Shown here: one piece after another, positions 1-64,000 of the stretch | Layout: every line of letters starts with the position of its first letter | Position numbering within the stretch: the first letter of the stretch is position 1 | Origin: Octopus sinensis | Lineage: Eukaryota | Direction: 5' to 3' | Length of the DNA: 64,000 nt | Assembly: GCF_006345805.1 (NCBI RefSeq) | Contig: NC_043005.1 | Span: 26,970,001-27,034,000 of the forward strand | The notes under the pieces: model-generated | Told to the model about the DNA's origin: nothing | Seen by the model: the letters and a program-made list of their open reading frames with translations, nothing else | The model's database searches: none | Position numbers and translations under genes: made by a program

Positions 1-35
<35 letters not shown>

Positions 36-278
36 AGGAAAGAAAGAGAGAAAAATTCATCTCGCGTACACAATTGGTACTTTATTTATCGACTCTGAGA
101 TTGAAATGCAAAGCTGATTCCGGCAGGATTCGAAATAAAAGCCCAGAGGGCTGTATCTCTGCGTGTGTGTGTGTTGTGTGCGTGTGTGTGTGTGTGTGTG
201 CGTGTACATATATATATATATGCACACACATATGTACATACATATATACATACATACATACATACATACATACATACA

Positions 279-314
<36 letters not shown>

Positions 315-320
315 TATATA
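1..320. repeat. (AAAG)n, (TG)n and (CATA)n microsatellites
   Basis: Seen directly. Confidence 0.95.
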
Positions 321-889
321 ATATTAATTAGAGACAAAACCACTATTTTGCAAATCAAACAAAGAAAGACTTAATCCAATACATAAAAAATTTAATATAA
401 ATTAAATAAAATTAAATTCGCCACTACAATTGTTCAAGGGAAATTATGGAAGAAATGAGTGAGATGGTATTTATGATGGAATCACACACAAGTTGGAATG
501 AGAGAACAGTAAATTAATATAAAGATCCACACGGCGTATGTCTGTCTGTCTGTCTTTCTGTCTGTCTGTGTTTGTCGTGACTAAAATCTAATGGTTGGCA
601 TTTTTACCAATGGCGTCATCACTACAGGTACCACGTGATAGCTTCTCTTTTCATTCACAAACGTAATAATAATAATTTATTACTATCATTGTAGATGCAT
701 GTGCGCATGCACAAACACACACACACACACACACATACATAACTGCGTGTGCCTTGGTGTGTGTATGTATATATACACGTCGTACATACACAAATACATT
801 CAGCTGGTGCTGTATTACAACTCAGGTTTCTGATGTAATGATTAGATTTAACCAATCAGCTTGTTTCTTTGGTAAATAACTTTTGGCTG

Positions 890-1059
890 GTGTTGTTGTT
901 GTTGTTGTTGTTGTCCTTGTTATTGTTGTTGTTGTTGTCGTCGTCGTCGTTGTTGTTGTTGTTTTACAAAGGTATGACGTCATTCCAATGACAATGCTCG
1001 TACAGCTACTATTAAGAACGGTGGCGGAGAGGTTATCGCAATGATAATGATGATGATGA

Positions 1060-1116
<57 letters not shown>

Positions 1117-1183
1117 CAGCAGCAGCAGCAGCAGCAGTACTAGTAGTAGTAGTAGCAACAGCAGCAGTACTAGTAGTAGTAGT

Positions 1184-1253
<70 letters not shown>

Positions 1254-1560
1254 AATATGATGTGATAAATAGAGAGGAGGAGGAAGGGAGCGGGAGAAAT
1301 TGAGAGCTAAAGTGATAGAGAGGAGAGAAAGGGACGAGAGAGAGAGAAAGAGATTCTATAGAGGAGAGAGGAAGAGAGAGATGGTATAGTGAAGAGAGGG
1401 AGGAAGAAAGAAACTGTAAAGAGGAAAGACAGAGGAAGGGAGAGATGGCGTAAAAGGAGAGAGGGAAAAGAAAGGAATAGTGTCGGTGGGGAGAGAGAGA
1501 GAGAGAGGGAGAGGGGAAACAGAGATGATGTATAGAAGTGAGAAAGAGAGAAAACGAGCA
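890..1560. repeat. (GTT)n, compound (AGT)n/(AGC)n trinucleotide tract and GA-rich purine tract
   Basis: Seen directly at 890-963, 1041-1253 and 1270-1560. Confidence 0.95.
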
Positions 1561-1864
1561 GAGACAACGAGACTGACGCTACATTAACAAAACAGCTAGT
1601 GTTTAAACAACAACAACAACAACAATCCTTTCTATTATAGACATAGGGTCTGAAATTTTGGGGTGGAGATTAGTCAATTATATCGACCCCAGTGCGCAAC
1701 TGGTACTAACTTTATCGACCCTTCAAAGAACTTAATTGAATGGATTCACGATGAAGCTGTACTTAACAAAGTTAAATTTCGGATATTCCCTTAAATTTAG
1801 ATGCGAATGAATTTTGCCCTTGCCGAAATATATATAAAATGAGTATTTAGAAAAAAAACAAAAC

Positions 1865-2064
1865 AAAAGACGATGACGGGTGTGTAAACAGCAAACAGAT
1901 GTATTAGTTTAACGCTCGAGAAGTGAGAATGTCTTTTACGTTTCGAGCCTACGCTCTTCGATAGAAAGGAACACAGAAATAAACAGGGAGAGAAAATAGA
2001 AAAAGGTTTAGTGGCTCGCTATCTATTATGGCGAATGCCGGACAGAGTGGTCACACAGAGAGCT

Positions 2065-2065
<1 letters not shown>
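1865..2065 (-). mobile_element. Penelope-like family 2 fragment with hammerhead-like motif, abutting (TA)n
   Basis: Minus strand reads cttt-CTATCGA-a-GAGC-gtag-GCTC-GAAA-cg-ta-aaag at 1933-1968. A second copy (+) at about 39655-39756 plus 40134-40195 is split by the family 3 element. Confidence 0.6.
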
Positions 2066-2066
<1 letters not shown>

Positions 2067-2113
<47 letters not shown>

Positions 2114-2136
2114 ATATTATATATATATATATATAG

Positions 2137-2194
<58 letters not shown>
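2067..2194. repeat. (TA)n microsatellite
   Basis: Seen directly. Confidence 0.95.
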
Positions 2195-2199
<5 letters not shown>

Positions 2200-2924
2200 A
2201 ATCACCCATCAGTATTCTTGGAAATTTAATTGTGTAATTCAGAATTTAAATTTATCATATTATCCTCATTAGTTTGGGTTGAGCCTACATTCATTAGCGC
2301 TTCTCATCATTTAATGTGTCTCTTCTCCCTGATGCTTTTACAGCTATATATATAAAATACAGCCTACTTTAATGTTTGCTAGATTTAAAATAAACAAAGG
2401 AATGTTTGTGGTATAATCCAGTTTGCAGTTTAAACGTATATGCTAATATTGCCAGAGACTTCTTAAATGTAATCGGTTTTCAATTACCAATGAACCGGAA
2501 TTGGGAAAAGAGACAAGGATGATGGAATTACGTAGTTTAACGTCAAATGGTTAATCTCAACAAATAATTGATATGTGTCTCACATGGTAAGGCAGCGTTT
2601 ACCAAAATTTACATCGAAACTTTTCAAAGCAAAAACTTATTCCTTTTGTTTCAAGGTCTAAATAAATTGAGACATAGGGGTAATGTAGACATGCCTCGAA
2701 ATAATTATTTTTCAGCTATATATCTCCGACTAGATAATCCCAAGGACATTACGAAACTGTAGAACAATACAGGTCTTATGAAAACCGTTTTTAAAGTTTC
2801 CTTATTTTCAGCACGCATAAAATTTTCAAGCATTTCCCTCGCTCTGTTAGACTTTTACACACGCGCAATTATCAGTTCTTTTGTGTTTTTATATTCTGCT
2901 TTGCCTTATCTTTTTCTTTCTTTT

Positions 2925-3408
<484 letters not shown>

Positions 3409-3794
3409 CTTCTGCTCACACTATAAATCCTTTCTCTCTTTTCCTATACGATCTCTTGGCGTGCCTTGCTCAAAGTGCCATAGGCTGTACTTTATAGCAT
3501 GAACTGCAGTTTGGCAGACTGCACATACGACTTTTTCCTTCCTCCTTATCCTTTTATGTTCTTGCATGTTTGTATGTTCTTGTGGTAGTGCTATGTCATT
3601 GGAGTACCGGACCTGTTTTGTCCTGGGTATGGCTTTAAAATGCATTCAGTAGCGAGGCCCTGGTTCGGAACCTCCAAAGTTTTGAATGGTGTGGAATTAC
3701 CTCTTCACCATTATTGGGCCCGAATCTACTCTGACCCGGGATGGCTGCTCGTGTCGGTGTCCCAACTGTGGGTTGATTAAAATGTCTAGGAATT

Positions 3795-4008
3795 AAGGTA
3801 GCGATATGGCAGAAACGTTAGCACGCCGGACGAAGTGCTTAGAGATATTTCGCCCGTCGCTGCGATTTGAGTTCAAATTCCGCCGAGGTCGACTTTGCCT
3901 TTCATCCTTTCTAGGTTGATAAATTAAGTACCAGTTGCATACTGGGGCCGATCAAATCGACTGTCCCCCCCCCCAAATTTCAGGCCTTGTGCCTATAGCA
4001 GAAAGGAT
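3795..4008 (+). mobile_element. Nin/Deu-domain SINE (family C), representative copy
   Basis: gagttcaaattcc B box followed by gcctttcatcctt...gataaattaagtacc. More than 20 copies in the window, e.g. 4548-4772, 13778-13995, 19236-19447, 29027-29246, 34053-34280, 42820-43285, 47703-47868 and 61730-62180. Confidence 0.8.
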
Positions 4009-5184
4009 GTCAGGGAATTACCTTTGGGAGGAGGTCATTCACAGACACTCCAACGGACCCAGAGCAGATAAGGCCATTCAGTACTTTATCTACTCTCCTA
4101 AGAGAAGGTAACTCCATACAATTCCTGCATTTTGATCAATACTTGGCTCGTGTCACTTGTTGCACCAAACTAATGCAAATTGGAAGCACAAGAGAATAGG
4201 ATTGGCTCTGCACAAACCATACCCGTTACAGTGATATTCGTTGTACAGGTTGTTCTGCAAACAAAGCCACCAGCACCAACACCACAAGGTGGTGATGGGG
4301 AAGCGGGGGTAACGGGGACTGGTAGAGAACGCTATTGGATGTCTTCAGATTCGGTCCTCCACACAAGCGATCAAAGGATGATAATCATTATTAAGCTGTG
4401 CTTTGCTGAATCCTCTCTCGTCAAAATAACGAGCGAGTCCGCTAGAGCCTATTAACTTTAGATCTACAACATTCTGGATTCACTTCTACAATGCCATTTG
4501 CTGATTCTACAACAGGCCTCCATCCTCTTCCTTTAACCATAATAATTATTTCTACTCTAGGCACAAGGCCTTGAAAGTATTTTGGGGGAAAGCGATCTAG
4601 ACGATTACATCGACCCCAATGCGTAACTGGTACTTATTTGATCGACACCGAAAAAAAAAATGAAAGGCAAAGTCGACCTTGGTGGTATTGAACTCAAAGC
4701 ATAGCAATGGATGAATTACCATTAAGCATTTCGCCCAACAGGCTAACGATTCTGCCAGCTCGCAACCTTGCTTTAAGCGTAATGCTGTCTTGAAGAGGTT
4801 AAAAAGAAAAACAAGAATGTGGTTATTGCTGTAGTTGTTGTTGTTCTTCTTCTTCCAGTCAGGACTCTCGCCATTATCCACAAAGAATAATCTCTAATTC
4901 GAGCCTACTCTAAGCTACTAAGAATGCGTGTGTCAACTTGAAGATCCACCCACCACACTCGATAGATTAGCGGTTGCTACGTTGTTATTCTCATTCCGTA
5001 AACGGTGGCTTTTAACGGGTGGAGAGCTGAACCATCCTGGGGTACAGAGGATTCGCAATCTAGACTAGGGTTTGAAAGTTTACCACACCATAGAGGGTTA
5101 CACCATGGTTCCTCTGCTTTGGGCAGAAGTAGGAATAAAGAGTGAGAGAAAGTTGTGGTAAAAAGAGTACATTATTAAGAGTAG

Positions 5185-5568
5185 TGGAGGCGCAATGGCC
5201 CAGTGGTTAGGGCAGCGGACTCGCGGTCGTAGGATCACCGTTTTGATTCCCAGACCGGGCGTTTTTAAGTGTTTATTGAGCGTAAACACCTAAAGCTCCA
5301 CGAGGCTCCGGCAGGGGGTTGTGGCTAACACTGCTGTACGCTTTCACCACAACTTTCTCTCACTCTTTCTTCCTGTTTCTGTTGTACCTGTATTTCAAAG
5401 AAGCTAGCCTTGTCACATTCTGTGTCACGCTGAATCTCCCCGAGAACTACGTTAAGAGTACACGTGTCTGTGGAGTGCTCAGCCACTTGTACGTTAATTT
5501 CACGAGCAGTCTGTTCCATTGATCGGATCAACTAGAACCCTCATCGTCGTAACCGACGGAATGCCACG
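5185..5568 (+). mobile_element. tRNA-derived SINE (family B)
   Basis: A/B-box head tggcccagtggttagg...gattccc. Further copies at 6642-6965(+), 15115-15497(-) and about 34840-35016(-). Confidence 0.85.
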
Positions 5569-6147
5569 ATTAAGGGTGACAGATTAATTGAATCGTTCGA
5601 GTAATATCTAATTAAGGCAACTAATATTCTGAGTTCAAATCCCGCCAAGATCAACTTTGCCTTTTATTCCTACGGAATCTATAAAGCGAAGGGCCAATCG
5701 AGTACTGGGATTAGTATAGACAGACAGACAGACAGACAGACAGACGGACGGACGGACGGACAGACAGACAGAGGTGTGTATATCTTTGTGTTTGTCCTCC
5801 ACCATTACTTGACAATCGGTATTTGCTTGTTTACATCCCCCTTAATATATCGGTTCGGCAAAATAGACCGATATAATAAGTTACTAAGGTCGCTTTGCTA
5901 GACTAAACCCTTCAACGTGGTGCCCCAGGATGGCCGCAATCCCATGACTGAAACAAGTAACAGACAGCAACATTCACAAATCGATAAAAGGATTCAGGTG
6001 TTATATAATATAGGTTATGGCACTTTTCGGGGTTTCCGCCATTTGGAGCATCCACTCCGGCTCTTTACATTGTGAGTTCAAATTCAGCTGAGGTCATCTT
6101 TGCCTTCCATCTTTCAAGGGTCAATAAAATAAAGTACCAACCAAGTA

Positions 6148-6534
6148 TAGTAAAACCTCGCAGTACGAGTGCTCCATTATACGAGCAATTTGCTGTACGA
6201 GCCGAGACTCGTGTACATTTTTGTCTTGAAGTACGAGCGGAAATCCACAGTACGAGTACAGAAATCGTTCCATCTTTAAGGTAATTCAGTTAATAAAACC
6301 AGTTTACATATTTCTTTTGCATTCCCGTTTTTTTATGATTGTCATTTTTCATGTAACTACACCTTCTCGGTTTTAAAACCTGTAAAAATTTATTTTGGGG
6401 TGGTTTTGTGCGGCTGGAACGAATTAATTATGTTTTAGTTAATTTCAATGGAGAAAACTGATTTGAAAAACGAGTAAATCGTAAGACGAGCTCGGTCATG
6501 GAACGAATCAAACTCGTACTGTGAGGTATCACTG
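6148..6534. mobile_element. pogo/Tigger-type MITE
   Basis: TA at both sides, imperfect TIRs of about 23 bp (tagtaaaacctcgcagtacgagt / actcgtactgtgaggtatcactg), and internal tacgag subrepeats. It follows directly on a Nin-type SINE fragment. Confidence 0.8.
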
Positions 6535-7386
6535 TATGATTATCGGAGACGTTGTGTCTGTGTTAGAAAGCATTGGGAGACGGAGTGGTGGATTGGCAAA
6601 AGGTACCTTGAAACCAAAAACAAGTGGATTCTAGTAAAGGAGAAGGCGCGTGGCTCAATGGTTAGGGCATTCGGCTCGCGATCGTAAGGTCGTTAGTTCA
6701 ATTCCCGGCGACGCGCTGTGTCCTTGAGCAAGATACTTTATTTTCACTTTGCTCCAGTCCACCCAGCTGGCAAAAATGAGTTGTATCTGTATTTCAAAGA
6801 GCCGACTTTGTCACATTCTGTGCCATGCTGAACCTCTTTGAGAACTACGTTAGGGGTACACGTGTCTGTGGCTTACTCAGCTACTTGCTAGTTAACTTCA
6901 CGAGAAGACTGTTTCGTTAATCGGATCAACTGGAACCCTCGTCGTCGCAGCTGACGGAGTGCCTGCTAGGGGTACTCCGGGTGACGGATTAAATCTACCA
7001 GCCAAGTAGGTCATGGCTGGATTTGAACACAAAACGAAAAGAACCAGAACATTTACTACCAAGGTATCTCATCTCGTCCGACGTTCTACCAATCCTGCCA
7101 GTTCAGCACCCTTAAAACTGGTACTTTATATTTACCGACCCAGGAAGGATGAAAAGAGAAGTTAACCTCGGCGGGATTTGAACGCAGACTCAAGCAGCTG
7201 GAGGGAAAATAACCCACATGGCACTTCGTCCGACATTCCAACCTTTCGGCCAACTCGCGTCGATATTTCCTTAATTAGCTGAAGCCATCGTGAGGTTCTG
7301 GTCATACTGTAGCAATTTGTCCACTCTTGTTCGGTGTTTCCTTTCCGTTTCTCAATATTTGTTGTGTTGTATGTGCGTCATAATGC

Positions 7387-7387
<1 letters not shown>

Positions 7388-7424
<37 letters not shown>

Positions 7425-7430
7425 TTTGTA

Positions 7431-7468
<38 letters not shown>

Positions 7469-7500
7469 TGTGTGAGTGTGTGTGTTTGCGCGCGTGCGCG
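7388..7500. repeat. (TG)n microsatellite
   Basis: Seen directly. Confidence 0.95.
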
Positions 7501-8994
7501 AGTGAAAGTGACAGACAGGCAGGCAGACAGGCGGATTGTAAAATTGAATTTCTGATGTTTCTCCACATTAACCAGCTAAAGATGGATTGTTTGGAGCCAT
7601 GAGAGATACACATCTACGATAAATAGAGTCTGACATCTTTTTCAGGCACCATTATTGATTTCCAGATTTCATTGACTTCATAACAAAACAACATTGCTAT
7701 TTTATGATAAGGTGGTATGATAAGATAAGGTTTTATAACAGAAACCACCTTTAAGCTCCAACTTCTCTAAGGTATATAGTAAACAGCTGTGGTATTGAAA
7801 AGATTATGTTGTTATAACTTAAAATTTTCTACAGCAGATACCAACTTTAAGTCCCAAGTTTGCTAAGCTACAGAGTTGCAGACAGCTTGTGTGTGGAAGT
7901 GCTGTCAATCGAAAGCTCCACATTCCGGACGTCAGCGCGTTATGTTCTTGGATACAATTTTCATCTCGATTTGAATACCTTCGATCACAGGTCTGCGAGA
8001 TAATGATGGGTTAGGACTAAACAATAAAAAACAACGTGAAATAAAGTGTCTTGCTCAAGGACCCAAAGCACTACTTGATCCCAGAATTGAACTCTCGACG
8101 TAAACGGTCGTGAGCCCAGCATGCTAACCCCTAGACCAAATGCCTTCATATAATCCAGATACATAGGATAATGTAATCCATGGTATACGAAAAGACAATC
8201 ATGGTTGAAACATCTTGAATCATAGGTTGCTTGGATCACGAATCACTTGGGGTGGAACGACAAACTGCAAAGGACATTTGAGTCTATCAAATAAAAAATC
8301 GATTATACATGTCACAATAAATGCTAGGAGATTATACGAAAAAGAGCTCCTATGACATTCATGTTTTCCTTGTGGATATCAAGCTCAGTAAAGGAAGCGA
8401 AAATATTTTCAAAGGAAATTAATAGAAGTTTGCAGATATGTAAAAACAAGAAGAAAAAAAAAGAAAATTTCTAAGGGAAATAACTAGCTATGACTTAATT
8501 CAAAGGGAGATAATTCCAAATTTTCGTCACGTTAATTGCAACATCGAGCCCATTTGCCGTTTCACCAGTAATAGCTTGTGCTCTGAAAAGTCATTTGATA
8601 TTCTAAGTGCAATACCTTTTTCGTTTCATTAACGGTGTTGGATGCTGTAGTAAATAAATGCTAGCGGTGGAGAAGGAGTCATGAATAAGTGGGGTATGCT
8701 TATGTTCTCTTGCTCTTCAAAAAAAAAAAAAAACGGATTATAATAGTCACACAGCAGAAAGCTTTCCAGGCCCCTGTCACAGAATCTGTTACTTTTCGTG
8801 TTTCACTTGTCCCCACAACTTTCTATAACGTACCCACAAATGTTATTTATAAATTTTTATTTATTTATTTACTTTTTTTCATACACCTCTGACAGAATAG
8901 AAATTATTCCACTGACTGAATAAAGGAATTCTCTCCCTTACATCAGGCACAATCTTTTTTTCTATGTATACCCGGGCCTATTCACCATTTTTTT

Positions 8995-9900
8995 TTTAAG
9001 AGGTGCTAGCCACAAGACGCACACCAGGCATTCCATTCATTCCCCAGCAGAAATAGGCGAGCCCCGTCCTCTGCTCGGATCAAGGCATGAAAAGCAATTC
9101 CCGATATCAGCAGCGGGGCCCGATAGCATTTGCTGGTTTACCCCCACCGCATCATGCTTGTTCCGTACCCCTTTGAGCAGCATTAAATTCACTCATCCGT
9201 CCACAAACACTCTCCAAGCTTTCCTATCATTTATAAACTCTCTTGCTTCTCTCACTCCAACACCTCTAACCACCAAAGCTTTCTTCACTCCATCCATCCG
9301 CACAAACTGAGGTCTGCCTCTGGTTTCTGCTGCCTACCATTTCTGCCTTCATCACCATCCTTACGATCCGCTCCTCATCCATCCTCTCCATGTGGCCAAA
9401 CCACCTCAACATTTGTCTTTCTATTTTGGTAGTTAGTTTTTCTCTCATTCCTGCCAGCCTTCACACCTCCTCATCCTGTCCACCTGTGTCACACCAACCA
9501 TAGCCCTCAAAATATCTCATCTCAAACACATCTAGGCACCACATTTTCGCCTCTGTCAGCCCCCACGTCTCTGCACCACATAAGATTGTCGGTATAATCA
9601 CGCCCTCATACACATTTCTTTTCGCTTTCATACTCAACCTTTTATCTCTCAGCATACATTTCACAACTCCAAGTCTCTTACTCCCCTCCTTCCCACTTAT
9701 CCTACTTTCTCAGCTACCCACAACCCCCTTATCCGCTGTCACATGTGATCCCAGATACTTAAAAACACTCACCTCTAACATCTCACTATTTATACTCACA
9801 TTAATCCTACCTTCCATTCCATTTCTCTAACATTTCATACACCTTATGCTTAGCTACATTCAATTTCAGTTTTCTCCTCTCACACACTCTTCCAAACTCT
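8995..9900 (-). mobile_element. 5'-truncated RTE-clade LINE (RT C-terminal region and 3'UTR)
   Basis: Decayed frames EFGRVCERRKLKLNV, LSMKAKRNVYEGVIIPTILCGAETW and LRWFGHMERMDEERIV are typical of RTE ORFs. Confidence 0.88.
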
Positions 9901-9974
9901 ACTCGGTTGTGTCACCCTTTTTACCCTCTGGCACTTTATGTACCATTTATTTTATCTTTATTGTAAGGGCTGTG

Positions 9975-10760
9975 TGATGTGGTACTAAAGAGCCAGTCTC
10001 GTCACCTCACATCGCACGGTCCTTACAAAATGGTGACCTGACTTAGAACATGCATTGTTTCCGTAGTTCAGTGCCAGTTTTCATTTTACTTTAATGACCT
10101 ACGTTCTTTCTAATCTCATCTCTTCGCTACAAATATATTTTCCTTTTATCGTCTATTTTGTCTCCGACAATGACTGGTAAGGGGCTATATGTAGTGTAGG
10201 CTTTATATATGCGTACATTCGGACGTAGCAGGTAATAGCTAACACTTGGCCGCTGTTTGTATCCTGTTATGTCCACTACTCTGATTGGTTGGTATTGGCG
10301 CGATCTGTTTCCTACTTTGTTGTGCCAACATACCGCGGATAGCTAGTCAGAGACTTTAGATAGCATCCCTTGAACAACCTTTTTCGAGTCTACTGCTCCC
10401 TATAAAAGCCCAGCATTTTTCTCATACGTCGTTAGTTTCAGACCTTTTAAGGTCTAGACACTGACCACACAAGACACAGCCAGTTCCAGCGACAACACAA
10501 CAGTAGCCATTTTGAGACTCACCAACTTCGTCCAACAGCATTCGGCGACTTCCGTCTCTGTCGCCACCATCGTCTTAACGTCAACATCTCAGCGTACACC
10601 TCCTGCGTTTTTTTCTTCTTTTCTTACATTTTTCAAAGGTCCCACCACCACCAGCACCATCCCCTCTTGCTACAATTCAACCAAATTAAATAAACGACAA
10701 AATACTGCAGCTGACATGTCTGTCATCATTAAGAGACTAACTTGCACATAAACCCTTTGA
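9975..10760 (+). mobile_element. LTR-like sequence (U3/R-like part)
   Basis: ATTGG (reverse CCAAT) near 10284, TATAAAAG at 10401, and an Inr-like ttagtt about 30 nt later. 10436-10600 is a diverged direct repeat of 12664-12815. Boundaries are approximate. Confidence 0.5.
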
Positions 10761-11122
10761 TTAATATAATAATAAGGGAAACCAAAACAACACTTTGACA
10801 CACTACGGTTGACGAAAGGAAGAGAGACGAAGTCAACCAGATCCAAGGAACAGAGGTCATTTTAGTATTGGTATAAAGAGCAGAGGAGACACAGCTGTCT
10901 TTGGCTCAACGGTGAAGTGCATTGGCGAGCGATTTTATGCCGATGAGACAGTCTCACTTTTTTCTGCACAGTATTGAAGTTCGTAAGTGTTATATTTGTT
11001 GTTTCGTTTGTTGTTAAACAAAGTGTTTAAAAAACACGAAACAATTTTAACTTGTTCTCCTGCTTTACGGCAGTCTGTTATCGCTTTCCCCTTTCGAAGA
11101 AGGGGGTTGGCCCCAAGTATTA

Positions 11123-11979
11123 ATGATGGAATATGAAAGCCTCACCTCCTCGGAGCTTACGTCTTCTGAGGAGGAGCTGTTAAGGTCTGTTGAAATAATG
11201 GACGAATAGTTGAAGAGAAGGAATTTTGCGACTGTCACCAGTGAGCTCGATCTGGCGGAGCTGGATAAATATAAGAACATGCTGTGTAGGGAGGGACGCG
11301 AAGTAAAAGTGTTCCGTCCCCAAGAAATTATGAAAGACACTAAGGAGAAAATGATATTACAACAAACATACTCCACGGAAACAAAGAAGACTGAGATAAT
11401 GACAACTACACAAGTTAAAAGGGCTTTGAAACCAATCTGGCAAGATATCTCGTACCTTGCCAGAGGAAGGAAGTACAGAACGGTGAAGGTGAGTTTCCGA
11501 GAGGTAGCTGTTGCCGGTTACACTCGGCAACCCCTTTAAAAACCGAAGAAGTGGTACTTCTACCCATATACCTTGGAAGACGTGCTTCCAGGGTTAGGGT
11601 AGAAGATATACCACCAGAAATTGACGTAGCCTGGCTAGTAGCTGCCATACTGCTAGGCAATGAAAAGAAGATAGTGGTCCTCCAGGCCACAAGAACAGCT
11701 CATAAAAATTGGCAAGGGCAGACCCTGGATATGATTATCCAGGGGTCCCCGGAAGATATCGAATATTTAATAGAAGCCATCGCTACAGAGGACGTAATAA
11801 TCAGGGTCAGAGTGGAGGGCAGGACTCCGCGTTGCTACAAGTGTGGCCTAAAAAGCCATATTAGAGCGGACTGTCCTTCGCCACCCCAAAAACCCCAAGA
11901 AAGGCTCGTGAGCAGGGAGGAAGCCGCACCACCAGCTCCAACAAAAGAAATGGAAGAAGAAGCAAACAAAGAAGAATGA
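11123..11979 (+). pseudogene. L1/Tx1-type ORF1 (ZCCHC3-like, CCHC zinc knuckle), within an element spanning about 10860-12655
   Basis: ATG at 11123, one in-frame TAG at 11207, and one frameshift near 11520-11550. Contains RVRVEDIPPEI and VEGRTPRCYKCGLKSHIRADC (CX2CX4HX4C). No EN or RT ORF is visible before the hairpin+AATAAAG tail at 12617-12654. Confidence 0.75.
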
Positions 11980-12662
11980 ATGGGAAACAGTTGGAATGAG
12001 AAATAGAAAAAGAGGAAAAGATACATAATGTGGATATAGACACCCACCCCACGCCCACCCAATACCCACTTTGCCCCATCCTCCCCCTACAGACGCCAAA
12101 CCTCCTCACTCCTTTCCGACACAAAGAAAAACGCACACACACACAAGAACCCCAAAGCTACCCCCCCCCCGGCCTGTGAAAAATGTAAATTCGTAGTAAC
12201 ATACGACGTAACAAATGCAAAACTCTGAAACGTAATAGCATCTTGGGAAGACGTAATAACAGTGAATACGGCAACTTCTAGTGGGACATCATGGCGATAT
12301 AATTGCGTGCTGGTAACCGAGGAGCAAATGTCAAAAATAATTGAATACAAAGAGACTTTGAATACTGGGAGAAAACCATGGACACCAGTCAGTTACCAAG
12401 TTATATAGACTATCTTAAGCTCCGAAATATTTACAATATTTTTAATTTACAGAAAGACAGTACAACCTTATTTCGATCCCGTTCTAATAGAATAAATGAA
12501 GTCGCTCGGAGGTGGAGGTCGAAAAGCTTCATTTCATTTTTTTTTTTTTTCATTTTTCATTTACATCTCATCTTTCTGTCATTTGTTTTTCGTTTTTGTC
12601 CCCACATGTTTTGTATTGTCCCCTCTGTGTTGGCCTCTGAGAGGCAATAAAGAATCACTTTG

Positions 12663-13359
12663 GTTTCAGATCTTTTAAGGTCTAGCCACTGACCACACAA
12701 GACACAGCCAGTTCCACTGACAACTCCAGACGACAACACCCATCCAACAGCATTACGGCAACCTCTGTCTTCCTCACCACCATCATCATCAGCAACATCA
12801 TCTCTACGTACACAGCTCAACAAGCAACTCGCCCAGGTTTCAATACTGCACTGTTCGTGAATTACTTCACCATGGATCAACAGCGAATATATAACCTACG
12901 AGAACTCCTGTACCAAGTGACCCAGGCAGCAGCATTACAGCCACTACTTCGCACGACATGTACCGCAACTGCCTCAGCATTGTGGCCGCAACTTCTTGCT
13001 ATAGTATTTCAACAACCGTGTACAATTGACTACGAACTGGTATTTCTCATTTCTTGTGTCTATGAACATTCGTCTAACTTCTCATTATAGGTTCCTTCAC
13101 TGTCTCCTTCCTTGCTATTCTTATATGTACTTAACGCACACGCATACCTATACACATACACTTTGTTCTCATGATTGCCTGTCTATTATTCTGTATACAT
13201 GACGCGCACACAGGCACACGTGATAACGTATCAATAAATCTTCTCTTAAACATTCTATCCGGTTGTGTCTCTCTCTTTTCCCTTTGCTACATATATGTAT
13301 TATTCCAGCTTTCTGAACAGAGTCGTTATTAAATGGTTTCACCGCATGAGACCACGACA
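12663..13359 (+). mobile_element. LTR-like sequence (R/U5-like part)
   Basis: Begins with the repeat of 10436 onward, has AATAAA near 13233, and ends ...accacgaca (loosely inverted to tgatgtggt at 9975). 13250-13300 resembles 9893-9940. Confidence 0.5.
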
Positions 13360-13499
13360 ATCTAAAATACTTTTTTGAAATTGGTTTATTGAAACATACA
13401 TTGTAAAAACTTTATCAAAAATTAAAGATTGTAACGAAAAGTAAAAAAATAAAAAGATACTATTGTTTTTGCAACGATAATATTTCATGCTGAATCAAC

Positions 13500-13740
13500 G
13501 ATCATCATCATCATCATCATCATCATCGTTTAACGTCCGTTTTCCATGCTGGCATGGGTTGGACGGTTTGACTGAGGTCTGGAGAGCCAGCAGCTGCACC
13601 AGGCTCAAATCTGATCTGGCAATGTTTCTACAGCTTGATGCCCTTCCTAACACCAACCACTCCGAGAGTGAAGTGGGTGCTTTTTACGTCCCATCGACAC
13701 GGCAGCCAGTGGAGAAGTACTGGCCACAGCTACAATATTG
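13500..13740 (-). mobile_element. RTE-tail short repeat (family D) ending in (GAT)n
   Basis: catcatcgtttaacgtccgttttccatgctggcatgggttggacgg...gatgcccttcctaa. Copies at about 26300-26478, 27348-27720, 31915-32060, 37585-37830, 62345-62505 and 63625-63770. Confidence 0.7.
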
Positions 13741-16381
13741 GTTTTACTTTATCATTCATTCATTATTGTAATAATAGCAAGACGGCGAGATGGCAAAAAC
13801 GTTAGGATGTTGAGTGAAATGCTTAGCGGTAGTTCGTCTGTCTTTACGTTCTGAGTTCAAATTCTGCCGAGGTCGACTTTGTCTTTCATCCTTTCGAGGT
13901 CGATAAATTAAATACTAGTTGTGTACTGGGGTCGATCTAATCGACTGGCTCCCTCCTCAAAAATTTCGGGCCTTGTGCCTAGAGTTGAAAATAATATTGT
14001 AATAATAGCATAAGGATTCAAAATGCTTTCAATTCTTTCAGTATACAAGCGGTCCCAAAAAACTTTCTGTGATTAAAGTTGCCAGCAATGTAATTCGGTC
14101 TGGTCAAGCTTGGTCTAGAGCAATGCTCCTCAAACTTTTCTTTAGCTATCACCTTTTCTTTTTCTTATACTATCTCAATGCCCCACCCTCTCTACGATTC
14201 AACGAGATTAAATATACAATATATTACCAATCAGTTGATCGTCATCAAAAGACAATTTAAACATGGGTCATTTCATCAAAATAATAGGAATGTCAAAACA
14301 ATGATGTACCAATGTATGAGCATTAAAAGCTGGTGGTTGAAGGGCCAATACATGCGCTGACAGAGAAGTGCTTGAGAGAAAGTTGGAAGTAGAAAACTTT
14401 TTGCTGCTCATGACAGGTACTAGAAGACAATGAAAATGAGATTCTACATCCATCTCTGAGAGATAAGTAAAGAACCACTCCACCTCTCCAGTCAATAGGG
14501 AATCATTTTTCAAGGTGACCTAAAAGGATGAAGGGCAAAATGCAGAACGCAAAATGATACATTTAAACACCTCAAGTCATTTTTCAGATGCTGCAGTGAT
14601 TCTGCTGCTTTGGTGCCTTTTATTGAACTTGGTGCTCCAGTTATTTTTAGTACTGCTTTTACTTTCCCTCAACACATTCTGCTTATTTCCATTACAAGAT
14701 CCTTGAATTTTATAGGCTTCCTGACTTCCAGACAGGTGTTATTTAGGGTCAAAAGTCAGTTGAGATGTTCAACAGAGTATCACCCTTACTGAATTTCTAC
14801 TTTCAAAACCATACACAAAGTTTTTATCTTTTTATTAAGGAGGGACATGTAGTATCCCTGGCCCTCTACAGAGTCCCAGAGAAAGACAGGGTGGGGGGAT
14901 AAGGAGGTATCTTCAAACCAGAAACTAGGCCAAAATTGGTTCCATTAAAAAGTACTTAAGGTAGCCAGGTTGTGTTTTTAAACCTGACAATAGATTAAGT
15001 CAACCACACTAAATATTGAGATATTTTTTTCCTACATGGCACTCTGTTATAGGTGTGGAAAAGGTAAAATTTCTTCAAATTACAAAAATTATTAACAGAA
15101 GTAGAGGAAATATACGTGGCACTCTGTTGGTTACAATGACATGGGTTCTAGTTGATCCAATCAACAAAACAGCTTGCTCTTGAAATTAACGTGCAAATGG
15201 CTGAGCACTCCACAGACACATGTATCCTTAACGTAGTTCTTGTAGAGATTCAGCGTGACACAGAGTGTGACAAGGCTGGCCCTCTGAAATACAGGTACAA
15301 CAAAAACAGAAAGAAAGAGTGAGAGAAAGTTGTGGTGAAAGAGTACAGCAGTGTTAGTCACCACCCCCTGCTGGAGCCTCGTGGAGTTTTAGGTATTTTC
15401 ACTCAATAAACACTCACAATATCCGGTCTGGGAATCAAAACCACAATTCTACAACCATGAGTCCACTGCCCTAACCACTGGGCCATTGCACCTCCACTAG
15501 AGGAAATACAGAACTACAGAAATACCCATTAAACACTACAATAAAAACATTTTTCGTGTTAATCGAAACAACACTGGAAAATATGAAAATAAATAGAAAA
15601 AAAGACAACCCAATAATTCACCAGCCCTTTTTTCTTTCATATCTGAAATTCTTTTGGAATTCTCTCCTGGCTAATAATTTTCCTTCAAATACCATCTTAC
15701 AGGTGTAACTGGACAGCAATCACATCACCTTCTCCAATCTAGGAGAGAGGGTCTAAAGAAAATAAAAATAAAATAAAGAAAGGTGTGGTTGTGTGGTAAG
15801 TAGCTTGCTTACCAACCACAGGGTTCTGGGTTCAGTCCCACTGCGTAGCATCTTGGGCAAGTGTTTTCTACTATAGCCTCGGGCTGACCAAAGCCTTGTG
15901 AGTGGATTTGGTAGATGGAAATTGAAAGCTCGTCATATATATGTATATATGTATTTATATGTTTGTGTTTGTGTGTGTTTGTTCCCCACCATCACTTGAC
16001 AATCAATGTTGGTGTGTTTACATCCCCATAAATTAGTGGTTTGGCAAAAGAGACGGGTAGAATAAGTACTAAGGCTTACAAAGAATAAGTCTTGGAGTCA
16101 TTTTGTTCGATGAAAGGCTGTGCTCCAGCATGGTCGCAGTCAAATGACTGAAACAAGCGAAAGAATTAAAGAATAAACTAATTCAACAAGAAAAGGTTTA
16201 ATATTGAGCTTTATTGAAAATACAAAGAAGAGTTACCTAAAGGGAGAGAATCATGTCCATAGATTATGATCAGATACATCGAATATATGGAGGACTTGCT
16301 ATCACATAGATTAACAACTGATAATATAATTCTGGTGCCTTAACAGCTTCCATTCGGGTTGAATTGAGGGAGATTCTACTC

Positions 16382-16595
16382 TAGCGGTTCTCAACAGTAG
16401 CTCTCAGGGAAACATGTGACTCTCAAGCATCCTTCTAGTGGCTCCCAATGGTCTTCCCTCTATAAATATAACACTTCTTTTTTAAGTGATTTGTTTTTTG
16501 TTTTTTTTTGGTGCACCCTCCCACGACCACCACCACTAAAAAAAATGCAGGTTTTGGATCTGTCCCCGATATATGAAAAGAGTTGAGAACAGCTG
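16382..16595. mobile_element. hAT/Charlie-type MITE
   Basis: TIRs tagcggttctcaac / gttgagaacagctg, flanked by an imperfect 8-bp TSD ttctactc / ttctacag. Confidence 0.65.
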
Positions 16596-18201
16596 TTCTA
16601 CAGTCATTTCACCTGATAGAAATAGCAGCTAAATGTCCATAAAATTAGACCCTAGTATGAAGAAAGAGAAGAAGGAGGTGAATCAGATGGGTTTGAAGAG
16701 AGGAGCCAAAACTAGTTATAGCAGAGGTGGATGCGACATGAAGAGGGTATCACTACATCAATGTGGCTAAGTTGATTTATTTTAACTACATTACATGATG
16801 ATGAGGTCTTGGTCATTGTTTTGTAAAAGGACTTGCAAAACAGTAAGATCTTGATCTTTCATTAATCCAGTTACAGCTTACCAAGGAATTTCTCCTGCAC
16901 AAATCTAGGGTCACGTCTCACTGGAGTGCTTCAGTATATACAAACCCAAGGCGACCTCTCTCCATGGAGACTTAGCATACACAGGTAGTCTTTGTCACAG
17001 GCGTTTCATCACTCCAAGGAAGTTCAAAATACCAAAAGACAAAGACAAAGCAAACTCATGCCTCACCAGAAAGACTCAATATGTACTCACATCTCATCAG
17101 AGTGACTCAACAAACACAAATCCAGGCTCAATAAACAAAATTAGTCCCACTTCTCAACAGGGAAGCTCAATATAGACAAAGCCAATCTCATTTCTTATCG
17201 ACAAGCAATTTTAATTTGAAATTCTTAAGAATGTTTAACAATTAAAAAATATAACAAAATATACATAAATGTAAGACCATTAACAAACGAGAGAGAGAAA
17301 ACCATTAAAATACCAACTTAGTTGACATTTGCTAATTCTTTCAACATTTCCACAGTAATACCTGCCCCAACCAACCAACATCTTTACATTATTTCTGTTC
17401 TAAAATGAATGTGATAATATAAATGTTGAAGCCATTAATGTAACAGTCAGAAGATGCTTTTCCTAATGCTAAACCCCGGACTGTAAGGTTATCGAATCTA
17501 TATTTCATGAATCTTGTTGCTTTTAGCAGAGAAATGACTTTGTTTAGAAGATTTAGAATTAGGTCTCAATCAGATGTAATTCGAAATATTGTTGTACTAT
17601 GACTCAGAAGTGGGAAAATCTCAAATCCTTCATCGGTTTAAATAGAGTTGAATCAGTATTTTACAACCAAGTCACCTATTCGTTGTATAATAACAGGACT
17701 AAGTAAGCATATGCCAATCAAGAACCCCTAGCACTTTTTTACTCAGAAAAATTATTGTAGTTACTTTGAGGGACTTCCCAAAACAAACACACAGCTGAAC
17801 TGGTCCTTTGAAAAGAAGAGATCCTAAATAAACAAGAGGGTTAAAGATTTTTCTTCTCTTCACTGCAATGAAATTCCTATTGTGCAAGAGATGACACGCA
17901 CACCCCTTCCAGACCATTTTTAATGAGTATGTGTGAGTAGAGGGTAATGCTCAAGCATTCTCTTATATTGAATAAGTGTTAAGTGATGCAATCAGTCAAA
18001 AACAAACAATTTACACAAACACACACACACACACACACGTGTTATATATATATATATATTATAACAAACATTTTATATTTTGGACATAGAGTTACCCAAG
18101 GTTTTGCATCCACAAAGCAAAGCCTTGTGGACAGTTCGTAATAATTACTGCTCTATTCCCTAGAGTGTACTTTTTTCTGTTATATGCTTTTTTATTAACT
18201 A

Positions 18202-18245
<44 letters not shown>

Positions 18246-18362
18246 ATATAGTATGTGTGTGATGATAGTAGAGGGTAACTAATCTCAAAAATGCATCATT
18301 CTTTCTTTTTCTTTCTCTCTGGAAAGCCAAGCAAATTACAAATTTATAGTTGATTCGGTCAC

Positions 18363-18510
18363 CTCCAGTATGTAATCAATATTCATTTTATTGATTCTGT
18401 ACCAATTGATGACACAAAATCAACTGCAAAGGAATTAGTACTCAGAATGTCAACAGATAGAACCAAAATACTGTATTGTATTTTGTCCACCATGGTTTCA
18501 GCAACTGAAT

Positions 18511-18544
<34 letters not shown>

Positions 18545-18629
18545 GTATTTAAAGTCAGAACATAAAAGGATGTATATAAATAACACGAGATACTATGTTC
18601 AATGTGCTATAGAATACTTCAAACTACTT

Positions 18630-18661
<32 letters not shown>

Positions 18662-18822
18662 GAGAACATTTGGTAAACAAGCTGGAATTTGAGAGACACA
18701 GGGTTCGATTCTCTGCAGAGATGCTTTCTGGCCACTGTTTCTTTATCTTCTAAAATATTTACCCAGTTTTCTAAGCTGTCTTCACAGCCATCTCACATTC
18801 AAGAATTTCTTTATTTTCTATA

Positions 18823-18858
<36 letters not shown>

Positions 18859-20788
18859 ACACAATATTCCTGTGGGCTTCAACTGACCACATGGAATACT
18901 GTTGACTCTTGGAAGTAATTTGCAGACATCACAGAGGTTTCTAGAAGAGAAAGAGGCGACAGCAATACAAACACATTACATTCAAAACTGCAGCAGATCA
19001 TTTAATGTGTTAATACTATTACATGTCACTCAGCTGATGTGTCTTTTGATAAAATTAGGTGCATTGTGTGGTTAAGGAACTTACTTCACAGCCACATGGT
19101 TTCAAGTTCAATTCCAAGATATAACACATTGGGAAAGTAATTTTTTCTATAGCCCCAGACTCACCAATGACTTATGAGTAAAGATGTTCTACAGAAACTG
19201 TTGAAAGCCAATCGTGTGTGTAAGTGCTTAATTATTCTTTTCTACTCTAGGCACAAGGCTCAAAACTTGGGGGAAGGAGGCCAGTCGATTGGATCGACCC
19301 CAGTATGCAGTTGGTACTTAATTTATTAAACCCAAAAAGGATGAAAGGCAAAGTCAACCTCGGCAGAATTCGAACTCACAATGTAAAGACAGACAAAATA
19401 CTAAGCATTTCGCTCAACATGCTAACATTTCTGCCAGCTCACTGCCCTAGGTGCTTGATTGTTGCTTAAGTGACGACACTGGAAGTTGTGGCATGTCAAT
19501 AGTGATATCATGTCTCGGTTCATTGTTGATGTTATAACTGGCAGTTCTATAGTTTTGAAGATTTGTGCAATAAAAATCCCTTACTTGGAAAACAGGGAAA
19601 GGATTCATGACAAGAAGAACGCCTGGCCATAAGCATCGTGCCACAACTGATTCAGTCATCCAACCCATGCTTGCATAGAATAACAAATGTGGAATGAATG
19701 AATGAATGAATGAATACCAGACAGACGGACAGAAAATAGAGATACAGAGGGGGAGATGTAAGTAGTGGTAGTAGGAGTAATATCCTTAATCCTAAAGCTT
19801 AGATGTCTGTAAATCAAAAATAAAGTACTTGGTGTATTTGAAGGCAGTGTGTGTGATTTTATATTTGTATCAGAAATAAACACCTGTGTGGTTTGTAAAC
19901 CTAAAACGCTCAGGAATGTTTGTAGAAGTATTTGTGTATTATGGGAAAGTAATCATCCAGCCATGTCACTAGAAACAGTGATGCCCAACTCACTCGAATT
20001 TCCGGACCTTGCGTCAAAATTTGAAACCATTATTATTATTATTATACTCCTTAAAGCAGCAATGTGAAGCTAAAATACATAACAGCTCTAGTAGCATCAA
20101 TGCATACTTAGTGTGGTAACACAGAATGGTAGCATTGGAAGATGACACCTCACTGAAATCGACTTTACCTTTCATCCAGGATCGATATAAACTTGCGGGC
20201 CTTGCGTCAAAATTTTAAAACCATTATATTACTATGATTATAATTATTAAACTTCTTAAAGCAAAAATTCGTTAGATCAGTCCTAGGCCAAAGGTTCGCA
20301 TACAGACATCGCCAATAAAATTAGTTTCGAGAGTTCTCTCCCTTGCAAGAATACCTTCCCATTCATTATTTGCTGTCACTGGCTTTTCGTTGGCGATGTA
20401 ATTTTTGTGAAACATTTTTGGGTTCACTGCCTAATGTGTAATTACTTACACCAAATGCACACACAACACAAATATACACAGGGGACTGTAATGGGTTGCT
20501 GTGGTGGTGATAAGGTGTTAATGGGCTGTGGTAGTTTTTGTAAATAGTAAAGAGTTGGTGGTGAACAATGTTATGTATTATAATGAATTGAAATTAAAAC
20601 AAAATACCATGATTTAACACGAGCACCTTAGTACAAATAACTGTCGTCGAGCTATACTGCAGCTACAATAACCACCATAACTACCAACAACAAACGTCAC
20701 AAATTAAGAAGGAATAAACATCAATTACCTTCTTTTTTTCGTTCAGGTTTTCTCTCGACCATTGCGTTATTTCCCTTAAGCATGACAT
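18363..20788 (-). other. Candidate spliced transcript (lncRNA or small-ORF gene)
   Basis: Exon-like segments with AG/GT boundaries at 20729-20788, 20355-20430, 18888-18940 and 18363-18504 splice to an 83-codon ORF with no recognisable homology. CpG retention around 20.3-21.1 kb and CpG decay on the lower-coordinate side are consistent with a transcribed unit. Confidence 0.3.
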
Positions 20789-22502
20789 TCAAGGCTGATA
20801 GCAACGTAGTATTCCATTAACCAGATATATGCTTGCAGTTGAGGATTCACCTCATCGTCATAACATCTACTTTTCCAAGCATGTAAGGGGTCAAATGGAG
20901 TTCGAGGTAGATTTCCAACAGCCGAAGCCCTTCCTTGTGCCAACCCTCACCCATTTCCAAGCAAGAGATAACATTCCCCATAGCCAGACATGTTTTCTTA
21001 GAAAAGTGGTAATAAATGGCATTGCCTCTATGTTTAACAGTGACACTCATTCAAATATCAAGCAATGTCAAGTCAAAGAGAAACGAATATACGCGTCCTT
21101 TGTTGGTCAAAAGTCAACCGACAGTAAATCAAAATTCCATAAATATTTAATATTCAATTTTATTTATTCATTCTCATTATGAATATTTAATAATTGAATG
21201 CTGTGAGTTAAAATCACCGTTTTGTTTTTTTTTAATAATTTTTTGTTTTAATCTTGATTTATTGTCAGGTGACTTTTGGTCAAACCTGTATAAACAACAG
21301 ACTTTTTGCAGTTTCTCTCTATCAAATCCACTCACAAGGCTTTGGTTTCCTAGGTCCATAACAAGACACTTCAGGTGTTACACACCTTACACATGGCCAG
21401 GTTTCAGATATTTGAGTACAGAATAACAAAAATGGTCTCGCAATCTTTGATACACTCTGATGGTTTGGGGGTTTATCAGCAGGAAGTGACACTACAAAGA
21501 GGCATTGAGTGAGTAAGGGAACAAACAACTAGAGAAATAGGGAGTTACTAACTTGGGTCGGATAAATTAGTTGCAGAATAGAGAATTCCCTTCTTTGGAA
21601 AATATAGACAAAAGTAATAGGAGAGAGAACAGTTACTGAGCTAAGGAGTAAACATGAGTTATTCCACCAAGTAGTTGTTGAGCAAAGTGTTGTTAGAATA
21701 AGAATAACTGAATTGGTATGCTGCAGGAACAATATATTGGGGGGGGGAGGGGTAAGATTGTCCACTTCCAGTCTTCTGTAAAAAAAAAAAACATGTGGTC
21801 ATGAGAAAATATTACCTTACTTGGAAATAGGTGAAGGTTGTTGAGAGGAAGGGCACCTGGTCATGGAGAATCTGCTTCGTCAATTTCTTTATGACCCATG
21901 CAAGCATGGGAAAGTGGGGGTTAAATAATCGTGGTATATAAGATGCCATAGAGTCTAAAAGAATTTGCAGCTATCAGTGAGCTTGGGTGCCATAGAGTGC
22001 AAAGAAAAATTTTGGCTTCCAGAAACAGGCCCTTCATGTTGCTATAGTTACTGGCAAAACAGTAGCCATATTCAGTTTACTGATATTTGAATTCCAAAAC
22101 AACACACATCTTAGTAATATCAACATTTTATTGGGTTTTCCAAATGTTTTTAAAGAGCTTACACTAACAAAAGAAAAAAAAAGAATTGAATGACTGTTAT
22201 GATGGTGGGGATGTAGCGGTGGTGGGGTATAGGGTGGTGCGGGTGATGTTATTGGTGAGGTTTGGCACCGCAAAACAACACTTACCTGTTACTATCAGTC
22301 ATTCAATTCTACAAGGAATGTTAGGAAAATTGGAATAGGTTTTCTTGTCATTTTGTTGTTGCTGTTGTTCAGAAATGAAATTGTCACCACCCCAATTATC
22401 ATCATCATCATCATCGCCATATATGTTGAAAAAAAAAACTTAAAATCTTATATATGGATACAAAAATAATATCAACAAAATATATAAAGCAATGACCAAA
22501 AC

Positions 22503-22852
22503 TATATATATGTGTGTGTGTGTGCATATATACACACACACATATATATATATATATATACACACACACATATATGTATTATATATATATGTATTATATA
22601 TATGTGTGTGTATGTGTGTATATATATGTGTGTGTGTATGTGTATATATATGTGTGTATGTATATATGTGTATGTATAATATATATATATATATATGTAT
22701 ATGTATATATATATGTGTATATATATATGTGTGTATGTATGTATATATATATATATGTGTGTGTGTATGTATATATATATATATATATATGTGTGTATGT
22801 ATATATATTATATATATTTATACACACACAAATATACATATAAGAGAGAGAG
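22503..22852. repeat. Compound (TA)n/(TG)n low-complexity tract
   Basis: Seen directly. Confidence 0.95.
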
Positions 22853-23156
22853 ATCAAGTGCCAAGGTATGTAGAAGAACAAATAAGTAAAATATAAAAGG
22901 ATATGAGCTTGATTATTAATCAGATTAATTACTAATAATGAAGGTAAATGTTTCTAAGGCTCCTAGGAGCTTTGAAGAGCCATAACAAGACTGTAACATC
23001 ATTATATTTACATAGATAAGAGAGAAATCTCCTGATTAGGATCCTGATCTGTCACAAATAACTTCACCAGAAAACAAATATTGTTTTAAGTGCAATGTAA
23101 TTAACTGAATTGACCCATCACAACCACACACCAAAATATTATTGGTGATAATAATA

Positions 23157-25662
23157 ATCCTTCTTACTAAAAAAAAAACACCTGAAATTTGGCAAGGAAG
23201 GGGTTAAGTTGATTACATTGAAACCCTAGTATGCAACTGGTATCTATTTTTATCCCCTGAAAGGATAAAAGGCAAAGTTGATCTGAGCAAAATCAATAAT
23301 AATAATCTATTCTACTAAAGGCTCAAGGCCTGAAATTTTGGGGGAAGGGGGACTAGTCAATTACATCAACCCCAGTGTTTCACTGGTACTTAATTTATTC
23401 ACCCCAAAAGGCTGAAAGGCAAAGACGATCTCGGTGGAATTTGAACTCAGAACACAGTGGCAGGCAAAATACCGCTAAACATTTTTCCCAGCATGCTAAT
23501 GATTCTGCCAGCTTACTGCCTTAATAATGATATTAATAATAGCTTTAACTTATTTCTGGCAGAAGGCCAGCAATTCTGAGGGGACAAGGGTTAAGTCAAC
23601 ATCATCAACCCCAGCACTAGACTGATACTTTATTTCATCTCGCCTGGAAGAAAAAAAAAAAAAACCAAGGTTGATCCCAACAGGATTTGAACTCAGAATG
23701 TGAAGAGCTGAAACTATATACTGCAAAGTATTTTTGCTGACACTAATAATAATATAACAACAACAATAATTAAAACCACAACAAATAATAGAATTCAGAG
23801 GGTCAAACACAATTAACAGAAAAAAAGCTGATTTTAATTAATAATAACTATCATTATTTATAACTTTGGTACAAGGCTGTATATAATTCTGTAGAGAAAT
23901 AGTGTATCAACCCCAATATATGAATGGTATTTATTTTATCAACCCCAACGTGAAGGAGTATAAAGTAAATTTCAGCTCACCACAAAAAGTGACGCAACTA
24001 TATGTAACACATTTTATTTGGTAAAACCAATACATGTAGCATTACCAAATTGTCTGGCACCACCAGTTATTTTTCATTTTTTCTACTTCAGGATGGGGAG
24101 TACCAGGGTACCAGTGTTGTAATCTATTAGTTCACTTAGTAACTATGATATTCAAATTTTTTGAGTTCACAAAACAGGTTATAAGACCACAGATGTCGAG
24201 AGAAGTTATTACAGACAATAAAATCGACCCAAGTATTTGATTGGTGCTTTATTCCTTCCATTCCAGAGGGATTAATAACAACAATAATGACAAAAAAATT
24301 TACCTTGGAATTATTTTTAAAATAAAATAAAAGAAAAATAGGAATCATTGATACAGTTGATAATGATGATAATAATTATTATTATTTTCAAATTTTTGCT
24401 ACAAGGGCAGCTTGTGGGAGATGGGGATGAGTCGACTACATCAACCCCAGTGTTCAACTGGTACTCATTTCATCAACCCCAGAAAGGATGAAAAGCAAAG
24501 TCAACCTCGGTGGAATTTGAACTCGGAATTTAACAACAGGCAAAATACTGCTAAGCATTTCGTCCAGCGTGTTAACAATTCTGCCAGCTCACCACCTTAA
24601 AATAATAATAATAATAATGATCCTTTCTATTGAAGGAACAAGGCCTTGAAATTTTGTGGGGAATGGGACTAGTCAATAACATCGACCCCAGTGTTTCACT
24701 AGTACTTAATTTATCAACCCCGAAAGAATGAAAGGCAAAGTGAACCTCGGTGGAATTTGAACTCAGAATGTAGTGACGAGCAAAATACTACTAAGTATTT
24801 CGTCCAGTATGTTAACGATTCTGCCAGCTCACCACCTTAAAATAATAATAATAAGGTTGTTGTTGATGTTACAAGAATATAGAAACACCAAGAATGTGAA
24901 ATAATTTTTAGGAACAGTGATTCTTGAAGCAAATAAAAAGCCTTTAATAACAATATGTAAATGAAGGATCAAAATCCTTTTAGACAGAGAAAGTTGGAGG
25001 AAGCCCTCAACTTTTTCAACCCAAAGGGTTTCAAACTAAATAATTGCAGGTTAGTATTTTTAGCTTTCTAGCTTCAAGATTCACTGTTCCTAAAAAGAAT
25101 AACGACAATTGTTTTTGATTTAGGTACAGGGCCAGCAATTTTGAGGAGGGGGGTAAGTTGCTATGCCAACCCCAGTACTTGACTGGTACTTTATTTTGTC
25201 AAGCCGTAGAGGCATGAGAAGGCAAAAGTTGGCCCCCAGTGAGATTTGAATTCAGAATTTAAAAGAGTTGAAAAAAAAAGAAAGAAAAAATGCAAGGCAG
25301 TTTTCCCTAACATTGTAATGATTCTGCTAATCTCACCGTTTCTAACACAGGCACAAGGCCACAAGTCTGAAGGTGACGGGGAAGAAAAGGGTATATACAG
25401 CCGACTCAAACTGAGGATGAAAGGTAAACTGGAGCCCTGCAGAATTTCAACTCAATAATAATAATCTTTTCTATTATAGGCACAAGGCCTGAAATTCTGG
25501 GGGGAAGGGGACTAGTTGATTACATCGACCCCAGTATGCAACTGGTACTTAATTTATCAACCCCGAAAGGATGAAAGGCAAAGTCGACCTCGGTGGAATT
25601 TGAACTCAGAACATAGTGACGGGCGAAATACTGCTAAGCATTTCATCCGGTGTGTTAACGAT
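23157..25662 (-). repeat. Co-oriented cluster of about 8 family C SINEs separated by (AAT)n
   Basis: Repeated motif cgaccccagt...ctggtacttaatttatc...ggcaaagtc, with all recognisable copies on the same strand. Confidence 0.8.
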
Positions 25663-25873
25663 AATATTAATAATAATAATAATAACAATAACTGAAATTA
25701 ATACTGTGAATAACAGTTGTAAATATAAATATATATATTTATATATTTCAGGTTCAACATTATAATTGTGCTTAAAATATCAAGGTTTGTCTTTTTTTGT
25801 TAGGTATTGTTTCATGTTTTCTTTTCCTTCTCAACCCCCCCCCCCATCCTGAGTCCAGTTCTTCTGTAACACA

Positions 25874-26001
25874 TCAGTTGGTCTTCTTGCCAATCTCGGA
25901 GTAAGGTGGTGGTGGTTCACTAGGACTTGGCATGTACACATTGTGAGGGTTAGCAGGGTTGTAGTAGGCACTTGACGCTGCTGCTTCTCGAGCTTTGGCA
26001 T
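25874..26001 (-). CDS. WBP2: WBP2 terminal coding exon 7
   Basis: ttccaccag acceptor. Encodes (D)[41 protein letters not shown], matching the WBP2 C-terminal [17 protein letters not shown] motif. The seven exons sum to 735 nt = 244 aa plus stop, with no frame conflict. Confidence 0.95.
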
Positions 26002-26678
26002 CTGGTGGAACAGAAAGAAATCAATTCATCAATAAACCAACATTTCATCAATTCTATACAACAGGGGTCATAAACCATCAGGCTGCTGACCGATGCAGGG
26101 CCATGGATCATTTGGGATTAGGCCTCACAGAACGAATACATTTTTTTTAAAATTCAATTTTTATTTTCAGTATCAGAGCCACTGAAGTTTGTAGAGGAAT
26201 CTAACCAGTAGCATTTAGCTTCCTCTGCTAATTCTTGTTTATTTACCTGTAAGAATTACAATATTCTGATTCATTCCATAGTCAGGTATTTGAGGATTCT
26301 AACCCCACCCCATGGCACCCGTGCAGGTGGCACATAAATGCACGCATTACACTCTCGGAAGGGTTGGCGTTTGGAAGGGCATCCAGACTGGAGGCTTGCG
26401 CAGCCTTCCAACTTACCAGCCCGGTCAAACCATCCAAATCATGCCAGCATGGACAACGGACATTAAATGATGATGATAATATATATAGATATATATATAT
26501 ATACATATATATATATACACGATGGGCTTCTTTCAGTTTCTGTCTACCAAATCCACTCACAAGGTTCTGGTTGGCCCGAGGCTATAGTAGAAGACACTTG
26601 CCCAAGGTGCCATTCAGAGGGGGACTGAATCTGGAACCATGTGGTTGGGAAGCAAACTTCTTACCACACAGCCTCGCT

Positions 26679-26716
<38 letters not shown>

Positions 26717-28161
26717 CTTCCTGGACATAGACAATGGATGTGTGAACAGAGAGACTAACTGTGCCTGTGTGTATCCTGGCTTCTAAAATATGTATGCAAT
26801 ATGACTGCATGTTGTAAGGGGAGACAAAAATGGTTGGAATTCTGAAGGGAGCCTAGCCTTAAAAGAATACCTCAAAAAGTTTTGTCTGATCATTTTCATG
26901 CATGATAAACCAAACATAAAAACGATGCGTGTACACACATGAATACACATTTGAATACATCACCATCATCATTTAACATCTATTTTCCATGCTGACACGG
27001 GTTGGATGGTTTAACAGGATCGAACAACCCAGAGGACCACATTGAGCTCCTGTCAAGTTATTTATTTTGTAAGTAGCCACTATCAATGTCTTCGTGATGA
27101 CAGGTAACCAAAAGAGTTCATTGAGATGCTGGAGACTTTTGTAACAGATGTACACTGTGTACAGCACACACACGTTAGAGTGAAACCACTGCCAGACTCC
27201 TCAGGGGCAACAAACACAAATACAAATTCTGGGTAGATAACAGTGATGAGATGAGTGGAATGGATACATTACTAGTAAAGGCATGGATAAAGTAATTGAG
27301 GTAATGAGAGAGTGTGATAGAATAATTAAGCTTAGAGAAAAGCAACATTATCATCGTCGTCGTCGTTTAAACGTCTTTTCCATGCTGGCATGGGTCAGAC
27401 GGTTTGACTGGGAACTTGCAAGCCAGGAGGCTGCACCAGTTTCCAATCTGATCTGATAAGGTTTCTACAGCTGGATGCCCTTCCTAATGCCAACCACTCC
27501 GAGAGTGCAGTGGGTGCTTTTTACAAGCCACTGGCACAGGCCACGTTTGGGTGGCACTTTTTACATGCTACTGGCACAGGAGCCAGTCGGGGTGTGGGTG
27601 GTATCGACCACATTTGGATGCGTTTTATGAGCCACCCGCACAGAGAGCCAGTCAGGAGGCACTGGGAATAACCCATGCATGAATGGTGCTTATTGTGTGC
27701 CAGTCAGGTGGCACTAGCATCGGCCTCAACTACAATTTCCATTTTTTATTGTGATTTTGATTTTTAATTTTACTTGATTCAATAGGTCTCCTCAAGCATG
27801 GCGCCCAATGATTCAAAGGTACCTTTTAAACAGGCTGGTTATCTCACAATTACACACACACACACATATGCATTATATATACAAATATATTAATATATAC
27901 ACACACACTTTCTAAAATTAGAGAAGAGCTCATATTTGAGAGGAAGATGTCATTGCTACACATACAAACATCATAGACTACATCTAAAAGAAAACCATAT
28001 TCCACTAATGATCATGTATTCACTCACCAACACACTTCCTCCTCTCTGTCTCTTCTACCAGAATAGTCTCTACAAGAACTCACCTGTGAACACACTAAAG
28101 ACACCAGCTCACAGGTACACCAATTCTTTCTCTCCCTTCAACCATTTCTATAACAATCTTC

Positions 28162-28455
28162 TACATTATTTACATTTAACGGATATTTGTCCTCATCTTG
28201 TTTGTTGTTAACACAACATTTCGGCTGATATACCCTCCAGCTTTTATCAGATGTCTTGGGGAAATTTCGAAGCTGGGTTCTCGTTCCTAAGGTATTTTTC
28301 TAGAAACCAGGTTCGAAATTTCCCCAAGACACCTAAAGAAGGCTGGAGGGTATATCAGCCAAAACGTTGTGTTAACAACAAACAAGATGAGGACAAATAT
28401 CCGTCAAATGTAAATAATGTAAATCATTCCTCATCTCTTAAATATAGAACTGTAT
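28162..28455. mobile_element. Non-autonomous Penelope-like element (family 1), inverted palindrome with a hammerhead motif in each arm
   Basis: Inverted arms at 28162-28300 and 28302-28421, with a tail of about 33 nt on the right arm only. 14-bp TSD taacaatcttctac at 28151-28164 and 28456-28469. HHR-like cores at 28210-28255 (-) and 28328-28373 (+). Confidence 0.85.
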
Positions 28456-28803
28456 TAACAATCTTCTACTCCTCAACTTTCCTCCTCCATCAAATCTCAT
28501 GTTTGTCCTCTGCATTTCACACCCAACAAGAAACACATTCACCCAATCCTTCCTCCCCACAGTGTACAATACCAAACAATCACTCCCGGCCCATGTTCTT
28601 TTTAAACAGGTACAACCTCACTAAAACATCAAGCACAGAAACCTCTGCAAGCATCACGACTGATGATTGCCACCACCTCTCCAATTCAATAAAACAACAT
28701 CAACAACAATAACATGGTCAGAGCAACAACAGCCCAAGCTGTGACTGCACCAGCAGCAACAGTGAGTAAAATATAATTTTTGTTTAAATCAATAATTACA
28801 AAC

Positions 28804-28890
28804 CTTGGGCTGAACCAGTCGGATACGGGTTCAAATTCGAATCAACCCCTGGGTAGGGAGGGGGTGCTTCTGCCATAAACACCTCATGTG
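28804..28890 (-). CDS. WBP2: WBP2 coding exon 6 (PPPY motif)
   Basis: ttctaacttcag acceptor, gtttg donor, 87 nt, phase 1-1. Encodes (A)HEVFMAEAPPPYPGVDSNLNPYPTGSAQ. Confidence 0.9.
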
Positions 28891-30150
28891 CTGAAGTTAG
28901 AAAAAAAGAAGAAAAAGGTTAAAAAAAACAAAATATGGGAAAAGATGATGAGGAGGGAGACTATTCGGATATTCATTATATTGGCATGAGTTGGACAGGT
29001 TTGCAACATCAGATCTTTATGTGTGTCAAGGGCAACAAGCTGGCAGAATCATTAGGATGCCGGGCAAAATGCTTAGCGGTATTTCGTCTGCCGTTACGTT
29101 CTGAGTTCAAAATCCGCCAAAGTTGACTTTGCCGTTCATCCTTTTGGTGTCAATTAAATAAGTACCAGTTACGCACTGGGTTGATGTAATTGACTTAATC
29201 CCTTTGTCTATCCTTGTTTGTCCCCTGTGGGCAATAAAGAAATAAATTTTGTGCCCCTTGGAGAAAAGAAAGTGAGAGTCAAACAGAGTTATTCTTCTTG
29301 CTCAAAAATTTCAACAGAAAGACTATCAATATTGGCAACCTGCATAATACGACAACTCATTCAATGTAACACTATCCTCTTCTCATTATCATGTACCACG
29401 ATACTGAACGAAACATCTCACTGTTTTTCTCTCTTTACATCTTAAAATCCAATTCATACAGAGGGACATCGAATTTGCTGTTCATCATGATGGTTTTACT
29501 TAGCGTAGTTTTAACGTCCACTTTCCCATGCCTGCATGGGTCGGACAAAAGTCACTGAGGCAGATTTTCTATGGCCAGTTTCTCTTCTCGTTGCTAATTC
29601 TTACTTGTATCCAAGTAAGGTAATATTTCTCCGTGGCTAGACATATTTTCACAGAAGATTGAAATCAAATGGCATCACTTGTATGATGGTCACACTCATT
29701 TACAACTTTTGCACAATGCCAAGACACAGAGCCATCACTATCATCATCATCACCAACACATTATTCACAATGGACGGACAGGTGTCCTCATCTTGTCTTG
29801 TTTCCACAATGTTTCAGCTGATTTACTCATACATACACTTTCACCATCTTTCCAGAACATGACACTTTTAACACCAGAGATTTACTGGTAACATTCTTAT
29901 ATAACAAATAAATTACGAACTTATCTTAAATTTCCTATAAGTTTGGTTTGAAGTCTTCGTCAGATAAACTAGAACAAGTTATGTCCCTTGTTAGAGGGAG
30001 ACAACACAAGGATTATAAAAACAAAAATGTTCAGCAGAGTCTCGCCACCAAATATTTTCGCTTAATCCTAACAACCCTGGCAGCTAATCAATAAGAAATC
30101 ACTTCTCTTTTTACATATTCTCAATATCAATGTTTCATTTGAACATCAAA

Positions 30151-30680
30151 TATTAGGTTGGTGCAAAAATAATTATTCCATCACCAACGTTTTAACGTCC
30201 ATGTTCCCCGGTTGCTTTGGTTAGAAGGAATTCATTAAAGCAGGTGGAATCAGTCACCATTATTCCTGAATCCTTGGGAAACTATTCAAGCAGAGAAATA
30301 TTGACACGAAATCAACAAAATGCATCAAGAACTGCTGCAACTATTCCATTTAGCATTGGTCATTAGAAAAGGAACAAGACAATGCCTGACCCATATTCTG
30401 TAAATGACTTGGCATAAGTTGAATGAACAAGGCTACAAAACAGTAATGTAACCAGTTTAATCCCAAAACCTTTTTCCAATCCATTGCTTTTTCAAGCAAC
30501 TCAGAAATTTCCTGCAAAAAAAGATCAACAACAACCAAACAGCAACTGAAAATAATTGTGAAGAATTCATCAGTTGCAGGACTCTAGAAATTTAATGCTA
30601 CCAGAATAAATAAATCTGTTCTTTGTCGGTAAAAATGTGTAGAATTTAAAGATTATTTTGATTAATAAAAACTACTTCAA
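30151..30680 (+). mobile_element. Decayed Hsmar1-like mariner remnant
   Basis: TIR-like tattaggttggtgcaaaa at 30151. A degenerate transposase 3' end at 30590-30665 resembles FYATGINKL..RWQKCV...YFD*. Confidence 0.65.
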
Positions 30681-30683
30681 TCT

Positions 30684-30970
30684 GTGCTCCTTTTTGATCT
30701 TCATGTGTCTAACACACGTGGACATGCCTACAAAGTCAGAAAACAACACAGCTCCCATGACTTTCGGAAACATTTTTTCACGCTCAGAGTTCCTGAAGCA
30801 TGGAATAAACTGCCTGCGTCAGTTGTTGACTGCCATGACACTGCATCCTTTAAGGCCCTCATGCTTTCCGAAATCCGCCGAAACTACACCTGATTATATA
30901 TACACTTTAGATGAGTTGTAGTGCACCTGAGCACTGTACACAATTATTATTATTAATAATTATTATTATT
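30684..30970 (+). mobile_element. CR1-clade LINE 3' end
   Basis: TRGHAYKVRKQ...RKHFFTLRVPEAWNKLPASVV is the canonical CR1 ORF2 C-terminus, followed by a short 3'UTR and (TTA)n tail. A related 3'UTR piece lies at about 42390-42465. Confidence 0.88.
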
Positions 30971-32852
30971 ATAATGCTTTAACCCTTAAATGGCAAGAAA
31001 GGGTTGCATGAATGAGAGTACCAAACAGGCAAATATCAAAAAGAAACTGAAGTACCAAGCAAAACTGTTTGCAACCTTTTCGGTGACTTAGTGACTTCAC
31101 CCTCTTGCTCCAGGTTTGCTCTGCATCAAGACACACAGCAGATCTTGGAACGAGAGGAGAAGCTACTAAATGACTGAAAAGGTCACTAACAGAAAGGAAA
31201 GTACTTTCACTAAAAAACAACCTATCAAAACATTCCAGTAATAATCTGCCAAAACATTTTAAGTGTGTCATAAGCATAGTCAGAGAAAAATGTACACAGT
31301 TCATCCAACTCTGGTATTTACCAACTTTTGCTATACTCTCTTTACTCTCTTTTACTTGTTTCAGTCATTTGATTGCGGCCATGCTGGAGCACCGCCTTTA
31401 GTCGAGCAAATCGACCCCGGGACTTATTCTTTGTAAGCCCAGTACTTATTCTATCGGTCTCTTTGGCCAAACCGCTAAGTGACGAGGACGTAAACACACC
31501 AGCATCGGTTGTCAAGCAATGCTAGGGGGACAAACACAGACACAAACATATACACACACACTTATATATATATATACATATATACGACAGGCTTCTTTCA
31601 GTTTCCGTCTACCAAATCCACTCACAAGGCATTGGTCGGCCCGGGGCTATAGCAGAAGACATTTTCCCAAGATGCCACGCAGTGGGACTGAACCCGGAAC
31701 CATGTGGTTGGTTAGCAAGCTACTTACCACACAGCCTATTTTGATAATTTTCAATATTCAAGGCAGAGGTAGTCATAATTGTTAGTCTCTTGCACAATAA
31801 AATTTACAGTCTCAATATCTAAAAGTGCCATAAAATATTCACTTTCCTTTGCATCTGTAGTGTACATAAATTCATTTGAAATTCCTGTATTGTTATTGTT
31901 AGATGAGTTTACAATCATCATTGTTTAACCTCTGCTTTCCATGCTAGCATGGGTTAGACGATTTGACTGAGGACTGGTGAACCAGATAGCTGCACCAGGC
32001 TCCAATCTGATCAGGCAGATTTTCTATAGCTAGATGCCCTTCCTAATGCCAACTACTCCATGCATTTTTTCAATCCAGAGATAGGTGAAGCATTATTTTC
32101 TTCTCTACTATTCAGAGCATCATCATTATGTACCTCGTTTTCAAATTCTATCGAGGTCAACTTTGACTGTCATCCTTTTGAGGTCAATTAAATAAGTACT
32201 AGTTGAGTACTGGGGTCGATCTAATCAACTGGCACCCTTCCCCAAAAACTTCAGGCCTTGTGCCTAGAGCAGAAAAGAAATTATGTACCTCATCTGATAA
32301 TGAGAGAATGTGAGAAAGAAGAAAAACTTCTTTGCTTTATAAATCAACCACTTATGATTTCATTTCTTCTGCTTAGACACATTTAATGTAGCAGAAGCTT
32401 GGACATCAATTGATGATGGTCATAGCCAGGTAAAATTTTAGAAAGTTTTAATTCATGCCTGCCATTCCATAATGAAACATCAATTGACGATGTTTACCAT
32501 TTAAGAGTTAATGTTTAAAAACAGCAAAATGTCCATGAATGGCCATGGACAGTGCCCTCCCTCTTATGAAGAAATTAAGAAAAATCAAAATATATTAAGG
32601 TTTGAAATTGATAGTCCAGTTTCTTAAAGTCACTATATGGTCAGTAATTAATCAAACAGCCACCAAGTGGTCATTAGTATAGTAACTTAATGGCACAACT
32701 ACCATGTGGTCAGCCTTACCTTAACCTTACAGAGCCACGTGATTAGTCATACAGTACCTTGACATCATAGCCATTGCACATCGATTGCTGTGAATTTAAA
32801 AATCAAATGAATTTAAAAGGACAGGAAAGAGAAAAGGCCAAGACAATATTAC

Positions 32853-32987
32853 CTGGTGGTGCATTTGGGAATGTTTGATATGGCACCCAGCCATAGTTAT
32901 AAGCTGTGTAGGCAGGCGGAGCAGGCTGATAAAATGGTCCCTGGGGAGGAGTGTAAGGTGGAGGCTGTGGTATTTGATACCGAGATG
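32853..32987 (-). CDS. WBP2: WBP2 coding exon 5 (PPPY and PPAY motifs)
   Basis: tttcag acceptor, gtaat donor, 135 nt, phase 1-1. Encodes (A)SRYQIPQPPPYTPPQGPFYQPAPPAYTAYNYGWVPYQTFPNAPP. Confidence 0.93.
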
Positions 32988-33389
32988 CTGAAATAAATGT
33001 AGGAAATAGAATAAAGAGATTAGTTATTTTTTATAGCCCACCTAGTCAACACTGACTACACCCCAGGGTGGGGTGTAGTTCTTTCCTGTAGCAATTCCCA
33101 CTAAGATACATACAGCAAAGAGATTTCCTTGACACTGCTTTGGCTTCAGGTCTTTCACAGGATTTGAACTTGGTGTTTTAAGCTAACAGAGAATTTAGTC
33201 AATTGATACAGTCCCCACTGCCTCTGTTTGTGTACGACTTCATAATAGCTGTTGAAAACCAGGGGGACTACATACAGCAGTGAACAACCTCAAATAACTA
33301 TTCACTTTCTCAGTCAGTGAGGTTTGAAAGATCAAGGTTTCATAGCCCACAAGGGGCGTTTCAAGTGATACACACAGGAAAAAAAAAAC

Positions 33390-33560
33390 CCCAGCACATG
33401 CAAACAGACAGACCCCCACCAGTGTGCAAACAGACAGACCCTCAGGACATGCAAACTGACAAATGCCCCCAGTCCATGCAAACAGAACCCTAGTGCATGT
33501 AAATAGGCAGAACCCAAAAGCATACAAGCAGACAGACCCTGTCATGCATATACAGGCTGA
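33390..33560. repeat. Degenerate minisatellite with a unit of about 24 bp (ccccagcacatgcaaacagacaga)
   Basis: About 7 diverged units, adjacent to a minus-strand gccccttgtgggc hairpin resembling the Tx1-type tail. Confidence 0.65.
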
Positions 33561-35570
33561 GTACATATATAGGCTCAGCAAGCAGAGGCCCAGCAACACA
33601 GTTTAGCCCAGGGTAAGTAGACGTATGAGTGAAAGAACAGTACAATCAACAAGGCAGATTTAGAAAGAAGAGCTGAGATAAGCAACAGCAACTGAGACAC
33701 ATTTCAATGCAGCACCAAGAATCTTCGTCCCTCATTAACTTGGTAAATCCTCAATTCCATGTTGTGGATCTCTGCTAATAACATCAATTAAACAGAGAGG
33801 CTTTCATTCTGTTAAAGTGCAGAAGTCTCCAAAATATAACATCTGTTCTTTGCTTTGGTTTTGTACTGATGTCATGAGATGTTTTGAGCCCTCATCAGAA
33901 GCTTGATGTATGTACCATCAAGGTGATCTTGAACATCCTTCTTCAGAGTCCAAGCTTCAGCTTTACAAGGACTTCTGAGTTAATAGTTAATTTAGGTTGA
34001 AAATTAAGGAAAAAGATTACAGATCATTTATAAATATCAAATACTACAGAAGAGGGCAGCGAGCTGGCAGAATTGATAGCATGGAAGATGAAATGCTTAG
34101 CAGTATTTCGTCTCTGTCTTTATGTTCTGAGTTCAAATTCTGCCAAGGTCAACTTTGCTTTTCATCCTTTTGGGGTCGATTAAATAAGTACCATTTACAC
34201 ACTGGAGTCAATGTAATTGACTTAATCCCTTTGTCTGTCCCCTGTATGTTTAGTCCCCTATGGGCAATAAAGAAATAAGTATCAAGTACTACAGAATTTA
34301 ATGACGGATTAATTAAAATTCTCTTGGTAACCTCAATGTCTAAGTTCTAAAACCAGGCAGCACTAACATCGCCAGGGACTTTCTTCCATGCTGGAATGAG
34401 TTAGATGGTTCAACAGAATCTGAAAAGCCAGAAGACTGCATTAGGCTCCAATGTCTGCTTTGGCAAGGTCTCTACTGACGGCTGCCCTTTCTAGCAGCAA
34501 CCACTTTACAGAGTGTAATGGGTGCTGTTTTCATGGCAGCAGCATTTGTGAGATCTGCAAGTAAGCCACAAGACAAGACTCCTTAACAGCATGAGGGTGC
34601 AGTCCTGAGGGTACCAAAGTGTTGAGAGACTAAAGTAAGACAGAGACAAGAACAAGTATTTTGCTGAAGAAGAGATACATGACCACCCCGGCAGAAAAGG
34701 GAGAATGCATGGTAGAGATGATGTTTGTTCCTTCTTGAGCCATGCCTAGCTCATAAAGGCTGGTTCCCAGTTTCCTTGGTGTATAGGTTCCCCACCTGGA
34801 CAGAACGCTGGTCCGTCACAAGTGAGCTGCAAGATGCAGGAGGAAAGAGTGAGAAAAAGTTGTGGCGAAAGAGTCAGCAGAAGTTCGCCATTACCTTCTG
34901 CCGGAGCCACGTGGAGCTTAGATGTTTCACTCATAAACACACACGGTCTGAGATTCGAACCCTCAATTCTTCGACTGTGAGTCCACTGCTCTAACCACTA
35001 GGTTATGTGCCTCCACATGGTAGAGATGAAGTATTTACTAAATAATTATCCTGCCATTATTTTTTTTTTGTTCGCCTTCAAACATCAGTCAGCTGTAATT
35101 TAAAATTACTATAAACCACATACAACTTACAAGATCATAGGTGTTCTCCTGCTTTCTTTTTTTTTTTTTTTTCATAATTATGATCTTTGATAAAAATTTA
35201 ATTGAATATTTTTGTATTTGGCTTGCAAGATTCTTGAAGTGAATTCATGAGTTGAAATATATTTTGTTGTTTCTCAGGAGAGTCACTTTGCTAACAGTAA
35301 ACACATACACAGGACTGAAGGAGACCTGATGTAGCTGAGGGCATGTCATTGATGAGATCATGAATAATGATGAAAAGACTTTGACAAACCTAACTGATTG
35401 ATTGATTGATTAACCCAACAATTAATCAAACAACCAATTAGTTAATTGGTTAAATAGTGAACCAACTGACAAATAAATAAGAAAGAAGTGAAACGGAACC
35501 AGTGCATGTTTTCTGTTAGTATAATGATTCTCTTGAGATACAACAGAAAATTTTAACTGAAAATAATTAC

Positions 35571-35663
35571 CAAGTTTTCCAGCCTGTAGCATAGCTTGTC
35601 CAAATTCGATAGCACCACCTTTGTTGAAGCAAAGTTTGAATGCGGCATTTCCAGACCATTTAC
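35571..35663 (-). CDS. WBP2: WBP2 coding exon 4
   Basis: Pyrimidine tract with aag acceptor, gtaat donor, 93 nt. Encodes (G)KWSGNAAFKLCFNKGGAIEFGQAMLQAGKL, with the GGAIEFGQ hallmark. Confidence 0.96.
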
Positions 35664-36083
35664 CTTTTAGAAGAGGAAGAAACAGGATTAAAACACACAC
35701 ACACACACACACACACAAATAAACCTGATTAGTGATTGTTTAATTAGTTACATGAAAAAAAATACATTCTGAACTTTAGATTATGCAAATTTATGTTGAA
35801 AATGGATTTAATAATTTAATGTTTCTTCTTTTACTCATTTTAGTCTTTTGAGTGCAGCCATTCTGGGGTACCACTTTGAAGGAGTTTAGTCAAAACAAAT
35901 CGACCCCAGTGTGCACTTTTAAGTTTCTGTAACTTAGTGGTTCATCAAAGGATACTGACGTAAAAAAAGTGGACACTGGGGTCGATTTGTTTTGGGTGCA
36001 CAAGAATGGCTAGTGTCGAAAGACTGAAATGAATAAATGAAGAAACATTAAATTATTATTAATAATAATAATAATAATAATGA

Positions 36084-36258
36084 CATCGAAAATACCTTAG
36101 GAATAAGAACCCAGGTTCAAAATTTCCCCAATACACCCGATGACGGCCGGAGGGTATATCAGCCAAAGCGTTATGTTAACAACAAACAAGATGAGGACAA
36201 ATATCCGTCAAATGTAAATAATGTACATAATTCCTCATCTCTTAAATATAGAACTGTA
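36084..36258 (+). mobile_element. Penelope-like family 1, single-arm copy with degenerate hammerhead
   Basis: Near-identical to 28302-28454, including the tail. Core reads acac-CCGATGA-cggccg-gagggtatat-cagcc-AAAG-cg-tt-atgtt at 36132-36177. Confidence 0.8.
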
Positions 36259-36814
36259 TGCTTCCCATTCTTCATTTTATATGGAAGAACAATGATTCAT
36301 AGAATCAACTGGAAATATAAGAAATATTTATTGTTGTGAGATGATGTAAAAAGTAATAAAACCTTTTGATAATCAATACTCTTATTCTCCAAGAAGGCGT
36401 AAAATAAAGAGATCAGCCACATTCCAGTTTATGTTTACAATTTAAACTCATGGAAAACACACTAACCATCACTAGAATACCAACACCAGTGACTATTCTT
36501 ACAAGCCATAAATAACCTACTGACTCGAGGCACTGGCCTTACTAATTCTAGTGATTATCCTTACGCACCTTCAATAACCTACCAATTCCAGATCCTTGCA
36601 TACCATCACTTAATGCCCTTGCCCCCTCTCCATTGATGATCAAAGAAAGGTTGTAATACTGTTCAGACCATCTGAATTAATGGCTCTGTTTATGAATAAC
36701 TTAGAATATAAATAATAGACAGATAAGGATTGATTCCTTTTTGGATCAGGATTGATTAAGAACTAAACACCAATTCTCCAGTGCATACACACACACAGAA
36801 GGAAAAAGATTTAC

Positions 36815-36953
36815 CTCCTTGTTCGGCAAAAACAGTTCCTTTTATGTAATTGGCTGAAAATACAGGTTGTTCCAGTTCAACCTGCCTCAAGGTAAAAAAT
36901 GGCATACTGAATGAAAGAAGATGATCTTTCTGGGAATTGTTGAGGAAAATAAC
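36815..36953 (-). CDS. WBP2: WBP2 coding exon 3
   Basis: tttcag acceptor, gtaaa donor, 139 nt. Encodes VIFLNNSQKDHLLSFSMPFFTLRQVELEQPVFSANYIKGTVFAEQG, with the QPVF.ANYIKG hallmark. Confidence 0.96.
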
Positions 36954-37003
36954 CTGAAAATGAAGAAACAAAGACAAGTAAATAGTTGTGTCATTCCATA
37001 ACA

Positions 37004-37518
37004 AGAGGTTGAGGAAAAAGTTCATGCACAGTTTTAAAATAATGATTTTTTTATGCAAGAATCTATTCAAAAACAACAACAACTATTCTTCAAAATAAAG
37101 ACCATCATTTTCCATGACAAGCTTTCGGATTTGGTCAAAGTACCAATCCTACAGCTTTGAATCGAAAAATTCTTGACAGGCTTCTTCAACTTCATTAAAT
37201 GACTCCAGTGACCTTTCATAAAGTGCTGCATTGATTGGAAGAGACCGTAGTCAGATGGAGCAACGTCTGGACTACAGGCCGGATGCGACAGAACTTCCAC
37301 ATCGTCCAATTCTTCAATCTTGTTGTTGGTCTTTCTGTCGGTGTGTGGCTTTGCATTGTCTTGTTGAAACAAAGCGTATTTTCGACGAACAGGTCTTGGG
37401 TACTTTTCAACAGTGAGTCACCATTGAACATGACATGAACTGAATGAACACACACATCACAAAAATATATATAAAAGCATTATTTTAATATGGCGCACAA
37501 ACTTTTTCCTCAACCTAA
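37004..37518 (-). mobile_element. Internally deleted mariner (DD34D) element
   Basis: TIRs aggttgaggaaaaagtt at 37006-37022 and 37500-37516. Decayed transposase FQQDNAKPH...HPACSPDVAPSDYGLF. Confidence 0.88.
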
Positions 37519-39759
37519 TAACATCCAGGTTAAAACAATAAATCAAAAGGTGTCGACATTATAACAAACTATAACCACATTCATCATTATTGTTTTAATG
37601 TCCACCTTTTCACACTTGCATGAGTCAAACAGAAGTTGTGGAGGCAGATTTTCTACAGCTGGATGCCCTTCTTGTCACCAACCCTCACCTGTTCCCCAGC
37701 AAGGTAATATTTCCTTATAACCAGACATGTTTTGCATGGAACACTGAAAACAAACAGCATCTCTTGTATGAAGGTGATGCCTACTTACAGCTATCACACA
37801 ATTTCGAAACAAGGGGACACAAAAACACACACACACACACATACATGTAACTACAAACAGCAAACCAACATACACATAAATATATACACACACACACTAT
37901 ATGTATATTTATACATATATGTATGAAAACACTCCTGCAACAGACAGGTATCCCATCCAGGGTAGAAATAGTTATGCCACAGAATCAGATAGGGAAACTG
38001 GCCTTATGAACCTGTGGCTTGGGAAGGATCTTTGATCTCTTTAACATACAACAGGTGTCTTTGAGCTTTCTTCATCAGCCAGGGTCTACAATAGAAGACA
38101 TCAACCTAAGGTGCAATACAAAAAACAACACAATTGTTTCTAAATCGTGTGAACCAAAATCACACAATTTAGAAGCAAGTTTCTCAACTTCACAACCATA
38201 CCTACAATGACATGGTAAGCAGTGTATTTCTAAGAATTTCTCCAAAATTTTGTCTAACTAAAGCATTTTTTAGCCATTATTTTAAAGCCAATTTAAGTGG
38301 GATTTTTCTCCTTTCAACTAGTTCAACATTTTTTTTAGTCAATTACTTTATTTTTTACTCTCCTTTTTTTTTTCTTCTTAGAGAATTTAACCTACCTTAT
38401 ATTTTTTATTAGGCAGTTTAAATGAACATATTTTTTTAATCATTTAGATAAATTAAGTCGTCTTTTTCCCAGCCATTTCTAAGCCAATTTAACTACCATT
38501 TTTCTTGCTATCAATGCTGGGTATGTTGAAAATATATAAGTGCTTGCATTCTCTCTTAATTATTGCAGTTATCCAAACCACCACCACCACCACCCATTTA
38601 GGCTCTTTTCATTCCAAGTTCAAACCCTGTGGGGGCAAACTTTGCCTTTCATTCTTTCAGAGTAGATAAAATGAATTGAACTCAATACAATCAACTGCAC
38701 AATACCTTCTCTAAACAGTCTGGCCAAGTGCCAATTTTACAAATTAATATTAATGTAGTTATGGCTCCATCATTAAGAAGCTTGCTTCCTGACTTCATGC
38801 CTTTCGGTTCACTCCGACTGTTGTGTGTGTATATATATATGTGTGTGTGTATACTGGGTTGGATTGGATTGCCTTTACTCAGGCCACTGCAAGACAAAGG
38901 CCTCAACAGGTTCTCTCCACCAACCATGGTCCAATGTGGAGGTTGTGGATTTAAGCTTGATCACACTGGTTTGATAAGCCTACTGTGTCACACTAGTTCA
39001 ACATGGCTTGGCAGAAGGATGCAGTTTTCTCTGTTATGCTCTCACCCAGGAGCAGCCAAGTTATGTCGACCTCAGTACACAACTGGTATTTATTTTATCA
39101 ACCCCAAAAAGATGGCAGGCAAAGTCAACCTAGGCACAATTTGAACTCAAAATGTAAAGATGGCTGAAATACCTGTAAACATTTCAGCTGGTATGCTAAC
39201 AATTCTGCCAGTTCACCTGTGTGTGTGCGTGTGTGTGTGTGTGTATATATATATATACACACACACACATACATACATTTAGACATAATACAAGCATACA
39301 TGTGTGTGTGTGTGTGTGTGCGCGTGCATGTCCCCTTGTCTTCACATTGCTTAATAGTAGAAAACAAACATAGCCATCATACAAGCTGTGTTCTTCATTT
39401 CAAATCTTCAGTGAAAACATGTCTATCAATGGGGAAATATCACCATTCTTGGAAACAAGGATTGGCAACGGGAAAAGAATCTGGTCATAGAAAATCTGTT
39501 TAAATAAATTCCATCTGACCCATGCAAGTATAGAAAAATGGACATTAAACTGACGAAAATGATGTATATATATAATGTGTTTTGTTATGCTTTTGTTATA
39601 AATCCTTATTGCTATTACAATCATCACTGACTGATAGCTCCTAAAGTTTTTTTTATTCTCTCTCTGTATATTTCTTCGTATTCCTTTCTGTTTAAGAGCG
39701 TAGGCTCAAAACAAAAGACTTTCTCACCTTTCGAAGCTTTAAACTAATACACCTGTATG

Positions 39760-40127
39760 GAAAATTACTATTTTTAAATCTCACAATGAGAGATATTCAG
39801 CAACAGCACTTTGGAGCAAAGATTATTTGCCAACATAACATGGCAGTCCTGGTTTAGGACAAATGTTGCTGTAATTTAGCCCCAGGAGACATCGTCTCCA
39901 GCTGGCTATACAACACGATCTATGTCCTTATATTTTTGAACAAGGAAATCTAGCACCCCAAATCAGCTCAAAACCACATCTGTGTATCGTGATTTCCAGG
40001 TTATTTCCCTTCATAAGCACCTATCGTGTCATATAGCCAGCTGGAGACAATGTCTCCTGGGGCCAAATTACAGCAACATTCGCCCTAAACCAGGACTGCC
40101 ATCTTATGTTGGCAAACAATCTTTACT
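39760..40127 (-). mobile_element. Penelope-like family 3 palindromic element, copy 1
   Basis: Inverted arms at 39815-39919 and 40023-40127, a tail of about 55 nt on the left, HHR motif at 39980-40020 (-), and a 9-bp duplication tacacctgt at 39748-39756 and 40134-40142. Confidence 0.8.
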
Positions 40128-41228
40128 ACATTGTACACCTGTTTGTTGTTTATACACCTGTCTTCATCTTTGGTTTTCTGTAAATTTCAACATCATAGTT
40201 AAGTATTCTATGGCAACAGCAATTTCAATCCAATTCAATGGCAACATTCTCTTCGGTTACAGTATTTACACTATTCTCTCTTTTATCACTAATTCAATTA
40301 CTCTTTTACTTGTTTCAGTCATTTGACTGCAGCCATGCTGGAGCACCGCCTTTAGTCAAGCAAATCGACCCCAGGACTTATCCTTTGTAAGCCTAGTACT
40401 TATTCTATCTGTCTCTTTTGCCAAACTGCTAAATTACAGGGATGTGAACACACCACCATCGGTTGTGAAGCAATGTTGGGGGGACAGACACAGACACACA
40501 AACATATACACATGCATATATATATATATATATATATATACATACATACATACATACACACACACGACGAACTTCTTTCAGTTTCCGTCTACCAAATCTA
40601 CTCACAAGGCTCTGGTCGGCCTGAGGCTATAGCAGAAGACACTTTCCTAAGGTGCCATGCAATGGGACTAAACCCGGAACCATGTGGTTGGGAAGCAAGC
40701 TACTTACCATACAGCCACTCCTGCGCCTTATTCAATTTTCCAACATTTCAGCTCAAAATATTTCTTCTATCTACTTCAAGTATCTTTTACTTCTTTTAGT
40801 CACTAGACTGTGGGGTAAAGTTGGGGTACCACCTTGAAGAGTTTTCCCAAACAAACCTGTACTGGCTTTACGTTGTAAGCCTACTACTTATTCTATTGGT
40901 CTCTGTTGCCAAACAGTGAACTTATAGATATAAACAAACCAACACCAGTTATCAAGTGATATGGAGACAAACACACACATGATGGGCTTCCATACAACTT
41001 CTGTCCATCAAATTTGCTTAGGAAGGCAATGGTTGTCTTGGGGCTATAGAAGAAGACACTTGCCTAAGGTGCTATGCAGCGGCACTGAACCCAAAATCAT
41101 AAGGTTGCAAAGTGAGTTTCATAACAACACAGTTGTATCTGTTCCTGAAGCCATTGAAAAGATGAATGTAAAGCAAAACAAAGCCAAATACAGCATTTTC
41201 TTTTTGGAATCTTAAATTGAAGGTTATA

Positions 41229-41792
41229 CAAGGGTGAGTCAAAAGGTAATGCCGTTTTGTTTAGGACAGGTATAATTACCAACACAGGAACATGTATCAT
41301 ACTTCAAAATGAAGCTGGTCCTCTGTCGATCACATATCTACTTCAACATAGTCACCATTTCTCTCAATAGCAATGTTCCACCTTCCAATGAGAGCATGTA
41401 TTCCTGCCCTGTAAAATTCTGTTGACTGCTCTTTGAGCCACTTCTTCATTACAGTTTTCAATTCCTTGTCACTGGAATAATGTTTGCCTCTCAAACCCTC
41501 TTTAATGGGGAGAAAGGGATGATAGTCCAGTGATAATGATAGTCCAGTGACGAGGAAGTGAAAACTGTAGTGAAGAAGTGGATTAAAGAACAGTCAGCAG
41601 AATTTTGGGTGGCAGGGATACATGCTTTCATTCGAAGGTGGAACATTGCTATCGAGAGAAACGGTAACTATGTTGAGAAGTAGGGATGTGATCAACAGAG
41701 GACCAGCTTCATTTTGATGTATGATACATATTCCTGTGTTGGTAATTATACCTGTCCTAAACAAAATGGCATTAGTTTTTGACTCACCCTCG
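41229..41792. mobile_element. Mariner-derived foldback MITE (two inverted 3' ends), copy 1
   Basis: Flanked by TA. Inverted arms of about 248 bp at 41229-41476 and 41543-41792, each carrying the mariner transposase C-terminal coding sequence (SSDEEVKTVVKKW...RRWNIAIERNG.YVEK). Confidence 0.9.
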
Positions 41793-42484
41793 TAGTTTTT
41801 AAAGATATAAAAGTAAACACAAAACTTTCTGTCTCATCAATGAATCTGTTTTTTTCTGCCCTAAAATTGGTGTCTAGAAAGTCTATTGGTTTATGTCTAA
41901 ATTCTTTGAAGGTTGACCAATGCCTTGCGTGTGTGAATGTCACTGAGCTACAACCAAGCTGGAGCACCACTTTCAAAGTTTTTCATTAAATGTATTAGTC
42001 TGATGCTCATTTTATCAATCACAGTTTATTAAATACTTCGATTTTTTTTGACAAAGATGACAAGCACTTTGTCATGACAAAGATGACAAGCACTTTGTCA
42101 TGCCACTAAACACACACACATATGATGAGCTTTGTCCGTTTCCTGTCTACCATATTTCATTCACAATGCATTAGTAGGCTCTCAGAGACATTATATGTAT
42201 GAAATCTAGATGAGAAAGTGAGGAGACAAACAGACAGACAGGGATGGGCAGATCTACTGATGTGACTCAAATCCCCATATCTGTCTATTTTTATATAATT
42301 TTATAAAAATTCTATTTTTAACTTTAAATTTTTCAAAAACTAAGATGTTTGCCTTGATGGTGATGTAATAATTGTCTCCCTTGGATTTGCTCTCTGCACT
42401 GTACATACACTTTTGGCTACCTTTCCTGATTAGTTGTAGAGCACCTAAGCACCATACACAATAAGTTCGGAATCATTTCTAAGG

Positions 42485-42790
42485 AACCCCACCACAAGAG
42501 ATCCTGAGCCAACCTAGTTACCAGGAGTACTGTGGCAAGTATGCCTCCCTCTCATCCATCCTCCACAGCCTGTAGGTGGCAACTCATTTTCCTGGGCCCA
42601 CCTTGCCACATTCACCCACCTTTCAACAAATTTACTGAGGTGAGGGATTAGCAAAACCCTCTTTGCCCTTGCCATCCTTTTCAAATGGACTCTTAAATTG
42701 GCTGAAGAGCAAAGTGTGTCTTCAGTCCCGTCTACCACACCTCTTTTGTCATAGCCACCAGAGGAAAACTGTTTGCTCTTCCTCACCAAA
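42485..42790 (-). mobile_element. Probable L1/Tx1 ORF2 C-terminal remnant
   Basis: HLKR...KFVERWVNVAR resembles Tx1 ORF2 ends (from recall, not searched). Confidence 0.4.
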
Positions 42791-43494
42791 AGAAGGCTGT
42801 AGGGTGAAGATTTTCAAAATTTGGCACAAAGCCATCAATTTCAGGGGAATGGAGAAGTCAATTACCTCAACCCTCAGTATTCAACTGGTACTTATCTTAT
42901 GAACCCTGAAAGGATGACAGGTAAAGTTGACCTCAGTGGAATTTGAACTCAGTACATAAAGAGCTGGGTGAAATGCTGCTAAGCATTTTGTCCAGTGAGT
43001 TAGCAGTTGTGGGCTAGCGGTTGTGGGCTAGCAGTTGTGCCAGTTTGCCACCTTAGAGTAGCTGAGTAACAATCCTCTCTGCTATAGGCACAAGGCTTGG
43101 ATTTTGTGGGGAGAGTAAGTCAATCACATCAACCCCAGTACACAACCGGTACTTAATTTATTGACCCAGAAAGAATGAAAGGCCAAGTCGACCCAGCAGA
43201 ATTTGAACTCAGAACGTGCAGACAGACAAAGTACCACTAAAAATTTCACCCGGCGTGCTAACTATTCTGCCAGCTTGCCACCTTCAGAGTAACTGAGTAA
43301 TAGTAAAGACATCAACAGATGTGGGAGAATTAACTGTATGAGATGGGAATGGACAATGGGTGACAATGTGTTGAGTGGTGGCAGAGGAAGACTATGGAAG
43401 ACATCTGAGGTCAGATACAAAGATGCTGATGACAAAGGGGAGATGACAGAGAGTTGAGAGGAGAGTCAATATGCAATGCAACAAACTTATTTAA

Positions 43495-43838
43495 CCCTTT
43501 CGTTACCAACCCAGCTGAAACTGCCTCTGGCTCTGAGTACAAATGTCTTGTTTTCATAAGTTTTGAATTAAAATCTTCCACCAAACCTTAATCACAATTT
43601 ATGTTCCTAACACTAGCTTAACACTTTCATTACCAACCCAGCTGAAACTGCCTCTGGCTCTGAGTACAAATGTCTTGTTTTCATAAGTTTTGAATTAAAA
43701 TCTTCCATCAAACCTTAGTCACAATTTATGTTCATGACACTAGATGAATGATAAAGGTATTTTACAAAACTCTTTGTTGTATTTAAAGTAATTGAAAGAA
43801 ACACAGAGCATCTCAAAATAAATACAGTAACGAAAGGG
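43495..43838. mobile_element. piggyBac-type MITE with a duplicated left end
   Basis: TTAA on both sides and TIRs ccctttcgttac / gtaacgaaaggg. The 127-bp left end is repeated at 43491-43617 and 43618-43744. Confidence 0.85.
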
Positions 43839-44125
43839 TTAATCCTTGTCAGCATTGAAGAAATGACATACGATGTCTGTCAATGGGTTTGAATGTGATA
43901 AAGCCCTTCATAAAAAAAAAAGGAGAGAGATGGACAGAGAGCAATCAGAGCTCTATGTGCTTCCATCTTTACATCACTGCCATTTTAGAATCAGACCAAT
44001 TGGAAACCATAGGAGGAATATATCAGTACAGATACAAACACACACAAGTCTGGAGTCACTGCTGATGGCAATGAGTGTCCTACACAGAGAATAAAAGAAG
44101 CAAGAATTTATAAGAGATAACTTAC

Positions 44126-44222
44126 CCTGTGAGTGGTAAGGTAGATTCTACCCTTTTTACTGCCTTTTGGTAGGTTACCCCCTTCAAGTGTTACCTGTAC
44201 ACCATCACAGTAGATTAAGATC
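44126..44222 (-). CDS. WBP2: WBP2 coding exon 2 (GRAM-like domain)
   Basis: tttcag acceptor, gtaag donor, 97 nt. Encodes (R)ILIYCDGVQVTLEGGNLPKGSKKGRIYLTTHR, matching the WBP2 KGTKKGTVYLTPYR-type motif. Confidence 0.93.
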
Positions 44223-44589
44223 CTGAAAAATAAATACACAGATTAAATAACATGTTAAACATTACAGATATGCAAATTAGCAGCACCAGTTCTCTGTAGC
44301 TAATAGATTTGATGTGTATATAATCAGAATGGCAAGGTCATTTCTCTGGGATTGGTCAAGTGATGTAAACACCTAAGATGAAACCCCCAGATAAGGGTTG
44401 AAAATCACTTTTTCAATCTAAAAGAGAAATAGGTTAAATGGACACGTTTGCATATTTTAATTATCCATTTATTATGATAATGTGTGGTGTACCCAAATTG
44501 CAGGTAACCTTTCAACTTCTCCTGAAACATGACACCAAAATGCAGCTGTGTTGAATGCTGTGGGTCCACGCTCAGACAGTACTTCATTC

Positions 44590-45385
44590 ACCAGCAACAC
44601 TTCTATTGTTGTGTCAGACTGGCCACCATGACAGCTCACGAGACCATTGGCACTGGACAGCGACCCATCAGTGACGACATGGTATGATGTCGACTGGCTG
44701 CCAACAACCTGTTGCTGTCATCCTGCTCGAGGGCCTGTCCTCACTGCATGCCACTGTCAGGCATGACTACAATGGGTTACACAGCACCAACATTGGCAGC
44801 ATCAACAATGGAGGTCAATAGTCTTCTCTGATGAGAGCCAGTACTGCATTTCCACCTCAGATGGCAGAGTGAGGGTGTGGCATAGGAGGGGTGAATGCTA
44901 CTGAGATGCATATGTCCTGGAGAGAGACATGTGAGGTGGCCAAAACATCATGGTTTTGGGGTGCTATAGGCCTGGATCAGAGAATTCGGTCCTTTGTGTT
45001 CCAAAATGTTGGTGCAGGCACAGGGAATGGCATCACAATGCAGCACTACATTGACCAGATGCTAATACCTCACATCATGCCCTTCTTTGTGCGTCACCAT
45101 AACCACATGTTCCTGCAGGACAATGCTCCCTCCCACACGGCCAAGGTTACCATGGATTTCCTGCATGAGCACAACATCAGAACAATGCCATGGCTGGCTC
45201 TCAGCCTGGATTTGAACCTAATTGAACACTTTTAGGATGAAATCCAGAGGCGGCTGAACCAGGTGGTCCAAAGGCTGACAACTTGTGTGGAACTGGAGGC
45301 AGCTTTCCTCAGGGTGTGGGCACAGGTGCCAACGGCTTTTGTGAACCACCTCATGACGTTCATGTACCGATGGTGTATGGCTCAC
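44590..45385 (+). pseudogene. Tc1-like (DD34E) transposase pseudogene
   Basis: Motifs VFSDES, FLQDNAPSHTAK and WLALSLDLNLIEHF*DE, interrupted by stops and frameshifts. Confidence 0.85.
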
Positions 45386-46609
45386 CAGAGACACATACGC
45401 ACATATACATGGAATGGGCTTCTTTCAGTTTCCATTCATCAAATCCATTCACAAGACTTTGGTTGGCCCAAGGACATACAAGACACTTGCCAAAGGTGTT
45501 CCACTGTGGGCCTGAACCCCAAATTATGTGGGTGTATAAGTACATACCACCTTCAAGATGGCTAAATATGCATGGCATCACCTCGTAGACAGTGGCATTG
45601 TTAACGTCTGCCTGTTGCGTAAACTATGTCAGCATACAAGCATTATGCTTGTTTACATCTATCCCCAAAACATGCCAGGCCACTGAGAAGGCTGACGTTT
45701 AAAAGATTAGTGAGGGGAAAAGAATACCTTATATGAAAATGGGTGTCAGCAACAAGTAGAGCAGCCAGCAGTAGAAAGGTTTCTTCTAGAAACCATGTGT
45801 GACCCATGTGAATAGGGAAAAGTGGATGTTAAAATGATGATGGTGTTACCAACATGCAAAGCCTAACATTTTCTCCAACACCTCAACTTGAGTTGTGCTA
45901 ATAATTAAGTGAACAGATTTGGAAGACAGAGAAATTATTTTTATTTAAATTTTTAAGGCAGAAGACAGCAGAATTATTAGAGTAATTGGCAAAATAAATA
46001 CAAGAGGAATATGTTTCTGAGAAAATGGATCCTCCTCAAAATTCGTTTTGTGATTAGTAAGAAACACATATTTAATTCTTTCCAAACCAAAATAAAATCT
46101 TGATAAAAAAAAAAAAATGATAATATTTTGCATATCTTTAAAATTACTGTTTTTCTATAGTAATGATTTTAAAATAATTTTTTATTCTCTGAAGAGGTTT
46201 TTTTTTTCAATCTTGTTTTTATTTGTTGTCCTTAGCTTTTTTAATTATTTCTCTCAAATGCTACCGTTTGATGTGATGAGAGAAGTTGGTATTTAAAGTT
46301 TGATCATTGACCTCTTTCGCTTGAAATCTCAAATTTGTTGATCTCACATTCCAACCCCTCCCTCCTCTTTTACATACTAATATTTCCTTCTCCAAAACAT
46401 AAATATCTGCTACTCAACACCATATTTTCTGAAGATGTTTCAATGTGCATACACACTGCATCAAAAGGCTGTAAATACCAAGCTGTCAGTAGTGGGGAAG
46501 TTACAGGCAAGAGACTATCACTATCCAGGGAGACAATTTCACACAAACAAGATATCAGCATCAACCTTTTAAAGCTGTGTTGTTTGTGCATTAAATACAA
46601 TAAAGTAAG

Positions 46610-46990
46610 TACAGGCATGGCTTGCAATCGAGTACTTCAAAGTCAACAAGACTGACCATCTTTGAGACATGCGTAGAGAGGAACATTCTATGGAGTGGAA
46701 ACCTGGTCAATGATGAAGAAGGTTCAAAATTGCTTTGGTGGTTTGACATTGCTGCTCAATGCAGGATAGGCTCTGCTGATTACAGCCATCAGGTTGAACA
46801 CCAGGCCATATTACAGGTTATATTTTGGAGACTTCCACATCCTAACAGAAGATGACAACCACTCAACTTCATAGATGTGACATGCAGGGACACACGGCAC
46901 GAAACTGAGGACCTTCCAAAGCTACCTGATGCAGCATGGCAGTGAAACATCTCATTTGCAGATACATGAAGAAGAATGCTTCAAAAGGAT
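46610..46990 (+). mobile_element. Decayed RTE-like LINE fragment
   Basis: KSTRLTIFETCVE...LYGVETW reads across a frameshift. Confidence 0.5.
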
Positions 46991-47135
46991 TCAGTTACCT
47001 CACCCTACCAAGATGTTGAACAATAGTAGCATAGAGTTACTCATTAATATAAGATTATATCAGGCACAATAAAACTACAGAAATGGTATCAGCTTGGCTT
47101 CAGTGTGCCACACAGAACTAAACAAAACCTGAGTA

Positions 47136-47702
47136 GAAAATTACTATTTTTAAATCTCATAATGAGAGATATTCAGCAACAGTACTTTGGAGTAAAGATT
47201 GTTTGCCAACATAACATGGCAGTCCTGGTTTAGGACTAATGTTGCTGTAATTTAGCCCCAGGAGACATTGTCTCCAGCTGGCTATACGACACGATCTGAG
47301 TCCTTATATTTTCAAACAAGGGAATCTAGTACCCCACACCCAGCTCAAAACAATATCTGTGTATCGCGATTTCTGGGTTATTTCTCTTCATCGGCACAGA
47401 ATAATTGCTTGGCTAGAGGTGGTGCTGCCAAATTCCCATTTGAAATATATAGTTATCACTTTGAAAACTATATATTTCGAACAGGAAATTGGCAGTGCCA
47501 TCTCTAGCCAGAACAATTATTCTGAATCGCGATACACCAATATTGTTTTGAGCTGAGTGGGGGTGATAGATTCCCTTGTTTGAAAATATAAGGACACAGA
47601 TCGTGCTGTATGGCCGGCTGGAGACGATGTCTCTTGGGGCTAAATTACAGCAACATTCGTCCTAAACCAGGACTGCCATGTTATGTTGGCAAACAATCTT
47701 TA
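47136..47702 (-). mobile_element. Penelope-like family 3 palindromic element, copy 2 (longest)
   Basis: Inverted arms at 47193-47454 and 47466-47702 around an 11-nt loop, with the same left tail as the other copies. HHR motif at 47357-47399 (-). The HHR core is deleted from the right arm at 47524/47525. Confidence 0.85.
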
Positions 47703-48658
47703 GTATTTCGCCTGTCTTCACGTTCTAAGTTCAAATTCTGCCAAAGTCGACCTTGCCTTTCATCCTTTTAGGTTCAATAAAATTAATACCAGCTGAGTAC
47801 TGGGGTCGCTGTAACTGACAATCTCCCTCTCCCTAATTTCAGGCCTTGTGCCTATAGTAGAAAGGAATAATGATCAAGATTAGAGGAAAGGGAAAAATTT
47901 TGCAGAGCAGCTGACCAGATGAGGATTTAGTTTGATCTGTTACCTCAACCAGAGTTGGCATTGCCTTGTATTTGCTAAAGAATGACATGTGACCCTATAA
48001 CACAGGGAGGGGGACTAGTTCTATCAAATATTCCCACCACCCCCATCATGAAAATTGCTCTTGTATCTGAATACAATGACCACATTTAATGTCTCGGTCA
48101 ACAAACAGGTGTTTTTCTATTGAACATTGAATCAAGAGAGATGACTATGCTACTCAGTCAGTCACTCAACCTACTAGAAATAGCAGTCAAATATTCTTCC
48201 CATCACAGCTTAGAGTTTTTATTTTTAAAGAAAAAAAGAATGACTGGAATGACTTTGATCATAGGTCAACTGTATCAGAGCTGAGTTAGGGTTAAACAGT
48301 AACAACAAAAGCCTCAAGCACACCGTCCAGAAGAAACTGGACAACAAATTCTTTTCCAGTAGCACAAAACATTGTAACTAACAATTATCAAAGAAACAAT
48401 TCTGTACAAAGAAAGAGGCCTTTACATGGAGACTTACTTAACATGCTAGAAAATAGAGGCAAATCTTTCTCTAATACTTTCAGACTTACTACCTTAAAAA
48501 AAAAATGGTCATAGGCACAGGAGTGGCTGTGTGGTAAGTAGCTTGCTTACCAACCACATGGTTCCAGGTTCAGTCCCACTGCATGGCACCTTGGGCAAGT
48601 GTCTTCTAATATAGCCTTGTGAGTAGATTTGGTAGACAGAAACTGAAAGAAGCCCATC

Positions 48659-48715
<57 letters not shown>

Positions 48716-49998
48716 CGTGACTGTATGGGAAGAAGCTTGCTTCCCAACCACATGGTTCCAGGTTCAGTCCTACTGCATGGCACCTTGGGCAAGTGTCTCC
48801 TACTATAGCCACGGGCTGACGAAAGCCTTGTGAGTAGACTGAAAGAAGCCCATTACATATATATATATATATATATATTTGTGTGTCTGTGTTTGTCCTC
48901 GCCACCATTACTTGACAACCGATGTTGGTGTGTTTACATACCCGTAACATAGCAGTTCAGCAAAAGAGACTGATAGAATACGCACTAGGCTTAAAAAGAA
49001 TAAGTCCCAGGGTTGATTTGTTCAACTAAAGACGGTGCTCCAACATGGCCACAGTCAAATGACTGAAACAAATAAAGGAATAAAAGAATGGAGTGTTTTT
49101 TTTTTTTTTATTCACAGGTCTGTAGGATCAAGGCTTCTCGGCCTCTACATTGGTCATTTTTGCTGACCAGTTATCAAAGAAACGCTGTCATCCTCCAATG
49201 GCTACAGAGCTGTCTCTTTCAACAGCTAAGGAAAAAAAAGTTTCCCGTCTCTCCCTCCCAACACTTCTATTGATCAGTGAACCAAGAAAAGACATTTTTA
49301 ATGACCATCATTTATGTTTTGGAAAATTGCTGAAGAGGAAGACAAAGATGAAAAAAGACCAAAATATGAGTGGAGGGAAGGAAGATAAAGAAAATAAGAT
49401 TCATTGTCACCATCATCGTTTAACGTCAGTTTTCAATGCTGGCATGGGTTGGACGATTTGATTGAGGTCTGGAGAGCCAGCGGCTGCACCAAAAAATATG
49501 TGTGTGTGTGTCTCTCTCTTTGTTGTGGCATTGGACAATAGTTCTAACCAAAGGCCAATGTCATTCCAGTAATATTATTCATTTCCAATCTTCCACGAAA
49601 ACATGTCCAGACATGAGGAGATATTACCTTGCTTGGAAACAAGTGAGGGCTGACAACAGGAAGGGCATTCAGCTTTAGATGGTCTGCCTCAGCAAATCCC
49701 TTCTAAATCATGACAGTATGGAAAAGTGGATGTTAAAAGACAGTGACAATGGAAAAATACCACAAGAGGACATTCTACATAATGTAATATAGAGTAGAAT
49801 GTCACAAGGAGTGGCAAAAGTTCAACTGAGGTGAAGAGGAAAAAAAAACTCCCTCTAGTGGTGATCAAACTGAAAAAGATAAGCAAGGGAGACAATACTT
49901 ACAATATAAATATATTTGGGAAATCAATGGAAAGCTTTTAGGAGTGGAGCTTGTCTTTGTAACCAAAAAGTGAAAGTAACAAACAAGTTCCTACTTTG

Positions 49999-50368
49999 GA
50001 AAATTACCCTTTGTAAATCTCACAAGGAGAGAGATTCAGCAACAGTACTTTGGAGTAAAGATTATTTACCAACATAACATGGCAGTCCTGGTTTAGGACG
50101 AATGTTGCTATAATTCAGCCCCAGGAAACATCGTCTCCAGCTGGCTATACGACACTATCTGTGTCCTTATATTTTCGAACAAAGGAATCTAGCACCCCAA
50201 CTCAGCTCAAAACAATATCTGTGTATCGCGATTACTGGGTTATTTCCTTTCATCAGCACAGAATAATTGTTCGGCTAGAGGTGGCACTGCCAAATTCCTG
50301 CTCAAATAGAAAATTACTTTTATTACAAACCAGAACTGCCATGTTGTGCTGGCAAATAATCTTTACTC
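49999..50368 (-). mobile_element. Penelope-like family 3 palindromic element, copy 3
   Basis: Same left end as copies 1 and 2, short right arm at about 50327-50370, HHR motif at 50219-50261 (-). 15-bp TSD caagttccta(c/t)tttg at 49984-49998 and 50369-50383, one mismatch. Confidence 0.85.
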
Positions 50369-51379
50369 CAAGTTCCTATTTTGTTCTTCAGCAAATCAAA
50401 AGAGGAGACTCACATATCTAATAAAGACATGGTAGTAGTGTAGGCTCGGCTGTGTGATTAAAAAGTTTGCTTCCTAACCATTAGGTTCTGGGTTTAGGCC
50501 CACATTAGGAAAGTACCTTCTACTGTAACCCTAGGTCCACCAAAGCCAAGTGGATTTGATTAGAGAGAAACTAAATGAAGCTCATCATGTGAGAGAGAAA
50601 GAAAGAGTGTGTGTGTGTGTGTGTGTGTGCATGTGTGTGTGTTCATTCCTGTGCATGCATTATGTATCATTTCCATTATTTAATGTTTGTTTTCCATGCT
50701 GGCATGGGTTGAATGATTTCCATGCTGGCATGGATTAGATGATACAAAAGCAGATAAGAGAAACAACAATTAGAAGGACAGACAAAAAGACGGGTCATTC
50801 GTGGCTTTCTTTCCTCAGTCAAGTTCCAGAAGTCACATGTATATATATTGTGATTTTAACACACCATGTTTATGAAGAGATTCTCTCTCTCAGACAAAAA
50901 TCACAGCAGTATGCCTTTCTATAGTGTATATATACTATCAAGACAATTTTCCCATTACATGGTGGTAGGCCCCTCATCTGGGTTGCTACATGCTGAGATA
51001 CCTTCTTCAGCATCAGTTTGGGGTGTTCAGCAACCAGTCCATCAGACCAAGAAGGGCACTGTCATAGTATCATCCACTCTGAGGGCTTTGAGGCTGAGCC
51101 TGTGGCAGTGGAGACATCCAGCGTTCTCAGCCACTTGACCACATCCCTGCTCACCACTATCAGGCCAGAGATGGCCTTCTGTAAATACAAGCCCAGTGAG
51201 TCAGAATGGCTGTTCTGGTGAATCTCTCTTGCTATATTTCAGGGTAACACATTTCCCCATTTTGGGACCATGAGACAGACTGACATGCCTGTTTAGACAT
51301 TATATGTCACTTATTGTTTTAGTCATTAATACATTTTGGAAAATTTTATTCTGATTTCTCTATAATCTTGAACTATATA

Positions 51380-51928
51380 CGAGGGTGAGTAAAAAAGTAA
51401 TGCCATTTTGTTTAGGACAGGTATAATTACCAACACAGGAACATGTATCATACATCAAAATGAAGCTGGTCCTCTGTCGATCACATCCCTACTTATCAAC
51501 ATAGTCACCATTTCTCTCAATAGCAATGTTCCACCTTCGAATGAGAGCATGTATCCCTGCCCCGTAAAATTCTGTTGACTGTTCTTTGAGCCACTTCTTC
51601 ACTACAGTTTTCACTTCCTTGTCACTGGAATAATGTTTGCCTCTCAAACCCTCTTTCATGGGGCCAAAGAGATGATAGTCCAGTGACAAAGAAGTGAAAA
51701 CTGTAGTGAAGAAGTGGCTCAAAGAACAGTCAACAGAATTTTGCGGGGCAGGGATACATGCTCCCATTCAAAGGTGGAACATTGCTATTGGGAGAAGCGG
51801 TGACTATGTTGAGAAGTAGGGATGTGATACACAGAGCACCAGCTTCATTTTGATGTATGATACATGTTCCTGTGTTGGTAAATATACCTGTCCTAAACAA
51901 AATGGCAATATTTTTTGACTCACCCTCA
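51380..51928. mobile_element. Mariner-derived foldback MITE, copy 2
   Basis: Inverted arms of about 250 bp at 51380-51629 and 51679-51928, with the same junction as copy 1. ORF 51489..51767 shows DYHLFGPMKEGLRGKHYSSD. Confidence 0.9.
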
Positions 51929-54337
51929 TTCATTTAAAGTTGTTTCAATTGTTTAAGAGTTTTTTTGTTTTTTTTACAGCTCATCTGGAATTCTGCAATA
52001 TCAGTGAATATCTTATCGTTTCCAACATACTAAGATACAAAGTTCATTCTGGCATGTGACAAATGGGTATTTGTTGTTAATGACAAGCCCTGGGAAGAGC
52101 AAAATATGTCTAACATGTCCATGAGTCACTATTGTGATGATGTTCATTTTGCTCTGATGTTATTGTTTTTATTACAGCATGTCTATCAAGAGATTTTCTC
52201 TCAGGTAACAATTACAGCAGTCTTTCTATGATGTAAATAAATTTATCATAATACACAGATGGTTATTTTAAATATTCCTCATTTCCTATGATTAAACATA
52301 TTGCAAAGTTGAGAGAAAAATGAAATCAGCTCAGTTTGTTCCTTCACAGTAGGTCAATGACAAGAAAATGCCCACCAACAGGAATCAAATCTGTTTCACA
52401 TAGACTTTAGAGTCAATTGTTTGTTATTCCACTACACTCCTCTATTGACCGAAAACTTGTAGTGAAACACGGAAATTGAAATTGTTGATAAGATGTCGTC
52501 ATAATGAGGTCAGATTTCAGTTTAGTCAGTTAAAATTAGAAATAATTTTACTCTAAACTCATTAACAAGGCTGATTAAATCATTTACTTTGGATAACATC
52601 TATATCCAGTGGAATAAATAAAATGATGTGGTTTCACAGTTTTTATATTCACGGTTCATACCCTACCAAGATCAACTTTCATTCCAGCCTTACTGGGTCG
52701 AGAAATCAAGTACTTATGAAGTACATGTATTAATACAACAGGTTGTTCCACCCACTAAAAATGTTCAGCCTTGCACTACAAGGATTTCATCACTGCTCTA
52801 TTTATTTGTATCACATGATAAGTCTATTTCATTCCAAGTATGTAAACTGGCCAATAAAAAAATTCAAAGAGTGTGATAATTGATAAAAAAATGATAAATT
52901 TTAATACTTATCAGAAACCACTCGTTTAATATACAAATTTAATTCTATGTAAAAAGAAATGAAGCAATTTTCTTTCTCAACTGAGATCACTTGCAGACAG
53001 ATAATGTGATTTTTTTCCATCAAATACTGAAATGGGGTAAGTTGCCAGATATGAAAACAAAACAGAGAGAACCATATACAAAAGACATACAGGTATTCCC
53101 AAAGGTCTACAATAATTCTAAAAGATGGTGCTGTTTTAGTGTTTTGAAAATATTCTATAAAACGGCAATTAAGTCAGTTTAATTATGAGTTAATAATAAC
53201 AGGTTCCCTTATTGGCTTATAAAGTATTATTTACATTATATATATGGAATCTCTCCAAATGTCAACACAAATTCTAAGATGTGCTGTTTTCAGAATTACG
53301 AAATATACCATAAAACAGCAATCAGTTGAATTAAGCTTAACCCATAAAGCTCTGGGATTTGCACTTACATAGCATGGACTGCTGGGCACATTTTATGAAA
53401 ATGAAACTACCATGCACACATAAAAAACAAAAAAAAATAGTTAAAATATCTTTTTAGTATATAATGGTGGCAAGTTTTACATAATCTGAAAATTCATTAG
53501 TTAAACTATTAGTCCTCTTGCATTCTGGGTGGTTTGAGTGACATTAGACCCCAACAAATGCCCATAAATTAAATGCATCTATCTGGGCCACGATAGTAAC
53601 CTGTCGACCTGTGCCTGGCAGTCACGATCGTGGCCGTCATGCTTAATGTGTTAATGGTCACTTTTGTAAAATGATGACATGTAAACCTGATGAATGTAAC
53701 ATGTTGTTTCTAGGTAGTCTCTTTTGCTTTCTACAAAAGATTGGTATATAGCTACATATCACGTAAAATGTTTAAATCAAAATCTGGAAACTTAATGAAA
53801 AACCATTTTAAAGGATAGTAAGGTCTTTTCCAAACCATGAATGTGACATGAACGTTACGTCTAGAGAAACGACACCAGATGGACTTTTGTCAGCAATTTT
53901 ACGTACTTACACCTCATTGATATGTGTGCGTACAGTGTGTAAGATCAATATTTGTGTCGTATTTGATTCTAGAAGTTTCCGTTTGTGTCTACGTATTTCT
54001 CTTAGATTATTTGTTGACGTTTTCTAGGAGGGGAATGGGTGGAAAAATACTTTTCGTACAACCATTCTATTTCAAGTTTTTCATTTTTTTTTTTTATCAA
54101 TTAAATAACCTCAGTACTTTCTTCAATTTGGCACTTATTTCATCGATCTCTATCGAATGGCTACGTTAAGATTTTCTTTTATAATTCGATACTATTTATC
54201 ATCCTATATGCTGTTCCATGTATTTTAACAAATAGCGAAAGTTTCTAGGCTTCGTCAATACAAGAAAGCTATGTTACTTTTTGTACATTTTTCGTTAGTA
54301 TTGATTTCATTTTTAATTACGATGCTCCAGTCAAGAT

Positions 54338-54370
<33 letters not shown>

Positions 54371-54371
54371 G

Positions 54372-54550
54372 TTACTCCAAACATGAACAAACACAACAAC
54401 GCGAGGACGTGGAACAAGTATAGTGTTATTGGACGCTCAGGAAAGGAAAGAAGGAGGATATAACGTTTCGTCAGAATCATCGAAAAAGGAAAGGTCCAAG
54501 GAAGGGAAGACGGAGAAAAAAAAATCGCCAACGATACACACGCGGTCACA
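54372..54550 (-). mobile_element. Probable Penelope-like fragment (family 4) between (TA)n tracts
   Basis: Layout resembles family 2. Minus strand CTGACGA-AACGTTA at 54461-54474 looks like an HHR that has lost stem II. Confidence 0.45.
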
Positions 54551-54558
54551 TATTGAAT

Positions 54559-54622
<64 letters not shown>

Positions 54623-55706
54623 GCATACATAAGTGTGTGCGTTTACAAGTTTGCTTTTTGTTGCTTTAAGAAATTGCATCTTTTCTTAAATTTTAATGCT
54701 GTTAGTAATTAAATACATAAGTGATCTAAATGATTTTTCACTTTTCGTAACAGACGTATTTTTAAAACGAGAACACCTATTTTTTTTTATTTAACCTCAA
54801 AGTAAAAAATAAACAAATTAGCTAAAGTAAACAATGTTTTTGTTTTCGTTTCGTTATTTCATGTAAACTATCAGAATACTATACATTCACACATTGATTG
54901 AGAACTCACGTCCTGAGTATTCGAAATTACACACATACATTATATATATATAGGTTAATATGGCATTCCTTCGATATAAGTCGACAAAATCAAAACATTT
55001 CGCTTCGGGTATTTCCGTGGGCTGTTGGAGTATAGATATAACGAAATTATGCCAGCAAAGTCTCATTTTAAACTTGGGGGGAAAAAAATCCTTGCATATT
55101 TGTTCTTACCTGTTTCATATGTGTATGTAAAATCCGCAAATTTCCAAGCAGAAAACAGAATCGAATTGTCATTTGCTTTCACGGCAAATAACCCTAAGTG
55201 AAATGTTTTGATTTTGTCGAGTAATATCGAAGAAATGCCGTTCATATAAAGATTGACTCCCATTAACGAAAAAAAAAAAAAAAGGCCACACACAAACACA
55301 CAGGACTTCTTTCAGTTCCTGTCAACGAAATCCACCCACGAGCCATTCGTCTGGCCAGGAATATAGAAGAAAACACTTGCCCAAGGTACCATGTAGTGGG
55401 GACTGGACCCAAGGCCACATGGTTGGGTAAACAAGCATCTTAACAACACAGCCATACCTGTGTGTAATATACACACATTCATACGTAGGTACGTGTGTAG
55501 ACACGGCGGCGAAGTAGGTTACCTGTAAATTGTCTATGTTCATTCATATCATAACCATAGACAAACTTCAAATAAACCTCGACCATTTTCACAATTCTCT
55601 ATCGACAAAACGTTTACAAATATTACAAAGGAATCAAGCAGACATAAACAGAAACTTCTAGAAAAACAAACACGCCACAAATATTGCCCAACCCCAAAGC
55701 TCACAT

Positions 55707-55760
<54 letters not shown>

Positions 55761-55762
<2 letters not shown>

Positions 55763-55923
55763 CGAAGAGATGGTGTTGTGAATTTCCACTTCGGCATCTG
55801 AAACTCTCAGAGTTTTATCTTGACTATTGAGTAATGTAACATATTATTTTATAGATAAATTTCCTCTATTTACATAATATTGAGGTCTCTTTCTTTCTGT
55901 TGTTATCTTACCGTTTTCACCAA
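55761..55923 (+). mobile_element. Probable Penelope-like fragment (family 5) between (TA)n tracts
   Basis: cGAAGA-GATG...CATC-t-GAAA-CTCT-c-AGAG-tt at 55763-55814 is an HHR-like layout, 5'-truncated by the TA repeat. Confidence 0.4.
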
Positions 55924-56085
55924 TATATATATATAATGAATATTGTACATACCAAGAAATGTTTGTATATTATTAGCATGTCAGAGGTATAAATACATTA
56001 TAAATTTTATCAGAAGTATATAAATATGACATATATATTATAAATATTTATACGTATATACGTGTATTTAATTCCATTTACTAAC

Positions 56086-56141
56086 CTTTCTCCAGTGTAG
56101 ATCAACACACCATAATTACAATGTGCTGTGTTCAGAGACAT
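56086..56141 (-). CDS. WBP2: WBP2-family (WW domain-binding protein 2) coding exon 1 of 7
   Basis: ATG at 56141 encodes MSLNTAHCNYGVLIYTGE+AG, followed by donor gttag. Resembles the WBP2 N-terminus. Phase 2 joins exon 2 in frame. An acceptor (ttatgcag) 2 nt before the ATG implies an upstream 5'UTR exon. Confidence 0.9.
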
Positions 56142-56394
56142 TGCTGCATAACACAACCTTCGACCAACAAGAGATTTGCTATATATTTATATATATATGA
56201 TGTATATACATATAATGTATATAAAAGTATGAAACACACCCAGAAATACTTGCGCTTGCGTCAGTGTGTCTATGTGTATCACAATATATGTGTGTAATAC
56301 CAATGACGCAGTTACAGCTGTTCACGTGACCTATCTCATGTGGTTCAGACACAACTGTTTATTACACTGACTCTTGATTATTAACTAATTGAGC

Positions 56395-56397
56395 ACA

Positions 56398-56486
<89 letters not shown>

Positions 56487-57650
56487 TTATTTTAAAGTAC
56501 GTTTAAGAATAACAAAGCATATTCTGATGGTTGACAACTGAGAATTGATTTCAAGTTGATCGTTTTGTGTGTGTATATATATATATACATAGACACACAA
56601 AATGATAAATAAAGATTCATCATTCACACACAAACATGCATTCACATATATACATATATATATAAACATGTATTTATTACATATGAAATGGAGTAAATGA
56701 CAATTATTTTGAAAAAGCATTAAAAATATCTTCACTTTAAATGTAATCCTGATGCAAAATAGTAGAGTTACCTCCCCTTTTCTCACACACACACATATAT
56801 ACACACTCTCTCTTTCTCTCTCTATGTATCTATCTCTATTTCTCTCTTTCACTGCTCTTTCCAGTTTAATTCACTCATTTCTAATCTTATTTCTTCTTTC
56901 TTTTTCTCTCTCTACTCATTCAAGTTCCTATCGTGTCTCTTACTGATTTAATTCTCATTTCTTACTCATCTTTTAATCCAGTCCTTCTCTTTACTTCATT
57001 GACATCTACCAAGCACTCTTCCTTTTCTTTTAATCTCACTCTCTCACCTTTTCTTATTATCATCATTTACTTAACCCTTCCCCTAGCCTTTCTTCTTTTT
57101 CTATGTCTTTTCTTTTCCTATTTTATCTTTCTCTCTCTTTTCATTTCCTCACACGTTACTCTCTAGTCTTCCCGTAGTTCAAAAGCTTTTACATCTTGCT
57201 GTCTTTCTCTCTCTCTCTCTCTCTCTTTCTATCTCTATCTCATACCTCCTTTCTTGCTCTTATTTTCCCTCCTTTATACTCTTAATCTCCTCTCTTTCTT
57301 TAACCATCTCCCTCTCGTCTCTTTTCATTTCCTCTAAGCATCTCTACACCTTTCTCTTTCTCTCGTATTATCTTATATTCCTTCTCTCTGTCTCTTGCTT
57401 CGTACGTCTATCATCCTCTCCTTCTTTCTCCCCCTCTCATTTAGCCTTCTTTCCCTTTCATTCCTCCCCTTCATTCTCTCTTACGTAAACACTATCCATT
57501 TCTCATCTCCCTTCTATTTTCTTACATCCCTACCTTTCATTTCTCCCTCTGTTTCCTTTCCTTCTCTCATCTTACTTTTACTCTATCTTTCCCTTCCCCT
57601 CTCAAATACAATGCTATGATTCTCAAGTCCCTCTCACCTCATCTCATCTT
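56395..57650. repeat. (TA)n tract and CT-rich polypyrimidine region of about 850 bp
   Basis: Seen directly at 56407-56476 and about 56795-57650. Confidence 0.9.
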
Positions 57651-57652
57651 AC

Positions 57653-58806
57653 CTTTTTACTTTCATGCTTCTCATCCCACCTCCTCCTCCTTTATTACCA
57701 TCACTCAACAACATGCAGCAGCAGTATTCATTGTACCAAGGGAAGCTAACGGTGTAAAGTGAATCCATGTAACCTAAGTGTACTTGGTACGTCTTCATAG
57801 CAACGGCTGAGACAGAGCTGTTGTAACATTTTACCTTTCTTAACACAGTATCGCATCAGAATATTTATTATACCATTTCAAAGTAGAAGACACACAGACA
57901 CTCACACAACAAAAAATTCTAATCAGTTCTTTAATATTTTCTCTTTCATTCATCTGCAGTTTATAAAATAAGTACAGTGATATGCTAAAATGTATAGTCT
58001 TGTTTCTATATTAGAAATCATAATTATTAACAAGTAAATAGATTGACAGCAAATCTAAAGTAGCGAACGAAAACAAAAATGCTTGGCGGCATTTAAATAC
58101 GTTCCCAGTTGAAATTCCATCAGGGTCGACTTCACCTTTATCTTTCACTTTGGGGCAGTCGGTAAAATGACGTTGCGAGTCGATTTAATCTTCTACAACA
58201 CACCTTTCCCAAAGTGCGTGGCTTTTTGTACCGTTATGTAAGATATTGGTAAGTGAAGCCCGGTTTTCGATGCTTAAATCACACAGTCTTATGTTTGTGT
58301 TGTTTCTCTGTAAAAAGAAAGCTGGGGACGTCGCACCTTGTCGACCATGCTTGGCCATTCTCCAATAACAAAAGATGTTAGCAAGTAGAGAGGAAGGAGG
58401 ATGAGAAGACGCAGCAGCAGCGAAAGACGAATAACGTTAAAGAAATAACGGATTGTATATTTATTTCTCTGCTCTCTTGATTTTGCTATTTGGTTCTCGT
58501 TTTGTGATGCATGTAATTTACGAAGATTGGCTGTATAAAAAGAAAAGATCTGAAGAAAGACAGAATCATATATATTTTTAAAAATCGAAAACATTTCGTT
58601 GAAGATGCTGTGATGCTGGTGACAGCTTCGAGTTTTGTCCGATGGAAGTTTTAAGTTTGCTGGTGGTGCTGAAGCGAAAACAAACAAAGAAGCTTAGAGG
58701 TGATCCTTTGTGTTGTTGTCGTTCTGTCGTCTCTTCAAATTAACTGAGTAAAGGAATGAATGAACGGTTTCTTTGATCAATCGGCGAGGTTGGCATTCTA
58801 AGAAAA

Positions 58807-58837
<31 letters not shown>
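57653..58837. promoter_or_regulatory. Probable bidirectional promoter and 5'UTR region between WBP2 and the divergent gene
   Basis: Divergent ATGs lie about 2.7 kb apart and CpGs are retained here. A minus-strand donor (aaaaag|gtaaga) at 57653 is a candidate end of a WBP2 5'UTR exon. TSS positions cannot be read from the sequence. Confidence 0.5.
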
Positions 58838-58838
<1 letters not shown>

Positions 58839-59300
58839 TGTCCACCCAAACAATGAACGATTGTACCATGTCTGACTACTACAACAGTAACAACAATTAC
58901 GATGTCAATGACCCGAGTCCAGCTTATATGATGCCACCACCAACACCACCGCCGCCTCCGTCACCACCTCCACTACCGACCACTACTTCGACAACATTAA
59001 ATTGTCGTACATCATCGACATCAACAACAGCAGCGACAACAACAAATAGTAATTCGAACACTAGCAACGTCTGTCGTGCCATCGGACGGGGCAGATGTTG
59101 TCGCGACAGTTGCAGTCAAAGATGCCGCGGATGGAAAATCGAAGAACCTGGCGGACCGAAACTCTGGCGACAAATGGTCATCGGGTTTGTGAGTGCCGCT
59201 TGTGTTGGACTTATCATGTTCTCGTTAGGGAGTATCTTTATTTCTGAGGCTGTTCGGTCACGTATATCTATCACTATTATGCTCTGTATCATGGGAATGG
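58838..59300 (+). CDS. First coding exon of an unidentified membrane protein, divergent from WBP2
   Basis: 154 open codons plus 1 nt from aaatATG to a consensus donor G|gtaagt. Pro/Thr/Asn-rich N-terminus, a Cys cluster, then two hydrophobic segments (MVIGFVSAACVGLIMFSLGSIFI; ISITIMLCIMGMG). Downstream exons were not confidently found. Confidence 0.72.
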
Positions 59301-61943
59301 GTAAGTACATGTGATTATTACTTTCTCTTTCCCTACCTGTCTACCTTTTCATGCATCTATGTTTATGTATCTACCATCTACCTCTCTGCATACGTGTGTG
59401 TGTCTACAGTTCAGACACGTATGTAGAGTCTGTGCACTGATCAGTCTGTTTATGTAGCTTTCTGTTTCCCTACCTATATATCCTTATAATTTGTCCATAT
59501 ATCCATATAAATTATCTCTATGTATTTGTACGATTGCGTAATTATGTCAGTGTTTTACTCTATCATTTCGTTCATTTGTATTTGTCTTATTCGAGCTTCA
59601 CCAACTCAAAATGAGTGTGTGTTTAGTTATATCTGTGTTTATCTATCTATCTTTTTATCTATCTCTACTATATATATATAGTTGGAATTTATATATATAT
59701 ATAGAGAGAGAGAGAAAGAGAGTTATGCCTCTATGGTGTGTGTCGCTCAAATAACTCTACTGTCTTAAAAATGGAAAGGACACGTTAGACTATATAGTTC
59801 TAGCCTGCCCTTTATCACTAGATCAAGTCTAAGCAGTGTAAGACTGGCAGATAAGGAGAACACAGGCAAGTCACACAGACAATGTAGTTTCATTGAAGTT
59901 TGTTTAGACTGCCTCTTCTTTCTTTACCTGATTCTAACGGTAAATAAAGATAGCAGCCACGAGGGAGCCTATATGTGGTCGCTATGACTGCTAGAAATTG
60001 CATTGAAATCCTCTTTAAATCACATCCCGCCGTCTTAAAATGGGACACATCAGATAATGTAAGTCTGGCGGGGTTCAATAGCTTGGGAAGAGACAGCATA
60101 GCCATGGTTGAATGATTTTGATTATTGTTTCTGCATGATCGGAGCTGACCTAGAACTATTGCAGCGCAACAACAGTAGCTTATAAGATAAATAAATATGT
60201 TTTCGTTTTGAAGATGCTTTTCTTTACATTTGTTGTAAATATTTTTTTGGTTTTTGTGTATTTAAATCGTTACCGCCTGGTTCTGAGTTCGTGTTAAGGT
60301 TTTTACTTTTAAATCTCTTCAGTTGAAACGGTTTCGAACACCCCCGCCGCCGCCGTCACCACAGTTTCTCACCCCCGCTTCTACCACCCCCATCAACACT
60401 ATCTTACACAGGTAATGCAGAAGCCTTTGTGCAGTCGCTTGACGTGTCAGAAAGAAACAGCAGCCGAAACTCCCTCTCAAGTCATTCTCTGTCGTCTTAA
60501 TTAGGGAACAGGCACATTGGAGAATGTAATCTTACATACACTCCTTCCCTAAAAAGGACGGGGGTGGTCGCAACCGATTGATCTTTGATCATGGACCTGA
60601 TTGATGGTGACAGAACAAACGTTGGGGTGCTTTTGTAACTTGATTGACGGAAATCATCACACTCCTCACCACCACCAATGTCATCGTCGTCGTCATCATC
60701 ATTTTCATCTTATCATTACCTTTATCAACACGATCGCAGTAATTACAAAACCGGTAGCGAACCGCACTAAATACTTGCTGTATTTTAAATTTCCCTTCTT
60801 TCATCATCCAACTTCAAATCCCACCAGTTTTTTAATTGGGATTTCGATACCCCTGTTGTCAATAAAATAACTCCCGGTCAGTGTACAGAGGGCTTGCATA
60901 CTCTAATGACCTTCTTTTGATTGTCGGAGATCGTTACTTTGTTATATAATTACTGTCGTGTTGTTGTATATTTTTCATAGGTAAAACGGAGTGTTGTGGC
61001 GTTCATGCTTTTACCATACTTGTGTTGCAGAGTTCAGATTAATGAAAACTTTGCGATGTCACGGCAATTTTACTTTGTCTTTTCCTCGAAACGGTTGATT
61101 CCTCTCTCTTGGAATACTTTTTGTCACGTTCATTGAAATGTGAGAGAAGAAAAATCATTGAACCAACCCAGTCTTCGGCAATACTGTTCTGATTCACCGT
61201 GTATTTCAATGAGGAAAGAAAAGGGGCATGGTTTTCAACATGGAATTGAAAGTGTGTCGCGAGAATCAACGCTTCCATTGTCCTATCTCTTACCAGGGGC
61301 TCTATTTCGAACACGCACTCATAAATAGCCTCAATTCAACCCTGAGCAGTATCCGATTTTTCGCCTAATCTGGCCTTCTCTTATTTGAGACTGTAAGATA
61401 CGTGGTTATAGGAAATTCAGGTGCTGTTTCTGGCAAACTGACCGACCTCAAAAAGATTTCCCTGTTACCTCAGTTGAGTGTTAGTTGTGACATTTTGCGG
61501 TAAAATTTCAGTAACTATTTTGTAAGGAGAAACCTTCTGCTCTGGAACTGTCGTTACACGTGGGTCTGACATAAAGAAAACAATTGGAAAATCTCTCAGC
61601 ATTTGTTAGACAGTTGCGTGGCCTCTGTTCCTTATAATATGCAGAACTAAGAAAGCCTTGTGCAGACTACAGTTGTCGTCATCATCATCCACAATATCAT
61701 ACCAGATTTAATAATAATAATAATAATAATAATCCTGTCTACTAAAGGCACAAAGCTTGAAATGGGCGGGGGGCTAGTTGATTGCATCGACCCCAGTGCT
61801 CAACTGGTACTTACTTCATTGACCCCGAAAGGATGAAAGTTAAAGTCGACCTTGGCGGAATTTGGACCGAGAACGTAAAAACGGACAGAATGCCACAAAG
61901 CATTTTGCCCAGCGTGCTAACGATTCTGCCAGCTTGCCACCTT

Positions 61944-61975
<32 letters not shown>

Positions 61976-63412
61976 GCTTCAACTTTTGGTTCAGACCAGT
62001 AATTTTAAGGGAGGTGGCAAGTTGATTACATTGACCCTATTGTTCAATCAGTATTTACTTTATTGACCCTGAAAGGAGGAAAGGCAAAGTCAACCCCCAC
62101 CAGCAACATTTGAACTCAGAACGTAAAAATGGACAAAATGCTACAAGACATTTCCCCCAATGTGCTAACGATTTTGCTACATATTTTGTGGGCTGTTGTA
62201 ATCAAAATAGTAATAATTAATTATTAATTTTAAGGCAAAAGTTGTAATTAATATTAATTTTTGATTTTTTAAATTATTATTATTTAATTTAAGATTTATA
62301 TCGAAAGTATACAGTTGACATTATTGACCTTGGTGTCATTATGATCATTGTTATTCAACATCCGTTTTCAGTGCTGGCATGGGTTGGACAGTTTGACAAG
62401 AGCTGTCCAGACTCCATATCATCTGCTGTGGCAGGGTTTCTACAGCTGGATGCCCTTCCTTATGCCAGCCACTTTACAGAGTGTGCTGGGTGCTTTTTAC
62501 ATGCCTAGTATTTTTTTTAGTGACTTCACCAAGAAGGTGTAAGTCTGGATATGAACTTGGGTTGTAAAGAGAGATAGAATTAAATCAGTCCTACTCGTTT
62601 CTCTACTGATTTTTGTCAACTAACAACCAGAGCCTTCAAGAGAAATTTGGCAAGGCTGAACAAGCCTACTTTCAAAACTTAGGAAGAAGCAGTGGACTTC
62701 TTGAAATTCTAAAGGGCTGTGAGATTTTTCTCTTTTTTCATTTATAGAGGAGGGCCCAGCATCTAGTTATGGACCTCTTGTGATTCTGGATACACCACTT
62801 GAAATCTCACCTTAAAGGTCTTGCCAACACCTATTCTCCAGGACGGGTACAAGGCCCACAAATTTGAGAAAGGCGTATACTCAATTATACAAAACTCTAG
62901 TATGTGACATGTTTTCATTTAGTGACCCTTAAAGAGTTAGAGATAAAGTTAACCTTGGCTGAATTTGAACTAAGAACATCTAGAGCTGTAGCAAGATATT
63001 GTTCTGTTGATTCTGCCTACAGTCATCTTGATCATCATTATCATTTAATGTCCATCTTCCATGCATCCATGGGTAGGGTGGTTGATAGGAGCTGACCAGG
63101 TAGAAATCTACCCTAGGCTACTGTGACCATTTTGTCAGGGTTTTTACAGCTGGATTATTTCTTACATAGGGTCAGGGCAAAAATCAACTGTCATTTATTT
63201 CATCCCCAGTACTAAACTGGTATTATTTTATCAACTCCAGGAGGATGAATGGCAAAATTGACCTTGGCAGGATTTGAACTAAGAATATGAAGAACCAGGA
63301 CAAATACTGCAAGACATGTAATGATTCTGCCAAACCATTGCTCAATCAAAATAATCTTTTTCTAACTTAGACTGAGGGCCAGAAACTTTTTGACAGGTTG
63401 GGATTTTCTTGA

Positions 63413-63784
63413 TTAACTCTTGATACCATCTTACCAGAGACTGCCCTGTTTCTCTGATACAAATTTCATGCTTTAAACTGATCTAAATGAAAATCTTCCA
63501 TCAAAGTTTCATGGCAATTTATATTTCAAACACCAGTCTAATAATAACAAAGTTATATTACTAAATTCTTCATTATTTTCAAACTTAATTCAAAGAAATG
63601 GCAGTATATTTCAACCGAAATCATCATATCATCATCATTGTTTAACTTCCGTTTTCCATGCTGGCATGGGTTGGACAGTTTGCCTGCGGACTGGAGAGCC
63701 AGATGGTTGCACCAGGCTCCAATCTGACCTGGCAACGTTTCTACAGGTGGATGTCCTTCCTAATGCCGAGAGTGAAAGAGTTAA
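63413..63784. mobile_element. Diverged piggyBac-type MITE interrupted by an RTE-tail repeat
   Basis: Ends are ttaactctt...aaagagttaa. The interior resembles 43495-43838, with an insertion at about 63625-63770. Confidence 0.6.
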
Positions 63785-64000
63785 ACAATTTCCAATCCTT
63801 AACTGTTAATTTATATTTTTCACCCCAGGAGGGATTAAATAATGTTATTGTTATTGCCATTAGCAAGAAACAAGCTGGCAGAACCATTAGAGAGCTGGAA
63901 AAAAAATTGCTTAGCAGCTTATCTTTTCACTCTTTCCATTCTGAGTTCAAATACTGCCAAGGTCAACTTTGCCTTTCATCATTTTGGGGTCAATGAAATA

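What the first reader, a model, noticed from the sequence alone, without database searches (positions are those of the whole stretch)
47174..47247. tRNA-sized cloverleaf at the element 3' end, closed only by the tail; the same logic appears in a second family
Seen: in ribozyme sense the family 3 end is a 74-nt four-way junction. The closing stem is cagcaaca/tgttgctg and the hairpins are gtcct-aaacc-aggac, tgcca-tgttatgt-tggca and cttt-actcc-aaag. Further hairpins flank it (ggagac/gtctcc upstream, atctc/gagat downstream). In all three copies the inverted arm stops inside the third hairpin, so only the tail-bearing arm can close the fold. The sequence-unrelated family 1 does the same: tail tcctcatct (28428-28436; 36232-36240) pairs with agatgagga (28385-28393; 36189-36197), and the inverted arm stops inside that loop. 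Inference: a conserved RNA or ssDNA structure defines the site of RT recognition, self-priming or nicking that creates the PLE tail.
Basis: partly seen in the sequence, partly recalled or inferred. Interest (0 to 1): 0.75.

Follow-up and report, generated by a model that had tools for sequence, protein, structure and literature searches.

The report
Conserved stem brackets Penelope-type start site
This is the end of a very common ribozyme-bearing jumping repeat, in which a base-paired RNA stem kept through compensating mutations encloses the fixed point where the inverted half of each insertion ends, likely marking where the copying enzyme starts its second DNA strand.

Summary
The fold is in the sequence (z -3.6), but it is not a tRNA and not a conserved cloverleaf. 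It lies at the 3' end of a ~353-nt non-coding, hammerhead-bearing tandem repeat (non-LTR retrozyme, Penelope-type) with at least 1,487 anchor hits in this genome. Of 110 arms not selected for a tail, 49 end in an 8-nt window inside the closing stem and 49 at the tail end ~56 nt further on. The two ends are flanked by a ~13-bp target duplication. Across sister subfamilies the closing stem shows compensatory changes and hairpin 2 is kept. Family 1 and two further hammerhead families show the same layout, but enclosure by some helix is common (18-60% of positions). Inverted repeat, tail, duplication and two RT start sites are known for Penelope-like elements. I did not find the conserved enclosing stem, or this signature on retrozymes, in print. 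Best model: both target nicks prime reverse transcription at two fixed sites, with the stem positioning the inner one. No partner enzyme was identified and no RNA structure was probed.

The parts
47174..47247 (-). Multibranch fold at the repeat's 3' end (the finding)
   Evidence: conserved core
47240..47247 (-). Closing stem P1, 5' strand (CAGCAACA)
   Evidence: pairs 4 and 6 covary across subfamilies
47174..47181 (-). Closing stem P1, 3' strand (TGTTGCTG), inside the tail
47222..47236 (-). Hairpin 1; variable, absent in one young sister subfamily
47204..47221 (-). Hairpin 2; GCCA/TGGC core conserved, flanking pairs covary
47186..47193 (-). Site A: position at which inverted (tail-less) arms end genome-wide; inferred inner RT start site
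   Evidence: (49 of 110 arms)
47183..47194 (-). Weak hairpin 3 in the better-supported register TACT/AGTA; not conserved in all subfamilies
47134..47190 (-). Tail (~56 nt), ending at site B (~47134), the inferred outer RT start site
47154..47170 (-). Tail hairpin ATCTC/GAGAT; inner pair is A-T, T-A or T.T by subfamily
47261..47275 (-). Upstream hairpin GGAGAC/GTCTCC
   Evidence: not tested for covariation
47357..47399 (-). Type I hammerhead-like motif with palindromic helix III; this copy has CCGATGA in place of CTGATGA
   Evidence: read from the sequence; the sister-family motif scores 28.4 bits on Rfam Hammerhead_1, E 0.0019, below the gathering score of 34
47473..47702 (+). Inverted, tail-less arm of this insertion, ending at site A; no clear target duplication for this copy
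39758..40130 (.). Second family-3 insertion (tail arm -, inverted arm +) with a ~9-bp target duplication
49997..50371 (.). Third family-3 insertion with a ~14-bp target duplication (1 mismatch)
28162..28455 (.). Family-1 insertion: inverted arm ending inside the 9-bp AGATGAGGA/TCCTCATCT helix, tail arm on +
36106..36259 (+). Family-1 tail arm without an inverted arm

Best explanation
The 74-nt fold is the 3'-terminal part of a non-coding, hammerhead-bearing ~353-nt tandem repeat whose insertions end at two fixed points flanked by a ~13-bp target duplication, and its conserved closing stem likely acts in the RNA as the signal that positions a borrowed Penelope-type reverse transcriptase at the inner of two start sites. 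SHOWN: the two fixed ends, the target duplication, head-to-head arms, a shared source of the two arms, and covariation of the stem. INFERRED: a Penelope-type RT/GIY-YIG protein (probably a dimer) cuts both target strands ~13 nt apart. One 3'-OH primes at the tail end (site B). The other primes at site A, in a weakly paired segment 10-20 nt past hairpin 2, inside the loop closed by P1. Both cDNAs run toward the RNA 5' end on a multimeric or circular template, stop at variable points and are joined, giving an inverted tail-less arm plus a tailed arm.
For: Ends are bimodal: 49/49/12 of 110 arms in 67 unselected loci. Depth steps and loose ends fall at the same two places in contigs of a public DNA run. 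A target duplication is seen in 38 of 46 arm pairs against 1.3% of 306 mismatched pairings; median 13 bp in 33 of 41. Arms of one insertion share 21 non-majority variants against a mean of 5.2 (max 12) in 500 shuffles. In 19 of 31 unselected insertions the inverted arm has >=20 nt that the tail arm lacks, and several inverted arms run through an upstream unit's tail junction. P1 reads CAGCAAC/GTTGCTG, CAGTAGC/GCTACTG or CAGTAAC/GTTACTG by subfamily: 90% of cells paired, 0 of 500 shuffles as high, at least three lineage-level double changes on the tree, and recovered by RNAalifold on 19 sequences. Short arms end 10-20 nt after hairpin 2 in 52 of 63 family-3 arms and 58 of 76 sister arms, while P1's 3' strand starts 24 nt after it in 139 of 160. 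The layout recurs in family 1 and two further hammerhead families. In vitro, the anole PLE protein cuts and extends both strands and starts at two internal sites bounding the tail (PMC11167929).
Against: No protein-coding partner with related ends was found among 50 GIY-YIG loci. Only two P1 pairs covary, and the tool's shuffle ignores relatedness. In a blind mutual-information scan the best P1 pair ranked 18th of 11,781, behind phylogenetic noise. RNAalifold on the untrimmed 27-row alignment found no P1. In long context P1 probability exceeds 0.5 in 17 of 23 family-3 and 23 of 29 '3b' arms but only 3 of 10 and 0 of 2 arms of two other subfamilies; it is 0.24 for the window copy folded from the cleavage site. 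Between 18 and 60% of positions in these RNAs lie inside some >=6-bp helix, and site A was not enclosed in 2 of 9 contexts. The complementary strand folds about as well. Arms disagree at one diagnostic site in 5 of 31 informative pairs. One RNA run showed both orientations about equally and no pile-up of ends. Deletions at the centre of inverted repeats could mimic arm asymmetry.
Confidence: 0.62

Rival explanations
1. Site A is a stop or a cut, not a start. The tail-arm cDNA folds back, self-primes and copies itself until the P1 structure (in ssDNA or in the RNA:DNA hybrid) halts synthesis or directs a GIY-YIG nick.
For: The fold is equally stable on the complementary DNA strand (z -3.68). 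Self-priming was proposed in PMC3846280 and endonuclease resolution in PMC8557442 (passages). Arms share source variants.
Against: 19 of 31 inverted arms carry up to 235 nt absent from the tail arm. There are 5 of 31 diagnostic discordances. Both sites are RT starts in vitro for the anole element.
Confidence: 0.18
2. The two start sites are real but are set by local sequence (the YYTYAY motif at site A) and by distance from another protein-binding element. P1 is conserved for another purpose, such as compacting or circularising the retrozyme RNA or helping hammerhead folding, and encloses site A by coincidence.
For: Enclosure is common (18-60% of positions). Retrozyme RNAs are described as highly self-paired (PMC7229834 passage). 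The site-A motif is kept across subfamilies even where hairpins 1 and 3 are lost. P1 is weak in long-context folds of two subfamilies.
Against: The hairpin-2-to-P1 spacing is fixed at 24 nt in 139 of 160 arms. Four families with no detected sequence match around site A all place it inside a 6-9-bp helix closed by the tail.
Confidence: 0.17
3. The fold is a tRNA mimic recognised as in tRNA-derived SINEs or viral 3' tRNA-like structures.
For: 74 nt and a four-way junction in family 3 and subfamily 3b.
Against: No ARAGORN or Rfam match. No D- or T-loop motifs. It is internal, not terminal. The four-way form is not conserved.
Confidence: 0.03

Closest known systems
Penelope-like elements with GIY-YIG endonuclease (pLTR, inverted pLTR, tail; PMC3846280, PMC8557442, PMC4209133)
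   Same: Head-to-head inverted truncated arm, tail at one end, partial tandems, target duplication, and a type I hammerhead with palindromic helix III.
   Different: No ORF in any family-3 copy examined. Tail ~56 nt (46 in a sister family, >100 in families 5 and 6) against 30-40 bp. Duplication ~13 bp against the 8-10 bp reported for rotifer copies.
PAc (Poseidon of Anolis) two-site internal initiation (PMC11167929)
   Same: Two fixed sites bounding the tail; both strands used; start in an A/C-rich loop. Read by eye from the paper's printed template, a 7-bp helix (+50-56 with +94-100) encloses an AC-rich loop about 30-40 nt upstream of the +111-118 site.
   Different: The paper's text describes a stem-loop at +111-118 only and does not say whether that is the outer site (figures are not held; three supplement files had no matching text). 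It reports no conserved enclosing helix and no covariation.
Non-LTR retrozymes (PMC7229834; bioRxiv 10.64898/2026.07.22.740005)
   Same: ~350-nt non-coding tandem units, each with a type I hammerhead; proposed to be mobilised by PLEs.
   Different: Neither main text describes inverted arms, tails or target duplications for animal retrozymes. Circular RNA was not shown here.
L1 twin priming (recalled, no call)
   Same: Both target nicks prime cDNA, giving an inverted 5' part and a target duplication.
   Different: In L1 the second priming site is variable and the arms do not overlap. Here the site is fixed and the arms overlap.

Membership tests
Non-LTR retrozyme | Short non-coding unit in tandem repeats | tested here: met
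   353-nt unit, up to four in tandem
Non-LTR retrozyme | Type I hammerhead in each unit | tested here: met
   Core motif read from the sequence; the sister motif matches Rfam Hammerhead_1 at E 0.0019, below the gathering score
Non-LTR retrozyme | Self-cleavage and abundant circular or monomer RNA | tested here: inconclusive
   One RNA run, ~6% read: 1,969 reads, both orientations, no pile-up of ends
Penelope-like element (autonomous) | ORF with RT and GIY-YIG | tested here: not met
   No such ORF linked to family 3 or its sisters; such ORFs exist elsewhere in the genome
PLE-mobilised non-autonomous element | Inverted truncated arm plus tail plus target duplication | tested here: met
PLE-mobilised non-autonomous element | Sequence link to the pLTR of an autonomous PLE | tested here: inconclusive
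   None among 50 GIY-YIG loci out of 5,029 candidates; two hits were nearby insertions
PLE-mobilised non-autonomous element | Mobilisation by a PLE protein | not testable with these tools
   needs a biochemical or cell assay
tRNA / tRNA-derived SINE | Cloverleaf with D, anticodon and T arms and A/B boxes | tested here: not met

The most novel reading that the evidence does not exclude
Penelope-type elements and animal retrozymes share a general cis-acting RNA architecture: a helix closed by the tail that presents the inner start site. It lets an RNase H-less RT dimer prime both target strands on one RNA at two programmed sites, explaining the inverted pLTR, the tail and the target duplication in one step and showing how retrozymes integrate.
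Probability: 0.4. Interest if true: 0.75.

Novelty: new variant of a known kind. Interest (0 to 1): 0.57.

Why it matters
The origin of the PLE tail and inverted repeat has been argued as self-priming, endonuclease resolution or internal initiation, and the RNA signal is undefined. This gives a ~75-nt candidate signal with natural compensatory variants and thousands of mapped junctions, so the question can be tested with a few paired mutations. It also gives insertion-signature evidence that invertebrate retrozyme-type repeats use PLE machinery, which so far rests on co-occurrence and sequence similarity. A short portable signal for two-strand, template-internal RT priming would interest people who engineer retroelements.

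Tried and rejected
tRNA or Rfam identity: none.

Covariation inside family 3 alone: most variation is post-insertion noise. The subfamily-linked changes lie in loops and linkers or keep pairing, but the anchor region was fixed by the search.

RNAalifold on the untrimmed 27-row alignment gave no P1; two rows were mis-cut and two carried an 8-nt insertion. It was re-run on 19 trimmed, hand-picked rows. Blind mutual information was dominated by relatedness.

Autonomous partner: not found. One Pfam accession was not in the library.

Window 'family 2' (41225-41794, 51376-51927) was rejected as a mariner-type MITE by eye.

Family-1 covariation: the search returned only mutated copies of the same family, so it is untested. 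Family-5 P1 is conserved without double-sided change in its core. Family 4 was uninformative: few copies and two inverted arms, only one ending in the tail hairpin. The automated end calls for family 6 were inflated by (TA)n flanks and were read by eye instead.

Microhomology at the junctions was 0-4 nt and noisy, with no control, so no claim is made. Relaxed ARAGORN on family-1 loci was too noisy to name a tRNA. Three look-ups of earlier findings returned nothing.

Full report
OBSERVATION. The minus strand 47174-47247 folds at -22.9 kcal/mol, z -3.59; the plus strand gives z -2.56. The other two window copies fold alike (z -3.11 and -3.30). There is no tRNA or Rfam match. The three inverted arms end in the hairpin-3 region. 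Two of the three window copies have a target duplication; the copy at the finding has none that is clear. Only one of the two family-1 copies has an inverted arm.

WHAT THE ELEMENT IS. The window lies in a 2.72-Gb genome; I did not establish the species. A 24-nt anchor has 1,487 exact hits and its reversed control has 0. Fetched loci show a 353-nt unit in tandems of up to four, usually preceded by an inverted truncated copy. Each unit has a type I hammerhead core with a palindromic helix III, as described for PLEs and metazoan repeats (PMC4209133, passages). No RT or GIY-YIG ORF is attached. It fits the non-LTR retrozyme description (PMC7229834, passages; bioRxiv 10.64898/2026.07.22.740005, parts 1-3 of 5 read).

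END MAPPING. I took anchor hits in listed order on contig C1 (most of the first ~90 of the 100 places listed, of 1,487), not selected for a tail; three overlapping loci were dropped. Of 110 arms in 67 loci, 49 end in an 8-nt window (site A, equivalent to 47186-47193), 49 at the tail end (site B, ~47134) and 12 elsewhere. In 31 loci an A arm and a B arm lie on opposite strands; one locus has two B arms. The outer flanks of paired arms match as a target duplication in 38 of 46 pairings (three from one locus) against 1.3% of 306 mismatched pairings; length is 9-16 bp, median 13, in 33 of 41. Contigs of a public DNA run show depth steps and loose ends at the same two places, and the repeat is held by runs under four organism labels. 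Both ends are therefore direct junctions to a staggered cut.

ORIGIN OF THE INVERTED ARM. Arms of one insertion differ by 6.5% against 7.1% for shuffled partners and share 21 non-majority variants against a mean of 5.2 (max 12 in 500 shuffles; 45 pairs). They come from the same source and then aged independently, though 5 of 31 informative pairs disagree at one diagnostic site. In 19 of 31 unselected insertions the inverted arm has 20-235 nt absent from the tail arm, and some inverted arms read through an upstream unit's tail junction. This argues against simple fold-back and for a second priming on a multimeric or circular RNA. Later asymmetric deletion remains possible.

IS THE FOLD CONSERVED? 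Diverged sister families turned up beside GIY-YIG loci; two patterns gave 3,475 and 4,153 hits. On 27 hand-picked tailed arms, two of them mis-cut, P1 is 90% paired with 13 double-sided cells and 0 of 500 shuffles as high; that control ignores relatedness. On a tree of 167 tailed arms built without the P1 columns, pair 4 switches C-G/T-A once and pair 6 switches A-T/G-C at least twice; the terminal pair 8 is lost in several lineages. RNAalifold on 19 trimmed rows returns 7 bp of P1, 4 bp of hairpin 2, 2 bp of hairpin 1 and no hairpin 3; on the untrimmed alignment it failed. One young subfamily has a pyrimidine run in place of hairpin 1 yet keeps P1, hairpin 2 and site A. Short arms end 10-20 nt after hairpin 2 in 52 of 63 family-3 arms and 58 of 76 sister arms (that class includes about nine misassigned family-3 arms); P1's 3' strand starts 24 nt after it in 139 of 160. 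My notebook's figure of 56 of 63 was a miscount. Against: blind mutual information ranks the best P1 pair 18th of 11,781, and in long context P1 is weak in two subfamilies and in the window copy. The conserved unit is P1 plus hairpin 2 plus a loosely paired start segment, not a cloverleaf.

OTHER FAMILIES. Family 1 has 3,423 anchor hits. Of 41 arms in 29 loci, 27 are short and 14 tailed; by eye the short ones end in the loop of the 9-bp helix, and 7 of 9 inverted pairs show a duplication. Longer copies carry what reads by eye as the C-terminus of a GIY-YIG ORF, so family 1 is likely the pLTR of an autonomous PLE; its helix was not tested for covariation. A blind hammerhead pattern gave families 5 and 6. 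My first guess at the family-5 closing stem and inner site was wrong; the layout below was found afterwards. In family 5, 16 of 39 arms end in an 11-nt window about 12 nt past a 7-bp hairpin, inside a helix closed further on. In family 6, five arms by eye end at one site inside an 8-9-bp helix. Enclosure by some helix covers 18-60% of positions, so four of four families is only about p 0.03, post hoc. The narrower layout covers 6-18% of positions in families 3, 5 and 6 but was met in only 3 of 9 contexts.

MECHANISM. Frangieh 2024 (PMC11167929, parts 1-3 of 4 read; three supplement files searched without a hit, figures not held) shows a PLE protein, predicted dimeric, cutting and extending both strands and starting at two internal sites that bound the tail. 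By eye, its printed template has a 7-bp helix around an AC-rich loop 30-40 nt upstream of the +111-118 site; that this is the outer site is my recall, not the paper's statement. I infer the same chemistry here, with P1 and hairpin 2 positioning the inner start. That PLE RTs lack RNase H, which would let one RNA be copied twice, is recalled. Rivals are a stop or nick after fold-back (PMC3846280, PMC8557442; passages) and a stem kept for another purpose.

EXPRESSION. In one raw RNA run (~6% read) 1,969 reads were laid, about equal on both orientations, many running into unrelated flanks, with no pile-up of ends. This is no evidence for a discrete retrozyme RNA, and no evidence against one given the unknown library type.

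NOVELTY. Inverted pLTR, tail, duplication, hammerhead and two start sites are known. Seven library searches found no paper describing a conserved tail-closed helix around the inner site, or this insertion signature on animal retrozymes; subscription papers and bioRxiv supplements are not covered. Verdict: a real feature with a partly mis-drawn structure, a new variant of a known kind, and a directly testable handle on PLE integration.

Noticed in passing
L117, L114, L119, L116 (family 1, upstream of the hammerhead): Between the ORF end and the hammerhead lies a tRNA-like segment with apparent A and B boxes followed by (AAT)n; many short copies start near it. Possibly a Pol III-driven, SINE-like PLE end.
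   Followed up: partly
L181-L290 (sister subfamilies) against L031-L100 (family 3): Sister subfamilies insert mostly into (TA)n microsatellites, whereas family 3 inserts into ordinary AT-rich DNA and has a tail ~10 nt longer; this suggests a change of partner endonuclease or target preference.
   Followed up: no
L243, L254, L259, L263, L288: A young, near-identical sister subfamily replaced hairpin 1 with a pyrimidine run and has TTGACGA at the hammerhead core.
   Followed up: partly
L346-L385 (families 5 and 6): Tails of ~100-170 nt, far longer than the 30-40 bp described for PLEs; two family-5 subfamilies have different outer ends.
   Followed up: partly
window 41225-41794 and 51376-51927: Two ~560-bp palindromic elements with TA flanks and mariner-like termini (MITE; label from recall).
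   Followed up: no
L161-L165: Near-intact RT + GIY-YIG ORFs of 762-883 aa from at least two PLE families; two were confirmed by Pfam. They are candidate partners.
   Followed up: partly
L026:1851-3185: At least seven head-to-tail copies of a ~163-nt sub-unit, each ending at site A; a satellite-like array bounded by the inner start site.
   Followed up: no
alignment, columns 97 and 117: The base after hairpin 2 covaries with a base just before P1's 3' strand (A-T 139, T-A 21), hinting at an alternative helix that competes with hairpin 2; it may be a single-lineage effect.
   Followed up: no
window 11419-11979 (+): A 186-aa frame with a CCHC zinc knuckle, like a LINE ORF1 fragment.
   Followed up: no
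window 29758-29826 (-): A diverged (79%) short arm of family 1 ending at the same loop.
   Followed up: partly

What the first reader, a model, noticed from the sequence alone, without database searches (positions are those of the whole stretch)
47136..47702. Non-coding palindromic retroelement family carrying a hammerhead ribozyme (3 copies: 39760-40127, 47136-47702, 49999-50368)
Seen: the three copies share one fixed end with a tail of about 55 nt and have inverted second arms of very different length (about 105, 240 and 45 bp). Two copies have TSD-like duplications (9 and 15 bp). On the minus strand their consensus reads CTGTG-CTGATGA-A-GGG-aaataa-CCC-(G)-GAAA-TCGCGA-TA-CACAG, i.e. a 5-bp stem I, the CUGAUGA/GAAA core, a short stem II, a palindromic stem III (AUCGCGAU) and an AUA cleavage triplet. 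Each copy has a different single core substitution (CTTATGA, CCGATGA, GTAA), so the ancestor was probably intact. Established: minimal type I hammerheads with a palindromic stem III that act as dimers, and inverted pseudo-LTRs with a one-sided tail, are hallmarks of Penelope-like elements. Inference: this is a non-autonomous, retrozyme-like PLE family. I cannot tell whether it is already catalogued.
Basis: partly seen in the sequence, partly recalled or inferred. Interest (0 to 1): 0.85.

Follow-up and report, generated by a model that had tools for sequence, protein, structure and literature searches.

The report
Hammerhead retrozymes with Penelope insertion signature
This is a 353-base non-coding repeat with a hammerhead-ribozyme motif and an estimated few thousand copies in this animal genome; its insertions show the two fixed ends and one-sided tail of Penelope retrotransposons, so it is likely a retrozyme (a known class) copied by borrowed Penelope proteins.

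Summary
Confirmed, and mostly a known kind of element. The three copies are 5'-truncated, inverted insertions of a 353-nt non-coding unit that also lies head-to-tail elsewhere in the genome (about 3,300 arms estimated). The column majority has a complete type I hammerhead core, and 58 exact intact motifs exist; all three window copies are damaged. It is the canonical retrozyme-type hammerhead, not the minimal PLE type, with an A·G mismatch at the base of helix II. Insertions have two fixed 3' ends about 52 nt apart, variable 8-15 bp TSDs and TAA at the long end: the tail geometry shown in vitro for a Penelope-like element. Three sister families (B, C, D; B and C 52-58% identical) share the fold with compensatory changes. 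No ORF-bearing copy and no autonomous partner was found. 5' breakpoints and RNA read ends are not enriched at the cut site, so cleavage and circles remain untested. Verdict: new non-LTR retrozyme families, that is non-autonomous Penelope-like elements. The added value is insertion-level evidence for PLE mobilisation and natural ribozyme variants for assay.

The parts
47136..47702 (.). Copy 2: long arm 47136-47470 (unit positions q353 to q20, hammerhead sense on minus) plus inverted short arm 47450-47702 (q20 to q296) with a 25-nt deletion of the core at 47524|47525
   Evidence: L028
47357..47399 (-). Hammerhead motif of copy 2 (U4 to C substitution); predicted cut between 47362 and 47361
47136..47192 (-). 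One-sided tail of copy 2 (q297-353), absent from the inverted arm
   Evidence: (I15)
39760..40130 (.). Copy 1: long arm 39760-40020 (q353 to q93) plus inverted arm to about 40130 (ends near q301)
   Evidence: L061
39980..40020 (-). Hammerhead remnant of copy 1 (G5 to U substitution, stem I cut to 3 bp by the inversion junction)
39748..39756 (+). Left copy of the 9-bp target duplication of copy 1
40134..40142 (+). Right copy of the 9-bp target duplication of copy 1
49999..50371 (.). Copy 3: long arm 49999-50298 (q353 to q54), about 28 nt of filler, inverted arm 50327-50371 (q258 to q302)
   Evidence: L001
50219..50261 (-). Hammerhead motif of copy 3 (A13 to U substitution); predicted cut between 50224 and 50223
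49984..49998 (+). Left copy of the 15-bp target duplication of copy 3
50369..50383 (+). Right copy of the 15-bp target duplication of copy 3 (14 of 15 identical; first 3 bases shared with the element end)

Best explanation
The three copies are damaged, 5'-truncated and inverted insertions of a 353-nt non-coding unit with a type I hammerhead motif, likely a non-LTR retrozyme that was copied into new sites by the RT/GIY-YIG protein of a Penelope-like element. Shown: unit length, head-to-tail arrays, no ORF, two fixed 3' ends (q353 and about q301), variable TSDs, an AU-rich long end, a conserved fold. Inferred: a more-than-unit RNA (tandem transcript or circle) is bound by PLE protein; both target strands are nicked 8-15 bp apart; cDNA starts internally at q353 from one nick and at about q301 from the other; the two truncated cDNAs join head to head, which gives the palindrome with a one-sided 52-nt tail. 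The hammerhead would cut tandem transcripts after AUA (q128) into monomers that may circularise, probably as a dimer through the 8-nt palindrome. The cut linear monomer is not the only template, because many arms run through the cut site.
For: Fixed ends: of 64 elements with a 3' end on both sides, 57 end at q351-353 and 50 at q295-310; in the 22 chosen on the core alone, 17 and 19. TSD of at least 8 bp in 37 of 47 complete elements against 4% in shuffled pairings; T, A, A follow the long end in 33, 41 and 34 of 47. PMC11167929 shows in vitro that a PLE starts RT at two internal sites whose interval is the genomic tail, and prefers ATT. Closed unit: 60 of 69 segments that reach q1 run on into the previous unit's tail; the longest stop-free stretch in a two-unit tandem is 70 codons. 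Core: majority letter in at least 31 of 34 segments at each core position; 58 exact motifs, control 0; 23 core substitutions against 39 expected. Fold: z -4.4 to -8.0; in a fold predicted from one family-A copy, pairs with both sides changed still pair in 19 of 26 (family B) and 14 of 18 (family C); all six stem I pairs show two-sided changes. RT + GIY-YIG PLEs with 775-883-codon frames and their own hammerhead motifs are in the genome.
Against: No PLE with a terminal sequence like this unit was found in 74 PLE-type loci (30 + 14 + 30). The four distinct hits there look like separate insertions of sister families. The PLEs and sister families examined mostly abut (TA)n tracts while family A does not, so those PLEs may not be its partner. 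Helix II has an A·G (32 of 52) or A·A (19 of 52) base in family A. The isolated motif's minimum-energy fold mispairs the core, 6.5-7.5 kcal/mol below the hammerhead fold. 5' breakpoints are not enriched at the cut site (3 observed, 3.9 expected). Three RNA runs of organism B show no pile-up of read ends, and 67-76% of reads run on into unlike flanks.
Confidence: 0.82

Rival explanations
1. The copies are terminal (pLTR) fragments of an autonomous PLE whose full-length form is rare or extinct.
For: Same insertion anatomy as autonomous PLEs (PMC8557442 passages). Genome searches score only 40-150 candidates each, so rare full-length copies could be missed.
Against: 60 of 69 segments reaching q1 continue into the unit's own tail, and none continue into a shared ORF; tblastn of four PLE proteins finds nothing in 120 family-A loci or the window. 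Arrays of up to 3.5 units without an ORF exist. The hammerhead is the canonical retrozyme type, unlike those in this genome's PLE 3' regions.
Confidence: 0.08
2. PLE-mobilised as above, but family A's hammerhead is a weak or dead relic; the template was uncut read-through RNA from tandem source loci and no circle is involved.
For: A·G base of helix II against A-U in family C (22 of 22) and 13 of 27 in family B. No breakpoint or read-end signal at the cut. PMC11167929: ribozyme cleavage was dispensable for insertion in vitro. In 10.64898/2026.07.22.740005, 8 of 9 Xenopus retrozyme dimers did not cleave.
Against: Core deficit of substitutions (23 vs 39). Family B tolerates U·U and G·U at the same place. 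An axolotl motif with a U·U base cleaves 22% as a monomer and better as a dimer (PMC7229834 section 15). Direct units of one insertion share private variants (146 of 328, non-independent pairs) far above background (5%), as a circular template would give.
Confidence: 0.3
3. A palindromic DNA transposon (MITE) or a fold-back repair product with a chance hammerhead-like string.
For: Inverted arms; no Rfam hammerhead match.
Against: Ends are asymmetric by about 52 nt, TSD length varies, junctions vary along the whole unit, tandem units exist, and stems I-III plus the C3-G8 / U3-A8 pair covary between families.
Confidence: 0.01

Closest known systems
Metazoan non-LTR retrozymes (PMC7229834; mussel 350-390 bp repeats, axolotl Rtz_353 / HHR_Amex2)
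   Same: Non-coding unit of about 350 nt, dispersed and tandem, GC under 45%, one canonical type I hammerhead per unit, 2-bp helix III with a palindromic loop, weak base of helix II as in Amex2, strongly self-paired RNA, TSD longer than 4 bp.
   Different: Mismatch is A·G rather than U·U. Most copies are truncated and inverted, not arrays. Circles and cleavage are not shown here. A full-text search of that paper found the word 'inverted' 0 times.
Non-LTR retrozymes as non-autonomous PLE derivatives (bioRxiv 10.64898/2026.07.22.740005)
   Same: Co-occurrence with EN+ PLEs; monomer, dimer and multimer copies.
   Different: That study rests on co-occurrence and pLTR sequence similarity, mainly in vertebrates; the parts read do not analyse insertion ends. 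Here the link is insertion geometry, and no pLTR homologue was found.
Poseidon PLE of Anolis, PAc (PMC11167929)
   Same: Two internal RT starts downstream of the hammerhead that define a tail; AT-rich target; no read ends at the cut site.
   Different: PAc is autonomous with an ORF; its tail is shorter (30-40 bp is quoted for Penelope, about 52 here) and lies nearer the ribozyme.

Membership tests
non-LTR retrozyme | Non-coding unit of about 150-450 bp in dispersed and head-to-tail copies | tested here: met
   353-nt unit, arrays of 2-3.5 units; longest stop-free stretch 70 codons
non-LTR retrozyme | One canonical type I hammerhead per unit | tested here: met
   caveat: A·G base of helix II and no Rfam match
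non-LTR retrozyme | TSD, when present, longer than 4 bp | tested here: met
   37 of 47 with at least 8 bp, null 4%
non-LTR retrozyme | Highly self-paired monomer RNA | tested here: met
   z -6.07; -4.4 to -8.0 and covariation across families
non-LTR retrozyme | Self-cleavage in vitro | not testable with these tools
   needs a transcription assay
non-LTR retrozyme | Accumulates as a circular RNA | tested here: inconclusive
   18-23 reads per run cross the unit boundary, but genomic tandems give the same joint; no end pile-up; standard cDNA libraries of organism B
Penelope-like element (insertion anatomy) | 5' truncation with an adjacent inverted 5'-truncated copy | tested here: met
   64 of 92 elements have 3' ends on both sides
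Penelope-like element (insertion anatomy) | One-sided tail between two fixed RT starts | tested here: met
   q351-353 and q295-310; also families B and C and loose read ends in organism B
autonomous Penelope-like element | RT + GIY-YIG ORF within the element | tested here: not met
   no tblastn hit in 120 loci or the window
non-autonomous partner of a named PLE | Shared terminal sequence with an autonomous PLE | tested here: inconclusive
   none in 74 PLE-type loci, a small sample of 5029 and 7758 first-look candidates
minimal PLE-type hammerhead (PMC4209133) | Long helix II (6-8 bp), short helix I (4-5 bp or less), reduced helix III | tested here: not met
   helix I 6 bp with a paired extension, helix II 3 bp plus mismatch, helix III 2 bp plus a 4-nt loop
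MITE / DNA transposon | Symmetric terminal inverted repeats and fixed-length TSD | tested here: not met

The most novel reading that the evidence does not exclude
A superfamily of at least four structured ~355-nt retrozymes whose insertion ends map the two PLE reverse-transcription starts onto a conserved RNA fold. The conserved hairpins upstream of the tail would be the cis element by which any RNA recruits Penelope protein, and family A reached thousands of copies after losing the Watson-Crick base of helix II, which would show that PLE recruitment and not ribozyme cutting drives retrozyme spread.
Probability: 0.25. Interest if true: 0.68.

Novelty: new member of a known kind. Interest (0 to 1): 0.45.

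Why it matters
Retrozymes are thought to be mobilised by PLEs, on grounds of co-occurrence and pLTR similarity. These families carry the PLE-specific two-start tail signature on an ORF-less, closed unit, which is mechanistic support for that link. They also give natural variants (A·G, A-U, U·U, G·U at the base of helix II; C3-G8 versus U3-A8) and a covarying fold, so two open questions become testable: whether cutting and circularisation are needed for spread, and which RNA structure PLE protein recognises.

Tried and rejected
Rfam scans gave no hammerhead match; the motif rests on manual mapping and covariation. Partner search: GIY-YIG family search, 14 longer PLE stretches, a second, divergent GIY-YIG lineage; blastn and an nhmmer profile of 13 natural units hit only copies of families B, C and D. 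A Pfam accession recalled for a PLE domain is not in the library. A pattern for a family-A-like motif with an A-U helix II base found 0. The idea that the breakpoint cluster at q323-333 marks an initiator-like start site was dropped: the majority base there is a CpG G and the site lies in a hairpin loop; about 5 of the 15 events are small internal deletions. Co-folding two motifs did not give the active dimer (-43.0 against 2 x -20.6); energy models do not decide this. The look-up of sequencing runs listed no RNA holder on record; the RNA runs laid were added by species label. Two look-ups in earlier scan findings returned nothing. The tree of GIY-YIG fragments had unsettled support and was used only to pick a divergent query.

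Full report
Observation. The three copies are real and about 90% identical. Each has a long arm from one fixed end and an inverted arm that stops about 52 nt short of it. TSDs of 9 and 15 bp flank copies 1 and 3; copy 2's right end abuts another repeat. Positions 'q' below count on a natural 353-nt unit (L006:1410-1762) in the hammerhead sense; the motif is q91-133 and the predicted cut follows q128.

Genome-wide family (A). The window lies in a 2.72-Gb genome, G000. Its microsatellites and SINE-like repeats look to me like an octopus; that is recalled and was not tested. The arm gave 3575 first-look candidates, 40 scored. An internal 30-nt pattern has 770 exact matches, control 0; 45 of 194 sampled segments match it exactly, which scales to about 3,300 arms (rough, and the sample favours well-kept copies). 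132 segments differ from the column majority by a median 3.9% outside CpG and 20% at CpG, so the family is not very young. The unit lies head-to-tail with a 352-353-nt period. Of 69 segments that reach q1, 60 continue into the previous unit's tail at 9 of 12 letters or better (two of these are borderline, and five of the nine misses look like the tail shifted by a letter or two). Four PLE proteins give no tblastn hit in 120 family-A loci or in the window, and a two-unit tandem has no stop-free stretch over 70 codons. The unit is therefore non-coding and closed on itself.

Insertion anatomy. In 86 loci (90 less 4 duplicates) there were 92 elements; 64 have a 3' end on both sides. The long end is at q351-353 in 57 and the short end at q295-310 in 50. 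Two of the three locus sets were chosen with the long end in the query; in the set chosen on the core alone the counts are 17 and 19 of 22. Among 47 elements with both fixed ends, 37 have a TSD of at least 8 bp (26 at least 10), against 4.2% and 0.4% in shuffled pairings; lengths run to 15, with one 18 in a T tract. T, A, A follow the long end in 33, 41 and 34 of 47; these letters also begin the next unit, so they may be element, target or both. PMC11167929 (main text, parts 1-2 of 4 read) shows that a Poseidon PLE starts reverse transcription at two internal sites whose interval is the genomic tail, cuts both strands, prefers ATT, and does not need ribozyme cleavage in vitro. PMC8557442 (passages) describes the inverted 5'-truncated copy and one-sided tail as PLE features.

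Ribozyme. In 34 segments not chosen on the core, each core position keeps the hammerhead letter in at least 31. Of 50 such segments spanning the motif, 37 have an intact core and 19 also keep all nine stem pairs. 58 exact 34-nt motifs exist, control 0. Core positions carry 23 substitutions against 39 expected from base-matched non-CpG sites (Poisson P 0.004; copies are not independent). By PMC4209133 (parts 1-2 of 4 read) this is the canonical metazoan type I form, not the minimal one. Against activity: the base of helix II is A·G in 32, A·A (CpG decay) in 19 and A-U in 1 of 52; the isolated motif prefers a mispaired fold, though the B and C motifs do too; Rfam finds no hammerhead. The stem III palindrome would self-pair at -10.1 kcal/mol, which fits dimer action but does not show it.

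Sister families. Loci next to PLEs revealed families B (352 nt, 96-98% to the query), C (361 nt, 95-98%) and one D copy; a further B copy turned up. B and C are collinear with A at 52-58% identity, occur in tandems and have two fixed 3' ends about 44 and 55 nt apart; their outer ends mostly abut (TA)n. C has the U3-A8 core in 21 of 22; the helix II base is A-U in 22 of 22 C copies, and A-U, U·U or G·U in 13, 8 and 6 of 27 B copies. In an alignment of 11 natural cut-to-cut units, 27 of 65 predicted pairs show two-sided changes against 2-8 when slid; that structure was derived from the same alignment and only three lineages contribute. A less circular test: in the fold of one A copy, pairs with both letters changed still pair in 19 of 26 (B) and 14 of 18 (C); for a second A copy 16 of 23 and 12 of 21; slid controls pair about 35-50% of the time.

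Template. Of 220 arms, 173 had a fixed 3' end and 170 entered a left-truncated hazard count (long arrays L005/6, L014, L084/5 and duplicates left out; L187 was counted four times by error, in the q334-353 bin). Breakpoints are not enriched at the cut (3 observed, 3.9 expected); 45 arms pass q1 and 14 exceed 385 nt, so many templates were uncut, multimeric or circular. The hazard is 0.4-0.8 per 100 nt at q121-280 and 1.4-2.0 at q41-120, with a cluster at q323-333 that I cannot explain. Private variants are shared by direct units of one locus in 146 of 328 cases (dominated by non-independent pairs, some later duplications), by inverted arms in 51 of 380, and between loci in 5.0%. A circle would give this, but so would homogenised source arrays or conversion.

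RNA. No listed holder was on record as RNA. Three raw RNA runs of organism B, which may not be the window's species, gave 1471-1910 reads per 11.5-12.9 million on one unit. Directions were about equal, 67-76% ran on into unlike sequence, loose ends fell at the two fixed ends, 18-23 reads per run crossed the unit boundary, and there was no pile-up of ends. This looks like read-through of copies inside host transcripts; such libraries may miss small circles.

Partner. The genome holds RT + GIY-YIG PLEs with frames of 775-883 codons, several with a U3-A8 hammerhead motif 0.4-1.2 kb past the endonuclease match. None of 74 PLE-type loci has termini like A-D. The partner is unidentified.

Comparison and novelty. 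It works like, and meets the testable features of, a non-LTR retrozyme (PMC7229834: sections 14 and 15 and passages read; mussel repeats of 350-390 bp, axolotl Amex2 with a U·U helix II base). A 2026 preprint (10.64898/2026.07.22.740005, parts 1-3 of 5 read, supplements not seen) already argues that retrozymes are non-autonomous PLEs. Five literature searches showed no report of these families or of the two-start tail on retrozymes; a giant-squid genome paper mentions 235 Rfam hammerhead matches (PMC6962438, passages). Repbase, Dfam, subscription journals and supplements were not seen and may list the family. Verdict: new members of a known kind, with useful mechanistic evidence; interest 0.45.

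Noticed in passing
L005:2116-2500 with runs X21-X23 against genomic copies: RNA reads show A>G at 29-33 and T>C at 22-29 places, against 9 and 3 in genomic copies and 5 and 1 in contig run X1, while C>T and G>A are similar. At q257, T>C is in about a quarter of reads and 0 of 210 genomic segments. This looks like A-to-I editing of the hairpins made by inverted arms; no matched DNA, and the species may differ.
   Followed up: partly
L135-L159 (family B), L160-L184 (family C), L117:43-419 (D), L217: Three further hammerhead-bearing families homologous to A; B and C are younger (95-98%), sit in (TA)n tracts and are better candidates for live RNA.
   Followed up: partly
L121-L134: Young RT + GIY-YIG PLE family with several intact 780-781-codon frames, about 4.7 kb tandem period in L127, (TA)n flanks and a U3-A8 hammerhead motif near the 3' end; two copies have a 479-codon frame upstream with no Pfam match (L123 scanned).
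   Followed up: partly
window 41300-41794 and 51378-51927: A second palindromic family with about 250-bp arms, 93-94% complementary, symmetric ends next to TA; looks like a mariner-type MITE (label recalled).
   Followed up: no
L014:2070-3192: At least seven head-to-tail copies of only q141-301 (about 163 bp): a minisatellite born from the retrozyme, ending at the short fixed end and lacking the ribozyme.
   Followed up: no
unit q323-333; family C q167-181: Clusters of 5' breakpoints: in family A within a small hairpin inside the tail (with recurrent deletions of about q311-326), in family C near q172. Cause unknown.
   Followed up: partly
L136 and L164: Additional, unrelated hammerhead-like motifs turned up in the flanks of family B and C loci (two near-identical ones in L136), suggesting more ribozyme families in this genome; the locus of the one among L160-L184 was not pinned down, L164 is not confirmed.
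   Followed up: no
window 47703-47828 and many other places (families D9-D20): Abundant SINE-like repeats; one abuts the short end of copy 2 and probably hides its TSD.
   Followed up: no
window 11419-11979 (+): A 186-codon frame with a CCHC zinc-knuckle pattern, probably a gag/ORF1-like retroelement fragment.
   Followed up: no
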